64,000 nt of DNA from positions 98,116,726 to 98,180,725 of the forward strand of contig NC_058133.1 in assembly GCF_016433145.1 (NCBI RefSeq), read 5' to 3'. The notes under the pieces were generated by a model that was not told the origin of the DNA, searched no databases, and saw only the letters and a program-made list of their open reading frames with translations. The translations under genes and the position numbers were made by a program. The stretch's first letter is position 1, and each line of letters starts with the position of its first letter. Below, piece by piece: positions 1 through 64,000 of the stretch. Source of the DNA: Gracilinanus agilis (Eukaryota).

Positions 1-300
1 GGGAGAGGGAGAGGGAAAAGGAGAGAGAGAAGAAGGAAGAGGAACTGAGGGAGAGGTGGGGGTTATGAAGGAGAGGGAGAGGAAGAGAGAGGGAGAGAAA
101 GAGAAAGGGAGAGGGAAAAGGAGAGAGAGAAGGAGGAGAGAGGGACAGAGAGAGTAAGGTGGGGTTGTGGGGGAGAGAGAGAAAGAGAGAAGGGGGGAGA
201 GAGGGAGAGGGAGAGGAAAAGAGAGAGAGGGATAGGGAGAGAGAGAGAGGTGGAGGTTGTGGGAGACAGAGAGACAGAGAGACAGAGAGAGGGACAGAGA
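1..300 (+). repeat. Purine-rich (GA/GGA) low-complexity tract with degenerate internal repeats
   Basis: Almost all G/A on the + strand. Units such as GAGAGGGAGAGGGAAAAG and GGTGGGGTT(A/G)TG recur. Confidence 0.9.
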
Positions 301-3272
301 TAGGATGATCTGGAATATAGTCACAAAGGAATTAGAATGTGTTTATCAGGGATCTTCATAGGAAAATATAACTGATAAAAAAAATTCTATTCCCCCCTCC
401 ACCTCCATGATACCAATATTTCTGACTCCTCCCTCAGCATGTAAATGCTCCTAGCTCTATAAGACTATCAAAAGAATTCCAAACATGGCAAAAATGAAAT
501 TTCTATTCATTTAAAATTAAACAGTACAGAAGGAAGAAGGGCTAAACCACCAGCTTGCCAAGATATCCAGAAGCCTAGCAATAGCATCCTATACTTTTAT
601 TATCCCATCACCACAGGGCTGACATCTAAGCCCCTCAGCTGTTCCTCATCTATTGGTCACAGAGGCAGACAGATGAATACACTCACTTATTGGGAAATAT
701 TAGAACAAAAACCATCATCTGTCAATCCCACACAGCCGGCTCCAAAGTCACTTGCGGATCACCTTGGCTCCCTCCCCTCCTCTATACAGAATAAAGAAAC
801 TCAAGCACGTATGACTTGAATATCCAAGCGATGGCTACGTGCATGATGGATTCATTTTTTAAAGTTAACTGAATAGTTATGGGCTAAATGTGTTTGGTGG
901 GGTGGGAGGATGTATGTAACTCAAACCAGTTAACTTGAATTTTTCATTTTTCAACCAGTTACTCTGGCCCAGACACAGCCATAACGTCCTTATTTCTGCC
1001 AAACAGTGGGCAGACCGGAGGCATTCCTTTATTTTGGCTGGTTGAGTCCCTTAGGGGTAAATCTAGCCTTTTGCCACACAACACAGCTTCTGTTGATGTT
1101 GCTAGGCACAGGCATCCATCCACTCCCTGAGCGTAGATGCATGGATATAGCAGGCTATGGCCCTAAGCCACATTTCTACTTTCCATAGTTTTTGTTACTC
1201 AGTTTAGTCATTCTGTACACACCAATCAATGTCACATATCACATTAACTGCTAGAGACTGCTCAGCTGGCCTCCAACTTATTATAGCTCCCAAATGCGGC
1301 AACTAGACCTCAGCTCTAAGTTTTGTACCATCTCCTTAACTATCTTTGAGTTCTTGCTTCCACTATGGCAGTCCGGTCTGCTTCTGATTTCTCAACATAC
1401 TTTTTAAAGGCCAGTCATTACCATATTAATGATACAAAGACAATATATGTACATATATTATTTAATATACTTTATTATCATATTATCATTATATTAAATA
1501 CATAGCTATTATTATAAAATTAGATCCTTTTAAGCCTAGATTTATTCATTTTAAAAAAAAATCCAGGATTTAAAACTGAATTTTTAATTTGAAAAATAGC
1601 TAGGGCAGGGGGGAAGACTCTGAGGTTTTCCTCTGGCTGGGAGAGGGAAAGTAATGGGGAAGGTAGAGGGATCATCTGGGTAAACTTCCTCTCTGCAAAC
1701 TGATCTCTAAACCAGCAAGCACTTACTTAATACTTTCCACATTTCCAAAGCCCTTTCCCATCATTAGTTAATTCACCAGATGCTAATAGATTTATTTATT
1801 TTCATTTTCCACCTACTAGTTAACCTCTAATGAACACTCAGATGACTCCAGTACTGGCATCCTCTGTGTTGTTCAGCACTATCTCAATTAAAATAGCAAC
1901 ATAAAGAAAAGGGGATTGCTATAAGGGAAGGGGGTGGGAAGAGAGAGAAGCTGGAGGAATCCAAGGAAATGTTAGCAGCGTCCCAAGGCCTAACGGATAT
2001 AACTTATAAAGCCCCCAAAGATGTTGAAAAACTTTCAACTAAAAATGTGTCTCCTCTGTTGACTGGTTAAATCCCATACTTGACAAAATCACCCCAGCAG
2101 GTTGTGAATGATGGATGAAATGGAACACTCCTGCCCACCCGGTACAGAGAGTGCTTTGGCAGACCCTGATATGTTGTAAAATTTAGCTCAGATCTAATCA
2201 GAGAAGACTCCTTCCAGCCCAGAAGCCTGAGCCAAAAAAGGAAAACAAAATTTCTCAAGCATGTAAGGTATCTGTGGGGGTAAGGGTATGTTTTTCTTGG
2301 AAGATACTGATTTTTCCTTCCTCCGTCTCCCTTACCTACCACCCTATTCATCAGGAGCTCGGGGTAATCTGCTGGACAAACCATGCCGGCTGATCAGTCT
2401 GGAGATGAGCATCTTTCTCACCTAAAATGCTAACCCCTGTTTAGGTAGGCTTGGATGTGAATTTCGAAACGTTACGATTCGGCAATTTGTCGTGATTTAG
2501 AATTTTCCAAAGTTCATGGACAAGTTGCGGGCTAAAACCAAAACAAATGAGCGGCTTTATCTTGTCAGCAGAACAGAAACAAAGAGGCTCCCTGGGTCTC
2601 CTCAAAAGAATGTTTCCTTCTGGGGATTACGCTCTAGAACGGCAGGAAAAGCTGAAGCACCACTGTATTCCCAGGCACAGCCCACTCCCAATGTACTTGG
2701 CCTTTTTCTCTGGAGGACAAAGTGAAAACAGAATCACAAACCTTCTAAAAACGAGCCCTTTCAGTGTTTTGGTTGGATTTCTCCCTTAGCACAGTGGTAC
2801 CCTCACAGATGATTTAAATGGGGGCACTGTTGGTTAGAATCTTGGCCGTATTCATTCAGCTGCCTCTGATGTACGAGGTCCTGGATGGCAACACTACTCC
2901 CTCTCTTAGGGTTCTCGCACGTCCCTAATAAACATAACTTTTATAAGGTGGGAAAAACACACTAATACTCTCCAGGGAGAAACTAGGTTTTACATTGCCC
3001 CAGCTTCTCAGTTGGATTCCAAAGACGTACACCTGTTTTACTCATTTTAGTTAAGGGAAGACCATTTTTTTGGGGGGGGGATATAGTTTCTTTGCCCCGA
3101 GAGAGAAGTTTAAAGAAGAATTTTAAAGGGTGTTCTCCCCACAGCACCCAAGATCTAGATGGTGCATGGCAGCCGGCAGATAAAATTCTGTTCCAAGTGG
3201 ATCCTGATGAAATACTCAAGTCACTCTTTCTCAGTAAGCTGGGAGTGGGGTGTCTCTGTTTGTTTTTTTGAG

Positions 3273-3399
3273 GTGTGAAAAGGACATCAACGAATGTGAT
3301 TCTGATCCCTGCCTAAATGGAGGCCTGTGCCAGAACCTGCTCAACACATTCCAGTGCAACTGTGACGGAAACTTCGCGGGCGAGCGCTGTGAGCTCGAC
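3273..3399 (+). CDS. CRB1: CRB1 exon 11 (last calcium-binding EGF-like repeat)
   Basis: Acceptor tttttttgAG at 3271-3272 and donor GAC|GTAAGC at 3400. The 127-bp exon reads (W)[42 protein letters not shown], matching human CRB1 [42 protein letters not shown] as recalled. It splices in frame to exon 12. Confidence 0.97.
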
Positions 3400-3525
3400 G
3401 TAAGCGACCTCTCCTTCCATGTCTCTCTCTTACTGTGGCAGAATCTCTTTCAGCTTCTCTCTTACCTCATTCTTCGAATGGATGATGAGCCAGTTGTTGA
3501 GTGGGGTGAACAGGAAGACTACTAA
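3400..3525 (+). CDS. CRB1: CRB1 exon 11 read-through extension (11b): 41-aa alternative C-terminus of the CRB1-B / isoform-2 type
   Basis: The frame stays open past the donor: [41 protein letters not shown], then TAA at 3523-3525. This closely matches the recalled human alternative tail [41 protein letters not shown]. Confidence 0.92.
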
Positions 3526-4537
3526 AGAGTCTCAATCCACCTTCCCCCATGTGGGAGCCATTGAGACGTAAGGATGGGTGCCTTCCTTGGGTGGGAACGT
3601 TAGCTTTAGAACTTTAAAAAAAAAAAAAAAAGAAAAGAGCAATCAAAGTTTTCAAAGAAGTCCAAAGATGGTTTTGAATAGAATACATTTCCTTGTGATA
3701 GCTTTAAGCCTGGTTAGCACAAAAACCTGGAGCATTTAGAAGCTTTTTCACCCAAGTGGGCAGGGCAAGGCTGCCATCATGAATCAAATAAGGATGGATG
3801 GTTCTGTATGACAGTCAGAAAAGGGGCTTCTGCTCTTCTATCCATTTCTGTAGCTAAATTTATATTGAGATTTGCATGCATTCACTGCTCTTCTACTGTC
3901 TTTTACATTACTCCACTTGGACCTATCTTTTATGACAGGATGGTCTAAATTTGCAAGTTAATGATCGAACCACCTTTGTCTCCCATCCATGTGGCTCTGC
4001 AGAGCAACTTAAATGAAGCGGTCCTACCTCATTAGGTTAGAATGCATTTAGATACTTGTATATGTGTATCTACATACATATACACATATGTGAGAGAGAA
4101 AGTGAAGATATGTGTTGTGTGTGTGAAAGAGAATGATTAGCTAAAACCAGGACATTTTAAGTCACTGAAAATTTGGTAAGTGAATTCTTGAATAGAATTA
4201 GTTTCAATAGAATAAATTATATCTACTACAGCTTTATTTCTGATCTATCAAACATTCATCCTTTAAGCAAAAAAAAAAAATGGGCTTAGTTTCCCTGCAC
4301 TTTCTACCCTTCTATCCAAAGAGAAGACTTTTCCCTCAGATTTATGCATTTTGGAGGTTATTAGAGATTTTTCAGTGAATTTCAGGTTACCAACCAAATC
4401 AATACACTAGTGCTAATCAATGTTTATATACAAAACAGGAATCAAATAGAATCTCAGATGGCTAAATCTTTTTTGACCTGGTTTTTGCAACATTTTACAA
4501 GGAAATTTGTTCTATAGACCCAACTCTTTGAAAAATG

Positions 4538-4568
<31 letters not shown>

Positions 4569-4575
4569 ACGCACA
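4538..4575 (+). repeat. (CA)n/(CGCACA)n microsatellite
   Basis: Read directly from the sequence. Confidence 0.95.
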
Positions 4576-4759
4576 GAACATTGCCATCATACCAATGATA
4601 TTTCCATTTGAAAATCATGGGGCAGCACAGTACATATAAAAATAAGATGTGATAATAGTGGTCTGTCCTGTTATTACATATTACTTTTCAGTAAGTAAAA
4701 AAAATGATCATTGGAAGAAATTTTACTTGCTACCATTTTTGTATCTCCCATTGACCTGG

Positions 4760-4985
4760 TACATAGCACTTGGAGAATTACAAAGTGCTTTACATCTATT
4801 TTCTCATTTGATCCTAACAAAAACTGGGTGAGATAGCTGCTATTGTTATTCATATTTTATAGATGAGAAAGCTGAAACTGCAAGATGTTAGGTGACTTGC
4901 CTGAAGTCATACAGCCAGGAAGTGCCTGAGACCAGGTTTAAACTTAGGGCTTTTTGACCCCAAATCCAGGCCTCTATCTCCTACA
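4760..4985 (-). mobile_element. MIR-family CORE-SINE fragment
   Basis: Reverse MIR core: ttttatagatgagaaagctga...ggtgacttgcctgaagtcatacagc. Confidence 0.75.
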
Positions 4986-5200
4986 TCAATGAATCAATCA
5001 GTAAGCTTTTATTAAGCATTTACTCTATTCCAGGTACTGTGATAAGTGCTGGGAACAGAGAGGAGAAACCAAAACAATCCCTTCCTCAAAGAGCTTTCCT
5101 TCCAATGGGGAGAGACAGCGTATACATAAATTGGTGCATACATGAAATAGAGTATAAGGAAGGTAGCCTTAGAAAGGAAGATGCTCACAGTTATCTAACA
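4986..5200 (-). mobile_element. L2 LINE 3' end fragment
   Basis: L2 tail signature tcaatca...ttattaagcatttactctattccaggtactgtgataagtgctggg. Confidence 0.75.
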
Positions 5201-6171
5201 AAGCAAGCTCTTTTCTATTTTAGTCCTGTGCCAATAAACAAATACATTCTTAATTTAGATCCTAAAGCATCAATAGCATAAAAATTTTTTAGCATATGCC
5301 CACATCTCCCTTGGCTTAAATATATGAGAGTAATAAATAAGCTAGACACTTCTTAACATTTGTATAAATCAAGATGTTTTTTAAATGTTATTTTCCAGTG
5401 GAAATGACCAGGGTAAAGCTGAGATTCATCTCTTTATACAATATTTCTCATATCCAAATATAACCCTCTTTGGGTTATTTAACAAAGAACCCCCAGAGTT
5501 GGTACAAGCAATATTTCCTCTGTGCAAGGGGTTAATTCTGAGTGGAATTAACTTGAAATGAAGAAAGCTAATTTTTTAAAATATAGAAATTAGAAGATTT
5601 CATAGAGCAAGTATGCATCATGTAGAAATGTGCCAGTTATTTCTTGTGGGCAGATAGCAACCAATCTCAAAGTCTTTGCCTTTTATATTCAAGGATTTCC
5701 CCTATTTATCCACTTTCCCTGACTGCCACACTGCTGTCTCAGATGATTTCTTTAAAGCTACAACAAAGGACTGGTGTAATGGCCCTTCCCATCAACCATT
5801 CCAGTATAATCTTGTACCAGATAAGAACCTGCCCCTAGCAGAAGACTATTCAAATATGTAAACGATTTCATCCACACTGCAAACATTAATGAAGGATCTA
5901 TTTCATAAAAGTAGTACATAAGATCACACATCATATAATCCAGTTCATGCCATTTAACATATACTGTGATTAAAAGATGGTCACTCACAAATACTTTCTC
6001 TATATGTACAACCTTGATGCCATTAACTTCACTGTGATTGTAAATTACTTTTCTTATTTTCAAAAACTTTGTCATCCTGAAGCATCTGACTTTTTTTTAA
6101 ATGCTGTCTTTTTTTGTATGTTTGTATTCTATACCATGTTATTTGTGATCATAGCTTTTCCACTTCTTTAC

Positions 6172-6181
6172 ATTAAATAAA
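6172..6181 (+). terminator. CRB1: Candidate intronic poly(A) signal (overlapping ATTAAA/AATAAA) for the exon-11b transcript
   Basis: ATTAAA at 6172-6177 overlaps AATAAA at 6176-6181. U-rich sequence lies upstream and U/GU-rich sequence downstream. Other AATAAA hexamers lie at 4211, 5233 and 5332. Confidence 0.45.
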
Positions 6182-6419
6182 TCTCTACCTTTGTCTCTAC
6201 TGTGCGTCTTCTACTTCTCACTTCTATGCCGATGGCTTTGTCTTCATTTGCTTTAAATGTGCCATGCTCCAAGAGAACCTACTAAATCTAACATGTCACA
6301 CTGATGCAGGAGACCTTGTTTTTCAGCCTTCCATATTCTTTTTCTACAGGCAAGTGTCAGTAAAGAAGCAACCAAGGACACCAGGGCCATTTTTGGTCTA
6401 TAAGCATCTTATATTCAAT

Positions 6420-6424
<5 letters not shown>

Positions 6425-6469
<45 letters not shown>
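6425..6469 (+). repeat. (CT)n microsatellite
   Basis: Read directly from the sequence. Confidence 0.95.
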
Positions 6470-6470
<1 letters not shown>

Positions 6471-8329
6471 CCCCTCTCTGGAGACATTTCAGGATGAATC
6501 AGATTCTTATCTATTCTGATCATTAACTTATTTGTACTTTCTCTATTAAAACCGCCCATCCTGATATCCTTCTCAAGATACAGACATCTTTTGAAAACCT
6601 TCCCCAATCATTTTTCTTTACTAAGCTTCTGAACTTTTCTCTTATACCATGAGGATACATTTCATTCTATTCACAAGTCAAATGCCACAGGCAGATTCCA
6701 TATGGATATTTTTGTAACTATGCCTCTTTAAGCCTGTTAGTTTGGAGGGTATCATCACCATCATTGGAAAATAAACAGGTGGGAAATCTGTGTCAGGGAG
6801 CAAAGAGTTGTGGGAGCAAATGGTTTGATATTCTAAAAGCATTTGTATTTCCTCACCATTCAAAGTAGGTGTTTTTTTTAACTAGAGAGTAATTTTTTAA
6901 TGTAAAATCAAATTTCTTTAATGAAGAGATTTAGTAGCCTCAGGAAAGATATTTTCTTTCTTGAAAGGGTGAAAGACAAGAGTCTGAGACTACAATGATA
7001 TGGGTTAGAAGCTAAGGGAGAAAATATAGCCATCTTTCTTAGTAGTCAACTTTGTCACTGGTATAGATTTATTACTACCAAGCATGAATTTTGTAAGCTT
7101 TTAGAAAGGTCACATACAACTCTCTGATATTTACTTAGAGTCCATGGAATTTGTAAATGAATAACTGCTTCAGGAATGTGATCCTCCTCAGGAAAAGTCT
7201 GATTCTGTCTGAAAAATGGATCCTTTTGGTTAGGGGAGTGGAGAGGTGGGGAAAGGTTAAAGACTTCTCATGTTTCATTTAAAAAAATATATTCCTCTGA
7301 GTCAATGAATTTTTATTTCTCTTTTGACAAATATTATAAGTTTCCATTCCATGAAGTATGCTGGTACATCATTATTAAGGTATTAAAAGAGAGACATAGC
7401 TCAGCTAAGACTTCTTGCCTTCAGGGAGCGATTAAATCTTATCTACTAAAAAAGGATAACATCAACACATGTGGCTATAATGTATATTGTTGTTTAATTA
7501 TTACATTCAAGAGGTGCAAACCAAAATGTTGTATGATGTCTAAGTGGAGGCAGTTCTGACTGATGGAGGTTGGAATCAAGAAGGAGTGTCCCTGAAGAGG
7601 TGTTTTCAGAAGTTGGGACTCTAAAGGGGGGTTAGGAATTCAGCAAGTGAAGAGCAAAAATGAGGATATTTTAGGAAGAGGAAAAAGTATGAGCAAAAAT
7701 AAAGAGGCAAGAAAATGCAAGAAAATGAAAGCTAGGAGAGCAGACAGTGGCTGGTATGCCATATGTGAAGATGATTTAATGCTCTATTTTTCACATCTTA
7801 CTTTAGTCCTAAGTAAGAACTTGATATTTAACTTCTGACAGAGGCCAACCTGATATTACTGTAGACATAGTGGAGAAATCTGCTTGGGTTAATGGTACAA
7901 CTAGATGGATCTGTTAAAAGAAAATTCTTTCCCTTTTGGGCTTTTTACTCTGATTAATGAAGCAAAACTCAGGATGAGAAATTTAAAAGAGTTTATAAAA
8001 AAAGTACTTCAATGGGGCAACACATTAATGGGCTGATCAGTGAAGATCAACTGGGCTTTCAGGGTGAACAAAGGGATATGGTTAAAAAAGGATTTGTTGA
8101 AAGAAAGGGCAGAGACCAAGATGGTGCTGACAGTCATTCCGCATGAAAGATGAGTAAAGGGAATTGGGCTGTGAATCCTAGGAAAAGAAATGAGAATTTT
8201 TTATAACATGATTTTCATCATGAGATAAACAAATTTTGATTGGTTCCCATTGGCAACAGGGAGATCCTTACAGCTCAGTTCCTCTCTCTGTATTGGAGCC
8301 TTTGCATCTGCATATTTGCAAAAGGTAGG

Positions 8330-8890
8330 GTATTTGATTTGCCTGTCCCAAATCTCAGGAAATGCAGACTGAAGGAGGCCCACTCCCAACTGATTGATCC
8401 ATAAGACTAGGAATACAATAGATCAGAGTCAAGATATTTTTCAATAGATCCATAACAATGAATGCCCATACCCAAAGAATGTTAGTTAAGGGACCAAATT
8501 CAGACTGGAGAAGCATCTAGTGGTGATGTTATAAGCCTCTTATCTCTGATGGAGTACTGTTCAGAATTTTTCTCTTGACCGTAGGAAGATGTGTTCATCA
8601 AATCTGTGAATGGCAAAAGCTGAGAAAGCTAGCTATTAGATGACAAAAAACAGTATTCAAGATAATCTTGGTAGCTGAAATGATGGACTGAGTCTAATGA
8701 AATGAAATTTAAAGACATAAATATGAAATCCTACATTTAGAATGATAAAATCAATTGTATGAGTAAAGGATTAAGAAGCTCTGACTTGATAGACATTGGA
8801 ATGGAAAAAAGATCTAAAACTTTTAATAGCTTGAGGCAATGGTGAGGCTTCTAACAATTAAGACAGCATTAGGCTGTATCATGAAAAGTA
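8330..8890 (+). mobile_element. L3/CR1 LINE reverse-transcriptase fragment (decayed)
   Basis: Degenerate CR1 RT motifs, e.g. atgtgttcatcaaatctgtgaatggcaaaagctg (~MFIKFADDTKL) and gagtctaatgaaatgaaatttaa...aaatcctacatttag (~ESNKMKFN..KVLHL). Confidence 0.7.
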
Positions 8891-9090
8891 GTTTCCAGAT
8901 TAATAAAGAGAGGACAATTTCATTTTCTCTAGATCATTGGACTATTTAGGGGGCCAAATGACAATGCATTTTGGAAACCTCAAAATACCTCACTACTTCA
9001 ACAAGACTATTATATGTCTATAGTTATAGTTGCTGTTTTTGCCAGTATTAGTCAGATCACCTCTGGGACAATGGGGCACCTCTGGGACAA

Positions 9091-9308
9091 TTTCTTTTTT
9101 TTTAAATTAAGTTCATTTATTTAATTAATTTAGAATATTTTGCCCATGGTTACATGATTCATGTTCTTTCCCTTCCCTCCTCCCACCCCCCCCATAGACA
9201 ATGAGCAATTCCATTGAGTTTTACATGTATCATTGATCAAGACCTATTTCCATATTATTCACATTTGCAAGTGAGTGATTGTTTAGAGTCTACATCCCCA
9301 ATCATATC
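9091..9308 (-). mobile_element. 5'-truncated marsupial L1 3' end
   Basis: A poly-T run followed by ccatggttacatgattcatgttctttccc...tgtatcattgatcaagaccta...agagtctacatccccaatcatatc. Highly similar to the copy at 17534-17779. Confidence 0.75.
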
Positions 9309-11389
9309 AATGGGGCCATTTCTGAGTGCTACATGTTAAAACAGGGTTTGCTGAAGGGGCAGAGACCAAGATGGTGTCGACAGTCATTCCACACGAAAGG
9401 TGGGTAAAGGGAATAGGGCTGTGAATCCTAGGAAAGAAATGAGAAATGATCACAGTAGCAACAATAAATGATTTTGCTACAGCTTTTTAAACTTGTAGAG
9501 CACTTTCCTCCTCATAACAATATTTTTTCCTTCCCCTTTATAGATAAAGAAACTGAGACTTAGAGAAATCAAGCAAAGCCCACAGTTAATAACTTGTCTA
9601 GAATTTGATCCCAACTCTCTCCCGTCTCTAAGAAGTCTGCCATTCTTTATAACACATGGGGCTGTGGGGTGCCCTTCAGAAAGGGAAACTTGTTCTGTTT
9701 GTCCCTAGAATAAAATTAGACCTACTTGGAGGAATTAGAGAATAACTGTGGGTTCTATAAAGAGAAAAACTATGTAAGGATTAGAGCTGTCCAACACACA
9801 ATTTAGAGCTCTCTGGTACTGGAGGTGTTAGTTACCCAGAAACTGGGTAGCTCAGGAGTGCTTTGGAAAGATTCCTCAGTTGGGTAGGAGATTGGACGAG
9901 ATGCTCCCTAATGTTCTTTCCAAAGCTAAGGTTACATTATAATTAGTAAGGAATCCTAAGGCACTTTGCACTTGCCTTGTGATTATTTTGTTATTCTTCA
10001 CAATAGTCTTCTGACACAAGGTAAATAATGATATCTGTGTTTTGAGATGAAAACACTAAGGCACACTGAGTTATATGACTTGACCAAGATTACCCAATGA
10101 GTTAGTGGAAAACTGAGGTGAGACAGGATTGATCGGGTGTGATCATTAACACTTTGAACCACACTTTATAATGAAGAAAATGTTGGAGAATGAGAAATGT
10201 CCCTAAGAATGTATTTTTAGATGCTCCTGATTTATCATGCCACTTTCTCAGGAAAAGAAAACCTAACACAATCCACTCTGCCCTACTTAGCGTCTGAAGG
10301 GCATCTTTGTCATGGAGAGCACAGATGGGCTTGCTATCTCTCACTCTTGTAATTTATAAAGCAGGTTCAGGCAGCACCTCACAACCCATCACACAGTTGG
10401 TGTCCAAGCAATTCAAGGCATCTTGGGATATTTTATTCAAAAACAGTGGTGCATTTTTTTTAATTAGGTGGAAAAGTAGGCTTGATTAGAAAACTACTCA
10501 AAACTAGGTAGAACTAAGTCAAAGAATTTTCACTGTGACCATTGTATTGGATTACAGTGCTTCATGTTGTTCTGATAGTCAGAATTCAAAGGAGAAAAGA
10601 CTCATTTTTTGCCCTTTTACTGGAGATAGCTATAATGGATAAAGTATTACCCCTGGAGTCGGGAAGGAGGGAGTTTGAATTGATCTTGACACTCACAAAC
10701 TCCCTGACTCTGGATGAGTCATTGAACTTCTTTAGAGGCAGCTGGATGGTGATGTGCTTGGAGTCAGGAAGACTTCAATTCAAAATCAGCCTCAGACATT
10801 TAGTAGCTGTGTCACTTTGAGCAAGTCACTTAACCCCTGACTACTTCTTCAACCATAAAATGGGGATTATAATAATAGCTACCACTCAAGGTTGTTGTGA
10901 GGAAAAAATAAGATATTTGTAAAGCATTTAGCATGTTGGCATGTGGTAGGTGCTCAATAAATGCTTTCCCCCTCTCTCTCCCCTTTTCCTTCAAACATGC
11001 TATTCCTTTAAAAATTGCTGTTCTATGTTAAGTGTGCAAGGCACAGTTGCTAACTATAATGCCACTCCCCTGATCATTTTGGATAAGGTAGAAATTAAAA
11101 TGGGAGCTTTCCTCCATTAGCATGTGAGCTATCCATTAGACCCAACTCTCAGGACCTTTGATCTGTTTTTGGTCAGGACTCTGAGGTATGCCTTTTAAAA
11201 ACAGATGTTCTTCCAACTGTCTCCCTAGAAGAGGGCAGCCTGATTTAATGTGTCAACAATGGTTTACTAATGGGAGCTAGATTACATGGCCAATTTCTCT
11301 GCAGTAATTATCAAAATCACTTATCAAAATGTGTTTCCCCCAAAATAACTTTATAGGATCACAGAAGAAGCTACCAAGAGCATCTAGAT

Positions 11390-11580
11390 CAGTGGTTCCC
11401 AAACTTTTTTGGCCTACTGTCCCCTTTCCAGAAAAATATTACTTAGCGCCCCCTGTCACATACTATCACCACCCCTTTACAGTTATTCACCACCCCCAAA
11501 TGCACCTGTGGCCATCACCACTGTCCTAGATTGCTGCAGCACCCACCAGGAGGCAATGGCGCCCACTTTGGGAATCACTG
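11390..11580. mobile_element. hAT/Charlie-type MITE, 191 bp
   Basis: TIRs CAGTGGTTCCCAAA...TTTGGGAATCACTG. The 8-bp TSD is ATCTAGAT (11382-11389) / ATCTAGAG (11581-11588), the Charlie-type NTCTAGAN target. Confidence 0.9.
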
Positions 11581-12641
11581 ATCTAGAGCTTCTTTACCTT
11601 TTTTATATCTTGGATCCCTATGGCAGTCTGGCAAGACTTAGGTACCCTTTCACAGAAGAGAGTTAAAAATTTTTTTTAATAACAATAGGATTACAAAAGA
11701 AACAGTTATATTAAAATGTAGTTTTTAAAAGATTTTAAAAAACAAATTCATTGAGTACTGGTTAAGAACTGCTGGCCTAGAATCTTATCAGTATTAGAAT
11801 TATGAATGCCTAATATCATTTATCAATGAGAAAACATTTCTTAAGCACTGACTATTCACTGGGCAATGTACTAAGTTCTGGGGGTTACCAAAAAAAAAGT
11901 AAAAAGAGTCCCTACCCTCAAGGAGCTCACATTCCAATGGAGAAGCTTTAATTTAACTTAATTTATGCTTTATCCAAAATGACTGGGGAATGACATTTTG
12001 GCTAGTAATTAGCAATTTTTAAAGGAATAACATAAGAAAACACAAAACACTAAAACTTTTTTTGGACTATTTATATGATTTTATCTATATAGAGAACTAC
12101 TGGTGAGGAAACTATCTCCACCAATGCAGATTTGTACCAGCCCTCAATTTAAGAGTTTTCTAATGTTGCCTGGGCAACAGAGGGGTTCATTGACTTGCCT
12201 AGGTTCACACAGTCAGTTTGGATTAAAAGTGTAACATGAACCTTAGTATTTCTGCCTCTGAGGCCAATTCATGCCTTGGCTACCTTCCAGAACACTATAT
12301 TTAAACAAATTTCATATTTCTTTAATTTTTCAGAAGGTAGTTCAAGATTTTTCCAGTGAATCCAGGGCATTATCAAGTAGGAGACTTCACATTTGGAAAG
12401 TGTAGAAGAATGGATCAAAGGGTTATAGAATTAGAGCCAGAAGAGATCCCCAAAGTCATCCAACCACTCCACTCACACTTTACAAATAAGAAAACTGAGG
12501 CCCAAAGAAGTTAAATGACTTCCTAGGTTATTAGTGCTCTTTATACCCCCTGAAATTATTTTGCATTCTTAATATAACTATATATATTACATATATATAA
12601 TAAATATAATTTATCTTTACCTATCTTAGCCCATGTTATAA

Positions 12642-12892
12642 GGATAGCTAGATGGTGCAGTGGAAAAAAAGGGTCTAGAGTCAGAAAGACTGAATTCTTC
12701 ATGAATTCAAATCCATTCTCAGCCACTTATTAGCTATGTGACCCTGGGCAAAGTAATTTAATCCTGTTTGCCTCAGTTTCCTCATCTGTAAAATGAGCTG
12801 AAAAAGGAAATAGCAACCACACTAGTATCTTTGTCTACAAAACCCAAAAAAGAGGTCATGAGGAGTCAGACACACCTGAAACAATTTAACAA
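12642..12892 (+). mobile_element. MAR1-type marsupial CORE-SINE
   Basis: tRNA-like head, MIR core (tgtgaccctgggcaa...cctcagtttcctcatctgtaaaatgag) and RTE-like tail (ggaaatagcaaccacactagtatctttg...gagtcagacac). Confidence 0.8.
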
Positions 12893-13559
12893 TACCCATG
12901 CTATCTTTCCTATTTCATCCCGCATCCTTATGGAATGAAAGTTTCATTAGTTTGGACACCATTTTGTTTTTGTCTTTCTATCCAAAATAGCTAATATGGA
13001 ACTGGATCCATAGGACACATTTAATATTGATGAAGGTTGATCTGAATCAAATTGAGCTGCCCAAGATCACACAGGTGACCTTGTGAAAAAGAAAGAGCTG
13101 GAGTTCAAACAAGTCTTCTGTTGGAGTCATGGACAGGACTAGTTAGCTTCTGATGTCATTTTCAACTCTGAAATTCTAGGATTATTTGAAAAGAAAATCA
13201 TCTGATTCCCAATCTAGTCCTCTTTCTATCACACTACACCAATTCAGTGACATACCTTAGAGAATAGTCTTTGACTCGAGCTTTTTTACTTTTCACATAA
13301 AATTGAAAAGGAGCATAAGAGAAATTCCAGGTTTTTTTTAAGTTTGCCACTTGCTTGGATGTCAGAAAAATTGAGGTTACTCCCTAAATCATGGAGAGCT
13401 ATAGTATTTAAAAAGCTATAGTATTTAGATCACATCATCAATGTCCCCATGTCATTAACAATCTGTGAAAAAAAGCAAAAAGAAACAAACTGTGAATTTT
13501 ATGGTACTATAAGGTTAGAATTTTGTTTTTTAAGTCAAGCCATACATAAAAAATATAAA

Positions 13560-14100
13560 GGCTCCTGAGGATTAAAACAAAAGCTGGGAAAAAGACTTAG
13601 ATGCCATTCCAAAGCCTACAGAAACTGTGTACAAAGACTACAAAGTCAATGAAATTTTAGAAAGCAACAAGAAGACTTATGGAAACAAAAGAGAGAAGGC
13701 CATCGTGCCCTGCAACCATAGCTGGAATATCATATGCCATCCAGGCACCACATCTCCTGGTAGATATGACAGAACTTGACAAGGTCCAGAAAAGGACAAC
13801 AAGAATGAGAGAAGAAATAGGGGTCCAGTGAGGAACACCATCTTCTTAGTGAAAGAGTAAAAATGAGATTCTTTACCATGAAAAGAAGAATGAGATGGAG
13901 TATCCAAAAAAAAAGAAATTTTAATATGTCAATAGGAGCTGTGAAAAAAAATACATAATAGGTGATGTGGAATTTCTTTGCCAAATTCCTAAACACTGGA
14001 ATGAAGGGCACCCTTTGAAACCAGAACATGGTTGAGACAGAAAATATAGATTGATCCCAAAAGAAATTTAATGAATCTATGAAACAAATCAATATTACAA
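13560..14100 (+). mobile_element. Ancient CR1-clade LINE ORF2 C-terminal fragment
   Basis: Decayed reading ~LEY...DMTELDKVQKRTTRM (CR1 consensus LEYCVQFW...ELEKVQRRATKM) and gaagggcaccctttgaaa (~RGHPLKL). Confidence 0.65.
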
Positions 14101-14309
14101 GGAACTATTATTTCCTTGTGGTTAAATCTCTCTCCACTAAAGCAAGTCAATGGAATGAAGAGTGTGACCTTTAGTAGTTCAATTCAACTCCATGCATCTC
14201 CCAAAAGAATTAACTAACAAAACAAGCAAATGAGCCTGAATAGCATCTCATCAATGGTCACATCCATGAGGAATTAGACTAAGGGAGACCTTTTGAATAT
14301 ATGTTATCA

Positions 14310-14524
14310 TTAAAAAAAATCCTTACCTTATATCTTAAAATTAACAATTAATCTAAGAATTAGAATCTATAGGTTCTAAGGCAGAAGAATGGTAAGGGCT
14401 AGGCAATGGAGGTAAATGACTTGCTCAGGGTCACACAGTTAGGAAGTGTATGAGGCCAGATTTGAGGCCAGATTTGAGCCCAAGACCTCCTGCCTTTCTC
14501 AAGCCAGAACCACCTACCTGCCCC
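14310..14524 (-). mobile_element. Older SINE1_Mdo-like SINE
   Basis: Reverse complement of the family at 51219/56795: ccttacc...ctaaggcagaagaatggtaagggctaggcaatgg...ccacctacctgcccc. Confidence 0.8.
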
Positions 14525-17500
14525 AAATTTATATTTTACCATTGAATCAAACATTTGACAAGCATTTACTCCATGCCTATTGTGTGCCAGGCACTGTGCT
14601 AGGAACTCTGGATATAAATCATCCATACCATATCACAATCTATTCATAACAGAGTAGATAAGTCTGAGGAGTTTAAGTGATTTGTAAGAGATAAAATTTG
14701 AACCCAGATCATCCCATTCTAAATCCAGCAGTCCATCCACTATCTCAGGCTGCCTCAATCTATTTATTACAGAGCTTTGTCTCATTGATAAGACAATCTG
14801 GGATTTTTCTAACCTTGAAAGTTAACATCAAGGACAATGATGTCTCTCTCTTGGCATGTGCCTTGGGGGGCTTGTTAGCAAAAGGATGCTGGGCTGGACA
14901 GACCTAAGTTCCTATGGTCTTTGCCTGTAGCAGAATGACATAGAATGATGAATTCTCTTCAGCTTGCATCGAATGCACTGTCACTCATTACCTTGTCCAG
15001 ACTCCTCCCAATTTGCTTTTAGGATGTATGCTATAAGTCAGAATTAAGTTTTGATGCTTGTAAAGAAAAAAAGAGAAAATTGTTCTAAAATGTTACTGCT
15101 GATACAAAGCTCATCCACTGAAAATAGTCATCGGTCAAGTCAGATTCCATTGTCATTTTTCATGTCAAACACTGCATCATAGACTTCATAAATTTAATGC
15201 CTCAGATTTGTAATTTCATTTCAAAAAATATTTACTGTCATTTCCTGTGCAAGATGATTATTTTTATACAATTGGCTCATAAGTTCAAAAGATCATAGAC
15301 TTAGAGCTGGAAGGAATATAGAGATCAAACTTAAAAAACTTAGGGACCCAGGGAGGTTGTATGATTGGCCAAAATGACACAGATAGTAACAGATGGCAAA
15401 ACCAGAATTTGAATTCAGGTCTTTTGACTTCAAATCCAGCACTGAGACACTTGAACTGACTGAAATAATTATAGTTTTATTGGTTTTGTGTAGAATGCAT
15501 CTCTCCTTCAATAGCTTTTATTAACAAAACATTGGACTGAACAATTGGTGATTTTTGGATTATCAGGTAAGGTGAGAGCTAGGTGAGGACGTATTATGTA
15601 GAAGATACCATACTACTATGCCTTGGGGATTCAAAGACATTATGTACAATTACTAGCCTCAAAGAGTTTACATTCACACTTTCCTTATAGTGATTATCCC
15701 TTCCGAGAAGAGACTTTTCAATCATTAGAGTATATATTACAACCTCTCTGGGGATATTATAAGAAATAAATAAATGATGACTGGTTGAAATTACAAGTTT
15801 TTTTGGTAATTCTTTGTGATAATACTTTGTGATTATGATCTAGGAAAATATATCCTGATCAACTTGACACATTTTTATTTGCCACAAAATTTAGTTTTAA
15901 TTTCTCAGACCATCTCAGAATTCAATACATCTACTAAAAGAATTTAACTAAAAAAAAAAAACAAATAAATCTGAATAGAATTTCTTTAATGGTCACATTC
16001 ATGACAAATATGGCTTAGCTCTAAGTATACAGTAGACATTACCATTGAATATATTTTATATTTGCTCTCAGAAAATAGAGTTATATTCTGCCCTAAACAA
16101 CTCTAGACACTGATAGGGTGAAAACGATAATGGGTAGAACAGAGATTTCTAGTTTTATACAAATTTTAGCTGAATTTATTATTGTATGAGTTCTCATTCT
16201 TATTTATATCTCTTTGGGAATCCCATCTGTATGAGTGTATTGATTTACAGGCATTAGAAAGCAGATCATGGAACACCCTGTTTGCCCATTCTTGGGAGGG
16301 TAATAGGAATCAGCCAATAGGCATTTATTAAGCACCTACTATATACCAGGTACTGTTCTAAGTGCTAAGAATACTAAGAAAGGAAGGAAACAGTCCCTGC
16401 TTTCAAAGATCTTAGAGTCTAATGAAAAGAACTTGAAAACTCTGTAAAAGATATATACTGGATAAATGAGATTTAAGTAATAGAGGGAAGACACTAGCAG
16501 TAAGAAATGTTGAAATGAGTCCATTTTGTCTTTAAATCATTCAATTCAACCAACATTCTGTAAGCACATATTATATGGGAGCCACTAGGTATTGGTTATT
16601 CAGTCATATTAATAGACAGTTCCTGTTCCCAAGGCGCTTACATTCTAGTTACAACTTCAATACTCCATAATATGTATCCAGGCACCATATCTGGTACGGT
16701 TCAAAATATGTGCCAAATTTTTCTATTTTTCCATCAAAAATATTTTCATGAAAAGACTCTAATGTTGAGCAATGAATCAAATGCATGTTTTGTTTTTTAC
16801 CAATTGTTTACCATTGTTTTACCTATTTGAATATATAGCAAAATTCCAAAAATGGGATGGGCTGCTTCAAAAGGTATGTAATACATGTATGATAGGAGAC
16901 CTCGAAGCAGATGCTGGACGGTCACTTGTCAGATACATTAGTGTAAGAATTCCTTTCAAGTATATGTTGTATTAGAGGGTCACCAGGGCCCTTTCATACT
17001 CTAAAATTCTCTGATTCTCTGTTAGCAGCAAGTTGTGCTTTTTTTAATAATAATATTTGCTGTTACTGAAAATTTTTTCCCAAACAGAATATACTAGAGG
17101 CTAATATATTAGAGGCTACTCACCACCTCTAAGACATTAGGAAAAACTAATAATATATGATTTATTTTTAAAAAAATACACAACTGGCCAATTCTCTATG
17201 AACTTATTTAATTATCTAGAAACAGCAACTATGATGGTTTTATCACATTCATGTATATAAATCATTTTTCCCACTGCTCCACAATTTCTTAGAATGTTCT
17301 AAATGAGTTCAGTTACTCAATAAGAGTAAATTAAAAGCAAATCTAAAATGAAAAGGAAAGACCATGAAGTATTTGAATATTTTGGGTAGATGGAAACATT
17401 TTATATTCTACATTCCAACCAAGTAAACAGCCTCATACTAAGCCTGTGGCCTAAAATTCTACAGGGGTTTTTAGCCCAAGATAAAAGAAGTTCTCAAGAA

Positions 17501-17533
17501 TGATATTCTAATGGCACAAACACAAACATTTTA

Positions 17534-17779
17534 TTTAGTTATTTAGTTATTTAGTTATTTTCTTCAATTTTATTTAATTGATTAAGAGAATTTTCCCATG
17601 GTTACATGATTCATGTTCTTTCCCCTCTCCCCTCCTCCCATAGCCAGCATGTAATTCCACTGGGTTTTACATGTATCATTGATCAAGACCTATTTTCATA
17701 TTATTGATATTTGCATTAGGATGATCATTTAGAGTCTACATCCCCAATCATATCCTCACTGACCCTTGTGATCAAGCAG
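17534..17779 (-). mobile_element. 5'-truncated marsupial L1 3' end with TSD
   Basis: Same L1 3'UTR as 9091-9308. Flanked by ACACAAACATTTTA (17520-17533) and ACACAAATATTTTA (17780-17793). Confidence 0.8.
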
Positions 17780-18109
17780 ACACAAATATTTTAGTGAAAA
17801 AGAAAAGAGAGTACAATTGAGAGACTGATGGATATGGATAGACAAGGAACCAGTAGAGGAGATAAGTGGTACAAAAGATAGGGAACTGGACCTGCAGGTA
17901 GGAAAACCTGAGTCCAAATCCAGTCTTGGATACCTATTAGCTATGTGGCCCTGGGCAAGTCACTTTACCTCTGCCTCAGCTTCCTTAATTATAAAATGAG
18001 ATTAATAATTATAAAGTGCTTAGTATAGGTCCTGACACAAAATAGGTGAGTCTATAATAGTCATTCCCTTCCCTCTCTGCCCATAGACCAACTTGGAGAA
18101 TTTTAATGC

Positions 18110-18520
18110 AACTATAGATTGTGGAAGTGAGGAAAAATAATGTACAATTAACGCAAAAGTATGAAAAGGCAAAAATAGTGTTAAGTAGTGCTAACATCTC
18201 AGGATGGGCTAAAATTGGCCATTTCAAAAAATGTGTTTTAAACTGTTTGGAGGAAAAGAGAAAGTTCAGAAGGAAAAACAACCTACACAAAATGGGGAGA
18301 GTGATGATAAATGATGACAGAGAGAAACCCAAGCTGCCCATGTACTTTTTGTTTTCTCTATGAAGCAGAATTATCACCTGAATAGGAAGGATAAAACAAA
18401 ATGGTTGATAAGGAGTCCAACTCCAGATATTTAAGGGATCTTTTGACAGTGGCTTGTTTTCTATGAATTCAAGTAACCAATCCTGAATGAACCTCATATT
18501 TAGTAAAAGACTGAAGAATG
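18110..18520 (+). mobile_element. L3/CR1 ORF2 fragment (between EN and RT)
   Basis: The + ORF reads GRVMINDDREKPKL..YFLFSL, resembling CR1 DGVMITDDREKAELLNSYFASVF. Confidence 0.7.
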
Positions 18521-19779
18521 TACAGGATGGTAGGAGAATGTGAGGTTTGTAGAGGGTCAGAAAAGGAAAAAGCGGGTGGAATCTTCAACATATCGGTCAG
18601 CAGTCTGGATTTTCATTCCTGACAAAAGTCCTATAACATTTTTAAAGGGTAATGGATTATTTTTCTATCAAAACAAGTATACTCTGGGTCAAAAGATTAT
18701 GAAGGAGTAATGTGAAATCAGTCTGGAAAGAGGCTAAGTCAGATTAGAAGAATTTTATAAATGCTAAATGGAAGAATTTTTATATTTTATTCTAGAGGCA
18801 AAACAATCTGTCATAACTTCTTGAACAAGGGAAGGATGTGGTCATTGTTCTTCCCTTCACTGCTCCTGGCTGTTTTATGAGGAAAGACTGGCCATAATTG
18901 GTCTTCCACCAACGATTTTATAGAGGAGTTTATAAGGTGATTGTTTGCATAGATTCAATTCAACTAACATTTATTAAGTACCTCCTATGTTTAAAGCACT
19001 ATTCTAGGAACTAGGAATACAAAATAAGTAACAGTCTCCGTAGAGAGTTTATTTTCTACTTGGGAAAAATGTATATAAGGAAGTAAAATTTGAAAGTATA
19101 TACCAAATAATTTCAAGATGGAGAGAATGGCAATGCCTGTGGGAGTTGAGTGGGAAGAGGAGAGATCAGAACATGCCCCTTGTAGAAGGTGGCTCTTGCC
19201 CTGGGTTTGAAAAGCTAGGAGGTGATGTTTCTATATCATCTCTCAGATGTTGATCTTTCTGATTTCTTCTTCCTAAGCAACATTTTCTAACATACTAACA
19301 TACTATCCTTTGCAGTGAAGTCACTGATGATTAAAATACATACTGAATTGGTTTGTGAGTTCTTAACTAGTTTCTTATAGAATTTCTTAGCCTTGTCATC
19401 TTGTAAATGGGATACTAAGAAATACCCTTTAGAAAGACTAAAAGAACCCCAAATAACAACCAGCAACTCTTTACGTCCACAAAATTGTCACAACGATTAA
19501 CCATATTTACTAACTTGAGCAATTATACATGTATAGATATGCACGTATCCTTGGGACCCCATTTTCTTGCTGTTTCTTGATCTTGAGCAAGTCACTTCTT
19601 TATGTGCTAGTTTCCTTATGTGTAAAATGAGGGGTTTGCCTAGATGACCTCTCATTTCCAATATTGAAAACTCATATTCCAATACTGAAATTATTTTTAG
19701 CTCTTTCCTCTCCTTCACCTATCTATCTAAAGGGCTATTAGGTCCTGTTGATGCCAGCTTCAGAACAACAGTAATATGG

Positions 19780-20600
19780 TCCTCCTTTTTATTCCATTCC
19801 CACAGCTACTCTCCTAATGCAGGCTCTCATCACTCTTCCCTGAATTATTTCAGCAAAGTGCTGACAGGTCATTCTACCTTCAGTCTCACCCTGCTTCAAT
19901 CTACCCTTTGTAAAGTTTACAGAATAATATTTCTTACCCATTGATAGAGCCATGTCATTGTTCTGGAGGCAGCTAACAGTGGATATATTCCTGAGCCTAG
20001 AGTCAAGACCAGCGTTCAAATTCAGCCTTAATTAATTCCTAGCTTTGTGACTCTGGGCAAGTGATTCAAATTTTTATCTGCCTCAACAGTTCCTCAAGTG
20101 TAAAAAGGGAATAATAATAACTCCCTACCTCATAGGGTTGTTGTTAGGATCAAATAAGATGGTATTTTTAAAGCTCTTGACCCAGTGACTGGCACAAAAT
20201 TCATGCTTAATAAATAAATACTTTTCCCTTTCCTTCTTCTACTCAAACATTTTCAGTGGATTCCCATTTTGTTTCAAGTGAAATTTAAATTCCTTTGCCT
20301 AGCATTCAGTGTTCTAGATAGTCTATAGTCACTCTACATTTCCAGTTGATTTCACCTGATTTCCCTGCATGCTCTAAGGTCTAACCAAACTGTACAACAG
20401 TCCATCCTCCTAAACAAATACTTCATTTTCATTCTACCATGTCTTTGCTTGAGGTATTCTATGTGCCTGGAAAGTTATTTTCCCCTATATTCCTCTGCTC
20501 AATTCCTTTCTATACTTTAAAGCCTAATTTAAATGCCATCTTCTCCATGAAGCCCTCCTTGATCTCCCTGATTCGTGATGACCTTTCCCCTAAAAGCTTA
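19780..20600 (+). mobile_element. L2 fragment interrupted by a MIR (~19975-20220)
   Basis: L2-like caggctctcatcactcttccctgaattattt...cttcaatctaccc sequence resumes after a MIR core as actcaaacattttcagtggattccc. Confidence 0.6.
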
Positions 20601-23129
20601 CATTTAGTTTTGTGACCTTTGACTAGGTCTTCATTAATGCAAATAATAAATGCCCTGAAACAGTCATGTGAATTAATAGTCAGACTATTAAAAGCCATAA
20701 TTATGGAAATTTCATCATTGTTTACCATTCAATGGAAAATGCAGTGCAAATACAAATAATATTCATTATTCACATTAATCAGGAACTCACTATCTTGTGC
20801 TTTTGTGGGTTAGTGACTTTTCTGTCTTCTAGTCTATAAACTTCTTGAGGTCTGGAACCTTGCCTGATCTAAAATTTGCATCTCTTCCTGCATCATAAAG
20901 CCATTCATACAGAAGTTGTTCACTGTATATCTATTAATTGTTGATTGATTAGAAGGTAGTTTATTAGGTGATGGAAGAACTTTAATATCAGGACAAGAAG
21001 TTGGCATCTGATTTTGCTCAAAATTATGAGCTGCTGAAATTTTTTGAAATGAGGAACAATGCAAATAATTGAAAGATGGCAAGTGCATGAGAGTATATTG
21101 GAGAAGCACAAGCCTGAAGATAGGAAAGCCAATTAGAAAGTAGTTAGAATGGATCAGACAAAAGATGATAAAGATCTAAACAAGGACAGAGGCAGAGGAC
21201 ACATGTAAGAGATTAATTGAATGTGGAATCAAAGGATTCAACAACTAATTGGATAGAGAGAATAAGAGAGAGAAAAGATTGAAAAAGCTAACACCTGAGT
21301 TTTTAAACTTTGTGATTAGGATACTGATACCCTCAAAAGAAGTGGGGGGGGTGGGGATATTGGAGGAAAGGAGATAATTCAATATTTCTAATACATTGAA
21401 ATTGAGATGAAGTAGATGAAGAATCAAGTGGATATACGGAATTGAAGCTCAGAGGTGAGATCCAGAATGAAAATAAAGATTTGGGAGTCAAATGTGACAA
21501 TAATAATAGTGGACATTTATATAGCATGCTTTCAAACTGCTGTGCATAAAGACGTTCATAGAGTACCCTTATAATAATCCTATAAAGATTAGTACTTCAA
21601 GTATCATTTCCCCCATTTTACAAATTAGGCTTAAAAACCAAATCATTTGTTCAGGGTCACATAGTTAATAAGTATCATATGGGGATATTGTGAAAACCAG
21701 ATGAGACAATATAGCTGAGGCTGATTTGTAATAATAAAGCACTTCTTAAAGGTTAGGTATAAAAGTGGCAGCAAAATAAAAAAAAATGGTAGAAATTTAG
21801 ATTGATTCAGCATCATCCAGATGAATCTCTACCCAGTATTAGTGTCCACACTCATCCTCAGTCTTGATTATTTAATAATTACACTCTGAATAACTACATT
21901 TCAATGTCAGTGAAGCCTGGATAAAAGCAAAACTGGGAAACAAAAAGTCAGGTCCTCACCCTTCCTTGGAGACCACAGAAGAAGCTAGGAGACATGAGAG
22001 GAAAGGAAATTTATGGCACCATCCCAAAGAGATAAACATTGTACAGATTGTTGAAGAGGCCCCAAGAAATGGTAGGGGGAATTGTGAGAGGGAGGGAAAA
22101 AAATAAAAGAGAAGGCATATTCAGGAAACAAGAAAGAACCCTCAAGCAGCTTGAAGACCTAAGAGATAAAGGTGAAGAGTTCCGAATTTGCCCTGAGGGC
22201 TTCATTAATCCAACCAAAGCTTCCCCCCTCTCATAAATTAAGTTTACATATAGAGATTTACCTATAATTTCCAAAAATTCCTCATCTAACAGAAAGTTAA
22301 ATAGGACCTAAAGGGTTTATTCTGTCCACTCCCATCTTACCAGGACCATGATTTCTTCTTCCTCAGCCAACCACATTTCCATTAATGTCTCCCTGTAGTA
22401 TAAGTTGAAATTCTGGGCCTCCAAGCAAAATTCCCAGAAAGGACCCCTTAAATTTTATTCAGAGCAAAATATGATATTCATCACAGAGGGGATGGCTCTT
22501 CTTTTTATCAAAGCCCTCTATAAAGCAGGGACCGCTTGAGCTTCTGACTGAGCAATATAAACCCTTCTTTGTTGTGATCAGTCACTGAATCCATAAGAAT
22601 TTCTTAAACATCCATGATGCAGGCATTGATACATTTCATTCGGGGAAGAAAACGGCAAATATAAGGCATGATCCTGACCCTAAATGAGTTTATAAGATTG
22701 TTAGGAAGAGAACATGAGTAAAATAATCAAGGAACAAAAATATGCTAAATTGTATGGGCTAACTCTATGAAATAAAAATGTCAAGGAAGGAGACATCACT
22801 GTGATGATACCTTCAGAAAAATTTAGAGAGGAAGTAAGAATGAATTTAGACCTTTAAGGATCAGTAACATTTTTTAAAAGTGTGCATTTCAGATAGGGGA
22901 AGAACATAAACAAAGTGTTGGAATAGGGTATGAACAAATGAGATTTGCCTCAATGGAAGAAGAGTGCCTGACAAGTAATGTTGAGGAGCAGTAAGGAATA
23001 AATTGGAGTAGACTATGGTGTTCCCAGATTAGAGATCAAATTACTAAAGAATTTCTTCAGAAGTGCTTCTCCCATATTCCAACACTCCAGGCAATCTCTG
23101 ATCTCATTCATATAGGTGTTCCCTCAAGT

Positions 23130-23510
23130 CATTCAAGTATTGATTAAGCATTGACTATGTGCCAGACAGTATGTAGGGGATATGAAGACAAAAGTGAAAT
23201 AGTCTCTGCCCTCAAGAAGCTTCCAGTCTAATGGGAAAGGCAACACACACAAACACACACATATACAGAAGTACATATAGAAAACATGTATGATGAATGC
23301 TAGGTAGGGTTGAATAGGGATCTTCTAGCATTTGGGAAAAACTGAAAAGTCTTGATGTAGAAGATGGCACTTGGTCTGAGACATAAAAAGACCTCCAAAA
23401 TACAGAGATGAGAAGGAAATTAATTGTAGGCATAAAAGACAGGCAGGGCAAAGACATTGAGACGAGAGATGGGGCATAAAGGAATTTTTTTTCTGGATGA
23501 TAGAGGACAA
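23130..23510 (-). mobile_element. L2 3' fragment
   Basis: L2 tail ttcaagtattgattaagcattgactatgtgccagacag...gtctctgccctcaagaagcttccagtctaatggg. Confidence 0.7.
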
Positions 23511-23689
23511 GGATTTTTGGATTTCTGGATTTTTTTTTCCTGGATGATAGAGGACAATATTTCTAGATGATAGAGTACAAGGATGGGAATAAAGTACAAG
23601 AAGACCAGATAAACTGAAAAAATGCCAGGTTATAAAGAGCCACAGAGAGGAGCTAGTATTTTATCAATATCACAATCCATCCATGCTTG

Positions 23690-24040
23690 TCCAGTTTCTG
23701 AGTCTCCCATTCATGTCCTCCCATAATTTCACTATAGACAGTTTAATGTTCTAGAGACCTTCCTCAAGTTCTCTTGACATCATTGGAACACCAATGGAAC
23801 ATACCCATCAATTATCTCCCACTCTTATCCTGCATCCTAGCCATCTTCTTTTTTGATCATACATCATTTTGGCAACCACCTTCTTCTGGCAACCTCCATG
23901 ATGCTTTGTTTGTTGTGAGCTACAAGCTGCTCCCTATTACTCTTTGCTTTCCCATCACTCTTTGAGTGTGATCTACGGTTCCATGAGGCACAGCCATATT
24001 GCAACCTTGGTGTGTAGAACTCACCTATTCCACTGAAAAT
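23690..24040 (-). mobile_element. RTE-clade LINE ORF 3' fragment
   Basis: The minus strand reads LQYGCASWN (RTE L.YGCESW), then decayed MYDQKRRW.G...DN.W...W..DVKR (RTE C-terminus). Confidence 0.65.
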
Positions 24041-25959
24041 CCAGAGAAGTTCCATAAACAAAAGCCAGAGCATGTTATACAAAATACCACATTTATGTAT
24101 ACTCAGACCCATATTTACTGTCATTTTCCTACCATTCATTCGTGAGGATTCCCAAACAATAGTCTCAGTATTATCAGCTCTTAAGATAATTTCATAATTA
24201 ATACAAATACTCTGCCCCTTCCACCCCCCCCCCCAATTAGAAATGTTGGTATTACCAAGGAGCTTTTGCTTGAGGAGAATTCATGGTTTTTAAAGTAATA
24301 ATTGGCTTATTTCCTACATAAATGCTTTCATCCAATCTGTCTGACACATCTTGATTCTTGCTAATTAAAGATTTTCCTCCAGCATGGCTTTGATATGAGA
24401 TCTCAAGGGAAAATGCACTGGGTGCTTCATCTGAATCTATTTGCAGTTCATCTGCAGTCTCACTGAGCTGAGGGCACTCGATGATTCTCTAGGCAGCACA
24501 CTTTGTTAGGAGAGGAGAAAGAGGGCTGCTTAGATTCAGAACTCCTGGATTCAACTTCCATCTCTAAGACCTTGGCCCTTCATCTCTCCAGGGAAGAATT
24601 TCCTTATAAAGCAATAATAATAATAATAATAACAATAGTATTTTAAAGTAAAATAAAATAATGATGATGATGATAACTATATTTATAAAGTGCTTTAAAA
24701 TATTATTTCATTATTTTTACCTGTAAAATGAGGGGGTTGGGCTCAGTAATCTCTGAGCTCTCTTCCACCACTAACATTTTCAATCAATCAACAAACATTT
24801 GTTAAATGCCTATTATGTGACCAGGATCTGTGCTAAGTGGCAGATATCCAAGGAAAGGCAAAGAAGACAGCTCTCAAGAATCTTGCAGTTTAATGAGGAA
24901 AAAACGTGTAGAGGATTACTTCCTTACAAACTATATACAGGATAAATTGGAAATAATCAGTAGAGGGAAGACATTAGCAAAAAGAAGGAACTGGAAAGAC
25001 CTTCTACAGGAGCCTTTTTTCTCTGAAGGAAATAAGGACAATCTTCACTCTGGTTTGGACGAGGTTAGTCAGCCTGTATGAGAAGGCCAGGGGAATCTCT
25101 GTGATTCTATACCACACAAGCACATATAATAGGCTTTTAGCTTCCAATCATGTTAAAAGTAAAACAGCCTCAACAACAAAAACAAACAAAACCTATTATG
25201 AGATGTAATAGACATTTGGGAAAATAACCTACATTTTCCTTGAAGCAGCTGAACCTTGGGTATCTCCCTAAGTGAGAGCAGTGGTTCTTGTTTACTTATT
25301 TTCTTTTTTTTTTTTTGGAAGGGACAGTTTGGTGTAGTGGAAAAGATGCCAGACTTGAAGTCAGGAGAGAGCTTGGTGTGAATTCCTTCTTTTGTACATG
25401 GTAGTGTATATCCATGAGCCATTCACCTAACTAGCTTTGAAATGGAGGTAATAATCCCTGTAGTAGGAACTTCACGGAAAGGTTTAAGGACCAGACAAAT
25501 AGAATGTCCAAAGAATATTTTTCAAACTTTAACATACAATAAAAACATCAGCTGTTATTATACCAGGTGGTCAAACCCCAAAATTGTAATAAGAGATGAA
25601 TTTTTAGCTCAGCATGGGATAATAAACTCGGAAGGGTCTGAGAATGAGGAGATCTGTCCTCATTCAAGCTTTGTGGATAATTAGCTATAGAAGGTTGACT
25701 AGTTCCACATTGACTACCTATTTACTATGAAAATGGCAATGTTAATCATCGGAAGGACAAAAATAAAACATTTCCTGTCCCTCCAGGAGTCTGCCTCCCA
25801 CTAGAGAAGTCCTTTAGTTTCTTTGGGTCTTCTTTGTTTGTAAATAAGAGAACTGAATGAGATCACAAAGGACGTTTCCAATTCATAAAAGTTCATGATC
25901 CTCATCTTTCCTAATCAGGTCTACATATGTGAGTGTGTGTGTATTTAAATAAAAACACA

Positions 25960-26100
25960 TGTATATATATATTTAAAAATATATACAATTATTTATGTAA
26001 AAATAGTGTTCATATAATATAACATAATATAATACATTTAATATAATCATAATAATATAATAATAAATTAATCATAAATATATATGTAAATATATGTATT
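25960..26100 (+). repeat. AT-rich low-complexity (TA/AAT) tract
   Basis: Read directly from the sequence. Confidence 0.85.
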
Positions 26101-27098
26101 ATAGAGAGAGGCAACTGTAAAACTATATTACAAGGTGCCAAAAGCCACTCCTGGAATGCCACACCCAGAGTGTGTAACTGTCATAGAAATAACGGTTTTA
26201 ACTGCCACCAGTTGAAATTAACACTCTCTCTCAGCTCTGTTTGAAACTTCAATTCTTCCTCAAGCCAGCTTCTCTGCTTCTTATCTCTAAACTAATAAAA
26301 CAATACTTATTTTCTAATATCATCCTTATACAACCTACATTATCAGAGGGAGTTTTTATTTCAGGAATTCCCTACAGGGACAGAATCACAGGTCCAATCT
26401 CTATCCTATGTATATGTATCCCTTTCTATGCATACATATGCAGATAATTGTATAAATGCCTAGATTTTGCACAAAATAGGATATCAAAGCATCTACATAC
26501 TTTTTTTAGATGGACAGTGATTAAAGAAAGAGATGGAGAGGAGGTAGAAATTGGAAAGAGATGAGAAAATACACTTTCTAGTCCCAGCAGGATCTGATAC
26601 TCTTTTTTAAAAACCGCTAAACCCTCTGAAACATTAAAAATAATCACATTTGGCAATATGTAAATTATTCTAATTTGAAACTTCCAAGGTTAAAGGTGGT
26701 CTGTGTTTAGGTTGGGATAACTAAATCAATAGTTAATTGCCATTATAAATGTTTTTGAATTACAGAAACCAATGTAATAAGCACCTTGCATTTAAAAGTA
26801 TATTTGCAAAATCCTAAGTAATGTTAATGAGTTTATATTAACCCCACAAGACCCACTACATGTAGGGGGGAGTAATTCTACATAATTGTGCACAATTCAT
26901 TCTCTACCTCATGTTTCAAAAGGATCTCACCAAGCAGATGCTTGGAAGGACCTGCTTTACTTTTTATTGAGTGGAGAAAATGAGGGCCTTTCTAATCAAA
27001 AGAATGGCTTAAAAGGAAAGGATGTTGATGCTTGGGGAGGACAGGAGGGGTTGGTACAGCCCCAGTGAGTGGCATGAACAAGGAAATTAAAGGGTAGC

Positions 27099-27099
<1 letters not shown>

Positions 27100-27152
<53 letters not shown>
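27100..27152 (+). repeat. (CA)n microsatellite
   Basis: Read directly from the sequence. Confidence 0.97.
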
Positions 27153-27154
<2 letters not shown>

Positions 27155-30100
27155 GACAAAAAAAGAAAACTGGAAGACCCAGGTTCTGGTCTTGATTCTT
27201 TCATTTTCCATTACTGTGACCATGGGCAAGTCTATTTCCCTCTCTGCATTTCACTTCCTTCACCTATAAAATGAGAAACTTGGACTAAAGAATCTCTCAG
27301 GTCCTGTCCAGCTCTAAATCTCTGATCCTAGGAAACGAGTGTGGAAGGCAGAAGGGAATTAAACTGACAGTAGAGATGTACAAGGGTATTCTAAGCCACT
27401 CATCGCTGTTACCCCCACAGGTCTCAGGTCAAGGACTGAGTATTAAGCTATTCGGTCATCTGGCCATATGGTGGAACACTATGTGTCCCAGAGGAGCTGG
27501 GGAAAAGTGGAAGGGAAGGGAAGGAGACATGAGAGATGGGCACTCAAATTTCATAGCAGCACAGAGGAGACGTATAGAATATAGGCTGGTGTGCGTATCT
27601 ATTTTCTGGTTGCTATATGCTCAATTTATTTTTCTTCCAAGTATTGATACTTGAATATTTTTAATTCTATGTCATACCATTAATTGTGGAAGGCTGAGGA
27701 AGCAAATATACCAGCTAATCTTTTCCTACATAAAAAATAGGTTATAATAGGTGTGTTTCATCTGAATAAATCCTCCACCAGCGCCCTCCTTCAAATTCTT
27801 CCTCCTGGCATTCGAGGTTTCTATGCCTGTAGAGTATCTATTCTTGCAGATCCTGCCAAGTCAGAAAGGCTTCTTGTGTGTCTTTCCTCTGGAGAGAATA
27901 GCAAAATTCAGACAGGCTCAGACCAGACTGGCCATAAGGTGACACATTTTTCAAGTATAGCTTTTCAAGTCAATCAAAAAGAGGTGGCAATCTGTACCAG
28001 TGGAGGGAATATCCCCACTGATGAAATCATGGCTCCTTGAAGTGCTCACATATCAATCAATCAAGAAGGATTTATTAAGCATTTACTGTGTGTGCCAGGG
28101 ACTGAGGTAGGAGCTCGGAACACAAAGAAAAAAAATGAAACAGGTCTGCTTTTATAAAACAGAATGACTCTTTAGGTAGGAAATGTAAATTTGTATTATT
28201 TTCCACAATATTTGGAACATGAACATTTTCACTAAGAGGAAGCAGAGTGCCATGAAAAATATGATGAATTTGGAATAGGAAGACCAAGGTTTAAATTCTG
28301 CCGCTGCCACAGATTAGTTGGGTGACTCTGAACAAGTCACATTCCATTTGAGGTTTCACTTCTCTCATCTTCAATATTAGACTGTTGACCTAGATAACCT
28401 CTAAGGTCTACTCCTTTCAGGTCTAAATTTATAATTTGATGACTTAAAAATATAATACTATAATGGGTCAATAGGGCTTTGATATTGGTTCACAATATGC
28501 CACTAACATTTAGAGTACCTGCTGTCCATAAGGTGCTTGTGTGCTAACATGAATGCTGATGCTTGTTTGATTCATGAGAACTTTGATCTCAGTGATTTGG
28601 ATTATCTCTCTGATAATGTAGATCAGAGGTATCAAGCCTGGGTTTTTCTGAATATGATCTTAACCAAGTTAAAATGTCATTCGGAAATACTTAACAAAAT
28701 AAATAGAAATGCAATGAAATAGAGATAACATGACATTTTAAAGCCACAATAGGTGGCCCTGAGGGATATGGCTTCATGGCCCCATTTCTATTTAAGTTTG
28801 ATACCCCTAGTTTAGAGTACAGCTCATCCATTCCCTGGGAAGAAAAACACCTAGTGGGGAGGAGAGATGGCCGTGCTACAGAACTCAACTGAAGGTTTTA
28901 GCTAGGTGAGGAGAGGGGTTTGTCCCACCTTCATCCTGACAGGGTTAGAGGGGAAAGAGGGACGCCCCTACCACAGTGATGGAGTCATCAAACAAAGGAT
29001 AGAGCAGGAGAACATGCTAGTTGTGCTACTGGGCAACTGGGGTTAAGTGGAAGCCCTTAAGGCAAGAGGTTACCTCAAGGAGAAAACATACCTACATCAG
29101 AACCCTATTCAAAGATTTGTCCTGTGCTAGTTATGGCTCTAATTTGTGCCTTCTAGGATGTCCCCATATTCCCATAAATCTTCTACAGGGCAGCAATGTA
29201 CTAGGTGCCTTCTTCTATATCTCTTGATACTTCATGGATACCAGTGAAGCATCATGCATAGGACACACACACACCACTACCACCACCACCACCAGCCACA
29301 ACAACAACTTCACCCTTGTGGAGCACTCTATAATTCCAAATCAATTTCCATGTATTATTCCATTTGCCCCCTTAATACCCATGTAAAGAAGGAAATGCAA
29401 GTGTTGTTCCATGATTAAACAGATTAAAATGCTGAAGCTCTGAGGAGTGAATAACTTAAGAATGATAGCTCGCCTGTGGTCCTTTCAGGGTGGTAAGGTG
29501 CATACTTTATTTCTTTTTGATGCTCCACAAAAGCCCTGGGAGCCAGACACTACTGGTTCATCATGGACCCCATTTTACAGATGAAGGAACTGAGGCTGAA
29601 AGGGATTAAATGATTTGCCTGGGGTGACAGAGCTTATAAATATCAGAATTAGTATTTGATTTCTAATCTTTCTGATTCCAAGTGTGGCACTAGCTCCTAT
29701 GCTATTTGCCCAAGGCTATTCCACAAGTGATAAAATCTAGGGCTCAACGCTGAGTCTTCTGTACCAGCAGAGGTTGAGATATGATGGTTGGAGAGAGAAA
29801 TTAGCTTTACAAGGCATAACAAATAAGATACTTCTCATGAGAAATTCCAAGACACTTGACAAATTCCATCACATTGGAAATGGGCTTAATGTGAAATCCC
29901 TTCTCTGTTTTCTCACCAGCCATAATAATAATTTTTTAAAAATCCCCCCTGGGGAAATCTGAAAGCCAGTTACAGACCTCCAGCACCAAGGGGCCATTTG
30001 GTACCAGGTACAGAACCGTGGGATCCAAAAAAGAGAAACTTACATCAAGTGAATGTACAATTTTCAAATATACATAAATTTCCAACTTTCCATCAAAGTC

Positions 30101-33100
30101 AAATTGTGCTGATGTTAGCTATGCCTTATCTAGGCATTGATCCAAGAAACTGCTGATGGGGTAAAAAATACACAGAAACTTGTTAACAAGAAGTACAATT
30201 ATCTACATCTCAGCAAATAATGCCAGAGTGTCATGTAATATGCTGAGCTCAGGCAGTATGGTAGCCAATGAAGAGCTCTTTCTTTCCCCTACCACCCCCC
30301 TCCATCATTAATATTTACAGTTGGAAGTAATATGTGGCTGCAATCTAAGTGCTGTGCCTAAAAGGGGAGTTGTTGACTTGATACCTTGTTGTTTGACAGT
30401 GTGAACCAGTGAAATAGCTACCTTCTTAATCAGCGCCTGATAACGTGCCTTGCAGCATGGCTGTTTGACAGAAGCAACAACCCAGGAGGTGTCCCTGCAT
30501 TGTTTAGTTGTTTTGTTCTTTGACTGACAGACACATGTTGGGGTGTTTAAAGCCAAGGAATCCTGGCTGGGAATTCTGGGTCCTTTTCTTTGTTCTTTCT
30601 GATTCTCACTCCTGGTCCCAAGTGCTTCTTGTACAGATTGGGTGAATGCTCTCTGCCCATTGGATTATGGGGTGTTTTTTTTAAAACCCTTACCTTCTTT
30701 CTTAGTATCTATTCTAGACAGAAGAGTGGAAAGAGCCAGGCAGTCAGGGTTAAGGGATTTTTGCTAGAAAGTGTCTAAGGCCAGATTTGAACCTATGTCC
30801 TTCTGTCTCCAGACCTGGTGTTCTGTCCTCTGTGCTACTAGCTTTCCCTAGTATTTCTTCTAAGGTTCCACTCAAGTGCTCCCTTCTAACCCTACTTTTC
30901 ATGATCCAGCTGTGAGCGAGCCTTTTCCCCATCTCATCCTGCAATTACTTTATTAATTTGGCTACTTTTAGGTCTAAACCTGAGATTTCTTCCATAAGGG
31001 GAAGTTGAGTGTCTGAGGCAGGACTCGGAGCAGTTTGGAGACATTGATAGAGACCTCCCCTCCAATAACAGAGTCTCTCATTTTGTACCTATTTCTTGTT
31101 GACTTTTTCACCAAAATGTTGTTTCCACCAGAAGAATATTGTGGATTTTTTCCTTGAATCTATCCCCAGTACTTAGCAGAAGCTGTCACATAATACATGC
31201 TAATAAATGCTTGATGAATGAATGGATGGATTAATAAAGTTTTGGCACCCCTATCTGCCAGGCATCTTATCAGGTCCTGCACTATAGAAACCATCTTCTG
31301 CCTCTCTTCTAAGAACTGGTTTTTTTATGTAAGAAGTCTTCAAAATGTTGAACAAATGTCCATAGCAAGTGGGCTTATCTGGACAAATAAGCACATTAAA
31401 TTTCAAGGAACTTGGGAGTCATAAGTAAGCAGTACAACTATTTATCAGCTATAGAAATATAGCACGTAGTGTTGTGTTAAGTTCTTTATCTCAACCACTG
31501 TGGTATCATTTGGGGAATCGGGGTGTGGTGGTATAGACCTGTGATTTCATCACTGCAAGGAACTCATGGTCTGGGAAACTGTTCCACAAAGGTAGATGGT
31601 TAGCTATAACTTATTGTCCTTAGATTGCCAGGAGCTCTAAGAGGTTATATAATCGACCTATCGATGGGCCACACAGCTTGTATGTATCAGAGGTAGGGCT
31701 TGAATTCAGGTCTTTCTGATTAAACAGTAGGCATTCAATCAATCAATAATGTGTTAAGCACCTACTATGTGACAGGCTCTGGAGCAACAAAGACAAAACC
31801 AAAAGAGTCCCATGTTCTCTCTATCTCATTTTATTTCACTCAGTTCATAGTTTTCTAGATCTAGAGCTGGAAGGAACCTCAAAAGCCAAGGAATACAATT
31901 TCCTCATTTGGCAGGTGAGGAAACTGAGATGATAAGTGGTCACAAAAGTGATCTGAGATGGGATGTGAACCAGTCTTCTAACTCCAGAACCAGTGTGCTG
32001 TCCATTGTTCTAAGCTGCTTTCCACCATTTACTGAATGCTTACTGTGTGCCAGGCATTGTGGAAGTTTCTGGAAATACCAAGACAAAAACACAACAATCC
32101 CCACCCTCTAGGATCTTACCTTTTATTGAGGATGGGGGTGGGTGGGTGTTGGGAATGACAAGATCTATTCAGATAGGTCAATATAAAATAAACACAAAGC
32201 AAGTACAGTACTTTGGTGGGAGAGAATACTAGCAGCTGTGGAGTGGAAGAGGGATCAGCTAAGATGGAAGGGTGGTACCTGAGATTTGCTTGGAAGGAAC
32301 TTAGGGATTCTACAAGGCAAAGGGAAGAGGGGAGAGCATTTGATGCATGTAATCATTTCTATAAATGAAATTAGGACCTGGGTTTACGATCCCGTTTCTT
32401 TAGCCTTTTACTTTTGCAAAATATTTTTCTAATCAAACCCATTCTGGAGAATGGACTCGGTTTTCGATAAAAGTTCTTGAGACCCTAGGAAGAAGGCGCC
32501 AAAATCTCAGCTGGCACATAGAGTAGAGGGCACCATTATTTAGAGCAAGGATAGGAGCTGGGCACTAAAGATGGGCAAGTTAAGCTCAGTGAAGACAATG
32601 AGAATCCAAGAGAGGATCACTGCCTGCAAAAGCAGTCTATGTAGCCATCTTGCAGTTGCCATCAGTTTACCAATAAAAGTTCTGGCCCCATCTCAGTCTC
32701 GCCACACAAAGAGGCTGGTGGCAGGAGCATGGAGGAGGGCAATTTGCTTCCTTCCTTCCCTCTCTTGTCGAAGTCGTAGCCTTGCCTCGTGTTTTTCACT
32801 CAGTCGCAGCAGATGGCTAACTTTTACACCAGAAGCTGTCAGTGGAATGTAAATGCATTTCCTCGCAACACTGAAAATCCTGAGGCTGCGTGTTTAATCT
32901 GTGCCTTCTAAGCAGGGTGACCCTGAAAAGAACACGAGCACGTTTGTAAAATTGGCAGCCATCCTCGTAAACAGGCGGGGGAGGATTCTTCCAGCCCAAG
33001 GGAGAAGCATGGTTTGCTTCCCTGGGCTCCCGACCCCACCATCTCCCAGAGGAACAACAATCTAAGTGGAGGTTGAATAGAAAAGTTATAGACCACGAGG

Positions 33101-36100
33101 GAAGTATTAACAGGAAAGGGGTTATTCCAGGGTATGGGAAAAAAGGGAGGGAGCTGGGCTTCGACAGCACAGAGGAGGGAAAGCCATAACCTGGCCTTCC
33201 TTCCCAAGTCTCTGCTTACTTGGGAATTGGGGAAATCCTTATTAGTCCAGGTGAACTAATAGGAATTGAAGTTGAGCATTATGAAATGAAGAAGAGGGAG
33301 AGAAAGCCATCGTGAGTGGTAGCCCACTGCCCGGAGAGGGGCAAAATTATTTAGCAAGAATTACTTGAAAAAAATAATGCCGAATTCTATTGGTGAAATC
33401 CTGTCATCGTTAACATCAGAGATGGTAGGCTAAATTAGTGCCTAGCAACTTTGGCCACAGCTCATTCACTTTCCCAGTGCCCCTAGCAAAAGGACAGGAC
33501 ACAGGCATTTTCTCCATTTCACCAAAACAGGGTCCAATAGTTAAACAGCGGCAGCCATGGAGAAGGTGGAATCTATGTCTCTTTGTCATCTGTATTAAGG
33601 AAGGGGTCGTTCTTAAGTGAGGAAAAATGACTTTCATGGAACACTTTAAAGTGTACAAAACATTCTAGATCCATTGCCTCATTGGGGCCTTAGGGTAGCC
33701 TCTGAAATGAGTACAAATAGCATTTTCCCTAGCATAAAATGACACTAATATTCAGGAATCAAATAGGAAATAATTCTTGTCTAATTGACAGAATGACACA
33801 TTTTATAAAATGGATCTGTGTTTATTGATATAAGTTAATAGTCATCAACAAGCATTTATTAAGAGATCATGTGCCAGACACTGTGCTAAATGCTACAGAT
33901 ACCAAGAGAGGCCAAAACACTGTCCCAGCCCTTTAGGAGCTTCCATTCTAAATGGGGTGGACAATGGGCAAAGAGTTTATGTGTATATAAGGTATATATA
34001 GAAGGTAAATAGGAGGTAACCTCTGGGGGCTGGGGGCTGAAGGGAATGATTGAGAGAAGTATCTAGCAGAAAGTAGGATTGGAGCTGAGACTTGAAGGAA
34101 ACCAGAGGCTAACCTAGTCCAAACTATTAATTGTCTTGAGATATAGAGTTGGTTTTGGTACCTGGGTTTCCTTACTGCAAATTTGGGACTCTTTCCTTAG
34201 ACTGGGGATCCCTGGGGAAGGAAAGGACTGCAAGGTGTGAAGATGATAGAAGTCAAAAAAAGAAGCTGATTTGAATTTTGAGTTCCCAGAGTCAGATGGA
34301 GCAAAAATTTTGCCACTGATCAAAACTAAGCTTCATTGGCAAATCCTCATATAGTGACTATTGATACATTTGTGGATTAGATGATGATCATCATGATGAT
34401 AAAAATAGTGGCTGGCGTTTATAGTATGTAGCTCATTAAGGCTTACAAGACATTTTGTGAGGGGAGTGTTGCTATTTTACAGATGAAGAAACTGAGATGG
34501 AAAAAGGTTAAATGACTTCCCCAGGGTCACATAACTAGCAAATGTCCAAAGCAGGATTCAAGTCCCCATCTTCCTAACCCTACCCAGCAATCTATCCACT
34601 ATACCCATTTTGGGAAATATTCAAGGAAGCTCAGCATTTGGATGTCCTAATCAAGCATCCTTGGCTCATAGGACTGATCTCTATTTGAGACACACTGACT
34701 AACAAAGTACTAGGAAGAGGGAAGGCTTTGAAGTGACAGGAGTCCCAATCAAGCCAGGAAATGCCTCTTCCACTTATGCCTGGAACAGCAAATAAATGAT
34801 TGCCTGATGACTGGATATGAGCTGACAGAAATGATGGTAAATTGTTGTTTGGGAGATGGTTTCAGAGAAGGTACAGGGGACAGAGAGATTCATCAGTGGA
34901 AAACAAAAGAAAAAAGTTTTAAAACAAGAATAGAATGAAGGACCCAGTAAATTAAATAAATAAATGAAGGTCTCAATGACAGGCTCTTTTAATTAAAGTC
35001 ATATATTACATGTGGTAACTTAAAGCTACATTTTATCACCTTCAGAAGGGGTAGCCAATTTGGGGCTGGTGGACAAAATAAAAGCCATTGAATCCAGCCC
35101 AGAGAAAAAGCTGACAAAAACACGGCTTTTGGTTTCAGCTGGAGAGGTGAGGTGTTGGCATCTCTGCCATCTGCAGTGGGCTAACCCCTAGAGTAAATAC
35201 TCTGTCCATTTCCCAAAAGGAAACTAGCTGCCATCTATCTCACAGTGAAGGGGAGAAATTCTGCTAGTCGCCCCTCTTGCCTGGGTAATCTGATCCAGGT
35301 TTAAGGCCTAGGCGGGTCTGGTTATTTACACACCGTATGGATTTACGGCATTTTCCCCACTGCTGAAAATTAAACATGTGCTGCCTGTTAAAGGTTGCTG
35401 GGGTATCTCATTATAGGAGATTCTTTCTTCAGGGGCTTAATGTTTTGCTGAATTACTGAAGGACTTATTTGAATGCAGACTTGGACCAAATAATTTTCTG
35501 ATAAGAGGGCTATAAATCCTCTGCAAAATAAGCTTGGTGTTCTCAGCATATCTATTGGCTTTTTGATCATTTTTTATGGCTTCCCTTTAGCTAGTCAAAT
35601 TATCCTCATGCGCTCCTAAAGCTTCTCTGACATGGATTAAGACTGCCCAAACCAATCGGCCCTCATTACTTAAGCAACTGGTTTTGATTTGGGGGCAGTA
35701 AATATGATGGCATGGACTGGGTGCCCTTCACCAGAGTGAAGTGTGAATGAAAATGTGATGTTAGGGATTTGGGGGGGAGGGGGTCTTCCTTTTGGGATTT
35801 ATTTAACAGGAAAATGAAGTCTTCAGCTCCTTCAAATTGTGGCAGCTGCTCAAAACGCTGACACTTATGTGGAGTGAGGATGCTTAAGAACTGAGCTGGC
35901 CCAATACAGAGAGCCCAGGAGATGTTCAACTCAAGCAAAGTGGCTTCATTTGTTATTGAGAGTAATAATTCCCATGTAGAAACATTCATGTGTATATCAC
36001 ATTTTTTAAATTGCTAAGTACTTTACATCCATTCTCTAATTTGAGCCTCATCCCAATGCAGTGATGGAGTTATTTTGGGTATTCACTATTGTACAGGTGA

Positions 36101-37379
36101 AAAAACAGAGACATTAAAAGGGTTTAGTAACCTGACTGTTGTCAGAGTTTCAGAGATAGGATTTAAACTGAGATCTCCCTAACTATAAATACAACTCCAT
36201 ATCATGGCATTCCTTCTTTGTTAACCAAAAAAGTATTTATCGAACATCTTCTCCTGGAAATTCTCACTTCATTTTGTCCAAAATAAGACCTTCACATCAA
36301 TTTCTAGTGCTTCCAAAACTTGCCATCACAGCAGTGACCTCCCACTTCCTCTTCTCTTTCGAGCTCTTCCAGTTCTTTCGAGGTTAGATACTATTTTGCT
36401 TGCATGTATCCATATCCCCAGAGTGTAACATCATGTCTGACACTTAGTAGTAACCACTTAATACTTCATTTTTTCATTCATTTCATCATGTGTTCAAATT
36501 GTGTGGGATAAGAGAAGTCCAAGACATACTTTTCCACCCTTGAGGAGTTTTTAATCTAGTTATAGGAAATAATTGGAGAAGACAAATTGGGATATAGTTA
36601 TGGTAAGTTAAAGGACATAGACAAAAAAGTGCTCTAGCAGTAAAGAGAAGGAAAGAATTAGAATAATCTGGTGTCATTGAAGAAAGTTTCTTTGAGATGT
36701 CTTGGCCAATGAGATTTTGGATTTTGGCTTGTTCCCTCTTGAGACCATAAGAAAACCCTGTGACCCCTGCTGTCCAGCTATAAATATGTATGTATATGTT
36801 GAAAAATAATTCAAGTGATTAATCTCCATCTTATTCATAAAAATCAGTCTTCCGAGTACTTCCTATGTGCAAAGCACTGAAAGATTCAAAGTATACAAGA
36901 CATTTAATAGCCTCAATAAATTTCTAATAAATCTGGATAAATTGGTTAAATTTAAGGATAATTGCATAAAGAATTAAATGATTGTCATTAATGAACTATG
37001 AAAGCTTCAACAGCTTCTTACTCCCAACGGATTAAACTAGAAAATGATCAATCTAGGATTGAAAGCATTCCACAATATGTCTGAATCAATATTAACTCCT
37101 TATCAACTATTCTTTAGATGTTGTCATTCAACCTAGTCAAATCAGCTGGTCATTCAGCAAGCATTTAGTAAGCATCTTCCTGAGGCCAAGCTGAGAACAC
37201 AAAGGCAAAAATAGTCCCAACTCTCAAAAATTTTACATTTTAATGGGAGAGATCACTAGGCATAATGAAACATTCACAAGATATGTAGACAGAAGATATA
37301 AGGTAATTTTCAAGTGGAAGGATTTTTCAACTGATGACACTAGGAAGATAGATTTCTATGACCAATTGAGTATGTAGAT

Positions 37380-39456
37380 ATATATTTTCCCTTTTTGAAC
37401 CAATTTAGATGTGTGAGATTTACACATTGCCCACCCTCCCCAGACTACTTTCCTTTTTACTGTACAAGCTTTTTGCACACCTCTTTTATGTGAGATAATT
37501 CTTGCCATTCTTTTTCTCTTTCCCCCAGGTCATCCTTCTATCTCACCTATCCATTTTTCTATCATCTTAACATGAATGATTCACCCAAATATTTTATGTA
37601 GAATGTGTTTTCCATGTAGAATTCTTCTGCATTAATAATGATAAAAATCTTAGAAGATACAAGTATCATCTTCCCATATAGAAAAGGTACACTGTTAACC
37701 TTATTGAGTCTCTTATGATTTCTCTTTAATGTTTATATTTTTGCATTTCTCATGAGTCTTGTGTATGAAAGTCAAATTTTCTGTTCATCTCTGGTCTTTT
37801 CACCAGGAATTTTTTTCCATTAAGAATTCTTAAAAGTTCTCTTTTTCATTAAATATCTATTTTTTCCCTTGAAGAATTATATTCAGCCTTGCTGGTTAGG
37901 CTGCTCTTGATTGTAATCCCAGTTCTTCAGCTTTCACAAATATTTCCCAAACCCTTTGTTTCTTTACTACAGTTGCTACTAAATCTCATTTGATATTGGC
38001 TATGGCACTGTAGCATTTTAATGGTGTTTTTCCCTTGCTGCTTGACATACTTTCTCTTTGACCTGAAAACTCTGGAATTTGGCTATAGTATTCCTGAGAA
38101 TTTTCCTTTAAAGATCTCGTTCAGGTAGTGAACATTGGATTCTTCCAATTTTTATTTTACCCTTTGGTTCTAGGATATTTCAGCTATTTTCCTTGATAAA
38201 TTCTTGATTTGTGATTTCTAGGCTCTTCCTTTGATCATAGCTTTTAAATAATGCAATAATTCTTAAGTTATTTCTCATTGATGTATTTGCCAAGTCGGTT
38301 GTTTTTCCAATTTCCAATTTCCAAACCAAATTCCATGATTTCTATTTTTCATTCATTTGACTTTCACTGTTTCTTGATATTGCATGGGGTAATTAGCTTC
38401 CAGTTGCCCAATTCTAATTTAAAATAAATCATTTTATTCTGTGTGCTTTTGATCTTCTTTTATCATTTGGTCAATTCTGTTTTTTAAGGTATTTGTTTCA
38501 GTGTTTTTTTTAATATGTATCTTTTACCAAGCTGTTAATTGTATTAAAAAAACCCTTCCCTTTCATCTTAGAATCAACATTAAATATTGGTTCTGAGGGA
38601 GACAAGTAGTAAGGGGTAGGCAATTGGGGTAAACTGAGATGTCTAGGCTCACAAGCTAGGAAGTGTCTGAATGCAGATTTGAACCTAGGACCTCCTATCT
38701 CTAGGTCTGGCTCTCTATCCACTGAGCTACCTAGCTGCCACTTCTAATTGACGTTTCATAATTTTCTTACTTTGTTTTCATTTTTGCCTAATATTTCTGT
38801 TTGTTTTCTGATTTGATTTTGAAAATCTTTTTCTTTAGCTTTTCCAGGAATTCTTATTGGAATTGTATCCAGTTTACATGTTTTTTCTTGGAGACTCTGC
38901 TTCAGGCTTCCTTGTCTTCCTCTGGTTGTGTGTCTTGATCTTCCCTGTCAGAAAGAAGAAAACTTTGGGTCTCAGAAGAACATACAGAATATAGCATAAA
39001 TTTTTGCAGTCAGATTCTTTTTTGTAGTTTGTTCATTTTTCCACCCTATTTCTTGATTTGGAACTTTATAAGAAAATTGGACTCTGTTCCTGGTGTGGTG
39101 GGGAAGAGCTCTGTCTCAAGCTTCAGAATTTTTTGTACTGCTCTTTTTAGAGTGAGTTCTGTGGTTTTGGAAGTTTTCAGTGTTTCCAAGGTTATATGAT
39201 CTGGGGAGAGTTGTGGTTACTGCTCTCTTGATCTAGACTCTGGTACTTACCCAGGAAAGCCTGCATACTCCCCCCTCATCACAGACCTCTCTTTTTTACC
39301 TTATTTTTTGTTTTGGGAGAGAAAAATGTCTTACTCTGACCTTTTATTGGCTCTGTCACTCCAGAATTCACTTTGAGGCTTTGTTTTAAGCTTGTTTGAA
39401 GGAGCATTTTGGGAGGTCTCAAGTACTTCTCTACTCTGCCCTCTTGGCTTCACTCC
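37380..39456 (-). mobile_element. Old L1 fragment retaining the 5' end and ORF1, antisense to CRB1
   Basis: The minus strand near 38130-38210 resembles L1 ORF1 (EIIKEN..ILEP.GKIKI.RI). Near 39430-39456 it reads ggagtgaagccaagagggcagagtagag, like the L1 5' terminus (GGAGCCAAGATGGCGGAGTAG). Confidence 0.75.
38544..38741 (-). mobile_element. SINE1_Mdo-like SINE nested inside the L1
   Basis: aaacccttccctttcatcttagaatc...gaacctaggacctcc...ccactgagctacctagctgcc. L1 sequence continues on both sides. Confidence 0.85.
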
Positions 39457-40449
39457 ACTACTTGTGTTTTATTGTATTTATTTGTTTTGTTAAATATTTC
39501 CCAATTACATATGAATCTGGTCAATTACATTTGAATCTTGTTCAAACCCCACTCAGTAGTGTTGTGTGTTGTGCCATGTGAGCACTCTGTTCATAGGGAA
39601 CCTTCCACCATTTAAATAGCTTTGAAGTCGTTACTGGCCAACCCTACTTTTCTTACTCTTGGTATCCTTCTATCTTTTCATTTATACTTTATTCACTTTC
39701 TCATACTCTATGGCCCCAGTAACACTGAGCAAATCACTATTACCCACATAACACATTCTACCTCCTGATTACAATTTCCCTGTATCTTCTATGTCTGGAA
39801 TTCTTTTTCTCCTCATTCTCACCCTTCTCAATACAGCTAAAATTCCCCCTTCTGTAAGAAGTCTTTTTTAGTTCCTCTCAATGCTAATACTTCCCACCTC
39901 TCCCATTTCTCTGGTAATAATTTTGTTTACACATAGTTGTTTGCATGCTGCTTCTCCCATTAGACTGGAAGATCCTTGAAAGCAGGGACTGTTTTTGTCT
40001 TTCTTTGTATCTCCTGAGCTTAGTTAGCACAGTGATGGAACATAGTAGAACCTGAATAAATACTTGTTGGTTTTCCTGGTACGGACAACCAGAGGAAAGG
40101 GGGATACAAATTAGAATATGCAAAAGAAACAAAAAATACAAAAAAATGTAATGGCTCCTAAAGAAGTTGCCACATGTTGAAGAGAATGAATTCCATAAAT
40201 CATAAGCTTTGCCTCCCACTTTAGAAAGTTAGTGTTATAGATTTCAAAAATCTTGTCGGTATTGTGGGTGATGCCACATTCTTTAAGTTTATAGTAAACA
40301 CCTGGTATAAATTCAAGATGTTGAACAGGAGCATCCCTAGGACCATTAGGGTTACATGACTGTACCAGTAGTGAATTTTTTATTTCAGGTCAGGGCCATC
40401 TGTATCTCTTACATGTAACCTCTCCCAAGATATGAGTTGCCCTGAAGGC

Positions 40450-40829
40450 CATGTTCTCTGGCCAAAAACCTCTTGCTCTGTGGGAATCCCATCAGTGAGA
40501 TTATACAAAATATTTGTCCCTTTAAAGTTGACTTCTGAAAGGTTTCCCTCCTTAGGCTATAAACAAGGACTCTCACCTTCAACCTGGGAATCAGGATTGT
40601 CACCAATACAGTTAATAAATCCCATTTCTTCCAGGCAAATTCAGGCATTATAGCTAGGTAGAGACACTTTAATCTCTTCTGTGCCATTAGAAAGAAAGGC
40701 ACCACCTAGTGATCCCCAAAATCCTCCAGGGAAAGAAGTTGTACAGACCATCCTGGGGAATAAGAGACCTGTCAATTAAGTTGGATCTGAATGTCACCTG
40801 TTTTCTCAAGGCATTTGCAGCCCTTCCCC

Positions 40830-40902
<73 letters not shown>

Positions 40903-42000
40903 CTAAAAGGGTCAAACAGAACTACACTTGAAAGCAGTTATGCAGTAATTCCTTATCAGGTAAGTCTTACTGGAGGCTTCCAGAAAGGTATCCATTGTTG
41001 AGGACTTAACTTCTGAAAGATGAATCTATGATAGTAAGATACATGATGATGCAGCTGTTGTTTTGAAAGCATTTAATGATGCCACCTCTCTGAGGATGAT
41101 ATAGGAAGAGGAAAACCCAGCCAACATGGTGGTAGCATGTCTAATCTTGTCCCTTCTTTGTGGTTAAATAGGTTCATTGATCACAAGTAATAATTCAGGG
41201 TGGGGCATTAGGAAGAACTAAATTTTCTATATTAGTTTTCTATGGGGACTCCTGCAATGGCAGACTTAAATGATGTAGTAATGTCATATATCAAATAATA
41301 TCAACTATTGGAAAGGCAAACTTATTGCCTTTGATGTGAAAGGGAGCCAATATAATTAATTTGACATTTGGAGACAGGTCAGGAAAAAACACTGGCCATA
41401 TCGGTTTTTCAGGAGGGAACTTTAACATGAGTAACCTTTGGGTAGAAATAGCTGTCTCATCCTTAATTAGAGGGGTCATAAAGTCCTATGTTCACTACAA
41501 TATTATATCACAGCCCTTTTGTCCAAATTGTATTGGACCTCAATTTCTGCTGGGCTTCTGATGCCATATGATGGCTTTTATGGGTCCTGAATGCTGGAGG
41601 CATCAGAAAAAAAGTCCTCCATTCATCCTGATCCTAAAGAGGAAAGCCTTTGTTTCATCTTATTCTTTCCAAATGCCAGGTCATGCCCACCACCCAGGAA
41701 TTAGTATAGATAATCTTAACTGTCCCATCTCTCAAGGCTTTTACAAACATTAGTCATGTGGCCTCATTCCATTGGGGGGGGGCTTTACAGGACTTCTCTA
41801 CCCGAGGGTATCCCTATTACTGAATTAATGGCCATAGAATTGCAGTTGCACATGCTTTTCACATTGTTGTTGGAATCAGGCAAATTATTCCTCAGGAGCA
41901 TTACCTCATTTTGCTCTCCTCATTTGGAGAGGAACAGTATGAAGTAAAACCAAGTTTTAGCCAAACTATACTTCTTACTGTCCACTATTCATACCCTAAC
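40450..42000 (-). mobile_element. Decayed LTR-retroelement/ERV pol interior (RNase H, integrase, dUTPase-like), class III/ERV-L-like order
   Basis: Minus-strand motifs: QWNEAT*...IIYTNSWVVG (41774-41685, RNase H), CQINYIGSLS (41366-41337, integrase WQIDYIGPLP), P*IITCDQ*TYLTTK...YHPQRGGII (41200-41075) and IKVSLPSY / GDNPDSQVE / VRVLVYSLRRETFQ (~40680-40520, dUTPase-like). Stops and frameshifts throughout. Confidence 0.7.
40833..40899 (+). repeat. Compound (CT)n(AT)n microsatellite inside the ERV remnant
   Basis: Read directly from the sequence. Confidence 0.97.
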
Positions 42001-43745
42001 CTTATATCCTTTCTTCATGCTGTACTTTAGTCCTAGAGGGCATTGCTTCCATTGGTCTGTAGAATTTTTATGCATCCTTTAAAGTTCAAATCCCAGAATG
42101 ACAGATCAGCCAACTAGTCAAACCTGTAACTGAAAGAGAATCTCCTTTACAGAGTCCCCAACAAATGAATTGAGGCTGGAAAGAATAGTACTAGATGAAA
42201 AATTTGAACATAATCCAGGAAACAGCAGGGAGCCATTGTAAGATTGAACAGAGAAACAACACATTGAAATCCATGTATAAAGTATATTAGTCTAGTGTGA
42301 AAGATAAGTTAGAAGGAAGATAAAATGCAGACAAGATTTATTCAGATTTTATTAAGGTATTAGGCTGTCTAGATAGTAATGAGAGACTAGATTAGGGTGA
42401 TGCAAATGAAAATAGGATAATTGGAGGAAAGAAAAATAGATGAGGCTATTGAAGAAATAAAATCAAAAATCAACATTTATATTCTTTCCCTCAATACCTA
42501 TTCATTCTTTTGACTTCACTCATTCTGCCATTGGTTTCACCATTATCCAATGTCCCATATTTAAAATGTCTGTGTTATCTTTTACTTTGTTTTTTCTCAT
42601 TTCATCAATTATTAAGTTATAGGATCAAGAAATCATAAATTGAGATCTGGAAAGGCCCTCAGAGGTCACCTAATTTCATCCCTTCTTTCTGAGAACAGCA
42701 GCCAAGTTTGAGGTACCAGATAGTCAACTAGATGGAAACATCCTTTAGTCCACTGGAGACAGGAGTCTCAAGAGACATCAAATCTGAAGACATAGATTTG
42801 CATCATCCCAATAGAGATGATGGTTTAACTCTAGTTGTGAATGAGATTGACAAGGAAAAGAATATAGAGAAGAGCAAAAGATGGAAAACAAAACACTGGA
42901 GAACAATTATCTTAATGGTGAGGAAGAGGGAGAGAAGTATATGAAGGAGTCTCAGAAAGAATAGTTAGAGGTGAGAGGGCGAATTCATTTCCATTCAACT
43001 GACATTATTACAAACATGTACTAAGCACTAAGGCTACAAATTAAAAAAAACAATCATTGATCAAAGAGCTTAATACTATTGGGAAGGATTTCTTCTTATT
43101 AATCTATTTGGTAAAAAGCATTGGGCTTAATTTTTCCCTCTTATTCTACCATGACCCTTCCCAAGATAATTGTTATGCCTTTATAACACTCCTCTCTTTT
43201 TCCTTCTCTTCCTCATTTTTTTCTAACTATAAAATGGGCAGTGTATCTATGGTTGAAAATTGACACTGCAGAAACAGTAACTTTGGAAAGAAAAATCTGG
43301 CACTCATTCAGTATTACTATGGAAACAGCTATTCTCAGCAATACACTGGTATGATATAGTTCAAGGATTTAGGTCTGTGTGGGAGGTTTTTGCCATCCAT
43401 TAAATCAATGATCCACTCTTTATAACAAAAGTCTCTAGACAGTCATTCATAAAAGCCTTTCTTCTTTGGCTTGCATAAGAAATTTTTGTATTAATTTCAT
43501 GAGCATAGTATAGTGGATGAAGGACCCAACTGAGTGATTCAGTCAGGAAGACCTGGGTTCAAATCTACTCTCTGAAGGGGACTGACTTCATGACCCCAGG
43601 AAATCATTCAACCTCTCTGTGCCTCACAATTTTCTAAGACTATAAATCAAAGACAAAGTACTGATTTATATTGTTAGAGGAAGTTCTTTACTAGAAACTC
43701 CCAAAACAGATGAAATCAAAGACTGGAGTGGGGGGAAAGTACAGA

Positions 43746-44049
43746 TTTTCTTTGTTTCTTTTATTTTAAGATGGGGTCTCCATATCTTTCCCACACTGCA
43801 AGTGCAGGGGTTTCTCAATGGCCCGACTCTATTATTGATCAACTTAGGAGATTTTACCTGCTCCATTTCCATCCTGGGTCTAATTACTCCTTTTTTGGGC
43901 AGTCTTGTGGCTTCCTGCTCCTGGTGGTTCACCAGACTGAAGCCAGGCAATGTGCAAACCTCATTGGCTTAGCTCATTGTGTCTCAGAATTCCTGAGCCA
44001 GCCTTTGGTAGGGAGGGATAGAGTAAAAGTGTACACCACCATGCTTCCC
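43746..44049 (-). pseudogene. 7SL (SRP) RNA-derived retrocopy (P7SL_MD-like) with A-rich tail
   Basis: The reverse complement aligns along the length of 7SL, e.g. CCCAGGATGGAAATGGAGCAGGTAAAATCTCC vs 7SL CCCAGGTCGGAAACGGAGCAGGTCAAAACTCC. It ends GAGACCCCATCTT plus an A-rich tail. Many CpG decays. Confidence 0.9.
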
Positions 44050-45680
44050 ATTTTGTTTCTCAGAAAACAAGCAGTCTTTAGCTGAAAACATCACTAGTTT
44101 CATTAATCATTTTCCTAATTCTGATGCATAAATGAGTTTGCTCTGTCCATCACAGCCCCTAAGGAACATAGCCTGAAAAGCTCCTAACATATTCAGGCTG
44201 CCATGGGTCTTGTGATGAGCAGGCAGATTCAGAAAGGAAAACTCTCCACCCTGAGATCCCTCCACTGTCGAGGTTTCAAATGCAAGACACCCAGCTCTGC
44301 TGGAGACAAAGAGCAGGGAACATTCTGCAGGTGATGCTACTGCTGTTGCCGAGGTAATAATATCTAGACGCTAGAAACCAGAGGAGTGGCGAAGGAAGAA
44401 GGGTAGAGCTAGGCCTCCAGGCTCCCCTTTTTATCCCCCTTTTTGAATCTCCTGGCTTGTAATGAAGCCCTTAATGTTTCCATATCCTTTCAATTCCAAT
44501 TGTGTAATCACTTCCCAATAAGCCACACAAAACTTGAATTTTTTCAATCTAGGGCAATTTTCTATGTGTTTATGGTTTTCCCATTTTTCCAAGTGCTGTA
44601 TTCAACACCAAATATTATGACAGGCAGCTCTAGATGCCTAGGATAGAAATGATCTCATCCCTCCTCTTCCTTTTAGACAAGTCAGTTCATTTTATGTTTT
44701 CCAAATTAGATTAACTGTTCAACAATCAATTAGTGAAGAAACAGTTGATCCTGATCGGACCAGACTGAAGAACCTTCTGGCATCTCCACATCAGTTTCCT
44801 GAAAGTGCCAGTGGGGTGAACTCCCCATGCTGAACTGGGACACTGCTCAGAATGTCAATGGTCCAAGGATATGGTCGGTGACCCTTGAGAGTTCTAAAAT
44901 GCAGCAAGGCAGGGAGGATGGACCAGGGAAAGTCAATGCTCTATAAAACTAAGGAAAAAAATCTCAACAGTTTCCTTCAGAATGAGCTCCTCATGAAAAC
45001 TTCTTAGAGGGGAGAGAAAGCAAAAGTGCACAGCTCTCTCATAAATGGGCGGGATAGAAATGAGTTATTTTCACAAATTTTAGCTCTTAGAAGAGTTGTT
45101 ACTTCTCTTTGGTCAGTAAAGGCCACTTTCCATCCAAGAATAATTACTAGAGTGAGCCAATGCTTGGGAAAATAATCTAATAACTACTGGTTTTATAACT
45201 GGTTTTACTATGCAAAGCCTGAGTGTAAAATGATCAGGTTAGAAGATTATTAATATATAAAACATGTATTAAATAAGTTGATGGAGAGGCGGGATGCCCA
45301 GCATGGAAACTCAGCAACTCTTCTGTAATTTATAGTTTTAACTGGTGGCCCAGGGCCAGGAGAGATTGAGTTGCCCATGATTGCCCAGCTAGTATATGTC
45401 AGAGGCAAGATTTGAACACCGGATGTTTCTGAGTCTAAAATCCCACTATCCACTATTTTAAGTTGCTTCTCAAATAATACCACAGTAATATAAAAATTTC
45501 TGAAGTGTTGTGGTCAATTACTTCTCAACTTTAAAAAAAATTGCCACATGCCATTTGCAATTAATTTGTGACTTTATTTTCTGAAAGACTTTGCTTAAAA
45601 AGTCATATATCAAAAGTGGGAACTTCTTTACAAAGTTTCATCTTTATTTTGGTTCTAGATCTGTGATTTCACCAGCATCC

Positions 45681-45934
45681 TGTGGATTTTTAAAATTAAT
45701 ATGCAAAATACTCCTAGTATTATGTTTAATAAGATTTTTTAAATTAACTTGAAAAAAAGGGAAACTAAAAGACTAAAGTCTAGAGGGAGCTCACCCAAAC
45801 CACTCACATGGATGAGAAAGAGAGGGAGGAGAAACCAAAACTATATACAAACAACATAACAACGTAAACATAAATGAAAGGGAAAAGGAATTGTGGGGGA
45901 TGGAGTCCAAGGGTTCAAGATTCTAATTAATACA
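45681..45934 (-). mobile_element. Small solo LTR, copy 1, inserted into an older SINE
   Basis: TGT...ACA termini and homology to 46956-47186 and 52281-52519. The host SINE is split (gatctgtgatttcacc | ctggtatgggaaa...). Confidence 0.65.
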
Positions 45935-46955
45935 ATTCCTGGTATGGGAAATGTGCACTGATGCAGATCTCCAACTTAGAGAATTGCCCTTGTCAGTGAA
46001 GGGTTAAGGGACATGCCTAAGGTCATACAGCCAGTATTTGTCAGAAGTTGGACTCAAACCCTAATTTATCTCCACTCTGAAGCTGTGTCTCAAATTACCA
46101 CAGAGGTCTTGTTTCAGGCCCTTGTTCTTCTCTATAGAAAACAGCTATAGAACAGGAGACCCATTTGGAAGATTCTCTTCTCCTTTTGTCTTTCAGGCTC
46201 CATTTTTCTGGAAGCCATTCTATAGCTGTATGTCCTAAGAGCAACTGAAGAATAGAATAGCAAGAACGACTCTGTAGCTACTGGAATTATAAGCAAGTGA
46301 TCCTCGAGTCAGAATGTCAGAACCACCATCATTCAGCTTTGCTCAAGGCTTAACAATGCCCTCCTTGAGAGAGTTAAGTGACCTGCATCATTAGAAATTA
46401 GACCTGAGGTTTGGTATTACACACAAATTGCTATTATAGAGAGGCGACTGCTACCACATAGAGAACTCTAAAGGAAATTTTGAAATCATCATTAGCAACT
46501 GATCATCCCAAAGGTTAATGGTATGTGCCACGTGGTTAATAGATGGCCATCTCTTGTGACCTAGAATTATTCATAACATAAGTCTGCCTTGACCCTATCC
46601 AGTGGGGTTTTCTTACTTGATGCACCACACAGTGATAGCATAAGCTGCACCAATAAGCACAATGCTAAGGGGGAAATGACAAAAAGATTCTGGTGTTTTC
46701 CTGATCCCATCACGACGAGGACCAGTGCAGATAACCCTGGCAAAACAACCCGCTTGATTACAAATTCTCACCAAGATTTCTAAAAGCAGAAATTTTGAAA
46801 CTAGCTCCAAACCAATTGTTGAGTTTTCAGTACAAGTTTTTACATCTTAGAAATGAGCAAACACTACAAATCCAGGCCTGATTTGTTGTTTTGTTCACTG
46901 TCTAGTTGTTACAAAGTGGGGGGAGAAAATGCTAGTAATGAAGGTGAAATGGAAT

Positions 46956-47186
46956 TGTAAGATTTAAAATTAATATGCAATATCTCCAAATATTATATTT
47001 AACAAAAGTTATTAATAATAACTTGAAGAAAAAGAAAATAAAAAAGCTAGAGTAAAGAGAGTACTAGCCCACAGAGAGGGCAGGCTTTCCACAAACTTAT
47101 AAACAACACGTGAAAACGCAAACGTGGGGACGCAGGGAGAGGAATTCTGGGAGATGAAGTCCAAGGGTACAAGATTTCTACTTACA
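46956..47186 (-). mobile_element. Small solo LTR, copy 2
   Basis: TGTAAG...CTTACA inverted termini. Shares ttaaaattaatatgcaa and gtccaaggg..caagatt blocks with copy 1. Confidence 0.7.
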
Positions 47187-47258
47187 CAGAAAAGTATTTT
47201 ATTTCAGAGAACTGGTTATTAAACATTTACCAGCTAAGTGCTGCCTGAAAGGCAGCTT

Positions 47259-47282
47259 TGTGTGTGTGTGTGTGTGTGTGTG
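47259..47282 (+). repeat. (TG)n microsatellite
   Basis: Read directly from the sequence. Confidence 0.95.
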
Positions 47283-48418
47283 GTTTTTTTGTGCTTTTAA
47301 TGGAAAGGAAACTTATTTTTAGAAAGTAGAATGGTGGAGGAAGGGGTAGGAAGAAGAAATGAAAAGGCAAAATGGGGACATTAGTATTCTGTAACATCAG
47401 AAAGGAATTGGATTATAAACTCTTATTGCCAAGGAAGAACGTTTCTATTCCAAGAAATCCCAATCACATGTCATTTCCTCTGGTTTCCATACCTCTAGAG
47501 TTCAAATGGCTTGAGAAGTGCTCGGCTGGTTTTTCAGCTGTCAAGAAGATGAAACATGAAACAAATCACTCTGTCCATGCAATACCCTGTAACCAGCTCT
47601 TCCCGACAGGGCTACCTGTGGTTTTTGGTTTCTAAATATTTGGGTTCTGCCTTGAGCACATGTGCTTTTAGAACTGTCCAATTGTCATTTCAAATCTCAA
47701 TCAGTGATGGCTGAGAAATCTGCCTACAAAATCAGGGTTTCCCTGATCAGGGATGCTTTCCCAGAATGCCCGACTATTAATATAAATTAATAATAATTAA
47801 TAATTAATATAAATCACTTCTAAACGGGCACCCAGAAAACCAGCTTTCCACACCACCCCTCCTCATTACCAGTGTCAGGAAACTGAGGCCAGACTGAAAG
47901 AATAGAGTTGAAGCTGGGAGAAGACAAGGTGGAAAACATCTGTCCATTTATGCATCTAAAAATTTATGGTAAATCTGTTTCTCTGTGTAGACTCTCCATT
48001 TGATATTATAAATATGTCATATTTATGACATCAAATATAACATAAAGATATTATAAATATAATAAATAAATTTTATTATTCTATGCAATTGAAACAGCAC
48101 TGAGTTAATGAATTAGTTTGACAGCAATTAACAGAATTATTTCACAGCAAATTCTGATAATTAAATTTAACCTTTTAAATTAGGAAATGTATTATAAGAA
48201 CATATTCACTTCTCCTTGGTTCCCCGATAGGGAAGGTGTCGTTCCCTTCACCACTGAATCTCTTGGTTAACCTATTTTTTGCTCTGTAAATATTATTAAA
48301 ATTATTTAAATATTTATTTTGAAATATTATTCTGGATGGTTTTTATTCTTCGGTACCTTATTCATGTATATTAACTTTTACTCCTTAAATGACATTGTGA
48401 TTATTTCAATCCTTCCAG

Positions 48419-48634
48419 CTGACGGACAACTTGATCTCAGACATTTTCACCGCCATTGGCTCAATCACGTTAGCCGTGCTACTGATCCTCTTTCTGGCAG
48501 TGGTCGCCTCCTTCATAGCTTCCAACAAACGGGCAAACCAGGGCACCTACAGCCCCAGTCGTCAGGAAAAGGAGGGGTCACGTGTGGAGATGTGGAACAT
48601 GGTGCAACCTCCACCCATGGAGAGACTGATTTAG
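48419..48634 (+). CDS. CRB1: CRB1 exon 12 coding part: TM helix, FERM-binding GTYSPS motif, C-terminal ERLI PDZ-binding motif
   Basis: Acceptor ccttccAG at 48417-48418. The 216 bp read [71 protein letters not shown], the hallmark Crumbs tail. Confidence 0.98.
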
Positions 48635-49230
48635 AAGAATCTAGTCCCCTCAAGGAAATCCGCGGACTAAATAAATTGTAAATACCACGTCTCCATTTGG
48701 AGATTTAGTGAAAGGAGGGAAGGGTGGGGTGGGGGTGGCAAAGATGTTCCAAGAGATGCTCATCTCACAAATGTGATGACCTAGGAATGATGGAACATTT
48801 TCATTTGATCGCCTTAATGTCCTTAACCATGCATGAACTTGACACTTTTTCTCATTATTCCAGGCTAGCCAATCATACATCTGTTTCTCTGTGTTAGTCA
48901 TTTCAGCCTGGATAATGTGCAGAAATACCTTACAGAATTCAGAGGCTTCTGGGAGAAGCACCAGTGCCTGTCATTTAGATGTTTTGTGAACTGTATACCC
49001 CTTTGGGGTTCACCCTTTAAGCGGGCAGACATCATTATTGCAGAGAAATGCTGCAGAAGAAGTGAAATAAATGTTTCTAATCGACTCACCCTAGTCATGT
49101 TGTGGAAAGGTGTTAGCTGTGAACACTCTACTGTGTGTGCTTCCATCTTTTTATCTATTCTTTAACCATTGAGTCAAAAGAAGTCATGGAAATAACCATG
49201 GCAACAAATAAAGGTTAAAATGTCATTTCT
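48635..49230 (+). other. CRB1: CRB1 (A-form) 3'UTR
   Basis: Follows the TAG and has no recognisable repeats. AATAAA occurs at 48670, 49066 and 49207. The end point is inferred. Confidence 0.65.
49207..49212 (+). terminator. CRB1: Likely main CRB1 poly(A) signal
   Basis: AATAAA followed about 15 nt later by CA and a U-rich downstream element (tttctctctttggatgttctctttcttt). Confidence 0.6.
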
Positions 49231-49270
49231 CTCTTTGGATGTTCTCTTTCTTTAGTCTGTTAAGGACAAT

Positions 49271-49316
<46 letters not shown>
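49271..49316 (+). repeat. (AAC)n microsatellite
   Basis: Read directly from the sequence. Confidence 0.97.
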
Positions 49317-50696
49317 GCTAACATTTCCATAGTGCTCGAAGGCTTTCAAAGAGTTTTACATGTCATTGCATTTGATCCACCAGAGCTCGAGGAAGTCCCT
49401 GCTATTATCATCATCCCTGTTTTACAAATGATGGAACTGAGCTTAAGAAATGTTAAGGGACTTGCCCAAACCCACCAGGGAGGACGTGTCCAAGGCAAGA
49501 TTCCAGTTCAGATCTTCCTAATTCCAAGTTCAACACTCTTATCCACTGTGCCACTGAACTAATTCCTAGTCAGTGGGACAGGAGTCACCCATTCCGTGCT
49601 GGCATCAGTCAAACAAAGAATTTTAAATTTGTTGCATCTACTACTCTTCAGTTATTAGGATCTTAATATTAAATTATTTCTCTAAGGTAGAAGAGAAGCA
49701 AAGTATGGGAATAGCTTGGTGGTTGACTTTGGAGTCAAGATGACTTGGCTTTAAGTCCTGCTACAAACATTTATTAGCGGTGAGACCATGGACAAGTCAT
49801 TTAACCTTAGTGGTATCCCAAGCAACACTCCAACACCCACAACCATAGCATAGCTAGTATTGATATAGCATGTTAAGTTTGGCAAAATGCTTTAAAATAT
49901 TATTTAATTTTCTCCTTCCAACTATCTTGAGAGGTAGGTACTATTATCATCTTACATGTGAGGAAACTGAGGCAGAAGTTAAATGACTTTCCCAGGGTCA
50001 CACAACTACCAAATGTGTGAGGTAGGATTTGAACTCAAGTCTTCTTGACTCCAGATCCAACCTTCCAGTGTACTACCTACTTGCCATTCTTTTTTAATTA
50101 CTTCCCCTTTAAGTCCTCACTTCATATTTTTCTTGGTCAGGAGAAAAGGCTAAGAATTCCTTAATTAAGGAAAAATAATTAAGTTTGTGTCTTGTGTACA
50201 TTTTATTTCATCCTACATCCAAACTTGTAATTTTATCAGTTTCCTTACATTATTGGAGATATGCACCTGTTTTATAGTCTTAAGAAAGAAGGAAAGAAGG
50301 AATCCATATATTAAGTGCTTTCTATGTGCCAGGCACTATGCTAAGTACTGGGGATTCTTACACAAGCCAAAAAAAAAGCCCCACCTTTTAATGAACTTAC
50401 ATTCTAATAATACCATACATGAAAGGGAGCTAAAGTGTTAGGGAGCAGAGTTTAAGGCACGGGGAGGCACCTAGCACAGGGGTATGATTTTGAAGTCCAA
50501 ATCATCTAAGAAAAAATGATGCTCAAAAACTCTGCCCAGGGAAAGCGGATCTCTATACCCTTAAATTTACATAACGCTCAGTTTCCAAGACGAGGGAAGG
50601 CTTGAGGTTGGATATAGCCACTGGAATATTTCTGTGAAATATTAATTAACAAAAGTAAGCTTTGTCTAAGAAAGAAAAGTACTGATATCTATATTT

Positions 50697-50868
50697 CTTT
50701 TTTTTAACCCTTACCTTCTGCCTTAGAATCATTACTATGTATTGGTTCCAAGGCAGAAGTGTGATAAGGGCTAGACAATGGGGGTTACATGACTTGCCCA
50801 GCTAAGAAGTGTCTGAGATAACATTTGAACTCGGAACCTCACTAAGCACCAAGCCACCTAGCTGCCCC
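50697..50868 (-). mobile_element. SINE1_Mdo-like SINE (internally deleted)
   Basis: tttttaacccttaccttctgccttagaatc...gccacctagctgcccc. Confidence 0.85.
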
Positions 50869-51218
50869 TGTGCCACTTCTTAGTGCAATAACCCTCACAA
50901 AGTTTTCTCCTTTCCACTCCCATTGCAATCTTTTTCACCTTGGCTATTATAATTTTCTCCTGACTTTTCTCCCTGCCTTCAATATATCTGGTCTTCAATC
51001 TACTCTTTCTACCTAAAACCCAATTAATCTTCCTCAAATACCTGAAATTTCCTAGTGATTATTAGCACCATTATCACATTATTTCTCTAGTCAAAAATTT
51101 GGGGTTCCCCTTCATCATTGCTAAAACAAAAGAGTTGTAACTAGATTAGGCAACTGGATGTTTTTCCCAGAGCATCGACATTTAGAGGATGCTGACAACA
51201 GGTTAAAAAAAAACCTGA

Positions 51219-51402
51219 GGGGGCAGCTGGGTAGCTCAGTGGAGTGAGAGTCAGGCCTAGAGACAGGAGGTCCTAGATTCAAACCCAGCCTCAGCCACTT
51301 CCCGGCTGTGTGACCCTGGGCAAGTCACTTGACCCCCATTGCCCACCCTTACCAATCTTCCACCTATGAGACAATACACCGAAGTACAAGGGTAAAAAAA
51401 AA
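51219..51402 (+). mobile_element. Young SINE1_Mdo-type tRNA-derived SINE with TSD
   Basis: Full head GGGGGCAGCTGGGTAGCTCAGTGG, B-box-like GATTCAAACC, A tail. TSD AAAAAAAAACCTGA at 51205-51218 and 51394-51407. Confidence 0.92.
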
Positions 51403-52280
51403 CCTGAACTTAAAAAGAATAACTAAGTTAGTGGGAAAATCTGGATTAGCAAGAATATTTAACCATAAGAGGAAGGCATCAAATTGCATGCTTCATCCTC
51501 TGGCAACACTCTTCTCCAATTTGTTTCCATGCTAATATTTTCTGTGATGGTGGCTTCCCCAGCAACCAAGGAATTCAAGGTATTTATGGGTTAAAATGCC
51601 TCGATATCTCTCATTTCCCTGTCCAGTCCCTGCCACAGGATCTTGTATAACAATATACTGATGTCAACTGCCACCCCCAACTTGTATATGGAATAGATAA
51701 TGGGATAAATGAAATAGATAAAAAGAAAAGTCAATGATATAAGTAACTAGTTCCCTCTAGGCAACTTCCAGGGATCCAAAATGTATGGAAGACTAACTTT
51801 CATGCAACTTGTCTTGGATAGCACGAAATAAAACTTACTTTGACAATTTAAACCCTCTCAACCTACCTGTCCAGCCTTAAGATCATACTGCTATTTAAGC
51901 ACCTTTACACTGTCTCTTCTCCTGACAAACTGAATCCACATTTTCATTCTTCCCTCTCATCTCTGTGCTTTTGCTGGTACTATCCCACATCCCTAGAACA
52001 AGTTCCCCATCTCACAATCTCCATTTGTTGAAGGGAGAAGAGAAAAAGCATTTACATAGTGCCTGTTATGTGCCAGACACTTTATAAATATTTTTTCATT
52101 TAATCCTCAAAGCGACCCTAGGAGATAGGTTCTATTATTATCCATATTTGGTAGTTGAAGAAACAGAGACAAACAGAAGCTAAGTGACTTGTCCAGGATT
52201 ACCCAGCTAGTAAGTGTCTAAGGTCATATTTGATCTTGGGTCTTCCTGAATCTAGACCCCAATTCTATTTACTATACCAC

Positions 52281-52541
52281 TGTGAAAATTTGTACCTTTT
52301 GAACTATGTTCCCCAGAATTCCTTTGCATTACCCAGAATCCTTTTCCCTTTTCATTTACATGTATATTTACGTTATTGTTTATATAGTTCTGTAACTCCT
52401 CCTCTTTCTCTTTTTCCCCACAATCACAGCTTGGTTAGCTAGCTTTTTAACTTTATTTATTATTAATAACCTTTAAAAATTGAATACTTAGTTATTGTAT
52501 ATTAATTTTAATCTTTAGATTTTTGGCAACCATGAAGAGAT
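52281..52541 (+). mobile_element. Small LTR, copy 3, followed by a primer-binding-site remnant
   Basis: Same family as 45681 and 46956, in the opposite orientation (52281-52519). Followed by TGGCAACCATGAAGAGAT (52524-52541), which resembles a tRNA-Arg PBS. Confidence 0.65.
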
Positions 52542-55500
52542 AGAATTCTAAAAATAAATTTCTATTTATGCACCACCTAGCTGCCCCAAAGTGAAGCCCC
52601 TTACTTGCTCTAAGTCTCTTCCCACATGAAGGCTTCCCTGATATGACAGGAACAATATTCCAACCTTATATGTCTTCCCCCAAACCTTCAACTAAATTTG
52701 GCTATTTTTTCCTTAAAATGTATCAAAACTATATTCCTATCTTTGAGTCTTGATCAGCTCAGGACACTAAAGGAACTTAATGGTCTATCAAGGCTCTCCA
52801 GACCTTCTCTGACGACTGGAGGTAGGGTGAGGAATATTGGGAAATAATAAGAGTTGCCAGGCACACTGAGGGAGAAGCAGAAGGCTGTGAGCACCAGTCA
52901 ATCAAAATCTTGATCATCATGTGCCCTTAGACATCCCATCCTATGAATTCAAACTCAAAAGCCATGGAAAAAGCTACACCCTCTACCTTCTCACTAAATA
53001 TGGCCAGAATTACTTCCAGCCCAAAGCCCTGCAGCCATCCAGAGAAGAAAAAAATTGTAAAAAGGGGGCTCACTTTCTTCATCATTCCTAGCTACAGCTT
53101 GCTAACCACTTGCCATCAAACAAGAGCCCCAAGAATGGCTACTAACCAGATCATGGATCCTGCCTCCAGTCCATCCCTCACTGCCATTATTCAGGGAAGC
53201 AACCCCTGTGGCAAAGAGGCCAAACATTCCACCAAATGCCCAATAGATGCTACTTCTAGAGTGGGCAAAGAGCCTACCTGAAGCCACAAGGCACCCTGAG
53301 AGAGACACAGGAGGCAGCATACAGCAGGCAAGCCAAACCATCACCACCTTGATGATCATCTCCCCTCATACCCTACTGAAAATAACCCAGGACTCTGCTC
53401 TAAGCGCCTTGCAAATATCAAGGCTTCTTTCCCAATGCCCAAAGCCCTTGTCCTGAGAGTCGATCCTTATGGCCATTCAGACCTGCCATGGCTCCTGTGG
53501 GTGCTATAGCCACATTTGATAAAGTCCCAAGAACAAAGTTCCCAACACTAAAGCCCTCTGCACTAATTCATTTAACATCAGAGATTGATTGGATTTTTAT
53601 CACTGGAAAGAAGCATTTGCATCTGCTTCACCACTGCTTCCCAAGGACCCAGGAACCTTTCCATTGGACTTGTTGCTAAAGCCTCTGTACATCTCCCCCA
53701 GTTAGGCTGTGAGTTCCTGGAGAGCAGGGGCTGCCGTGTTTTTAATTTCTACCCTCAGCACCTAACACTGTGCTTTGCACATTGTTAGTGCTCAATAAAT
53801 GCTTTTTTCATTCATCCATTCAACAACTGGCACACTGGACACCCTTTTCTCTCCATTCTTAGCTCAGATTAAAATCTCTCCATCCTCTCCAGTCTCATAG
53901 CAGGTTTATCTATCATCTCTTTGCTTTGTATTTATCTCAGTTTCCTTTGTGTGTGGTAGGTAGAGGGGCTACTCTCCACAGGAGATTGAAAATTATATGA
54001 GAGGAAGGTCTGTGTTGTATTTACATTTGTGCCTTGCCCACTTGGTACAATACCTTGCACATATCAAGTGCTTGGTAAAGGTCCATTGAATCCACCTGGC
54101 AGTTGGGTGCCGCCAGTTTGATGACTAATGCAACGTAGAAGAGCTGAGTAGACCACCTGGATCATGTATAATCTAGGACATGGGTTTCCCTCTCCAAAGC
54201 CCCAACTGATTTTTGCTGAGACAAAGCTACTGGAAACTGGCAGCCGGTGCCATGTTCCTTTTCACGTTATGATGATTCCGAAGTACTTAAGAGAACCTGT
54301 TTCCTCTCTACATCATTCACCTCAGAGGAGCAAAGGGCAATAGAAATCAATTAAGCCTAGACAGCCCTGCAGATAGCAGTAACAATGAAGGAAAGAATCA
54401 CACTCGTTCTGATCCCGATTCTGATTTGCAGACTCTGGAGGAACAAAATGGAGACAGACGTCCCACTTGCTGATATGTGCTGCAACACAGCAAAAAACAG
54501 GATTCGTAAAAAGCCGCATCTGGTACACATTTGCCAGGAGTAACATGAGGTCTAGCTCCAATAAGGCCTGTGCAGGTCTTATGTCTGCTACAGTCACAGC
54601 ACAGGCTTGGAAAGGTGAGGGGAGCTTAATGACCATAAATGAAATCACCTGTCAAGTCTGCCCCAACTCTCAACTCCTGAATTTGCCACTGAGCGGCTGG
54701 CCTTCTTAATTACCAGAAGGGAGAAAAAGAAAATTCCTGCTTTACAACACAGGCAAGCCAATGATAAATGTTAACATTCTTTGGTCATTCCTATTTACCT
54801 TCTAACTATAGAAAATAAATAATATCTCTAGCATCCCAGGCCTGTGGAAAGAACACTAGACATAAGTTAGAAGACCTAGGTTTGAGTAGTAGCCCCGAAA
54901 TTTAGTCATTGTATGGCCTTAGCAAGTCAGGTGCCCATGAGCCTAAATAAAATAAAATGGAGCTAATAATCAAATAATAATAATCAAATGAAATGGAGCT
55001 AATAAATAAAATAAAATGGAGATAATACTAACATGACCTACTTTAGTGGGTATTTGTGAGGGCACCAGTTAGAGTGTGAAAAATACTTAAAATCCTTTGT
55101 TGCTTTATAAATGTTGTTTTATGATGCTTATCTCTAATAAAGGACTGTCTTCTTTCCTGGCTTCCCCAAACTCTGCCAAGATTTCAGTCCAAAGGATTGT
55201 GGAAAGTATTTCAAGATGTAAAAGCCCTCTGAATTGTAGGCACCTTATGAAAGTATAAAACAACAACATCCCAGAAGACTCAAGTGTTCCTAATCACAGC
55301 CAAACAAAGAAAAAAAAATTATAGGGTTTGGAATTGGAAGTCTAACCTTCTCTCTACACATAGGAGAAAACATGGAGGTTAAGTGACTTACCAAAAGTCC
55401 TACAAACAATAAATAACAGAGCCAGGATTTGGCCCTTGGTTTGGTGAACCCAACTCTAGCATTCTCTATCTGTGTAAAGAAGATCTTAATGATAGGGCTA

Positions 55501-55767
55501 GACTGAGATTACACAAGTAACAAGATGAACACCATTGTAGTGAGACCTATCCCATGTGCCGAGGGTTGTTGGGTGGGGGGTCAAAGGAAGGCAAAATGGG
55601 CATCTTTAGCCTCTCCTCCCTCAATCCTTCTGCAAGGAAGACACTAATTCCCATCAGGAGGAAGAGCAAGAAGTTGGGTCCTGAGGACCCTCTGCTCTCC
55701 TCAGGGTTAAAGGGGGAGTACCAGGCTAGAATTTCATCTTTCTGCTCCCTTAATTGATAATCTAGAG

Positions 55768-55958
55768 CAGTGATTCCAAAGTGGGCGCTACTGCCCCCTG
55801 GTGGGTGCTGCAGCGATCCAGGAAGGCAGTGATGGCCACAGGTGCATTTATCTTTCCTATTAATTGCTATTAAAATTTTTAAAAATTAATTTCCAGGGGG
55901 CTAAGTAATATTTTTTTCTGGAAAGGGGTGGTAGGCCAAAAAAGTTTGGAAACCACTT
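55768..55958. mobile_element. hAT/Charlie-type MITE, 191 bp, inverted relative to 11390-11580
   Basis: TIRs CAGTGATTCCAAA...TTTGGAAACCACTT. Perfect 8-bp TSD ATCTAGAG at 55760-55767 and 55959-55966. Confidence 0.9.
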
Positions 55959-56794
55959 ATCTAGAGGGTCTAATCAGGTTCAAGATAACTTCTGATCACT
56001 TAATTTAAGGGAAAAGGAGAAAGAAGACCTCAAATTCTATACCCAAGGCTCGACGCCTTTCCCAACAAATACCAGTTCCACAATGAATATACATAGCAAA
56101 CAGAAAAGAAACCCATTTATACAAATCATAGCAAAATAACCATCAGGAGAATAGATACTAAACAAAAGAGAGTGAAGGCAATTTTCCACTAGGAGGGAGT
56201 TAAAACCAGCTCAACCAAGACATAGTCCTTGATTGCCCTTAAGGGAAGGCTGCCTTATGATGGAGACTGCCAACTCCATTCATGCCTTCAATCTTTTCCT
56301 TCAGCAACCTGAAGTAGGTTAGCATCTTCCATCTTCCTTCTTGAAACTAGAAGCCAGAAGCACCCAAAAACTATTCAATGCTTGAAGAAGAAGAAGAAGA
56401 ACTGGTGAAGGCTGGAGCTCTCCCGCTCGCACTATCTCTACCCTGCTCCTCATTCAGGGTAGGGCATTCATCTCCACCAAAAAGGACAGTGTCTCCTCCC
56501 TATGAGCAAGGGTTCCCTTCACTACATCAGAGGTGTCAATCAAGTGACCCTGGCTCTGGAGCGAGGGGAACTAGATTAAATGTAATTGGGAAATATTAAG
56601 TAAAGACAATAGCACTTAGGGTCAATAAGCGATTTTCTAAGTCAATTTGCTGCCTTCAGAGATCCTGATGTGTCACTTTGTGCCCTACCCCCAAGTCCCA
56701 TTTCTATTTGAATTTGATGCCACTGGACTATACCATGCTGCTGCCTGGATCTCTGATGTGCAAATTAATTTAGTTTTCCAAAGGTAGTTTTTTT

Positions 56795-57003
56795 GGGGGC
56801 AGCTGGGTAGCTCAGTGGAGTGAGAGTCAGGCCTAGAGACAGGAGGTCCTAGGTTCAAACCCGGCCTCAGCCACTTCCCAGCTGTGTGACCCTGGGTAAG
56901 TCACTTGACCCCCATTGCCCACCCTTACCAATCTTCCACCTATGAGACAATACACCGAAGTACAAGGGTTAAAAAAAAAACAAAAAAAAAAACAAAAAAA
57001 AAA
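56795..57003 (+). mobile_element. Young SINE1_Mdo-type SINE with (A)n/C tail and 16-bp TSD
   Basis: About 5 differences from 51219-51402 over about 175 bp. TSD CAAAGGTAGTTTTTTT at 56779-56794 and 57004-57019. Confidence 0.93.
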
Positions 57004-57879
57004 CAAAGGTAGTTTTTTTTTTCATTGTCACTAATAGGATTTCTCCTAGAAGAAAAAAAAAAGCAAAATCTGATATCAAGTTTCCTTTCTCAGGCCACCA
57101 ATCAGAAAACAGCTAAAACTATCTAGATCTTAACTTCATTTCAAGCTCTTTGACTAGAATCAACTACCTGCCCTTCACCTGTTTTAACCTTCTTTAATAG
57201 GATTATTCAAAGTGAGACATTTTTCTGAGTCAAGGAGTGCATATGACCTTTCAAATTTCAACCTGCTTCCACCAGAAGTGCCATTTTAACCGGTGTGAGC
57301 TGTAATGAATAGTGATGACAAAAATGCGTGTTTCCAATTTAAACCCACTCCCTGAGGATTTGGCACCTGTGCTGAACTACAGTTGCTTACAGAAACAGGG
57401 GTGCACTCTCCATGGAAAAGATTCGAATCAATCAATCCATCAATCAACCAATCAGCATTTATTAAGGGCCCGCCATGTACCAGGCACTGTGCTAGTCCTT
57501 AAGAATATGAAGACCAAAGTCAAATTGTCCCTGTTCAAGGAATAGTTTCATGAGTCAGCCACTAGATGAGCTATGAAGTTGGCCAAATACTCTATTTGGG
57601 GGACAGTGATGGGGGACAATTCCATCTCATTCAGCTTGATACATGAAGTAAATCTGTGACCAGATGATAGCATACACAGCTTACAACATAGAGCTTCCAG
57701 GATCAATGATTGATTTCGAGTAGGAATGAAGCAAGCCAGACTCCCAGTGAAAGCAAATTATAGGTCACTAAAAAAATAAAATTTGCATATTATAACACAG
57801 TTCATTATCTCATGAATTGATACCTAAAATATGCATTTAAGTGTGTGGTCTCCAATATAACAACTTTACAAAATCACAG

Positions 57880-59060
57880 AATTTTAGTTGGAAGGTACCA
57901 CATCTATCTTAATTCATAGAAGAGAAAACAAATTCCTTCTATAATGTTCTTTAGTCATCATCCAGATGTTTCCCAAAGAACCCCCAATAAGGAAGACCAG
58001 ACCCCTCTTTCCCTTGAGGTAGGTAGCTCTTGTGACTTCAAAGTAGCTCACAATTGATAAAGAAGTTTTTCCTTACATTAATTCAGTTAGCCACAAAAGT
58101 AACTTCCACTCATTTATTCCTGATTCTGCCCTATGTGGCCAAGCAAAAAGTATTCACTCCGTCTTTCACCTGATGGCTCCCCAAATACCTGAACAACCAA
58201 GTTCATCTCTCTTTAATCTCTTCTCCATTTCCTTCAACTGATGCTTATGTGGAATAAACAAGCAATAACAACTGTAATGACAACAATAATTAGCATTTAT
58301 ATAGTTCATCAAGGTTTTTTTTTAAAATGCTTTACAAATATCTCATTTTATCCTTCATAATAACATAAGGAGGTAGGGCCAATTATTATATTTATTTTAT
58401 AGGCAAGGAAGCTGAGGCAGAAAAAGGTTAAATAAATTCCCCAGCATGAGTTAGCTAGTAAAAATCCAATACTGAATTTGAATGCAGGATTTCTTGATTC
58501 TAGGTCTCATGCTCTATCTAATTCACCAGTTAGCTAACTCTAAACTGGAATCCCTTCAGCATCTCGATGTTATCTAACTTACTGATAGTCTTCCTAAATT
58601 GTGGACTCAGAAGTGAACCTAATACCCCAGGTATGCTTTGATCATAACAAATAAGACAGGAACTATTACCATATTTCTGGAAGCTATGCCCGTTCTCATA
58701 TAGTTCAAGATTATGTTAGCTTTTTTTGCCACAATGTCCTATCATTGATTGTCAGGTGTTAGTCCATTAAAACCCCCCAAGTCATTTCCCCCAAAAAAGA
58801 ACTACTATAAAGCCATAGCTATCCCATCCTGCATTTGTGAAGTTGATTTGTAGAACACAGCTGTTCCCTACTGTATTTCAAAGTATTTGATTTGATCCAA
58901 TATCAAGAACTTTGTGAATTCAAATTCAGTAATCCAGTGTCTTAGTTATACTTATAAGCTTTGTGTCTTCTATAAATTTAATAAATATGTCAACCTGTCC
59001 TTTAGCCAAACCATTGATTAAAATGTCAAGCAGCACAAAGGCAAGCTTAGACTTCTGGGA
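57880..59060 (-). mobile_element. L3/CR1 LINE 3' fragment (decayed)
   Basis: Reverse L3 motifs: taagaagtttttccttacatt, ctaaattgtggactcagaagtgaac (~QFWAP), and agctttgtgtcttctataaatttaataaatatg (~MLIKFADDTKL). Confidence 0.7.
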
Positions 59061-62000
59061 ATCATTTAAAACGTCACAAAGTTTTAAAAGCCTTTAACCA
59101 TACAATAAATTTACTGGATAAAGATTAATGCTGTTCCTCAACACTACTCTTTAAAGATACTGAACAGAAGTTATTAATATTTGTACAAATGTAATCAATT
59201 TTTCCTGCAAGAATGGGAAGCAAGAGGTTGGGGCCAATAGCTGGCCATTCTTTTCTCCTCTGAGAGAAGAGTTACCAAACTAGAATTATATCAATCTGCT
59301 ACCTTGACTATCATTAGTATAGAGGAGATAATTTTTAGATTTGAGCTATTTCTTTATGGGGAAGGAGTGCCCAAAGCCACATAGCTAAGGTTTGATTTCC
59401 CTTCACACCAGAAGCCAGTTGTACAAGGAACACAAAGCAAATAGCTAGTAATTCCATTTATCCAATTCAATAGTAAAACAAATTAAGAAAGTATGCAGAG
59501 GATTCTATAAACCAAATGATATAGAGTGATGGAGCTCTTCTGCTGAGAGTGATATAACTCACCTGAACCAAAAGAGAGTCCTTGATCTTACCAAAGGGGA
59601 AATTTCCCAAGGTCTTTAGTGGAGTAAGCTGGGGATAAGGGCATAATCAATGTGCCAACTACTCTATAAATCAGCTTCTTCCCAAAGTCTTTCTTTCCCT
59701 TCAGGGACCTGAAGTCATTTCTCTAGAAGCTGGAAGCCAGAAGACCAGAATGGAGAGAAAATTTCTCTAGCTTTCATTAACTCTGTCCTCACAGAGATGT
59801 GGGGCTTTGATCTCCACCAGTGAGAAGAATCCCGTACAAATAGACTCTGAGGGTTAGATTACATGTATTTTTTTTCAATTCTTTGGTTAAAAAAACAAGC
59901 ATGCTTCCAAGTCACTATAGTGATTCTCTAGGAGACTAAACCCTGGGTAGAGGTAGCCTGCCATACCCCAGCACCACCAGCTGCTACTGAAAGGGAGGTA
60001 AGACCACGTGCCCTGAAGACAGCAATAGGCAACCTCTCACTCCTCTCCAACTCTTTCTACTGCCTACATACACAATTCTCATCCAGGGAAGCAACTCTTC
60101 TGGACTTGTAACCTGGCAATAGGAGGAAAAGGAAGAGGAAAAACCATTTATTAAGCATCTACTAAAGGCCAGGCACTGTGCTAAACACTATAAATATTTT
60201 CTTATTTGATCCTCTCAACAAATATTTAGTTTTTGCCTAGGTTTTAGGCATGAACTTGAGGCAGATAGAGGCTAAGTGACCTGCCCAGGCTCACACAGTT
60301 AGTAAATGTTGGAAGCTGCATTCAAATTCAGGTCTTGCTGACTCTCTTCACTATAACACCTAGCTGCATCTGCAGTTGCTCCTGCATGTGCTAAAGTCCC
60401 TTCCTCCTCCCTAGCCAGGGATGCTGAAGACCTGGGAAAGAAGGTTCTCATTGACAAGGTCCTAGGCATCTTCACATTATTCAACATCAGATACTGATAT
60501 GGTTTTATCAAAATAAATTAAAGATACTGATATGTTTTATCAAAGTAAATTAAATGAAAGGAGATGCATTACTATCTTCCTTGTCACTGTACCCCAAGGA
60601 CCCCATATCTCATATATGTCCTGTATGGGCAATCTCCCCTATTAGAAGAATATGAGTGACTTAAGGACAGAGGATGTCCTTCTATTTGTGTAAATAATTT
60701 GTTTTAAGTCATTCATGTCAGAATATCTTTTGCTTTGATGCTCTGAAACAGGAGGACAACTAGAAAATGTGTGCCTGCTGTCTTTAGTCTAAAGACTAAA
60801 GTCTTTAAAAAACAAGACAAGACAAAAGATTTTAGGGTCAATGACAGAAAGTACATTCAGCCAGGAAGGAAAGACAACCCTCTGCTCTATATAGAGGAAA
60901 GAGGAAAAAGACCTCAATGGATATCAGTCTAAAATGCTGCAAGAACGAGAGGGAAGGGATATTTCACATCCTCTGATAACTTATTTTAAACCAATTTCTC
61001 TTGCTAACCGGGTGTTCATCTTCATTAATTCTACACTGCTGAAGTACATACAGCAAGTGTTATCTGTTATTTGTATCCTTGAAATTTAGTGTTAGAGTAA
61101 AGCCTCAGTCACCCTGTCCCTATTTATAGCTCTGGACTAAAAGGCTGAGGATGAAATTGTGCATGCTAACTCTCCTCAGCTGTCAAGAGCAGTCTTGATT
61201 ATTTTAGTTTACATATTGAATTGCTGGCAATACGGTTTAGACATTTCAAATGAAAGAACAGGGACAATCCATTTCCTAATTATGATTTTTTTTCTGAAGC
61301 TGATGTCTCTAATTAAAGCTGTCAATTAAGTCCACTTACTTAGCATTTATTATGCTGGCAGAATGAGGAAACCTCATCAGGGGGAAAAAAAGGGAAAAGT
61401 ACATGAAAAGAGCTTTGATTGTGCTATGCTTTTATGTGAGTCAGGTAAGGGGATCACTTTGAATCAGATGCTAGATCTCTTTCTCTCCTTATCCTGCCCT
61501 GCTTTAAATTGAACTGTCATGTTGCCTCTCCCAGTAAAATGTAAGCTACTTGATGGTAGGGATTGTTTTGTTTTGGTCTTTGGGGGCTTGATAAATATTT
61601 GTTGAATTTAGATCCATGATATGAAATGGAATAATAGTTACTTGTCATCATTTCTGCCTTGATAACAGCCAACCACACAGAGATGATGTCTCATTAATTC
61701 AGACTTTATTAGGTTTCAATAAGAATAGCCTCATTTAGTACTTTGTGTTTTTCCAAAGCACTTTCATTCAATCCTCATAATCACCTTAAGAAGAAGGCTG
61801 GTTCTGAATTCTTATCCCCATTTGATGGATTAAGAAACAGTGACATTAAGTGAAATGTCTAAAGATATACATTTAGATAAACAGCAGAATCAGGATTAGA
61901 TCCTGGGTGTCCTGATTTTACTACATAAAGGTCTGGCATGCCACCATTCTTCTATTCAACCATGTTTAGATCTTTAGCATCATCTTGACTCTTCCCTCAC

Positions 62001-62689
62001 TCTCACCCCTCATATCCAATCAGTTAAGTTTTATTCATTCAATCTTCAGCATATCTTTTATCTGTCCTCCTCTCCACTCAAATCACTGCCCTAATTCAGT
62101 CCTCATTACATCTTGCCTACAATACTACATTAGCTTCCTAATAAGCATATCCACTTTCATTTTTCCCTTGTCCATCTCTCCACTGCTTAGCTGCCCAAAT
62201 TAAGCTTTCTAGGTTGGCCATGAGGCTCAGCTTTGTAGGAATTTCTATTTCCTTTCAAAGAAGATACATTGTTTTATGTGACCCAAGACTGTTATATGAG
62301 TTGATTTTTCATACTATTCATTTATATTGAGCTTTTAGACTGTAAAAATTTTTTTTAATCCTCTAGCCATACCTTCTTCCTCTTGCACTTCTAAAGTTAG
62401 TTTTTAATATATCTGACTGTAACATTTTACATTTATATCATCACATTTTATCTTATTGAAGCCACACAATATAACAGATAGCAAGCAGAACTCAAATCAT
62501 ATAAGTTCCAGTCCTGTTTCTAATACATACTTTATAGATGACTTTGGACAAGTTAATTCCCCTTTCATTGCTCTCAATAAATCTCTAAGACTATAAGGTA
62601 AGAAAAAAGTGCTCTCCTGAATTAGTAGAGGGAGTCCTATTCCAGGAGTTTCCTGCACAATGAAATTACTGGTCTAATCCCAATATTCT

Positions 62690-63100
62690 ACATTCAGACC
62701 AACATTTCAGCCTCTTGGGACCTTTTTGAATCCTGATTCCTCCTTCTGGTGAATTAGCAACAATTCTCAGTTTGTGTCACCTGAAACTATGTTAAGGAAT
62801 ATCATCTATACCTTCATCCAAATCATTGATAAAAATGTTAAACATCACTGAGCCATGCATGGATCCCTGTAGCTTTCCGCTGGTGACTTCCTTCCAATCT
62901 AATATTAAGCCATTTATGACTAATTTTGGTTTGATCATTTGATCAGCTCCAAATTTACTTGCCTTTTCATAAAACATATGTCTTCATTCTTTTTTTCACA
63001 GGAAGAACAAGAGAAACTTTGTCAAGTTCATTACTAAAACCTAGGCAAACTGTATATCACATTTCACTAATCTATGAGTCAGGCAACTTTGTCAATAAAG
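62690..63100 (-). mobile_element. L3/CR1 RT fragment
   Basis: ORF 62792-62977 reads [39 protein letters not shown], matching CR1 [38 protein letters not shown]. Confidence 0.9.
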
Positions 63101-64000
63101 GAATCAAAGTCAATCTAGAACTTCTTAATAAAATTATGCTGATTTCCCATAATCCTCATTATCTTTCCTAGATATCTTCTAATTATCATCATCATCATCA
63201 TCCCTGTACTACTAATATAAACCACAAAATATATTTAAGAATTTGAGAAGTAAACTATACTAAAGCAAGAGTCATTATCAGAGACAAAACTATCTCCCAC
63301 AATCATCGAGACATTCTTCCAATCAACAAAAATTTAAGAACAGTATCTTAAATAGTTCAACATAAATATTCTTACCTTATAGACTAGAAAGCTCTCAGAC
63401 AATAGGGACCTTAATAATAAAATCAAAAGCATCTGGATCCAGTATCAGGTACATATTCTAATCATTGTCCTATCTGTTCCTTGAGTTGTCCACAGCAAGC
63501 TCTCTGATGAGTGTTGTAAAATAGGTACATTTAAGAGGATTTTTCCTTTCCACAGTGTGTATCCCAATACCTTTATTCAGCCATAAAAATCATTTCATAA
63601 GAACATTAGTAGGAATTGGAACTTTTTATTGGACCATTTCTATCTGAACTCCATGGAATTAAGAGGGTTTGGGAAAGGCTTTTGGTATAAGGTCAGATTT
63701 TAACTAAGACATGAAGAATGCTTAGGGAAATTAGGAGGCAAAGCTGCAAAAGAGGGGGGTTCCAAGAATGGGGGACAGCCAGTGAAAATTCAGGAAGCCA
63801 GGAGGCGGAGTATCCTGTTCAAGGACGACCAGTGTCATTGGATTGCAGAGTACTGCATATGGTGTGTATGGAAGGTTGTGTTCAGGAGTACAAAAATATA
63901 AGGACACTGGATTGATGAGGGGTATGAGCAGGTTATGAAGAGTTTTGCATACCAATTAGGAAATTTTATATTTGATCCTGCAGGTAATAGGGAGCCAATG

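Follow-up and report, generated by a model that had tools for sequence, protein, structure and literature searches.

Remains of an ERV-L-like class III retroviral pol with a likely dUTPase relic, antisense in an intron of a crumbs-family gene

Introduction

ERV-L is described in the accessible part of PMC3758187 as the oldest dated mammalian lineage of endogenous retroviruses (ERVs), and it is the source of Fv1 and of embryo-stage promoters. According to the available sections of PMC5753468, a dUTPase located downstream of the integrase separates ERVL from ERVS, which lacks a dUTPase. In the accessible part of Chong et al. 2014 (PMC4299795), the same arrangement is reported for ERV3 elements of frogs, turtles, crocodilians and mammals, its origin may lie before the tetrapods, and CrocERV41 is placed close to mammalian ERV3. 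The accessible text of PMC8278194 gives the dUTPase of the frog element XtERV-S a position as in ERV-L.

With regard to marsupials, ERV-L and MaLR are called absent in opossums by one review (PMC11359688), the oldest ERV-L orthologue is stated to predate the placental radiation and not to have been found in marsupial genomes (PMC3758187), and 0% ERVL is given among the long reverse transcriptase (RT) ORFs of the opossum and the devil (PMC4408412), each in the available passages of the source. Similarly accessible passages list ERVL.1 for the koala (bioRxiv 10.1101/599852), and an ERVL class of 2,082 elements, or 0.02% of the genome, for the numbat (PMC9650251). In keyword searches of mostly openly accessible papers, no description of a marsupial ERV-L with a dUTPase was found; the available parts of PMC9004415, PMC11334065, PMC13709493, PMC7786948, PMC2664473, PMC12287698 and PMC4531489 added nothing decisive.

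Here, the remains of a retroviral pol in a window of 64,000 nucleotides (the whole stretch of DNA that was analysed) are described. An earlier note, made from the letters of this DNA, had claimed the interior of a fossil ERV-L-like provirus in a marsupial intron, with RNase H, integrase and dUTPase in this order.

Results

The retroviral remains (Table 1) are antisense to a crumbs-family gene, which we take to be a paralogue of CRB1 type, and lie inside its last intron. The intronic location claimed in the earlier note was thus borne out: the intron is bounded by an EGF-repeat exon and by a terminal exon with the Crumbs tail (4wsi_X; E-value, 1.7e-8). The frame of the EGF exon reads on into the intron at 3400-3525 (plus strand) up to a stop, ending with VEWGEQEDY; this readthrough, apparently intact here, presumably represents the alternative secreted C-terminus of CRB1.

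Several repeats were observed in the surroundings. Young and older copies of a tRNA-like SINE are found at 51219-51422, 56795-56998 and 38540-38745, the first two being 93% alike. We take all three to be opossum-type, and it is because of this resemblance that the host is regarded as a marsupial. The minus strand at ~38760-39460 resembles the 5' end and the ORF1 start of an L1 element, and presumably is one. The 3' side of the retroviral element is flanked by a high-copy dispersed repeat (39901-40082), which is ~70% alike to 16300-16471 and has a depth in the thousands in all three of the public runs considered below (X1, X2 and X3). At 52927-53283, 3' of the gene, each strand is open over long distances; this is probably what is left of an old LINE or of a pseudogene, and Pfam gave no match. 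An Rfam scan of the window gave 0 matches.

Table 1. Host intron and retroviral remains, in positions of the window
Feature	Positions	Strand	Description
Host intron	3400-48418	plus	45-kb GT..AG last intron of a crumbs-family gene (CRB1-like); flanking exons in frame
RNase H, decayed middle part, class III	41673-41774	minus	QWNE.. corresponds to QWAEL and IYTNSW to FTDSW in L009 (residues 656-699)
Integrase N-terminal zinc-finger region, probable remains	41380-41480	minus	Blocks at 41479 and 41404, close to where the diagonal is expected
Integrase core, decayed	41072-41378	minus	L009 residues about 833-935
Microsatellite	40833-40899		(TA)18 and (CT)16, within the element between integrase core and dUTPase
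Likely dUTPase relic, placental ERV-L type	40574-40801	minus	Three collinear blocks with frame breaks between them; motif-3 catalytic core not preserved

Standard searches with single frames of the window gave nothing of use. No family was found by Pfam in three full frames and 18 sub-fragments (X at stops; several sub-fragments in an unintended frame), PDB sequence searches (one query in an unintended frame) returned nothing relevant, and 0/33 candidates were scored in a word-index protein search with the integrase piece. A phmmer search against 1.84 billion proteins produced 183 matches that were uninformative, the query being swamped by its microsatellite. For this reason, natural reference sequences were collected. 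Scanning metagenome contigs for motifs yielded 13 loci, among them L009, a mouse-type ERV-L pol with Pfam RVT, RNase_H, rve and dUTPase in that order, and L006, a bird-type class III pol without dUTPase ("mouse-type" and "bird-type" are our own labels). A search with L009 gave 26 proteins, among them Pols with rve and dUTPase named as those of seahorse, killifish, caecilian and frogs. In a second search, 120 of 184 shorter proteins were listed, and 116 of these are at least 50% identical to L009 and are referred to as placental-type; the named ones belong to primates and an anteater, one has a fungal label, and most are unnamed. From viral contigs came 10 loci of gamma type, 5 of beta/alpha type and 16 of foamy type. 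The group referred to as non-mammalian includes unnamed records and, in several tests, the monkey-labelled P0169.

Some of the references are of interest in their own right. In P0154 (seahorse) and P0155 (killifish), a class III Pol is almost intact and has a dUTPase after the integrase, which is beyond the tetrapod range given in the accessible part of PMC4299795. P0169 (Plecturocebus label, "Golgin A2, partial") has a class III integrase and a dUTPase of fish/amphibian type, and groups with the unnamed P0166, not with HERV-L; it is either a member of a second mammalian dUTPase-bearing ERV3 branch or a mislabel.

For the RNase H and integrase regions, a purpose-written frameshift-aware aligner was run with class III Pol profiles in a search space of 4 x 64 kb, that is, both strands of the window, forward and reversed. 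The RNase H piece, which has one in-frame stop, is the best place for the class III RNase H profile in this space (50.8; next, 44.8), and its score was reached by 0/150 shuffles and 0/240 control tiles at three settings. With the class III profile, the integrase core scored 71.4 vs at most 46.3 elsewhere in the same space, and none of the 150 shuffles or 246 tiles reached that value at three settings. When compared with L009 as DNA, the core shows 212/343 identities, and 0/114 tiles were as good. It has several stops, frame breaks occur between ~41340 and 41190, and its catalytic acidic triad is not intact; the blocks matching L009 residues 889 to 935 share one diagonal. The zinc-finger region is collinear, yet not significant alone, its score being reached by 69 of the 150 shuffles. 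The order and spacing of the RNase H and integrase pieces agree with the ERV-L Pol of L009. No significant result was obtained with the Pol tail profile and 3' DNA. Six-frame translation recovered all of the peptides quoted in the earlier note on the minus strand, each in its reported place, and the identification of RNase H and integrase made there holds, both domains beating every shuffle and tile. The fossil remains of a retroviral RNase H and integrase are therefore genuine.

The search for a dUTPase depended on the profile. The score of the first profile (14 sequences, mostly non-mammalian) was reached by 115/150 shuffles under the strict setting and by 11/150 under the lenient one. Significance came only with the second profile tried, the placental-type one (z 4.1; 2/280 tiles; 0/500 DNA shuffles at both settings), and column-shuffled versions of this profile matched its score in 1/100 and 0/100 cases at two settings. 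The three blocks start at 40786, 40709 and 40642 and correspond to L009 residues 1038-1049, 1068-1084 and 1091-1113; the third, of 23 residues (EFAWKKWDLLTVLVTILIPRLKV), aligns without gaps. With block limits that were set after the alignment had been viewed, the three have ranks of 5, 16 and 1 out of about 255,800 places for the placental ERV-L profile (255,728 for the 23-residue block), and the middle one ranks 2 with the non-mammalian profile. The spacings between them are 77 and 67 nt vs the expected 90 and 69. Among 26 single dUTPases tested, the top five all belong to placental-type ERV-L (z 3.0-4.8), while z is at most 2.0 for the 13 other class III, 4 beta and 1 Gypsy dUTPases; 8/8 alignments of placental-type dUTPases end at 40571-40574. 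Mean identities of the outer two blocks are 4.7/12 and 7.3/23 to placental ERV-L vs 2.1 and 3.4 to other class III. In a tree of the blocks, which were partly chosen by the placental profile and were compared with references that include no reptile (turtle or crocodilian) dUTPase-bearing ERV3, a branch with 99.9/98 support puts the window with the placental sequences.

The peptide GDNPDSQVE, quoted in the earlier note, results when the third block is read in another frame. The register used there is also the one that the non-mammalian profile follows on its best path (z 2.8; 2/280 tiles; with tail, 1/200), and it needs three frame breaks and several gaps. As fixed blocks, it scores 3.0, 8.6, -12.4 and 11.4 vs 22.3, 15.9 and 42.4 for the register of the placental profile. 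The latter implies that ~110 nt were lost after the integrase core, whereas the former fits the spacing without loss. GDNPDSQVE as dUTPase motif 3 is disfavoured by the lower block scores and by the breaks and gaps needed. A dUTPase relic is very likely present downstream of the integrase, and it should probably be read in the placental-type register. Thus, the relic proposed in the earlier note finds support in the placental profile, and with it the order RNase H - integrase - dUTPase, while the register is probably a different one.

The class of the element was assessed over RNase H and integrase together. In pairwise comparisons, with a null of only 12 tiles and with six near-duplicates and P0172 left out, z was at least 6 for 14/22 class III, 1/16 foamy, 0/10 gamma, 0/5 beta/alpha and 0/2 Gypsy references. 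The top raw score belongs to a foamy virus. In the free tree of integrases, the window sits on a very long branch, with support of 90/77 for a position among the non-foamy class III sequences and of 65/80 for a sister relation to placental ERV-L. The tree constrained to unite the window with bird-type class III lies 6.9 log units above the free tree, and none of the alternative placements is rejected in AU tests confined to the integrase (p values: foamy, 0.47; gamma, 0.40; beta, 0.40; Gypsy, 0.45). The class is therefore assigned from similarity and the order of the domains and not from phylogeny. On these grounds, the Pol of the fossil appears closest to class III, with a far better fit than to gamma, beta or Gypsy. 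The class III, ERV-L-like identity proposed earlier is supported accordingly, and its separation from class I/II and Gypsy elements agrees with the result that 0/17 gamma, beta and Gypsy references attained z of at least 6. The earlier note had suggested frameshift-aware alignment, Pfam and an integrase phylogeny as checks: the alignment to class III Pol was significant, Pfam was empty for single-frame read-throughs, and the phylogeny gave the sister relation to placental ERV-L in the free tree only.

About 1.2 kb of pol is recognisable, ~30% identical in protein. Upstream of RNase H, profiles of protease, RT, tether and the RNase H N-terminus gave nothing above background, and no RT remnant was detected at 41400-47000. 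Neither gag nor an intact frame nor an LTR pair was found, and no direct repeat >46 nt flanks the element. The single env reference used (P0171) scored at background level downstream, where decay could hide an env. The observed/expected ratio of CpG is 0.02 in the element and 0.12 in the window. No open frame covers any domain, so no co-option is suggested. Directly downstream of the dUTPase relic, a 73-codon stop-free stretch was noticed (40141-40359, minus strand), with no match in Pfam or PDB and no usable match in the Atlas. Inside it, 40323-40183 weakly resembles one Gypsy RT (P0173) in the half that follows YXDD, with a score of 53; this reading was dropped, the score being within reversed-sequence maxima of up to 59.

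The stretch is contained in one public run (X1; 0.94 of words), which may be close to the source and is therefore not independent support. In X1, the element is covered by two contigs split at the microsatellite, with a depth of about 25-34 save for the skipped microsatellite bin, hence there are few close paralogues at 80% identity and the copy is near single-copy. No RNA runs containing the stretch were listed. In X2 and X3, which come from organism B of the same study, one contig each matches the flank in order at 42078-43720 (X2: to 44235), the displayed pieces of the X2 flank differing by ~10-19%. Joints at the depth of the flank contig (29.0 and 29.6) connect 41199 to 41873 and 41931 to 42078. 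From these joints and equal depths in partial tables, without a full alignment and with no evidential weight given to uncovered bins, we infer that organism B, a distant one, seems to share this insertion, with a portion of the integrase core in it. An insertion common to organism B would thus be older than a split of tens of millions of years.

Discussion

The locus is best explained as what remains of a class III ERV of the ERV-L kind, now dead: the 3' half of its pol, with RNase H, integrase and, likely, dUTPase. Its entry into the germ line probably took place in an early marsupial, tens of millions of years ago, and the copy has since decayed antisense in the last intron of a CRB1-like gene. 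Retroviral dUTPases serve to exclude uracil from viral cDNA, and the dUTPase of this virus, as in ERV-L, may once have done the same. A class III retrovirus, or an env-less retrotransposing form of it, would have been integrated into the germ line by its own integrase. The 5' part may have been lost through deletion or have decayed past recognition, and the later decay, with deletions and growth of the microsatellite, was probably neutral. The antisense orientation may have helped the survival of the copy, which most likely is inert, with no present function.

Other origins must be weighed against this. It is unlikely that the provirus, though class III, belonged outside the placental ERV-L branch and carried a dUTPase of the broader fish/amphibian/reptile ERV3 type, read in the register of the earlier note. 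The non-mammalian profile is above background, with its best path along that register, the distance to the integrase requires no deletion, and the integrase identities are alike for both class III groups (12.6 vs 12.0 of 46); however, the breaks and gaps needed, the far lower block scores, and the failure of each of the 13 non-mammalian-type dUTPases to exceed z 2.0 argue for the placental-type register. A class III or foamy-like pol fragment without any dUTPase (ERV-S, bird-type ERV3 or ERV4), with a downstream match due to chance, would be in line with the top z of bird-type L006 over RNase H-integrase (13.6), with the foamy and bird-type placements that survive the AU test and with the non-significant first dUTPase profile. 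What makes it improbable is that the 23-residue ungapped block is the best of all the places scored, lies where a dUTPase is expected, and is accompanied by two further blocks in order.

The empty Pfam results and the Gypsy RT score would be compatible with a class I/II ERV, with a Gypsy element or with motifs that arose by chance in the intron. However, that score does not leave the reversed-sequence range, pairwise z is at most 3.0, 1.0 and 1.1 for gamma, beta and Gypsy, respectively, and RNase H and integrase exceed every null while standing in the correct order; such an origin is highly improbable.

Since the fossil remains most resemble ERV-L, it is likely that this family, described from placentals, also reached marsupials, and its placental-type branch may have an old, shared marsupial insertion. 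An old marsupial insertion would widen the host range of ERV-L and add a calibration point. The more specific scenario, in which the placental-type branch (HERV-L/MuERV-L) infected an early marsupial and left an uncatalogued locus shared across distant marsupials, is doubtful; if true, that branch and its derived dUTPase would predate the marsupial radiation and possibly date to the therian ancestor. The earlier note had also claimed a bearing on the age of the ERV-L/dUTPase lineage. This claim shrinks and is largely not supported, because ERV3 elements with a post-integrase dUTPase are already known in print (the range in the accessible part of PMC4299795) and were found here in fish and amphibians; the locus does not change when ERV3 acquired its dUTPase, a combination already documented in print across tetrapods and, by the present search, in fish. 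A narrower point survives, namely that the dUTPase of this locus appears closer to the placental ERV-L type than to the fish and amphibian type.

Among the described systems, foamy viruses (L029-L044) have a similar integrase motif (IDYIGPL, SDQG, YHPQ), but lack a dUTPase according to Table 2 in the accessible part of PMC8278194, and their overall z is lower than that of class III. The ERVL class label is already in use for marsupial repeats of the koala and of the numbat (PMC9650251). As described, koala Ko.ERVL.1 (bioRxiv 10.1101/599852) is young, full-length and polymorphic, in contrast to the fossil, an old copy that is near single-copy. ERV3 elements of other vertebrates with a post-integrase dUTPase (CrocERV41, PMC4299795; XtERV-S, PMC8278194; P0154 and P0155 of seahorse and killifish, P0159 of a caecilian, P0161 and P0162 of frogs) have the same domain order and an about equally similar integrase, but the non-mammalian ERV3 dUTPases tested match the fossil more weakly, and many of these elements carry env (PMC4299795, accessible part), which was not detected here. 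Compared with placental ERV-L of MuERV-L/HERV-L type (L009 and P0177-P0296, e.g., Tamandua P0178 and macaque P0181), the locus is reduced to ~1.2 kb of pol on a very long branch, with no detected gag, RT or LTR, and its host is apparently a marsupial; the two nevertheless share the RNase H - integrase - dUTPase order and the same RNase H and integrase motifs.
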